Below the pieces are notes generated by a model that was not told the DNA's origin, did not search any database, and worked only from the letters and a program-made list of their open reading frames with translations. Shown here in pieces: positions 1-27,405 of a DNA stretch of 27,405 bases. The stretch covers positions 1 to 27,405 of the forward strand of contig JBMSSC010000024.1 of the NCBI GenBank assembly GCA_049424145.1, given 5' to 3'. Position numbers and translations under genes: made by a program. This stretch comes from Bdellovibrionia bacterium (GTDB lineage: Bacteria; Bdellovibrionota; UBA1018). How positions within the stretch are numbered: position 1 is the stretch's first letter; every line of letters starts with the position of its first letter.

Positions 1-280
1 ATTTTTTTAACCCCAGCCCTAAAACACCGGTTACCCCAGTGGCCAAAACTGCCATCTTTAAAAACCCGGCCGTTAAGCTCCTCCAGCGGGGCCAGAAGCG
101 GACCAAAACTGCACCCATTGTCCCGGTGTGAAGCATGACGAGAAAAAACGTCATCTCAGGAGTCGAGGGATCAATCCCCATGAGCTTTTCAGCCAAAATG
201 ACATGGGCAGAACTGGAGACTGGCAGGAGCTCAGCTGCTCCCTGAATCATTGCCAAAACCATCAATTGCCAGAGACTCAT
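1..280 (-). CDS. uppP: Undecaprenyl-diphosphate phosphatase (BacA/UppP), N-terminal part; runs off the left edge and is missing from the ORF track
   Basis: Manual translation from ATG at 280 (GGGGAGG RBS just upstream) gives MSLWQLMVLAMIQGAAELLPVSSSAHVILAEKLMG...FFLVMLHTGTMGAV...LATGVTGVLGLGLKK. This contains the BacA motifs QGxxExLPVSSxxH and LHxGT. Confidence 0.93.
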   Translation of the reverse strand, partial: MSLWQLMVLAMIQGAAELLPVSSSAHVILAEKLMGIDPSTPEMTFFLVMLHTGTMGAVLVRFWPRWRSLTAGFLKMAVLATGVTGVLGLGLKK

Positions 281-389
281 CGATCCTCCCCTTTTTGAGC
301 AAAAAACCTGAGTACAGCCCCTTAAAAGGTTCTGCAAACAAACCAACTTTTTTATGCCAGAACCCACCGAATACTTTTTATAGTCCCGA

Positions 390-1811
390 TCATGGAGTCA
401 CTGGAGCAAGACTCGCGCTCCGACTTGCGCTTTTTAAACTCAACTCCTCGAGAACTCGGGTCACCTCTTGATGGAACTCTTCAGCAGAAACCCTACTTTC
501 CGGGGAAACTTCTAAGGCCTTTTTCAAAAGGTCCCTCAGAATAAACTGGCTTCCAGGCTTTTGCCAATCGGAAACATAGCGCTGGGTGACTTCTTGCATG
601 CATCCTTTAATTTCAACTAAATCTTTCAAATCTGAACAGTAATGGACTTCTACATTAAATCCAGGGTCAAATAAAACGCCAGCAACCACGCCCAGAGAAT
701 AAATGTCAGACTTAAAAGCGTTTGAAACCTTTGCCTCTAAATCCGCCCCAATCCAATTAAAGCCTACTTCAGGAGCCATCGTGTAAAGAGATCCAACCAA
801 GGGGCGATGATATCCTAATTGAATGGACTGTCTGGGATGATCCGAGCAGCCAAAGTCCGTTAAAACAGCGCAGTACTTCCCGGGCTCATCCAGCTTCAGA
901 TCTTTTCTGACTTTCACGAGAACGTTCTCAAGCTTAATGTCATTGTGAGCAATCCCCTGCTTGTGAAAGACCATCAAGACGGACGCCAGCTGTTGAAGAA
1001 TCTCTAACTTTTGAATCTCGGTTCCTTGATTTTTGGCATAGAAATCCATCAGGTCGCCATCATAGTACTTTTGAAAGACCACATTTGAGGTATGACCCAG
1101 TAAGTCGACCACTCCCTCATTTTTCTTCAGATCTGAAAAAGAGGACACTTTCTTCATCAGACTCACTTCATGTTCAAAGACCAAGGAGCTCACATCTCCA
1201 GGCTTATAGCGAAGCTCAGCTACCAATTCCCACGTCTTGTAATCAATCCCAACAGAATAGGCTTTACTAGCGCCTTCACGAAGCGGAGGAAAACCCAAAT
1301 CCAGAAACAGCCTCGGCTCAGGATCCTGACTCACGAAAATCCCCACATCTCTCGAGCGACCGTCTTCAAGACCAAACTGATAGGTGAAGAACTCCTGGGC
1401 TGAACTTTTTAAAACATCCTTGTACTTTTCCATGAAGTTGAAGAAGTTGCAAATCTCCTGAGCAGACACGGGAGCTTTGAACCAAGAGTCCATATAATAC
1501 GCGGAAGACTTGATTCTTTTTACAAGATTAACACTAATCTGATCAGAATGCTTACGGACACCTTCTCCAGACGGAGAAGCGAGAACACAGCTTAAAACAT
1601 CGAGATATTTTCGATACTTTTGTTGCGCTTCAAGCGTAAAGTGAGGAAGCTTCAGATTCTCTTCAATCCTGTTGACTTCGGACTGAATCTCAATCTTCTG
1701 CCCCGCATAACTAATTGCAGACCCACCGAGACTGACAACGGCAACAAAACTAAGCCAAAACAAACCGATTAAGACAGCCGGATTCCTCAACTGAGAGCCT
1801 CTTTTGAGCAC
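390..1811 (-). CDS. Hanks-type Ser/Thr protein kinase (non-RD, WNK-like N-lobe) with N-terminal signal peptide or TM segment
   Basis: Motifs: HNDIKLENVL catalytic loop, TDFG, GSLYTMAPE, SDIYSLG, C-terminal R (PESR). The ORF is open to 1955, but GTG at 1811 follows GGGGA at 8 nt spacing and gives a basic N-region plus a hydrophobic stretch, so it is the likelier start. Confidence 0.88.
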   Translation of the reverse strand: MLKRGSQLRNPAVLIGLFWLSFVAVVSLGGSAISYAGQKIEIQSEVNRIEENLKLPHFTLEAQQKYRKYLDVLSCVLASPSGEGVRKHSDQISVNLVKRIKSSAYYMDSWFKAPVSAQEICNFFNFMEKYKDVLKSSAQEFFTYQFGLEDGRSRDVGIFVSQDPEPRLFLDLGFPPLREGASKAYSVGIDYKTWELVAELRYKPGDVSSLVFEHEVSLMKKVSSFSDLKKNEGVVDLLGHTSNVVFQKYYDGDLMDFYAKNQGTEIQKLEILQQLASVLMVFHKQGIAHNDIKLENVLVKVRKDLKLDEPGKYCAVLTDFGCSDHPRQSIQLGYHRPLVGSLYTMAPEVGFNWIGADLEAKVSNAFKSDIYSLGVVAGVLFDPGFNVEVHYCSDLKDLVEIKGCMQEVTQRYVSDWQKPGSQFILRDLLKKALEVSPESRVSAEEFHQEVTRVLEELSLKSASRSASLAPVTP

Positions 1812-2145
1812 TTTAAAGTCCCCGATCCGAGCTAAAAACTCATCTCGCTGTTTGATCCCAATTTGGCAAATGAAAATAGGGATTAATTTTTTATTTTTAT
1901 TGTTGGGTGGTCCACACATGAACCGTGTGTAACTTCCCATTTTCTTATGCGTCAAGAAAAAAGTAAGTTTTTCTAAAAAAAGCCTTCTTCCCCCTTTTTT
2001 TTATCAATTTAAACGATTCAATCCGAATTTTAGGCGGCCTCTGTTTTTTTTTCCACACCGAACTGAATTCATCCTCTCTCGTTCGAATCAAAGAGGCCAC
2101 TCGATGCCTTTTCTTTCTTAGACAAAAAACTCAGGCAAAAAACTT

Positions 2146-2174
2146 TTGTTTCACGCAAAAATTCGGTATATCGT
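2146..2174 (+). promoter_or_regulatory. Candidate sigma70-type promoter for the acnA leader
   Basis: TTGTTT (2146-2151), 17 nt spacer, TATCGT (2169-2174), preceded by an A-rich tract. Predicted start near 2181. Confidence 0.3.
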
Positions 2175-2179
2175 TTCCC

Positions 2180-2550
2180 CAAGTGATCGTAATTTCTTCC
2201 CTCTGGGTTCAACTCGAGTCGGATCCCTTGAAGATCAAGGAGTCTCCGACCAGGAGAAACCGAAGAAGGAAAACCAAGGACGGAAAACCGGGGGAAGAAA
2301 ACGAAAAATCAGGATGTGGATTCAGGGTGCAGGCCTAAATCCTAAAAACATCCAGGCTGATCAACAGAACGCACAAGAAATGAACCCGAGATTCAAAAGT
2401 CTCCCTTCTTGAGTTTTGATCCTGATGAAGACCCAAGAAGCGAAAACGGGGAAGTATCCCTTTGACTCGGATGACTCTTAATTTTTTTCTAAGCCCCAAG
2501 AGGCATGAACCGCCACTTGAGAATCCCGATCGGATTTGGCTTAATCCAGC
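2180..2550 (+). ncRNA. Candidate structured RNA or long 5' leader upstream of acnA (GGA-rich, family not recognised)
   Basis: Several nested stems (2193-2201/2292-2300; hairpin 2218-2250; hairpin 2308-2361), 9 GGA motifs in 2221-2320, and no convincing ORF. Confidence 0.35.
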
Positions 2551-2559
2551 GAGGTCAAC

Positions 2560-5241
2560 ATGAAGAAGCAGGCTCTGAACACATTTGCAACCCAACGCTC
2601 CTTAAATTTTCAAGGAAGGAAACTCCAGTTTCACTCCCTGCCTGCTTTTGCAGCCTCCTCTGGGAAAGACATTTCAAAACTCCCTTTTTCGCTCCGCATT
2701 TTACTTGAAAACTTACTCCGCCACGAAGACGGCTTTGCCGTAAAGAAGAAAGACATCGAAGCATTGGCCAACTGGAATCCGAAAGCCACTCCAAACGATG
2801 AGATTCAGTTCATGCCCGCTCGCGTTTTACTGCAGGACTTCACAGGTGTGCCTGCCGTCGCAGACCTGGCAGCCATGCGCGGGGCTCTAAAAAAACTTGG
2901 CGGAAACCCAAATCGAATCAACCCGCTTCAGCCTGCCGATCTGGTGATTGATCACTCCGTTCAAGTCGACCACTTTGGTACGCCTCAGGCTTTTGAACAA
3001 AATGCTCACCTTGAGTTCGAACGCAACTCCGAGCGGTATCAGTTTTTAAAGTGGGGCCAAACGGCTTTTCGAAACTTCAAAGTAGTCCCCCCCGATACAG
3101 GGATCGTTCATCAGGTGAACCTCGAATTCTTAGCCCCCGTGGCGATGACGGGCGAAACAGAGGCGCAAGAGTGGATTTATCCCGACACGGTGATTGGAAC
3201 AGACTCTCACACCACGATGATCAATGGCTTAGGCGTTTTAGGATGGGGAGTGGGAGGCATTGAAGCCGAGGCCGCTCTGCTTGGGCAACCCTGCTCGATG
3301 CTCATTCCTCAAGTCGTGGGCTTTCGACTGAAGGGGAAACTCCCTGCAGGAACCACGGCCACCGACTTAGTTTTAAGTGTCACTCAGATGCTGAGAAAAA
3401 AAGGAGTGGTTGGAAAATTTGTTGAGTTCTTTGGCCCGGGTCTATCCAGCTTGACTCTGGCTGATCGTGCCACCATTGCCAACATGGCGCCTGAATACGG
3501 AGCCACCTTAGGCATCTTCCCTGTCGATGAAATCACCACTCAGTACTTAAGACTGACGGGACGAACAGACCAGGCCGAGAGAGTGGAGCAGTACTTCAAA
3601 GAGCAAGGCCTTTGGTACACTGCGGGCCAAGCCGAATCGTCCTACTCCGATACCTTAGAACTGGATTTGAGCACAGTTGAACCGTCCTTAGCGGGCCCCG
3701 CCCGGCCTCAGGACCGAGTGGCTTTAGGTGCAGCCCCTGCTTCTTTTCAGAATTTTCTGACCTCTTTATTCGCCAAAAATCCAAAGAACTTGGAACAGAA
3801 GGTTGAAGTTCCAGCCCAAAGCGGGAAGTACACGTTAACCCACGGATCAGTCGTGATTGCAGCCATCACGAGTTGCACGAACACATCCAACCCCAGCGTC
3901 TTGATGGCCGCAGGCTTACTGGCAAAAAATGCCGTCGCTCGGGGCCTAAAAGTCAAGCCATGGGTGAAGCCTAGCTTAGCCCCTGGCTCCAAAGTCGTCA
4001 CCGATTACTTAGTGGAATCTGGGCTGATGCCTCATCTGGAGGCCCTGAAGTTCCATTTAGTGGGCTACGGATGCACCACCTGTATTGGCAACAGCGGACC
4101 ACTCCCCGAGGAAGTCACCCAAGCGGTCACTCAAGGCGACTTAGCCGTTGTTTCCGTCCTCTCAGGAAACCGAAACTTCGAGGGACGAGTCAATCCCCAC
4201 GTCAGAGCCAATTACCTCGCATCCCCTCCCCTGGTGGTCGCGTATGCTCTAGCAGGCTCCATTCACATCAACTTACAAACCGAACCCCTGGGCAACGATC
4301 CAGCGGGCAAGCCCGTTTACTTAAAAGACATTTGGCCTACGACCGAGCAGGTCGCTCAGGCAGTGGCTCAACATGTCACGGCGGCTCAATTCAAAAAAAG
4401 CTACTCCGATGTCTTCTCGGGCTCCAAGGAATGGCAATCCCTTCAAATTCCTCAAGGGGATTTGTACCAATGGAATCACTCCTCCACTTACATTCAGGAG
4501 CCTCCGTTCTTCCACGGCATCCAAGCCCAACCGGAGTCGGTGACCGATATTCGAGGTGCACGAGTCCTTGCTCTCTTAGGAGACTCAGTCACCACGGACC
4601 ACATCTCTCCTGCAGGCTCCTTTGATGAGAAGAGCCCAGCTGGTCAATATTTGATGAAGCTCGGAGTAAGCCCCGAGGACTTCAACTCCTATGGCGCTCG
4701 CCGAGGGAACCATGAAGTCATGGTCAGAGGGACTTTTGCCAATATCCGACTCAAGAACCTCATTCTCCCTGGCGTTGAAGGAGGCTTCACCGAGCACTTC
4801 CCTTCTCAGCAGAAATTATCCATTTTTGACGCCTCCGTGAAGTATCAGGCGGAGCAGACTCCACTGATCATCATTGCAGGGAAAGAATACGGCACCGGAT
4901 CCTCACGCGATTGGGCAGCCAAAGGACCCAAGCTTTTAGGGATTCGAGCCGTGATTGCCGAATCCTTTGAGCGCATTCATCGCTCCAACCTCGTGGGCAT
5001 GGGGATTCTCCCGCTGCAGTTTCTCCCGGGCGAAAACGCTCAAAGCCTGGGATTTAATGGATCTGAAACGTTCGACATCTCAGGTCTGATGAACCTATCG
5101 GCCGGGCAAAAGGTGCGAGTGTCCTACAACGGCGGGCGAACCTTCGAAGTTTTGGTCCGAATTGACACACCCAATGAAATCGAATACTTTCGACACGGAG
5201 GAATCTTGCCTTACGTCTTGAGGCAACAGCTGAAGCAATAA
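2560..5241 (+). CDS. acnA: Aconitate hydratase AcnA (IRP1-like family)
   Basis: 893 aa. Motifs: RVLLQDFTGVPA, DHSVQVD, GTDSHTTM, AAITSCTNTSNP, GYGCTTCIGNSG (Fe-S Cys ligands), TTDHISPAG, GTGSSRDWAAKG. GAGG RBS. Confidence 0.98.
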   Translation: MKKQALNTFATQRSLNFQGRKLQFHSLPAFAASSGKDISKLPFSLRILLENLLRHEDGFAVKKKDIEALANWNPKATPNDEIQFMPARVLLQDFTGVPAVADLAAMRGALKKLGGNPNRINPLQPADLVIDHSVQVDHFGTPQAFEQNAHLEFERNSERYQFLKWGQTAFRNFKVVPPDTGIVHQVNLEFLAPVAMTGETEAQEWIYPDTVIGTDSHTTMINGLGVLGWGVGGIEAEAALLGQPCSMLIPQVVGFRLKGKLPAGTTATDLVLSVTQMLRKKGVVGKFVEFFGPGLSSLTLADRATIANMAPEYGATLGIFPVDEITTQYLRLTGRTDQAERVEQYFKEQGLWYTAGQAESSYSDTLELDLSTVEPSLAGPARPQDRVALGAAPASFQNFLTSLFAKNPKNLEQKVEVPAQSGKYTLTHGSVVIAAITSCTNTSNPSVLMAAGLLAKNAVARGLKVKPWVKPSLAPGSKVVTDYLVESGLMPHLEALKFHLVGYGCTTCIGNSGPLPEEVTQAVTQGDLAVVSVLSGNRNFEGRVNPHVRANYLASPPLVVAYALAGSIHINLQTEPLGNDPAGKPVYLKDIWPTTEQVAQAVAQHVTAAQFKKSYSDVFSGSKEWQSLQIPQGDLYQWNHSSTYIQEPPFFHGIQAQPESVTDIRGARVLALLGDSVTTDHISPAGSFDEKSPAGQYLMKLGVSPEDFNSYGARRGNHEVMVRGTFANIRLKNLILPGVEGGFTEHFPSQQKLSIFDASVKYQAEQTPLIIIAGKEYGTGSSRDWAAKGPKLLGIRAVIAESFERIHRSNLVGMGILPLQFLPGENAQSLGFNGSETFDISGLMNLSAGQKVRVSYNGGRTFEVLVRIDTPNEIEYFRHGGILPYVLRQQLKQ

Positions 5242-5290
5242 GGACTTCGCCTCGGCCATCAAGTCGTTCAGGATCCTAAAGGTGGTGAAC

Positions 5291-5557
5291 ATGAATCGAT
5301 TTCAAAAGCTGGAGTTGCTTCAACGGTCATTGGCTTTGAAACATAAACTCAAGGTCTTTGAGAGTCAGATCCTCCCCGACAATCATGAGGATCTCTCGAT
5401 TGTTTTAATCACCAAGTGGGAGCTTGAAGATGAGCTCAAGGCCATTGAAGAGATCTTAGCCGAGAGCCGTCGCACCACTGTGGCGGCTAAACGAATGGCC
5501 ATTGAAAAAGCCTCTCGACATTTTGAACGAGAAAGCAAAAAAGAACTCACTCAATGA
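5291..5557 (+). CDS. Small hypothetical alpha-helical/coiled-coil protein, probably co-transcribed with acnA
   Basis: 88 aa from ATG 5291 (AAGGTGG RBS-like upstream; ORF track starts at GTG 5282). Leu/Glu/Lys heptad-like pattern. Fills the gap after acnA. Confidence 0.7.
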   Translation: MNRFQKLELLQRSLALKHKLKVFESQILPDNHEDLSIVLITKWELEDELKAIEEILAESRRTTVAAKRMAIEKASRHFERESKKELTQ

Positions 5558-5593
5558 GGTGCAGTAGCCTGCTTTGAGCTCTCCAAACGATCA

Positions 5594-5628
5594 GGAGCGT
5601 CGTGCCTTGTTCTTCAGCGCAACGCTCC
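5594..5628. terminator. Hairpin between convergent genes, possible terminator
   Basis: GGAGCGT-C-GTGC...GCGC-A-ACGCTCC stem. No clean U-tract downstream on either strand. Confidence 0.35.
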
Positions 5629-5664
5629 AAAACCCGAGCCGAGAGCCGAACTCTCCGCCTCTCT

Positions 5665-6126
5665 CTAGTTGTTGCGTCCCTTTAAAAGCGCATCAATTTC
5701 CGAGGAGCTCACAAAGGGTCGCGCACCCCCGAGGCTCTTGAGCGTCACTTGGAGGCGATTCACGAGAATGTTCTGCTCTTCTGTGGTGGGCTCTTGGTGA
5801 TGATTCAGCAGGTAACGAATGGTGGTTTGAGCATCCCAAAGGCTGCCCACGCACTTTCTTAACACCGAGCGAACTTCTGCTTTGGCTGCCTTCACGGAGA
5901 TTTCTTCGCCCAACTCTGCAATCTTTGCAATTTCAAGCAATCCAAGCTGGAGGGCAGTTCCTCGGATCGTCAGCATTCTTTCCGTAAAGACTGCGAAGAG
6001 ATTTTTTTTCACTAACAGATCGGACTCAATTTCGTGCAAGGTCTTTTCTGCCGTATCAGAAAAGCCCATCATTTCTTCCAAGAACCCTTGAATCTTATCG
6101 TCCCGCCCCTGATCTTTTCCGCTCAT
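5665..6126 (-). CDS. Hpt/CheA-P1-like four-helix protein lacking the phosphoacceptor histidine
   Basis: FLEE...LHEIESDLL...FTERMLTIRGTALQLGLLEIAKIAELGEE matches the Hpt pattern F.EE...LE..LL...FR.xHTIKGxA..LG....LAH..E, with Leu at the His position. Start overlaps the receiver gene stop (ATGA). Confidence 0.7.
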   Translation of the reverse strand: MSGKDQGRDDKIQGFLEEMMGFSDTAEKTLHEIESDLLVKKNLFAVFTERMLTIRGTALQLGLLEIAKIAELGEEISVKAAKAEVRSVLRKCVGSLWDAQTTIRYLLNHHQEPTTEEQNILVNRLQVTLKSLGGARPFVSSSEIDALLKGRNN

Positions 6127-6518
6127 GAGATCACCTTTTTTCGAGTCAACAAACTGATTAGTTTTTCTTGAAGTTGCTGCAAGCTCACGGGCTTCACTAG
6201 GTAGTCATCCACTCGATATTCAGCCGCTTGAAGCACAGCCTCTCGGGTTCGCTGTGCCGTCACCATCACAAAAGGAACCTCTTTCATTCTGCTCTCGGTG
6301 CGAACCCATTTCAACAGATCCAATCCCGTCATGGGGTACATGAACCAATCCGAAAGGATCAAATCACAACGTCTTGAGGCGAGATGAATTTTAGCTGCCA
6401 CTCCATTTTCTGTTTGTGAGATTTTCTTGAAGCCCGCTTTTTCAAGGATCTCTTGAATATGTACTCGAAAAGACATCACATCATCCACGATGAGAACTTC
6501 GCAGTCTTCCAAATCCAT
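6123..6518 (-). CDS. Single-domain CheY-like response regulator receiver
   Basis: VLIVDD, LILSDWFMYPMTGLDLL (phosphoacceptor Asp), MVTA, DDYLVKP. All catalytic residues are present. Confidence 0.92.
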   Translation of the reverse strand: MDLEDCEVLIVDDVMSFRVHIQEILEKAGFKKISQTENGVAAKIHLASRRCDLILSDWFMYPMTGLDLLKWVRTESRMKEVPFVMVTAQRTREAVLQAAEYRVDDYLVKPVSLQQLQEKLISLLTRKKVIS

Positions 6519-6620
6519 TTCTCACGCCCCTTTATTCTTTAATTTTAAATCGTAAAAATAAATGAAGTCAAAGCCTAAAATTGAGATTGAACTCAAGAAA
6601 ACCCTTGAAGTCTTAAATAT

Positions 6621-8573
6621 TTAGAAGGAGGTCTGAAGCGTAACGCTTGAATTTAAAGCATTTTGAATCAATTGAGGGGACACACGGGGGGCAGGCACCA
6701 GAAACTCGGGACCTTTTTTTCCCCTTTTTCCAGATGAACCAAACCAGTGACGAACATCCAGATCGAAACCCACTCCATGCATAAAATTATACAGAGCCTT
6801 CTTAAGACCCTCCCCCAAAAAGTCATGATCACAGGGCGTGGGATCCAAAAATGAAAGATCGTTTCTTGCAAAACTGACCTCAGGCTCAGGCTGCAGCTGA
6901 ATCCCAAACCTCTTCGGGTTTAAGCCAATTGGACTATGCGCGGTCACTGAGAACCGATGCCAATAGGCGGACTGAATACAACCTGCTTCAAACAACTGTC
7001 GCACTCGCTCCAATGCATCGATCGTCTCTTGAACCGTTTGTGAGGGAAACCCGTACATCAAATAGGCATGAACCATGATCCCTGCCTCGGTGAAAGCATG
7101 AGTCACCTGCGCCACTTGTTCGACACTCACACCTTTTTGCATCAACTTGAGTAATCGATCGGAAGCCACCTCGAGCCCACCACTGAGCGCTACACACCCG
7201 GATCGAGCCAGAAGCCGAGCAAGCTCAGGGGTAAACGTCTTTTCAAATCGAACATTCCCCCACCACGTGATCTGAATCCCCCGGCGAATGAGCTCTTCGG
7301 CCAAAGTCCTAAGCACAGCAGGAGGAGCCGCCTCATCCACAAAATGAAAACCGCTCTGCCCTGTTTGTTCGATCAGGGCCTCGATCCGTTCAATTAAAAC
7401 ATCCACCCCTGCCCGATCATAGCGACCAATGTAATCCAAGGAAACATCACAGAAATTACACTTCTTCCAATAACACCCATGAGCTAAGGTGAGCTTATTC
7501 CATCGTCCGTCTGACCAAATTCGATGCATCGGATTGAGCATCTCAAAAATGGATAAGTACCGATCTAAGGGCAAGCCCTCATAACAGGGGGTTCCAATCT
7601 CTTGATGAGGAATATCATGAAGCTGAGTCTGATGAATGAACACCACTTTTCCCTGACGGCGCAGAAAAGTCCTCATCAGCTCATCTTGAGTTCTTTTGCC
7701 TTCCAGGTGCTCCAGCAGACAGAGAAGTGGACGCTCTCCGTCATCTAAGATGATATAATCCAGATAGTCAAAAACTCGAGGTTCTTTCAGTTGTCGAAGT
7801 TCCGTATTGACGTAGCCACCGCCCATGACGACTTGAATCTCCGGTCGAGACCTCTTGATGACCTGAGCGATCCGAAAAGCCCCATACACATTCCCAGGAA
7901 AAGGAACCGTTAACCCCACCACATCGGGGCGAAATTTCTCCAAAAACTCCTGGGTGATTTGATCTAAAAGCTGATCCACCCACGTGGGTGGTCCATTCAA
8001 TGCGGAGTGCAGAGGCTCAAACGTAGGGGAACTGGCAGCTAGCTTTTCCCCGTATCGAGAGAGCTCAAAACGCGGATCGACCCCCCATCGAATCACATCC
8101 GCAAGATCATCAATGAACAGACTTGCCAGGTACTTTGCACGATCCTGAACACCTAGTGCCCCAAACGCCCAAGAAATGGGATCAGGATCGGTGGGATCGG
8201 CTCCTTCTCCGATGGCTCTGAACCTGGGGCCTTCAGGTAAAAACTCTCGGCTCACCAAGCGCAGTGCAAGACTCGGATCCTTCCCCTGTAAAAAGCGAAT
8301 CGTAGGTTCAACGGTGGCTAAATAGCGGCTTTGGTTTTTTAGAAAAAAAGAGACACTCTCATGCCTCAATGCCGAGGTCCCACTTTGAGTTTCTAGAACT
8401 CGAAGGATATCCAGTAAACCTTTTTTAGAAAATAAACGACAAATCAACTCAATCGCAGGATCTGCTTGAAACGCTTCAATTTTATTTTTCTTCAGGAACC
8501 CTTTGAGGTAAGCTGTCGCAGGGTAGGGTGAATTCAGCTGGGTCATCGGCGGAGTAAAAAGCAAAACTCGCAT
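6621..8573 (-). CDS. B12-binding-domain radical SAM protein (class B-like), substrate unknown
   Basis: CYWKKCNFC cluster motif; HFVDE; GGLE; N-terminal Rossmann-like cobalamin-binding segment (PDVVGLTVPFPG...VVMGGG...YIILDDGE); MYGFP. Confidence 0.9.
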   Translation of the reverse strand: MRVLLFTPPMTQLNSPYPATAYLKGFLKKNKIEAFQADPAIELICRLFSKKGLLDILRVLETQSGTSALRHESVSFFLKNQSRYLATVEPTIRFLQGKDPSLALRLVSREFLPEGPRFRAIGEGADPTDPDPISWAFGALGVQDRAKYLASLFIDDLADVIRWGVDPRFELSRYGEKLAASSPTFEPLHSALNGPPTWVDQLLDQITQEFLEKFRPDVVGLTVPFPGNVYGAFRIAQVIKRSRPEIQVVMGGGYVNTELRQLKEPRVFDYLDYIILDDGERPLLCLLEHLEGKRTQDELMRTFLRRQGKVVFIHQTQLHDIPHQEIGTPCYEGLPLDRYLSIFEMLNPMHRIWSDGRWNKLTLAHGCYWKKCNFCDVSLDYIGRYDRAGVDVLIERIEALIEQTGQSGFHFVDEAAPPAVLRTLAEELIRRGIQITWWGNVRFEKTFTPELARLLARSGCVALSGGLEVASDRLLKLMQKGVSVEQVAQVTHAFTEAGIMVHAYLMYGFPSQTVQETIDALERVRQLFEAGCIQSAYWHRFSVTAHSPIGLNPKRFGIQLQPEPEVSFARNDLSFLDPTPCDHDFLGEGLKKALYNFMHGVGFDLDVRHWFGSSGKRGKKGPEFLVPAPRVSPQLIQNALNSSVTLQTSF

Positions 8574-8848
8574 GAGGCGAACCCTACTATTTCTGACAAT
8601 AATTGTCTACTTTAAATTTTGAAATTCGACCGTCTCAAGAAAGGGATTCCTGCAAAACCGACTTCACGACAATGCCCGTTTCAATTTGGGACTCGAACAA
8701 CCCCTGACCGTAAAAAGGAGAAAAGCAGAACCCTCGATGATCGCCCCGAAAAACGCCTGAAACTACCCCTTCATGCGAAAGCTCTTCTCCATGAGAACCC
8801 CTCATTGGATCTCTCCGAGGACATCATCTTTTCTGCAAAACAAACATC

Positions 8849-9622
8849 ATGATCAATCGATTCTATCAATTCCTGTTTTTTCCAGAACCCCGGGTCAAGC
8901 GCTTAAGTCAACTCCCTGAGAACCCAGGAAGCGAGGCCCACTATCTTGCCGGAAAAAACTCTCGTCTCAAAGAGTTCCTTCGACTCATCCGAATTGCCAT
9001 TGAGTTTTTCCGCGGCATGTTTTCTTTGCACTCCGTAGGGCCTGCGGTCACCGTCTTTGGCTCCGCTCGATTTAAAGCCGATCACCCCTACTACGAGTTG
9101 GCGAGAAAAATCGGACACGCCTTAGGACTCCATGGCTTTACGGTAATCACCGGAGGTGGCCCAGGCTTAATGGAGGCTGCCAATCGAGGCTCACGAGAGG
9201 CGGGAGGCTTCAATGTAGGCTGTAATATCCGTCTGCCACACGAACAACAACCCAACTCGTACTTGGATCAGGTGGTGCACTTTTACTATTTTTTCGTCCG
9301 AAAAGTCATGCTGGTGAAATACTCCCAGGCCTTCGTGATTCTTCCGGGTGGCTTCGGCACGTTAGATGAGATGATGGAAGCCATCACCCTCATCCAAACG
9401 GGGAAGCTCTATGATTTTCCTATTATTCTGATGGGACTTGACTACTGGAAAGGGTACTTGCAATGGGTGGAAGACGTTTTAGTCAAAAACAAAACCATCG
9501 CCCCTGGGGATCTTTCTTTTATTCATTTAACAGATAACCCCGATGAAGCACTCAACATTATTCTTGGCACAGCAAAAAGAATTAATCTACAGCTCAATCA
9601 AAATAAAAAAACAGCACAATAA
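8849..9622 (+). CDS. LOG family (TIGR00730-like) nucleotide phosphoribohydrolase, long type-II-like
   Basis: VTVFGSAR, ITGGGPGLMEAANRG, FFVRKVML, PGGFGTLDE signature. Confidence 0.92.
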   Translation: MINRFYQFLFFPEPRVKRLSQLPENPGSEAHYLAGKNSRLKEFLRLIRIAIEFFRGMFSLHSVGPAVTVFGSARFKADHPYYELARKIGHALGLHGFTVITGGGPGLMEAANRGSREAGGFNVGCNIRLPHEQQPNSYLDQVVHFYYFFVRKVMLVKYSQAFVILPGGFGTLDEMMEAITLIQTGKLYDFPIILMGLDYWKGYLQWVEDVLVKNKTIAPGDLSFIHLTDNPDEALNIILGTAKRINLQLNQNKKTAQ

Positions 9623-9648
9623 AAAACAGCATTTTTTGCATGTTTTTT
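9621..9648 (+). terminator. Weak hairpin with flanking A/T tracts after the LOG gene
   Basis: AAAAAACAGCA-TTTTT-TGC-A-TGTTTTTT inverted repeat immediately after the stop codon. Confidence 0.3.
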
Positions 9649-9704
9649 AAAAAAATCTTGCGATGTCGAGAAAAGAACCCTAAAACATTAAAAGGAGAAT
9701 ACTT

Positions 9705-10058
9705 ATGGCAAAAAAGAAAACCAAATATTCATTTGTAAATGAAATTTATGAAGGCGTTTTAAAGCACGCTCAAGTAACCAAAAAAGGCGAAGTCAAGATT
9801 AAGCGAGCAGATATTAAAGCCTGCGTTGAAGCTGCCTTCAACAGCGGAGCAAAAGCTGCCGCCGCAGGAGAGCGCATTCGCTTCCCTGTGATCGGTGCTT
9901 TGGTTCGTAAAGAAGTCAAAGCCCGAAAAGCGGGCAAAGGCACCAATCCATTCACCGGTGAGACGATTGATATTAAGCCTCGTCCTGCTAGCAAGAAGCC
10001 TCGTTGGTCTTTTCCTCGCTCCTTAAAAGACACATTTGCCAATAAGCGCAACTGGTAA
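9705..10058 (+). CDS. HU/IHF-family histone-like DNA-binding protein (divergent)
   Basis: Basic, 117 aa. GERIRFPVIGAL...KARKAGKGTNPFTGETIDIKPRPASKKPRW is the HU arm with the intercalating Pro (NPxTG). Strong AAGGAG RBS. Confidence 0.88.
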   Translation: MAKKKTKYSFVNEIYEGVLKHAQVTKKGEVKIKRADIKACVEAAFNSGAKAAAAGERIRFPVIGALVRKEVKARKAGKGTNPFTGETIDIKPRPASKKPRWSFPRSLKDTFANKRNW

Positions 10059-10077
10059 TTCGTTTTGACGCAAACAG

Positions 10078-10144
10078 AGTCCAGGAGCTTTTGATTCTGC
10101 TTGATTTTTTTTCTTTTTTTCTTAAGAATCAAAAGCCCTGGACT
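10078..10144. repeat. 20-bp inverted repeat with a T-rich 26-nt loop downstream of the HU-like gene
   Basis: AGTCCAGG(A)GCTTTTGATTCT (10078-10098) pairs with AGAATCAAAAGCCCTGGACT (10125-10144), with one bulged A. Confidence 0.8.
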
Positions 10145-10399
10145 TCTTGCTCTCCCGCCTGGCACGATGCGATCCCGTGGGTGATCAACAGAGGTCCTTT
10201 GGATGAGCGGAGTTTGAAACGGAGGGCAGAGATTAAAAATGAACTCCACACTTTCAATCACCCCAACTGATGAGACTTTTGGTTCTCGAGCTAAGACTCG
10301 AGGATCACTTTAAAAACTAAGGAAAAACCAGATCCCCAAAAAAGTGGGGCGATCAGGTTTGTGAAAACCTTCGAAATTCAACTGGGCAATTCATTTTTT

Positions 10400-11467
10400 A
10401 TGCGTTTAATCACTTTTTTAAATTCTCACCATCAAGAAAAAATCGGCCTCTGCATTCGAAAATCGGATCAGTCTGAGTGGGTCATCGATCTGAACGAGGC
10501 CTTAGCCCAGAGCGATCTTTCAACTCCCCTCTTAGAATCTATGCTGGTGAATGGGCCTTCCTCCCCAGGCGCCTATTCTTCTCCAAACGCACGGAAGACG
10601 CTACTTTCTTCCTTAGACATGCTAGGGCTCATCCGGAACTTTAAGACCCTCTTGCCTACAATCGAAGCCCTGGAGCACTCGGCCCGAAACAACGCCTTAC
10701 CCCCTGCGTGCTTCTTGCAGGCACAAAGCATCACGTTTCTTTCTCCCCTTCCTCGACCCGTTTCCATGCGCGATGGCTACGCTTTTCGACAACACGTGGA
10801 GGCCGCGCGGCGCAATCGGGGCGTGCCCATGATTCCCGAATTTGACCAATTTCCTGTTTTTTACTTCACGAACCACCTAGCGGTCACTGGACCCGGCGAC
10901 CTAGCCGTTCGAAAACAAGCTCGAGACCGCCTGGACTTTGAACTCGAAGTGGCCGTGGTCATCGGAAAGCAGTGCAAAGACGTCTCCGCTGCTCAAGCTG
11001 ATGATTTTATTTTTGGATACATGATCATGAACGACTGGTCCGCTCGAGCCCTTCAAATGGAGGAAATGAAGCTCAACTTAGGCCCAGCCAAAGGAAAAGA
11101 CTTTGCTACCTCTCTTGGTCCTTACTTAGTGACTCGCGATGAGCTTCAGGCTTTTCGGATCCCAGGAGAACACGGGGAACGCTACGACTTAGAAATGAAA
11201 GCCTGGGTCAATGGAAAGCAACTCTCCAGCGGAAACCTCAAAGACATGCACTGGAGCTTTGCTCAAATCCTCGAGCGCGCAAGCTACGGCGTCACTCTCT
11301 ACCCAGGAGAAGTGATTGGATCGGGGACCGTCGGCACAGGTTGCCTTTTAGAGCTCAACGGAAGCAAAGTGACAGACAACCTTTGGCTAAAGGCCGGAGA
11401 CGAAGTCACTCTGGAAGTGGATCACCTCGGTTCTTTAACGAATCGAATCACGCCCTCCGTGGATTAA
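10400..11467 (+). CDS. Fumarylacetoacetate hydrolase family protein
   Basis: MRLITF N-terminus (likely start 10400; ORF open from 10361), RDGYAFRQHV, PVFYFTN, LDFELEVA, MNDWSARALQ, PAKGKDFAT, GSGTVGTGC. Adjacent to maiA. Confidence 0.93.
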   Translation: MRLITFLNSHHQEKIGLCIRKSDQSEWVIDLNEALAQSDLSTPLLESMLVNGPSSPGAYSSPNARKTLLSSLDMLGLIRNFKTLLPTIEALEHSARNNALPPACFLQAQSITFLSPLPRPVSMRDGYAFRQHVEAARRNRGVPMIPEFDQFPVFYFTNHLAVTGPGDLAVRKQARDRLDFELEVAVVIGKQCKDVSAAQADDFIFGYMIMNDWSARALQMEEMKLNLGPAKGKDFATSLGPYLVTRDELQAFRIPGEHGERYDLEMKAWVNGKQLSSGNLKDMHWSFAQILERASYGVTLYPGEVIGSGTVGTGCLLELNGSKVTDNLWLKAGDEVTLEVDHLGSLTNRITPSVD

Positions 11468-11533
11468 TCAAGAGGCCCGCTCAAAGTTGAAACTCAAACC
11501 CGCTATCATTCAAACAGGAGAGACGCTGACCCA

Positions 11534-12196
11534 ATGAACCTCCAACAGCCAATCCGTCCACTGAGGCTTTATCACTATTGGAGATCCTCCAGCAGCTGGC
11601 GCGTGAGATGGGCCCTCGGACTCAAAAACGTACCTTTTGACGCGCAAGCCATCGACCTCTTGACGGATGAGGCGGACCAACCCCGGCACTTAGAGAGAAA
11701 CCCCATGGGTTATGTCCCCGTACTTGAAATCCCCTCAGCCACACACCCCCCTGAGTTTCTCACTGAATCCATGGCGATCCTCGAATGGCTTGAGCTCGTG
11801 GCCCCAACTCCCCCACTTTTCCCCGGAGATCCCCTCCGGCAAGCTCGAATCCGACAACTCTGTGAAATCATCAACTCCGGCACGCAACCCCTTCAAAACC
11901 CGAACGTCTCAGCCTTTCACTCTCCCGTTGCCGAGTTACAAAAAAAATGGAATCAAACCTGGATCCAAAAAGGCTTAAACGCTTTTGAAGTTTGGGTGAA
12001 AAAGACATCCGGTCAATACTCAGTGGGGGATTCCATTACAGCGGCTGATCTCTTCCTCATCCCCCAGTGCTACAATGCCTTAAGAAATGAGATTTCCCTT
12101 GAGCTCTTTCCTACGATTCACCGGATTTATGGAGCTGCTTTAAAAACTGAGGCTTGTCAACGCTCTCACCCAGACCAGTTTCAACCCTCACCTTAG
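11534..12196 (+). CDS. maiA: Maleylacetoacetate isomerase (zeta-class GST)
   Basis: LYHYWRSSSSWRVRWAL zeta-class motif, NPMGYVP, ESMAILE, SGTQPLQN, ADLFLIPQ. AGGAG RBS. Confidence 0.93.
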   Translation: MNLQQPIRPLRLYHYWRSSSSWRVRWALGLKNVPFDAQAIDLLTDEADQPRHLERNPMGYVPVLEIPSATHPPEFLTESMAILEWLELVAPTPPLFPGDPLRQARIRQLCEIINSGTQPLQNPNVSAFHSPVAELQKKWNQTWIQKGLNAFEVWVKKTSGQYSVGDSITAADLFLIPQCYNALRNEISLELFPTIHRIYGAALKTEACQRSHPDQFQPSP

Positions 12197-12239
12197 GATT
12201 TTTTTTAAAAAAACCTCATCCCCTTTTTGAGATTTCATC

Positions 12240-13886
12240 ATGTGGAACACTTGGATCAAACACTCAGGCTTAAGCTTAGACCCGCAGTGGCGACGCTTTT
12301 TCTTTCAATTCTTAGGAGTCTCACTCCTCCTTCACGGGCTTTCTGCGATCTTGAGCGTTGGTTTTTACCACACGGATGAACATTTTCAGATCATCGAGTT
12401 TTTGAACCTTAAACTGGGCGGCACCAGCGCAGCTGAGCTCCCCATTGAGTACTCGCAGAAGATGCGCCCTTGGCTTTTTCCAGGCCTCCTGTTCTTACTG
12501 ACTCGGGTGTTTCAATTTTTTGGCATCAGCAGTCCCTTTGCCCTAGCTCTCGGGTATCGATCTTTTTCTTCCCTCCTAGGCTTACTCTCCAGTGCTGCCT
12601 TAGCCTTATGCTGCACCCGTTGGTTTCCAAGGCCTGAGTCCCTAAACCCAAAGCAGCGTGAAAGAAACTTCAACATCAGAACCTGGGCCGTCGCCGCTCT
12701 TGGGGGTATCTGGTACCTGCCCGCCCTCCATGCTAGACCCTCCTCTGAAAACCTAGCTAGCTCGACTTTCTTTTTAGCCTTAAGTCTCATCACGCTGAGC
12801 CTTCCCGAAGAAAAAAATCCTACTCCCCCCAGTCGATCCCTTCTTTGGATTTTTGGACTAGCAGGAGCTCTCTTTGGGTTTTCCTTTGAGTTCCGCTACC
12901 AGGTTGTCTTCATGATCCTAGGGGCCTTATACCACTTGGCTTTCATCACCCGAGTCAATCCCCGACTGCTGCTTGCCCTGATTTTCGGTGGAAGCCTGAG
13001 TCTTATTCTGGGTCGATGGGTAGACTTCTGGGGCTATGGTGAGTTCACTTGGACCCCCTGGAACTACTTCAATTACATCCTGGTTCAAAATCACGTCTCA
13101 GACTCAGAAACGTCCACCTTTTGGGATTACTTCAGACGCGCGCTGACGGAAACATTCCCTCCCTTGGGATTTCTCCTCCTTCTGAGCTTACCGCTTGCGT
13201 GGTTTAAAAACCCAAAACACATCCTCACGCTCAGCACCGCTCCGCTCTTTCTCGTTCATACTCTCATTGCCCATAAAGAGCTTCGCTTTCTTTTTCCCTT
13301 AGCTCCGGCAGCCCCTCTTCTTTTGATCCAAAGTCTGCTGCCTCAAACCTCGGACTCTCACTCACCCAAGCCCTTTTTACCTCTCTCGGCTCTGCGCTCA
13401 CTACCAACTCAAGTGGCTGTAAAATTCCTTCTCTTCTTAAATATCCTCGCCCTCATCCTCACGACGATCTCTCCTGCGTGTGGACCAGTTGTGTTTTATG
13501 AAAAGCTCTTTGATTTCACCCAACGCCTTGACGCCCAGGAACTCCTCATTCACTCCTATCCTCTCTCCTTCTTCGATGCTGGCGGAGTCAACATCCATTT
13601 CTATCACCCACCCAAAATTCAAATCCGAAATCTTCCCCAAGCTCAAGAGTTCCTTGAGCGGGTCAAAACACAAAAGGGGCCTCATTGGCTGGTCACCCCC
13701 AGGGCTCAACTCAACTTGACCTCCAATGGAGCTCTTTATCTTCCAGAGCTTCAATCCTATTGTCAGGCTCAGTTCTCCACCCTTCCTGATTGGACCAAAA
13801 AATTCAAGTTCTTCTCTTCCCTCCCCCAAGTCAGAAACTTCACCCTCTATCGTTGCGAAAGCCTTCAGGTTTCATCTGATTTTTAA
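12240..13886 (+). CDS. GT-C fold membrane glycosyltransferase, Alg9/PIG-B-like (GT22) mannosyltransferase family
   Basis: About 10-12 hydrophobic segments, first-loop HTDEHFQ..E and RPW, and late-loop HKELRFLFP. These mirror PIG-B/Alg9 PDEYWQ..E and HKEFRF. Confidence 0.82.
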   Translation: MWNTWIKHSGLSLDPQWRRFFFQFLGVSLLLHGLSAILSVGFYHTDEHFQIIEFLNLKLGGTSAAELPIEYSQKMRPWLFPGLLFLLTRVFQFFGISSPFALALGYRSFSSLLGLLSSAALALCCTRWFPRPESLNPKQRERNFNIRTWAVAALGGIWYLPALHARPSSENLASSTFFLALSLITLSLPEEKNPTPPSRSLLWIFGLAGALFGFSFEFRYQVVFMILGALYHLAFITRVNPRLLLALIFGGSLSLILGRWVDFWGYGEFTWTPWNYFNYILVQNHVSDSETSTFWDYFRRALTETFPPLGFLLLLSLPLAWFKNPKHILTLSTAPLFLVHTLIAHKELRFLFPLAPAAPLLLIQSLLPQTSDSHSPKPFLPLSALRSLPTQVAVKFLLFLNILALILTTISPACGPVVFYEKLFDFTQRLDAQELLIHSYPLSFFDAGGVNIHFYHPPKIQIRNLPQAQEFLERVKTQKGPHWLVTPRAQLNLTSNGALYLPELQSYCQAQFSTLPDWTKKFKFFSSLPQVRNFTLYRCESLQVSSDF

Positions 13887-13900
13887 TCTTTAGATTAAAA
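13881..13900. promoter_or_regulatory. 20-bp AT-rich palindrome, possible operator
   Basis: TTTTAATCT-TT-AGATTAAAA, overlapping the GT22 stop codon about 190 nt upstream of the protease gene. Confidence 0.3.
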
Positions 13901-14092
13901 TATAAGACGAGCGACAATTGAAATTTTCTTGTGCAAACGACTTCTTCAGAAGAATGATCAAAGGACATAAAAACTGGATTCAGTCTGCTCCAAAGATCAA
14001 AATTCTCAGATGACGTTTTCATCAGAAAACACATCCAAGAGGATCCGCCCCAGGAGCTGTTCTCAATCCCCATTTCTACAAGGAGAGTGGCA

Positions 14093-15700
14093 ATGAGTGC
14101 TCGTATCTTTTTTCATCCCACCTGGGATTCATGGAGACCTATTTTTCTTTCCGCTTTAATTTTAGGAATCAGTGGACCCTTTGAGCAAAAAGCGCATGCC
14201 GAAGATCCTTCCACCAAACAAATTCGAGAGACAAAAAACCCGATTCCTGGCTCCTACATTGTGATTTTAAAAAATTCCATAGCAGGAGGATTGGGAAAAA
14301 CGTCCCAATCGCGATTCCTGGCTCAGGAGCTTGCGCTGAAGAACCATTTTGTCTTAGATCGGATCTACTCTCATGCCATCAATGGCTTCTCCGCTCGCTT
14401 AACCCAAGCGCAGGCGCAGAAATTAGCCAACGACCCGAACGTGGATTTTGTTCAGCAGGACTCCCGATTCCACATGAGCACTACGCAACCTCAAGCCACC
14501 TGGGGCCTGGATCGCATTGACCAGAGAACTCTACCCTTAAATGGAACCTACGAGTACGCCCTCACCGGAGAGGGAGTCACCGTCTACGTGATTGATACGG
14601 GGATTCTGAGCTCGCATCAAGAGTTTAGGGGTCGAGCAAGTGTGGGCTATGACGCCATCGATGATGGCGCAAACGGAGTGGACTGCGTCGGCCACGGAAC
14701 GCACGTCGCAGGGACTATTGCAGGCACTCAGTACGGGGTTGCAAAAAAAGCCTCCATCGTTGCAGTTCGTGTCTTAGATTGTGATGGATCAGGCAGTGAC
14801 TCTTCAGTCATCAGCGGCGTAGATTGGGTGACAGAGCATCACCAAGGGCCTTCGATTGCTAACATGAGCCTCGGAGGTGGAACCTCACTGGCCTTAGATA
14901 CGGCCGTAGCAAACTCGATTGCAAGCGGAGTGATGTACTCCATTGCCGCTGGAAATAGCAATGAGGACGCCTGTGCCACCTCTCCTGCGCGAGTGCCAGC
15001 GGCAATGACCGTGGGAGCCACACAGAGTTCTGATGGACGCGCTTCGTTTTCCAACTATGGACGCTGCTTGGACCTCTTTGCTCCAGGGCAATCCATCACC
15101 TCAGCTTGGTACACCAGTCCCACAGCAACGCAGACCATCAGTGGAACCTCCATGGCGGCACCCCATGCAGCAGGCGTTGCAGCCCTTTATCTGCAAGCCC
15201 ATCCCTCTGCTTCACCTGAGGAGGTAAACCGAGCTCTGCTTTCAGCCACAGGGACAAACTTGATCCGAAACCCTGGCTTAGGATCCCCCAACCGCTTGCT
15301 CTCCACACTCTTACCTGAGGATGGAGGAAGTACTCCAAACCCAACGCCTACGGACTCACCGGGTGCGCCCTCAGAGCCCGCTCCCCCATGCATCGATTGT
15401 GCACGATTTGAGGGAAGTCTCGCAGGAGCGAAGAAAATGGCCTGGGAGCCCCGAGGCACTTACACCTTCATCTCAAAGGCAGGCACACACGAAGGATGGC
15501 TTGAAGGGCCAAAGGGATCGGACTTTGACCTTTATCTGTACCAGTGGACAGGAAAGCAGTGGAATCTTGTCTCCAGCTCAACGGGCTCCAGCGCCTCGGA
15601 GCACGTATCCTACCCAGCGGGAAAACCAGGCTACTACATTTGGGGCGTTTACTCCTATAGCGGCCAGGGCAATTACCAGTTTTGGTTAAAAAAGCCCTAG
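14093..15700 (+). CDS. Secreted S8A subtilase (proteinase K/aqualysin-like) with I9 propeptide and C-terminal PPC-like domain
   Basis: Signal peptide ending AHA; I9 motif (IPGSYIV...INGFSA); WGLDRIDQR; triad IDTG, HGTHVAG, GTSMA; oxyanion AAGN; Pro/Thr linker; DFDLYLY PPC-like tail. AGGAG lies 7 nt before ATG 14093. Confidence 0.95.
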   Translation: MSARIFFHPTWDSWRPIFLSALILGISGPFEQKAHAEDPSTKQIRETKNPIPGSYIVILKNSIAGGLGKTSQSRFLAQELALKNHFVLDRIYSHAINGFSARLTQAQAQKLANDPNVDFVQQDSRFHMSTTQPQATWGLDRIDQRTLPLNGTYEYALTGEGVTVYVIDTGILSSHQEFRGRASVGYDAIDDGANGVDCVGHGTHVAGTIAGTQYGVAKKASIVAVRVLDCDGSGSDSSVISGVDWVTEHHQGPSIANMSLGGGTSLALDTAVANSIASGVMYSIAAGNSNEDACATSPARVPAAMTVGATQSSDGRASFSNYGRCLDLFAPGQSITSAWYTSPTATQTISGTSMAAPHAAGVAALYLQAHPSASPEEVNRALLSATGTNLIRNPGLGSPNRLLSTLLPEDGGSTPNPTPTDSPGAPSEPAPPCIDCARFEGSLAGAKKMAWEPRGTYTFISKAGTHEGWLEGPKGSDFDLYLYQWTGKQWNLVSSSTGSSASEHVSYPAGKPGYYIWGVYSYSGQGNYQFWLKKP

Positions 15701-15743
15701 AGAAAGAACAAAAAGAACCTCTTCACCACTTTTTCCCCGCAAC

Positions 15744-15781
15744 CAGCCGAGCGGCTTCAATGCTGCTCGGCTGTGTTTTTT
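15744..15781 (+). terminator. Rho-independent terminator of the subtilase gene
   Basis: 12-bp stem CAGCCGAGCGGC-TTCAAT-GCTGCTCGGCTG (one G-U pair) followed by a T-tract. Confidence 0.85.
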
Positions 15782-15804
15782 CTCCCCCCACTGCTCAACT
15801 GGTT

Positions 15805-17079
15805 TTAAGGACTCAGCCCCGGAGGATGAAACTGCTCTTCCTCGGTTGAGCCCCGAAGGGCTTGAGTGGACAGTCTTCCTTGCGTGATGATCTGTGCCAA
15901 CTCGTCAAAGTAGCCCGTGCCGACAAACCGCTGGTGAGTTGTTGCTTGGTACCCGATCTTTTCTGATTCATACTCCTGGGCCTGATACTCAGCATAAGCT
16001 GTCATTCCGCTCTTGCAGTAGGCTTGAGCCAGATGAAACATACTGAAATTCAGCGTATGAAAACCTGCTAAAGTCACAAACTGAAATCGGTAACCTAGGC
16101 TACCTAGTTGTTTCTGAAACTCAGCAATGGCCGGCTGATCGAGTTTCTTTTTCCAATGAAACGAGGGGGAGCAATTATAGGCCAGCCATTTGTTTGGGTA
16201 ATGCGCATGCACGGCTTGAGCAAAACGTTTTGCCTCCTCTAGGTTCGGTTCGGACGTCTCACACCACAAGAGATCCGCATAAGGGGCATAAGCTAAAGCC
16301 CGAGCAATGGCACACTCCAAGCCCCCCCGGATCCGATAGAATCCCTCTGTCGTCCGCTCCTGAGTCAAAAATGGGCGATCCCTGGGATCAATGTCACTCG
16401 TTAAAAGAAAGGCACCATTGGCATCCGTGCGCGCGATGATCAGCGTGGGCACTCCACAGACATCCGACGCCAAACGGGCAGCAATCAGTTTTTGAATCAA
16501 CTCCTCAGTGGGAACTAAGACCTTACCTCCCATGTGACCACACTTTTTGGCGGATGCCAGTTGGTCCTCCAAGTGAATCGCCGCTGCTCCAGCCTCAATG
16601 AGGGAGCGCGTGAGTTCATAGGTATTTAAGACTCCTCCAAATCCCGCCTCAGCATCAGCCACTAAGGGGGCAAACCAATTTGCAGGCCGATTGATTTTTC
16701 CATCCAAATAACTGATTTGATCGGCTCGTTGAAGCGCATGCTGAATTCGTCTCACCACTTGAGGCACGCTATCCACCGGGTATAAACTTAAATCTGGATA
16801 AACTTGAGCCGCCGTATTGGCATCCGCTGCCACCTGCCAACCACTGACGTAGATGGCCTGGAGTCCAGCTTGAACTTGCTGAACGGCTTGGTTCCCCGTC
16901 AGTGCTCCTAAGGCGGGAACATAGGATTGACTCTCAAGAAGCTCCCAGAAGCGCTGCGCCCCCAGTTGAGCAAGCGTGTGCTCCACTTGAATGGACCCCC
17001 TCAGTCTTTTAACATCCGACTCGGTATAAACTCGCTTAATGCCGAACCACCTAGGATTTGACTTCCAATCATCACTCAT
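15805..17079 (-). CDS. aceA: Isocitrate lyase (short bacterial type)
   Basis: [11 protein letters not shown] catalytic motif, [35 protein letters not shown] 17079 follows AGGAGG, 17 nt after the aceB stop. Confidence 0.97.
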
Positions 17080-17096
17080 GAGTCTCTCCTCCTGCG

Positions 17097-18755
17097 TTAC
17101 AAAAACTGAGAGGCATGGATAGTAAAAAACTCCACCCAAGTCTCCCCAGTGATCATCTGAACCAAAAGCTCAGAAGAAAGTTCAAACCGTCTTTCTCGGT
17201 AGGCATCATCGCCCAACTGGGTTTTGATTTGATTTCGCTCTTCATTCAGGATGCGAAGAAATTCTTTTTCGGTCCATCGCCGGTAATGAATCCACTGCCA
17301 CACTTGAACTCGTGAGATCTCAGCGGTTGCGGCATCTTCCATAAAATGATCAATCGGTACACAACCCACACCCCTAAGCCAAGACTCCAAGTACCATAGG
17401 CAAACCCGAAGATTCGTTCGAAGCCCCTGCTCAGTAATCGAACCTGGTGGAACTCTTAAGAGATCGGCGGCCTGAATCTTCCACTGACTTCGCTTCTCAT
17501 GAATCTGATGGGGATCTTTCATTCCCTCACTGAAGACTTGGCGAGCTACGGCGACTAATGCGGGGTGAGCCACCCAAGTCCCATCGTGCCCAAGCCTCAC
17601 CTCCCGCACTTTATCCTGAGCCACTCGCTTCAATGCGAGGGCATTTTGCTCAGGATCCCCACGGACCGGGATATCAGCAGCCATGCCTCCCATCGCATGA
17701 ATCTCTCTTCGATGACAGGTTTGAATTAAAAGCTGGGCATAGGACTTAAGAAAGTGGACATTCATACTTAACTGGGATCGATCCGGAAGCACGCACTGAG
17801 GATCATTTCTCAACTTCTTCATGAAGCTAAAGATATAATCCCATCGCCCACAGTTTAAACCCGCCGAATGATCCCTCAGTTCATAGAGGATTTCATCCAT
17901 CTCAAAAGCAGCTAAAATATTTTCAATCAAAACCGTGGCACGAATACTCCCTCGTGGAACGCCCAACGCGTTCTGAGCAAACTCAAAGACCTCGTTCCAA
18001 AGACGTGCTTCCAGATGATTCTCAAGCTTGGGCAAATAAAAATAAGGCCTCTTCCCCTGCTTCATCAACTCATGAACGTTATGAAAAAAATAAAGTCCAA
18101 AATCAAAAAGTGAAGCTGAGATTTCTCGACCATCAAGCTGAATCTTATTTTCGGTCAAATGCCATCCACGGGGCCTCACAAAAAGGACAGCACCTGGATC
18201 TTGAATCTGATAGGTTTTTTCTTCTGATTCCCTGAAGATTAGCGTTTTTTGAATCGCTCGTTTGAGATTCAACTGACCTTTTAGAGTCTTCTCCCAGACG
18301 GGGGAATGGGCGTCTTCAAAGTCTGCCATAAAGACTTGAGCCCCTGAGTTCATCGCATTGATGATCATTTTTGCATCCACGGGTGCCGTGATCTCCACCC
18401 GTCGATCAATCAGATCAACGGGAATCTCTGCAACCTGCCAACTCTCCGAGCGAAGACTCAGGGTTTCAGGCAAAAAATCGGGCCTCCAACCCGAGTCGAG
18501 TTGAGATTGGATCTCTTTTCTCCGCTCCAGAAGGAACGCTCGCCTCTCGGAGAACTGATCCTCAAGAGAAATCAGAAACCTGGTTGCCTCAGGCGTAAAC
18601 AGCTCGGATGCTTCTAAGTCCAGAGCGCCTAAGATCTTCCAGCGCTCAGCCATCTTTGGATCTAGTGAACCTGAGCCTGGATCACCCAACAATGGCTTGG
18701 CATTCTCCAATGGCTGATCGTGTTTAATCGGCTGAGAAGGTTTGAATAACTCCAT
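17097..18755 (-). CDS. aceB: Malate synthase A
   Basis: [66 protein letters not shown]. 552 aa. Confidence 0.97.
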
Positions 18756-18854
18756 ACTGGGTGCTTTTCAAACTTTGGGCCTAAATGAGAGTCACACCGA
18801 TTCAACACGGGCATTTAGCCGTGCGATTGGATGATCAGAGCGAGTGAGAAAAAA

Positions 18855-19949
18855 TCACCCAGGCAACTCAAAAGCGGATTGCTGAACCAATTGGAGCATG
18901 GGGATCACACTCCGTAATGCACGTTCAGCCTGATTACTCCGCAGGGAACCGCGTGGCTGAAGCTGGAGTACCTCGAGAAAGTGCTTAGCTGCATCAAAAT
19001 ACTCTCGGTTGGCACGACAGACATATCCAAGACCTAAGTGAGCTTGCGCCTGAAGCAAGCGATCCCCCATGGCTGAGGATAGATTGAGAGCTTCGGCGTA
19101 GTAAAGAAACTGGTCTCCCACTCGAGCGTTTCCTAGGGCAATCAGAGCCTGGGCTTGAAGGGATAAATTTCCGATTCGTTGAGCTAATCTTAAGGCTTCA
19201 GTGAGGTGCTCCTGCTGATTTTCAAATCTCAGGTTTCCTAACCCAAGGAGAGCTTGAATCTGAAGAGGAATATCTCCGCTTCTTCGACTGATGCGAAGCG
19301 CTTCCCGGTAGCTTCGACCTAAGGGAATCGCCCGGGCGTGAGCAGCCTCAATCAATGCCTGAGCTAATAAAGAGGAGTCTTGAATCTGACGGGCCAAGGC
19401 AAGGGCCTCGTGATAGTGAAACTCACCTTCAACCCCCATTCTGGCGAGACCCAGGTGAGCGAGGACTTGATGAGACAAGTTTCCCATTGCTCTTGAAATC
19501 GACAACGCGTCTGAATAATTCTCAAGCGGACTTGTTCCACAAGCAGCAAGGCCTAAAAGGGCCCGGGTTTGAAGGAAAAAATCAGGAATCATCCTCGCCA
19601 AAAAAAGGGCCTGGGCGTAATTTAAACTCGGGTCTATCGCTCCATCTGCTAGCCCCAGATGCGCATGGATCTGCAGCAAGGCATCCCTCATTTCTCGCCC
19701 AATTCTTAAAACCTCTTCATACTTGAGTTGAACGGGAGCTTCTCCTCGACTTGCAGACTGAAGAAGGGAAAGCGCTAAGGCTCGCGGGTCAACGAAAGGA
19801 GCAACTCCCTGAGCAGGAGGAATTCGTTCGTTTGGATCGGCCTCGAATTGACCCGACTGAGTTGCAAAGCCTGATGTTTCAAAACAGATCAGCAGGGGAA
19901 TAGAAAGAAAGAGGGAAACAAAGATTTTTTTTAAGTTGCTGTGAGTCAT
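18855..19949 (-). CDS. Exported TPR-like repeat protein
   Basis: Signal peptide (KK followed by a hydrophobic stretch ending GFA), then 7 helical repeats with consensus YxEALxLxxxxGDxxLQAQALLGLG. Confidence 0.85.
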   Translation of the reverse strand: MTHSNLKKIFVSLFLSIPLLICFETSGFATQSGQFEADPNERIPPAQGVAPFVDPRALALSLLQSASRGEAPVQLKYEEVLRIGREMRDALLQIHAHLGLADGAIDPSLNYAQALFLARMIPDFFLQTRALLGLAACGTSPLENYSDALSISRAMGNLSHQVLAHLGLARMGVEGEFHYHEALALARQIQDSSLLAQALIEAAHARAIPLGRSYREALRISRRSGDIPLQIQALLGLGNLRFENQQEHLTEALRLAQRIGNLSLQAQALIALGNARVGDQFLYYAEALNLSSAMGDRLLQAQAHLGLGYVCRANREYFDAAKHFLEVLQLQPRGSLRSNQAERALRSVIPMLQLVQQSAFELPG

Positions 19950-20018
19950 GCAGATTTTTCTACTTGCAATTATTAATTCGAATCAACAGAAGGACCTAAG
20001 CACTCAAGAGGAAACCTC

Positions 20019-20087
20019 TTGCTTCAAAAGAAGTGTATTCTTCAATCCGTTTTTGGACTAACATTAAGCGTCCTTCTTTTGAAGCAA
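20019..20087. repeat. 15-bp perfect inverted repeat within a structured intergenic region
   Basis: TTGCTTCAAAAGAAG (20019-20033) and CTTCTTTTGAAGCAA (20073-20087), with a 39-nt spacer. Confidence 0.8.
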
Positions 20088-20282
20088 ATTTTACGTCAGG
20101 ACGAGACCTTAAAAGAGGATAGGCTCACTGCTCCGGTGGCAAGCCTTGGTGGGAGCCTCTGAGTGGCTCAGACCCAAAAACGGATAACAAAAAGAATTCC
20201 CACCGAACTCAAACGGGATGACGGATCCAAGTGTTTAACCTCTCAACCCGTTTACGTCGGCCTCAGATACAACTTTTTTTTC

Positions 20283-22022
20283 TTAAACGTTGTCCCAAGA
20301 GTACTTTTCGTTTTCAAAAGCATGAACCGCGAGAGACTTAATGAGTTCATCATCGTTATCATCGATTTTACCGAAGTTACTCTTGGTGCGCCGCCTCACT
20401 TGACCAGCAAACACCTTGAGAATTTCGATTTCTTTCTCGGCTTGAGCGAGGCCATTTTTCTCAATGGAGGTATGAACACGACTGAGAACGGCTGCCAGCA
20501 CAAATAAGTCGATCATAATGTCGGCTAACCGTTTTGTCGCAAACTGCTTTCCAATAATATTTTTGCCATGCTTGCGTAAAATCCGATCCGCAGCAGCCGA
20601 CAGATCTCGCACGCCTTCTTCAAAGATCTCACGCTCCGCGGTTAGAGCCTTGTGAAGTCGATCAAAAGAGCCTCGAGCCCCTCCCACGCCGGTGACTTGA
20701 GAGATTTTTCTAAGCCCATAACCCGAGAGCAGTCCAAAGCCCTTAATCGGATCATTAAAAATTCCCTCAAGCGATTTAGAGAGGTTCTTTAAGTTCTGAG
20801 CCACATCTCGCATTGCAGTCAGCGCAATGAACAGACGCAAGATGTCGTTGGTTCCCTCAAAGATGCGGTTAATGCGAGCGTTGCGCACGATTCTCTCGTA
20901 CGGGAACTCACACATGAACCCATTGCCCCCTGCAATCTGAAGCGCCTCATCGGCCGTGCGCCAGAGGCACTCAGTGGCAAATACTTTACTAATGGCTGCC
21001 TCAACGGCGTAATCTTCAAAGCCCTGGTCCACCAATCCCGCAACTAAGGCCACAACCGCTTCAGAGGCGTAGCACTCCACAACCATATGGCCAACTTTTT
21101 GCTTAATTAGGCCGTACTCTGATATTTTAACTCCAAATTGGGAGCGCTCCTTGGCTTGCTTTGAGGAGAGTTCAATGAGCTGCTTCATGACCCCCACACA
21201 GCCTCCGCCTAAACCACTGCGTCCGCTATTGAGGATTTTCATGGCCACCTTGAAGCCTTTGCCCACTTCGCCTAAAACGTTCTCCTTGGGCACTTTCACC
21301 TGATCTAAGATCACGGTTGTGGTGGAGCTGGCTCGAAGTCCCATTTTATCTTCATGCGGACCGCAAGTAACGCCTCCCATATCGCGCGTCACAATGAAGG
21401 CCGTCATCTTTCCTTCGGCCCCATCCGTGAGTGCAAAGACGGTGAAAAAATCCGCAATGCCGCCGTTCGTAATCCAGAGTTTACTACCCGTTAAAACCCA
21501 ATGATCCCCTTGGAGCACAGCCTTGGTTTTAATCGCAGCCGCATCAGAGCCTGCCCCCGGTTCTGTGAGACAAAACGCTGCAATCATCTCCCCTGTGGCA
21601 AGCTTGGAGTAATACTTGGCTTTTTGCTCCGGCGTACCAAAGAGTAACAGACCCCGCATCCCAATTGAACTATGAGCGCCAACGGTGATGGCCAAGGAGC
21701 CATCGTATCGTGCCAGCTCCTGAAGCATTCGAGAGTACCCTGTGCTGCTTAATCCTAAGCCCCCATGCTCTTCAGGGACCACGAGGCTGAACATTCCCAT
21801 GTCCCGCATCTCTTGTAAAAAGGAGGGGGGAAACTCCCCTGCCCGATCCCAATGCCTAAAGTCTTGCTCATGAGGCTTCAGCCAAGCCCCCACTGAAGAG
21901 AACACCCCTTTGAGCGTCTCTTTTTCTGAGTCGGACATCTGAGGAAACGGCAGAATGAGTCCTTGCTCAATCTCACCCATACACAGCGAGCGCATGAAAC
22001 TGATCTCTTTTTCCGTTTCCAT
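20283..22022 (-). CDS. Acyl-CoA dehydrogenase, long VLCAD/ACAD9-like form
   Basis: AFCLTEPGAGSDA, GSKLWITNG, KMGLRAS, LQIAGGNGF, RIFEGTNDI (catalytic Glu), plus an extra C-terminal domain (HGKNIIGKQF...RLAD). AAGGAG RBS. Confidence 0.95.
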   Translation of the reverse strand: METEKEISFMRSLCMGEIEQGLILPFPQMSDSEKETLKGVFSSVGAWLKPHEQDFRHWDRAGEFPPSFLQEMRDMGMFSLVVPEEHGGLGLSSTGYSRMLQELARYDGSLAITVGAHSSIGMRGLLLFGTPEQKAKYYSKLATGEMIAAFCLTEPGAGSDAAAIKTKAVLQGDHWVLTGSKLWITNGGIADFFTVFALTDGAEGKMTAFIVTRDMGGVTCGPHEDKMGLRASSTTTVILDQVKVPKENVLGEVGKGFKVAMKILNSGRSGLGGGCVGVMKQLIELSSKQAKERSQFGVKISEYGLIKQKVGHMVVECYASEAVVALVAGLVDQGFEDYAVEAAISKVFATECLWRTADEALQIAGGNGFMCEFPYERIVRNARINRIFEGTNDILRLFIALTAMRDVAQNLKNLSKSLEGIFNDPIKGFGLLSGYGLRKISQVTGVGGARGSFDRLHKALTAEREIFEEGVRDLSAAADRILRKHGKNIIGKQFATKRLADIMIDLFVLAAVLSRVHTSIEKNGLAQAEKEIEILKVFAGQVRRRTKSNFGKIDDNDDELIKSLAVHAFENEKYSWDNV

Positions 22023-22197
22023 GGGAAGTCTCTCCTTTGGTTGGTTTGATTTTTAGTTTTTTAGGGGAGCAAGCCTGAGAGGCCCAACCCCACCCCACAA
22101 CAAAATCATAAACCGAAAGGAGAAAAAATGCACTGATTCCTCAGGGCGTGCCTCACTTTACCCTCCCCCCTTAGGCCTCAAGCCGGATCGACCCGTG

Positions 22198-23289
22198 TTA
22201 TTTGAGTACAGCGTAGGTTAAGATTAAGCTCACGAGCATTAATGCACTGAGTCCTAAATGGATCCTCAGAGAATGACTGCGCACCCCTGCCAAAAGCGCG
22301 GAAGCCGGACCTGAGGCTTCGTAGATTCGAGCCAAAAAGCGATATAAAATCCCTGGCACGACTAAAAATTGAGTGTTTAAGATCCAGGGAATCCAACCCA
22401 TGAACGCCCCGAGAATCAACAGCCCAGTGGCTAGGCCATAAATCAACGGAAAGACGTGTCGAGAGCGGCTAAATCCTAACTGATTTGCTAAGGTTTTAAA
22501 ATTCCTGACACTATCCAGATCAATGTCTTGAAAGTTGCCCGAGTGAAGGACGGCCCACGATAAGAGACCAAAATAAATTCCCAAAAGAATCACAGCCGGA
22601 CTACTTTGAGCAAATAGGGCTTGGGAGACTCCCCAGGTTAAAAGAGGACCGGAGAGAAAAAACACCACCGCATCGCCTAAGAGTCGATACTTGAGTCCCC
22701 AAGGACGATTCGAGTACCCCAGAACTCCCAAAAGCCCCCCCACTCCAATTCCCACCAAAAACTGGGGTCGCGCCACGAGCGCTGGAAGTCCACACAGCCC
22801 GCCTAAAATCAATGCCCCATAGGCCCACTGCCTTAAGCTGCGGGCACTCACCCAGCCTAAACGAATTACTCGACTCCCCCCTTCACTGTTTTCCAGATCG
22901 ATGAGTCTCAGGTAATCCTCTACATCATTAAAAAGATGAATTGCGATTTGAAAAAAAATCGCGCCCAGCGCTGCTAAAAACCCGACACCGGCCGAAGCAA
23001 TGGGCCAACGGTGAGCAAGCCCGTAGGCTAAAGTGACGAGAATTGGCCCCAGCGTTAACGTGAGGCTCAACGGACGAATTGCGCGCCACATACACTGAAG
23101 TCTACCGGGTGGCGAAAGGAGTTCCAAACGGACGCGCTCAAAGAGCACTTGCTCAACTCCGTTTTGGCCTAAAACACGCTCACGGGGCAATACGGCCCAA
23201 CACTGACCGTCTTCTTCGATTCGTCCTTCGTTTAGGTAACGCAGGGCTTGAGCTGAGTCCTGGGGGAGGCTTAGGATTTCAGAGCTCAC
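22198..23289 (-). CDS. menA: UbiA-family prenyltransferase, MenA (DHNA polyprenyltransferase)-like
   Basis: RAIRPLSL, NDVEDYLRLID, GGSRVI, GYS...LKYRLLGD, NFQDIDLD and many TM helices. Start overlaps the prenyl synthase stop (GTGA). Confidence 0.8.
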   Translation of the reverse strand: MSSEILSLPQDSAQALRYLNEGRIEEDGQCWAVLPRERVLGQNGVEQVLFERVRLELLSPPGRLQCMWRAIRPLSLTLTLGPILVTLAYGLAHRWPIASAGVGFLAALGAIFFQIAIHLFNDVEDYLRLIDLENSEGGSRVIRLGWVSARSLRQWAYGALILGGLCGLPALVARPQFLVGIGVGGLLGVLGYSNRPWGLKYRLLGDAVVFFLSGPLLTWGVSQALFAQSSPAVILLGIYFGLLSWAVLHSGNFQDIDLDSVRNFKTLANQLGFSRSRHVFPLIYGLATGLLILGAFMGWIPWILNTQFLVVPGILYRFLARIYEASGPASALLAGVRSHSLRIHLGLSALMLVSLILTYAVLK

Positions 23290-24260
23290 TGGACTCTCTC
23301 TTTGAGATAAACCAGGATGGACTGGAGGGCTTTCAACGACTCGGAATCAACCTGCTTCTGGAGGCTGACAAGCTGGGCTAAGTACTGATCGGCCGCCTCA
23401 AGCTTGGCCTGGGTTCTGGATCGCACACGATCACAGGCAAACTGAAGCTCTTGGGGTTTCCAAGGAAGGCCGGAGGATGAAAACTCCGTCCCGAGCATCT
23501 TTCGAATCGGACTCACGAGAGCCGGGTTCGCTTCCAGCATCTCGAGGGTCACAAAATTCACTAGTCCCTCGCGCAAGTCCTTCGCAAAGGGCTTATCACC
23601 GTGAGTGTCATAATCAATGATGTCGTCAATCATTTGAAACGCGATGCCCAGGGAATCCCCAAACTTTTGATAAAGAGGCAGAGCGCTTTCCGGCACTTGA
23701 GCCAGGCGTGCGGGAGCAAGACAGCTCCACGACATCAAGCTTGCCGTCTTCATGCGAGCCACCGTCTCTAAATGAGCCCGATTGACTTCAACCACTCCTC
23801 TGGCTTCCAGTTGGAGCCACTCCCCCGTCACCAACGCTTCCACCGTCTGGGACAGGTCATGAATGATGTGAATCTCACCTAGGGCTGACAGCTCTTCCAT
23901 CACGCGAGCCAGGAGTAAATCCCCTGCTAAAACAGCCCGGGCATTGGAAACTCGAGCATTCAATGTGGGACGATTGCGTCTCACAGGACTCTCATCAATC
24001 ACATCATCATGGGAGAGGGTTGCGGCATGAACAAACTCAGCTGCTCGAGCATAGGGACTTAACCGCTGGGTTTCTAAACCCAATAAATGCCCCACTAAGA
24101 AACACAGGGTGGGCCTGAACTTTTTCCCTCGAAAAAGCACGGTCTTACTTAAGGCCGCATCGATTTCGGGCACTTTCCTCACGGTGAGAGATAAGTCTAA
24201 ATTTTTTACTGCTTCTGCTGCTTGAGAAGGTAGCCAATTGAATCCCATAGATTGCTTCAT
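23286..24260 (-). CDS. Long-chain trans-polyprenyl diphosphate synthase (IspB/HepT-like)
   Basis: GKKFRP, EFVHAATLSHDDVID..RR (FARM with small residues upstream, indicating long-chain product), AVLAGD, KTA, FQMIDDIID, KDLREG. Start uncertain (24305, 24260 or 24248). Confidence 0.93.
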   Translation of the reverse strand: MKQSMGFNWLPSQAAEAVKNLDLSLTVRKVPEIDAALSKTVLFRGKKFRPTLCFLVGHLLGLETQRLSPYARAAEFVHAATLSHDDVIDESPVRRNRPTLNARVSNARAVLAGDLLLARVMEELSALGEIHIIHDLSQTVEALVTGEWLQLEARGVVEVNRAHLETVARMKTASLMSWSCLAPARLAQVPESALPLYQKFGDSLGIAFQMIDDIIDYDTHGDKPFAKDLREGLVNFVTLEMLEANPALVSPIRKMLGTEFSSSGLPWKPQELQFACDRVRSRTQAKLEAADQYLAQLVSLQKQVDSESLKALQSILVYLKERVQ

Positions 24261-24420
24261 TGTTTCAAAGCCCTTAGCTGATTTAAATGCCCGTTCAATT
24301 GGCAATTAACATGAAAGGCCCCCAGGCTGAAGGGTTTATTTAATATGAAAGCCTTTTATTCAACAATTTTCTACAACCTATGTTAAGGTGCGCTCCAATC
24401 GATTTACAAAAGAGGATATT

Positions 24421-26127
24421 TTGAAAAATTTTAAAGACTTTGATCTCAGTTCGTTTCTCCTTCAGGCCTTGGATGATTTAGGGTTCGAAAAGCCCAGCCC
24501 CATCCAAGCGGAAACTCTGCCCATCTTATTGGGCGAACCCACCGACTTTTTAGGCTTAGCCGCAACTGGCACCGGAAAAACCGCTGCGTTTTCCATCCCC
24601 CTCCTCCAAAAAATTGACCCCTCATTGAAGAAACTGCAAGCCTTAATCCTCTGCCCCACGCGTGAGCTTGCGCTTCAGGTCTCAGAACAAATCAATCTCT
24701 TAGGCAAATATAAAGGGATCCGGGCCCTTCCCATCTACGGAGGATCCGATTACGGAGCTCAGATTCGAGGACTCAAAGACGGTGCTAAAATCGTTGTTGG
24801 CACTCCAGGAAGACTTGTGGATCATCTGGAGCGGGGCACATTGAACTTAGAAAATGTCCAGACTGTTGTCCTCGATGAGGCCGATGAGATGATCTCCATG
24901 GGCTTCAAAGAGGATTTAGAGACCCTCTTGGATCAATCCCCCCGAGAGTCGAGTCAGACCTGGCTTTTCTCGGCCACCTTGAGCAAGGAAGTCAGGAAGG
25001 TTGCAGATCAGTACTTGCGCAACCCCCAAGAAGTCCAAATGAACCGGACGGAGATGTTAGCTCAAAACGTTCAGCAACTCTACTACATCACCCAGGAGTC
25101 TAATAAGCCTGAAATCCTCTGTAAACTGATTGATGCAGCCGAGGAGTTTTATGGCATTCTGTTTTGCCAAACCAAGGCTCTAGTCACCGATCTCACTCAG
25201 TACCTCTCCGATCGCAGATACGCCGTCGGGTGCCTTCACGGGGACCTCGATCAAACGGCTCGAGAAAAAACCATGCGACAGTTTCGGGACCATAAATTCA
25301 AACTCTTAGTTTGCACCGACATCGCCTCTCGTGGACTGGACGTCAAGGACATCACCCACGTCATCAACTACTCGGTTCCCCGAGAGCTAGACAGTTATGT
25401 TCACCGTATCGGACGAACGGCACGCAGCGGAAAAGCAGGGTTTGCTATGAACCTTGTGACCCCAAGCCAAAGAGGTTTAATCGGCAGAATCGAAAAAGCC
25501 ACCCAAAGCAAAATGAAGGAAGGTAAAATCCCCACTCGAAAGGAAATTGGGGAGAAAAAAATCAGAGCTCTGCTTGCTGCTTTTCAACAGCAAGAGCACT
25601 TCACCCGTGCCTGTGAGTTGATGGATCCGAGCTGGCAAGAAGCCATTGAGTCGATGCCTTCGCACGAGGTGGCCGGCCGCATGCTTTGCTTGATTTTTCC
25701 TGAGATCTTTGCAGAAAAGCCCAATTCCCTTTCAGCCCACGCTCCCTCGCCACGTGGGTCTAGAGAATCCCGTGACCATCGAGAGCCACGCGAGCGCCGA
25801 AACTCCCGAGAGGAAAGCGACTCGAGGGATTCTCGCAAATCCAAAGGCGCTCGACACTCGCGTGACTTCCGCAGCTCACGCCGCCCGGAGGACGCACACT
25901 CATCGAAAGACGCTCCCTTCAAAAGCCGAGACCTCTCCTGGGGCCGCAAGGCAGATCGATCTCAAGACCGAGAGACCTACGCTTCCCAGCCAAGGCGCGC
26001 TTTTGAAAAACGCGGCCCATCCAGCAGCGCTCCTCAAGGCGATCGAAACTTTCGTCCCTCTCGCCCCTCGGGTCACAAGCCCGCGGGCAAGCACAAGAAA
26101 TTCCCCACTCGACCCCGAACTCGGTAA
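24421..26127 (+). CDS. DEAD-box ATP-dependent RNA helicase (DeaD/CshA-like) with charged disordered C-tail
   Basis: Q motif GFEKPSPIQ, ATGTGKT, PTRELA, GG, TPGRL, DEAD, SAT, HGDL, SRGLD, HRIGRTAR. TTG 24421 follows AGAGGA (ORF open from 24388). Confidence 0.95.
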   Translation: MKNFKDFDLSSFLLQALDDLGFEKPSPIQAETLPILLGEPTDFLGLAATGTGKTAAFSIPLLQKIDPSLKKLQALILCPTRELALQVSEQINLLGKYKGIRALPIYGGSDYGAQIRGLKDGAKIVVGTPGRLVDHLERGTLNLENVQTVVLDEADEMISMGFKEDLETLLDQSPRESSQTWLFSATLSKEVRKVADQYLRNPQEVQMNRTEMLAQNVQQLYYITQESNKPEILCKLIDAAEEFYGILFCQTKALVTDLTQYLSDRRYAVGCLHGDLDQTAREKTMRQFRDHKFKLLVCTDIASRGLDVKDITHVINYSVPRELDSYVHRIGRTARSGKAGFAMNLVTPSQRGLIGRIEKATQSKMKEGKIPTRKEIGEKKIRALLAAFQQQEHFTRACELMDPSWQEAIESMPSHEVAGRMLCLIFPEIFAEKPNSLSAHAPSPRGSRESRDHREPRERRNSREESDSRDSRKSKGARHSRDFRSSRRPEDAHSSKDAPFKSRDLSWGRKADRSQDRETYASQPRRAFEKRGPSSSAPQGDRNFRPSRPSGHKPAGKHKKFPTRPRTR

Positions 26128-26136
26128 CCCGAAGCA

Positions 26137-27405
26137 CTAGGAAGTCGGGTATTTTTTGTTCAAATAATTCTCTCCCTCCTGGCTTACGCCATGGGGGAGA
26201 GTCACTTGAAGATGAGGCTCAGCTCGCATCGCACGCTCAATTGCAAAACGCGCCTCAGGATTTCTGGCCCAACTCCTACGAGCAATTCCATGATTCACAT
26301 CCCAATGGAGCATCGAGCGGAGTCGTTTTTCAGCCTCTTCTGATCCATCGATCACCATGCCAAACCCCCCGTTCATGGCCTCACCCCATCCCACACCTCC
26401 GCCATTATGAAGCGAAACCCAGGTTGCTCCTCGAAACGCATCGCCCACGAAGTTCTGAACCGCCATATCGGCCGTAAACTGGGAGCCATCGGTAATATTG
26501 GAGGTTTCCCGGTAGGGTGAGTCGGTACCGGACACATCATGATGATCCCGTCCTAGGATGATAGGCCCCTGAATCCTTCCATCAGCGATGGCTTGATTCA
26601 GAGCAGAGGCAATCTCCATGCGGCCTTCAGCATCGGCATACAGAATTCTGGCCTGAGAGCCCACGACCAGCTGATTTTGCTGAGCCTGCTGAATCCACTG
26701 CAGATTATCCTGAACCTGCTGTTTAATCTCTCGGGGAGCCTGCGCGGAAAGTCTCTGTAGCACGGCTTCTGCGATCTGATCGGTGAGCTTTAAATCCTGC
26801 TCTAAGCCTGAGGCACAGACCCATCGAAACGGGCCAAACCCATAGTCAAAACATAGGGGGCCTAAAATATCTTGAACATAGGATGGGTACTTAAATTTTC
26901 CTGGGGATGAGACGACAGGGGCTCCCGCACGGCTGGCTTCCAGTAAAAATGCATTCCCGTAATCAAAAAAAGTCATCCCGCGCGCGGTGAGTTTTTCAAT
27001 CGCACTGACCTGTCTGATGAGAGAGGCTTGGACTTGTTTTTTAAACTCAACGGGCTGATGAGCCATCGTCTGTGCGGCTTGCTCGAGCGTCAGTCCCACC
27101 GGGTAGTACCCGCCTGACCAGGGATTATGAAGCGAGGTTTGATCCGAACCTAAGTCGATGGGAATCTGCTCTTGGGCAAGCATCTCCCAAAGTTCTACGA
27201 CATTTCCCTGATAGGCAAGGGCAACCGGGGTACGAGCTTTTTTTGCTTCCAAAATCCGATCGCACAGCGGCCGCAGAGCCGTAAAAACTTCATCCACCCA
27301 ACCTTGAGAAAGGCGCTTTTCAATGGCCTTGGGATTAATCTCAGCAATAACCCCGACGAGACCCGCAATTTTTGCAGCTTTTCCTTGTGCCCCGGACATC
27401 CCTCC
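26137..27405 (-). CDS. hutU: Urocanate hydratase, C-terminal part (5' end beyond the window)
   Basis: The frame continues off the edge as GGMSGAQ. Motifs: SDQTSLHN, FDYGNAF, GPFRWVC, QARI, GRDHHD, SPYRET, WVSLHNGGGVG. Confidence 0.96.
   Translation of the reverse strand, partial: GGMSGAQGKAAKIAGLVGVIAEINPKAIEKRLSQGWVDEVFTALRPLCDRILEAKKARTPVALAYQGNVVELWEMLAQEQIPIDLGSDQTSLHNPWSGGYYPVGLTLEQAAQTMAHQPVEFKKQVQASLIRQVSAIEKLTARGMTFFDYGNAFLLEASRAGAPVVSSPGKFKYPSYVQDILGPLCFDYGFGPFRWVCASGLEQDLKLTDQIAEAVLQRLSAQAPREIKQQVQDNLQWIQQAQQNQLVVGSQARILYADAEGRMEIASALNQAIADGRIQGPIILGRDHHDVSGTDSPYRETSNITDGSQFTADMAVQNFVGDAFRGATWVSLHNGGGVGWGEAMNGGFGMVIDGSEEAEKRLRSMLHWDVNHGIARRSWARNPEARFAIERAMRAEPHLQVTLPHGVSQEGENYLNKKYPTS

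Follow-up and report, generated by a model that had tools for sequence, protein, structure and literature searches.

A Hanks-type kinase of a Bdellovibrionia bacterium with lysine in the glycine loop and leucine on the β3 strand

The kinase gene and its surroundings

The window analyzed here, the whole 27,405-nucleotide stretch of DNA from a Bdellovibrionia bacterium, has on its reverse strand a kinase gene at 390–1790 that would encode 466 amino acids from a likely TTG start codon at 1790. The longest open reading frame that holds the kinase spans 390–1955 on the same strand and matches the Pfam Pkinase model with an E-value of 4.8e-17. The database gene call for this protein (P0003) begins at an upstream ATG, 50 codons earlier than the TTG, and gives 516 amino acids. 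We favor the TTG because a Shine-Dalgarno-like AGAGG can be read at 1798–1802 (reverse strand), 7 nt 5ʹ of it, and because the protein would then open with a predicted signal peptide.

From this start the protein is laid out as follows, all features being on the reverse strand. Amino acids 1–29 (1704–1790) are predicted to form a Sec-type signal peptide, with a short basic start, a hydrophobic core whose hydropathy peaks at 2.7, and a small-residue cleavage site. The N-terminal region (1284–1703) ends in ~55 residues that fold into a helix and three strands specific to the family; the kinase N-lobe comes next. In the glycine loop and strands β1-β2 (1257–1283), Arg171 stands at the first glycine (1280–1278) and Tyr178 at the β2 valine position (1259–1257). 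Lys176 (1263–1265) occupies the third-glycine position, that of PKA G55 and WNK1 K233, and is likely to bind phosphate; PKA numbering (G55, K72) follows PMC1821047 and PMC5130182. The β3 strand (1212–1229) includes Ala191 and, at the canonical lysine position (PKA K72), Leu193 (1214–1212). Downstream lie the αC glutamate, Glu208 (1167–1169); the non-RD catalytic loop HNDIKLEN (924–947), with Asp284, Lys286 and Asn289; a DFG motif (849–857) in place of the DLG of WNK; and an APE motif (768–776). At the two ends of 492–707 are αF Asp362 (707–705) and subdomain XI Arg433 (494–492), residues that are invariant or nearly so among 14 aligned members of the family. An earlier note on this DNA mentioned neither the arginine at the first glycine, nor the tyrosine at the β2 valine position, nor the signal peptide, nor the wider family.

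The kinase gene stands alone between an aconitase gene on one side and, on the other, an open reading frame that we take, on our own reading of it, to be undecaprenyl-diphosphatase-like. Within the short flanks available, no neighboring gene is shared across 24 homologous loci. The GC content of the gene is 44.7%, which falls in the lowest 6% among the 1,223 long open reading frames of the source genome (2.69 Mb, 95% complete). A promoter scan of the gene stayed at chance level, a plasmid search gave no match to the kinase, and a search of the ESM Atlas returned generic kinase clusters only; among RNA data, no holder was listed. A viral search made with a neighboring open reading frame also gave no match and is irrelevant to the kinase.

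The loop segment is identical in contigs from three runs (X1–X3, of which X1 is possibly the source itself). Eighteen strain differences fall in the coding region, several of them from depth-2 contigs. Synonymous changes make up 11 of these, where 22% would be expected (p = 3e-4), and every catalytic motif is free of change. By this measure, the kinase gene is under purifying selection.

The lysine swap and its relation to WNK kinases

The earlier note held that subdomains I-II of this kinase align without gaps to WNK1, with lysine (codon 1265–1263) at the third glycine and leucine in place of the β3 lysine. Positions 1283–1212 of the reverse strand do translate to the 24 residues that it quoted. 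In a MAFFT alignment this 24-mer needs no gaps to line up with canonical kinases or with 16 WNK domains recovered from metagenome contigs, with its lysine in the third-glycine column and its leucine in the β3-lysine column. A profile of the family aligned to CDPK1 gives the same register, and in an AlphaFold model of the protein (pLDDT 86.6, pTM 0.87, 13 sequences) β2 begins at Lys176 and both Ala191 and Leu193 lie within β3. Both the placement of the two residues and the gapless WNK-like register are borne out.

The modeled fold matches ULK1 by VIA (Z 26.1, rmsd 2.9, 262 aligned), with many other kinases nearly tied; the matches listed by Foldseek and VIA are likewise nearly tied kinases other than WNK. 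Measured against the features of a Hanks-type (ePK-like) Ser/Thr kinase, the protein has the bilobed ePK fold, the αC glutamate and the C-lobe motifs (catalytic Asp, Lys and Asn, DFG, APE, the αF Asp and the subdomain XI Arg), and it lacks the β3 lysine. The catalytic Asp and Asn, DFG and APE are intact, as the earlier note had them. The kinase domain of the query is of Hanks type and pairs a glycine-loop lysine with a β3 leucine.

Could another basic residue do the work of the β3 lysine, the loop lysine being incidental? The earlier note named the downstream LRYK as the place to look, and Arg194 and Lys196 do lie one and three residues past the β3-lysine column. We nonetheless regard a β3 role for either residue as very improbable: the gapless alignment fixes the register, the arginine following the β3 column is not conserved in the family, and the loop lysine is.

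How close is the kinase to WNK? In the N-lobe there is a likeness to WNK (WNK1 K233; WNK3, PDB 8edh and 5o1v) that consists of the third-glycine lysine, the absence of a β3 lysine, the αC glutamate and the gapless β1-β3 register. A β1-αC profile built from 16 family members and run against 177,635 PDB sequences ranks WNK3 first, weakly (E = 0.036), and the query has 10 identities in 24 with the WNK3 stretch, counted by eye. When the two lysine columns are removed, the 24-mers of the family still score higher with WNKs (13.2) than with other kinases (5.8). The 24-residue segment of the query has, on its own, no PDB match at E ≤ 10, and one of 40 ordinary kinases does no worse than the best WNK on the 24-mer (28 versus 25).

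Over the whole domain the picture differs. Scored with a WNK profile, the query reaches 23.7 bits and 42 ordinary kinases a median of 91.7, the latter having been picked by similarity to the query or its family, and the divergence of the family lowering the scores of all its members. C-lobe identity of the query is 20% to WNKs and 26% to other kinases, which were again picked by similarity to the query, and BLASTP against metazoan WNK gives E = 0.29. The best 60 PDB sequence matches include no WNK, whether the search is made with the query, L044, subgroup A4 or the family profile, although a WNK could still rank lower. HRD is present in all 16 WNKs and DLG in 13 of them, whereas the query has HND and DFG and only 2 of 81 family members have DLG. 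On β3, the 16 WNKs have Asn (10), Cys (3), Tyr (2) or Gly (1), preceded by Trp, and none has Leu; the query has Glu-Leu. The predicted signal peptide and the N-terminal extension further set the query apart from WNK. The DLG motif forms the WNK chloride pocket, as described in PMC5346417; since that pocket is absent here, a chloride test of the query kinase has little basis.

In an IQ-TREE tree of 41 of 141 aligned rows, made with both lysine columns removed, the family, WNK and PknB-type kinases form separate groups (starred support values of 97, 100 and 95, respectively), and the WNK group is free of family members both in this tree and in a fast tree. The bacterial kinase L101 sits in the PknB-type group although it shares the loop lysine; hence, the motif can arise separately. 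The query resembles PknB-type Ser/Thr kinases in its Hanks fold and, through L101, in the lysine swap. It differs from them in its reversed architecture, with the hydrophobic stretch before the kinase domain, and in its tree group, and it scores 29 bits against the NCBIfam PknB model, for which the cut-off is 450.

Judged by these comparisons, the query is outside WNK proper, and its local WNK likeness is real but modest. The earlier note left its WNK kinship as either convergent or horizontal. A recent transfer finds no support in the WNK tree group, the WNK profile, the motifs or BLASTP. An older connection, in which the family descends from a eukaryotic or giant-virus gene transferred long ago or is a sister lineage, followed by fast divergence of the bacterial C-lobe, has more in its favor: WNK3 ranks first for the β1-αC profile, the 24-mers remain closer to WNK without their lysines, a WNK homologue is present on a giant-virus contig, and forcing the family and WNK into one clade costs 5.5 lnL and is not rejected (p-AU 0.291). 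Set against the tree, the whole-domain scores, the missing DLG and HRD and the position of L101, shared ancestry nevertheless seems to us unlikely. We consider it probable that the lysine swap arose independently of WNK.

The kinase family

The family was assembled by hand as 81 sequences (44 from genomes and 37 proteins) that share the N-terminal extension and score well against the family profile; the fast tree places three of them (L012, P0250 and P0260) elsewhere. Most of the kinase domains are only 17–29% identical to the query. A class-wide profile search found matches at E ≤ 1e-12 in 22 of 127 genomes. Thirteen of these have true members, and all 13 belong to the window's own bacterial family, in which they represent 9 of 48 genera; the other nine have only ordinary PknB- or STAND-type kinases. 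Across 401 genomes of the phylum, with five candidates scored per genome, strong matches come solely from the window's own bacterial family, with four matches near 1e-20 lying outside it. Copy number varies: the source genome has two copies, one genome (G005) has eight, and another (G119) has seven matches. Ankyrin matches number 24 in the source genome, and their median is 7 in the 13 kinase-bearing genomes and 2 in the 62 other genomes of the bacterial family. This enrichment has a p-value of 0.002 by genome and 0.04 by genus, related genomes not being independent, and three of the 13 kinase-bearing genomes have only 0–2 ankyrin matches. Within one Bdellovibrionota family, ankyrin-rich genomes show a patchy expansion of these kinases.

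The range of the kinase family may extend beyond Bdellovibrionota; chlamydial kinases may be among its members. A word-indexed protein search gave nine matches, with the query the sole family member among them. In further searches of this kind P0012 was the only member besides the query among the matches listed, and one search returned the query protein only. Such searches miss members because the family is too divergent for them. A contig scan with P0192 found one weak, unrelated locus.

The loop position is lysine in 73 of the 81 members (the others have Gly in three, His in two, and Asn, Ser and Ala in one each). The same position is lysine in 16/16 WNKs and in 1/40 other kinases. For the β3 residue, only the 51 members with an anchored, insertion-free register were counted, and the remaining 30 were dropped. 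Within this set, 44 have the loop lysine only, four the β3 lysine only, three neither and none both; the commonest β3 residues are Leu (16), Gly (12) and Ile (8). The conservation of the loop lysine among homologues, and its co-occurrence with loss of the β3 lysine, on both of which the WNK-like reading of the earlier note turned, are thus seen across the family. Other motifs are kept to varying degrees: the catalytic Asp and Asn in 81/81, APE, PPE or SPE in 76/81, the αC glutamate in 67/81, DFG in 42/81 and DFD in 19/81.

The four members with a β3 lysine occupy three tree positions. L055 is nearest to L051, a loop-lysine member, inside a set with support of 98; P0133 is nearest to the loop-lysine member P0164, a placement that lacks support. 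On their tree positions, L055 and P0133 look like reversions to the β3 lysine. A test of lysine co-variation by independent pairs yielded two starred pairs (sign test p = 0.5), independent events being few.

A C-terminal tail domain is shared by 23 of the 81 members and is absent from the query. In a profile search the tail matches the SH2 domain of VAV2 at E = 0.025 and other SH2 domains at E-values up to 1.4, with a non-SH2 protein ranking first. A low-confidence model of the tail (pLDDT 57) has a helix, three strands and a helix, which is the element order of SH2; its top Foldseek match is the SH2 domain of APS (E = 0.059), and VIA places SH2 domains (Z 3.1) below unrelated folds. The Pfam SH2 model reaches E = 0.08 in one of 14 full proteins and matches none of 10 cut tails. 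The phosphotyrosine-binding βB5 arginine is seen by eye in none of the 10 tails of one alignment (A5); P0175 has an arginine there. By profile and model, the tail appears weakly SH2-like. We also considered the tail as a general secretion signal and rejected this, because in five genomes all nine matches to it lie on these kinases.

Activity, export and possible targets

Is a kinase of this construction active? Lys176 likely stands in for the missing β3 lysine in holding the phosphates of ATP. In PKA, a loop lysine at G55 restores the K72A mutant to about 400% of wild type (PMC5130182), and WNK and POMK are described as naturally using a shifted lysine (PMC13519141). Positive charge has moved from β3 to the glycine loop or β2 independently of WNK in POMK/SgK196 and in CAK-chloro, a bacterial subfamily of the choline/aminoglycoside-type (CAK) kinases (PMC13519141, PMC1821047). 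Neither is a close counterpart: POMK phosphorylates a glycan and is without the αC glutamate, and CAK-chloro, a non-ePK, uses arginine and has Phe at the glutamate position, whereas the query family has lysine, keeps the glutamate and has an ePK C-lobe. From the pattern of conservation, the loop lysine is very probably catalytic at the level of the family.

For the query copy we are less sure, and think activity somewhat better than an even prospect. It may be weak, because Arg and Tyr replace two residues of the pocket and because a bulky β3 residue crippled the PKA mimic, K72M with the loop lysine retaining only 1.84% activity (PMC5130182). In its strongest form this doubt makes the query a weak or dead kinase, a binder or scaffold in an otherwise WNK-type family, with Arg171, Tyr178 and Leu193 crowding the ATP site. 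Arginine at the first glycine is rare (3/81), as is tyrosine at the β2 valine position (2/51), where all 16 WNKs keep valine; moreover, three anchored relatives have neither lysine. Other observations make a weak or dead copy unlikely, in our estimation about one chance among several. Leucine is the commonest β3 residue of the family, phenylalanine is frequent at the valine position (10/51, the closest relative of the query included), and natural WNKs tolerate other residues on β3, Tyr among them. Furthermore, the C-lobe catalytic motifs of the query are all intact, and variation between strains is mainly synonymous. Taken as a whole, we lean slightly toward a probably active, likely exported Hanks-type kinase in which the loop lysine would replace the β3 lysine.

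Export is suggested by the N-terminus. By a hydropathy rule, an N-terminal hydrophobic stretch is present in 65/81 family members, 2/42 other kinases and 2/16 WNKs, and several of the 16 members without it look truncated. We propose export by Sec followed by type II secretion, such that the kinase would act outside the bacterium's own cytoplasm. The periplasm is not known to have an ATP pool, which is why a type II step is proposed after Sec. A kinase outside the cytoplasm requires the ATP of another cell. POMK works in the secretory pathway. Of the five kinase-bearing genomes that were searched for secretion genes, every one has a GspD-type secretin; the search found no T6SS or VirB4, and FlhA-type matches are limited to one each. 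Against a eukaryotic target, a Sec/type II substrate would still have to get into a cytosol.

An alternative explanation for the hydrophobic stretch is that it stays uncleaved, as an anchor or signal, and leaves the kinase on the cytoplasmic side as an ordinary internal signaling kinase with a swapped lysine. This would solve the problem of ATP; the signal peptide is called by the hydropathy rule only, and the database gene call places the start 50 codons further upstream. However, many members begin ~10 residues or less before the hydrophobic core and have small-residue, cleavage-like sites, and nine ankyrin-repeat open reading frames inspected in the source genome begin likewise. We therefore consider a cytoplasm-facing kinase distinctly improbable. 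For an exported, active enzyme, a target other than a eukaryotic protein has also to be weighed: the kinase could be delivered into prey bacteria, or it could phosphorylate an extracellular sugar, lipid or small molecule in the manner of POMK. Members of the host phylum are well-known predators of bacteria. Precedents lie in POMK, which uses a β2 lysine on a glycan (PMC13519141), and in CAK-chloro, in which the shifted arginine is at position 55 (PMC1821047). In addition, no marker of intracellular life was found in the genomes searched (ATP/ADP translocase in none of 75 genomes of the bacterial family, VirB4 in none of the five noted above). Nonetheless, the C-lobe is fully protein-kinase-like (HxDxKxxN, APE, subdomain XI), and a distribution over a minority of the genera of one bacterial family, with no strong match in the other families sampled, is unlike that of a core predation tool. 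A non-eukaryotic target appears to us unlikely, if a serious contender.

Our own, tentative suggestion, which we hold at slightly less than even, is that an exported kinase would find its target protein within a eukaryotic cell, for instance a protist, rather than in a prey bacterium. The ankyrin repeats, the secretin and the tails of relatives favor a eukaryotic target only mildly. Legionella, which also encounters protists, offers a likeness in its eukaryote-like kinases LegK1 and LegK2 and in its proteins with SH2-like domains (PMC6208348). The Legionella proteins use Dot/Icm, whereas VirB4 was not found in the five genomes here, and the tails of the query's relatives are without the βB5 arginine. 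Kinship to LegK1 itself was rejected as generic: the match is confined to the C-lobe, scores 16.9 bits where the cut-off is 550, and comes from a model that matches ordinary kinases too. It is possible, if doubtful, that these genomes encode an arsenal of secreted, active kinases of WNK geometry, some with SH2-derived tails, which act in protist cells and in which the lysine has flipped between β3 and the loop more than once.

The family appears to be undescribed so far. No prior description was found in the literature searched, which was mainly open-access and included main text of the bacterial kinase atlas. According to Kannan 2007 (PMC1821047), no functional ePK family other than WNK lacks K72, and the bacterial CAK-chloro has a shifted arginine. 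The available parts of the bacterial kinase atlas (10.1101/2025.01.12.632604) and of a review (PMC12599244) mention WNK only as a eukaryotic comparison, and the atlas main text does not mention Bdellovibrio. The accessible text of two 2026 reviews (PMC13686953 and PMC13519141) describes no bacterial case. Confident bacterial SH2 domains are reported almost only from Legionellales (PMC6208348). A rule that defines pseudokinases by the β3 lysine is stated in PMC12599244; with leucine at that position, the query would be called a pseudokinase by sequence rule.

What would the family mean for these kinases and their bacteria? Rules based on the β3 lysine would list its members as pseudokinases, and the pattern across the family suggests that most of them are probably working enzymes. 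Together with PknB-type kinases, the family suggests that the lysine has moved several times. Lacking the DLG pocket, it can serve to test whether chloride sensing depends on a lysine in the loop. Pairs of near relatives that differ in where the lysine sits (L051/L055 and P0164/P0133) are natural controls and, if the lysine has indeed flipped, would be natural pairs for testing how it moves. If the kinases are exported, they need the ATP of another cell, which gives a lead on the partners of these uncultured bacteria. A protist-directed kinase arsenal, if it is one, would point to a lifestyle aimed at eukaryotes within a phylum noted for bacterial predation.

Other genes of the window and kinases of its genome

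Reading of the sequences points to overlapping genes that we take to be isocitrate lyase and malate synthase (15805-18755, - strand), with a presumed aconitase gene close by (2560-5241, + strand). By the same reading, the window encodes a putative TPR-like repeat protein (18855-19949, - strand) and a putative subtilisin-like protease (14087-15700, + strand), each with a signal. A urocanate-hydratase-like ORF (26137-27405, - strand) is interrupted by the contig end.

The same genome has a second member of the kinase family, L011 (C62:11026-13113), whose glycine loop has the textbook form GxGxxK and which clusters with L047, L053 and L056. Its N-terminus is hydrophobic. A divergent kinase domain lies at the C-terminus of L019, an ORF of 1,496 residues (C2:22702-27189) with a signal-like N-terminus and long, low-complexity Ser/Gly-rich regions. 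The genome also has 24 ankyrin matches, on contigs C30, C52, C82, C12, C113 and others, the third-highest number among 75 genomes of its Bdellovibrionota family; all nine ankyrin ORFs inspected have a signal-like start.

Tails and inserts in related kinases

A C-terminal tail of ~90 residues is common to the kinases L013, L014, L015, L016, L027, L028, L030 and L051, and appears to be present twice in L013. The tail weakly resembles SH2; the phosphotyrosine Arg is absent from most copies. No such tail was found outside family kinases in the five genomes searched. One further member, P0144, has another domain of ~200 residues beyond its tail.

An expansion of kinases with Lys at the third Gly of the glycine loop (L048, L049, L057 and L059-L065) is specific to genus g10. 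These have a longer β2-β3 loop and a Trp-rich insert C-terminal to the APE motif.

Loop-Lys kinases of WNK and PknB type

The collected kinases L186 / L105 and L085 are WNK homologues with a complete loop motif. The contig of L186 carries a giant-virus MAG label, and may represent host contamination or a genuine viral WNK. Five PknB-type kinases (L101, L167, L173, L176 and L184) combine the loop Lys with Cys at the β3 position; their sequences look bacterial, and they form a WNK-type clade of their own. L083 has the loop Lys and the β3 Lys together.
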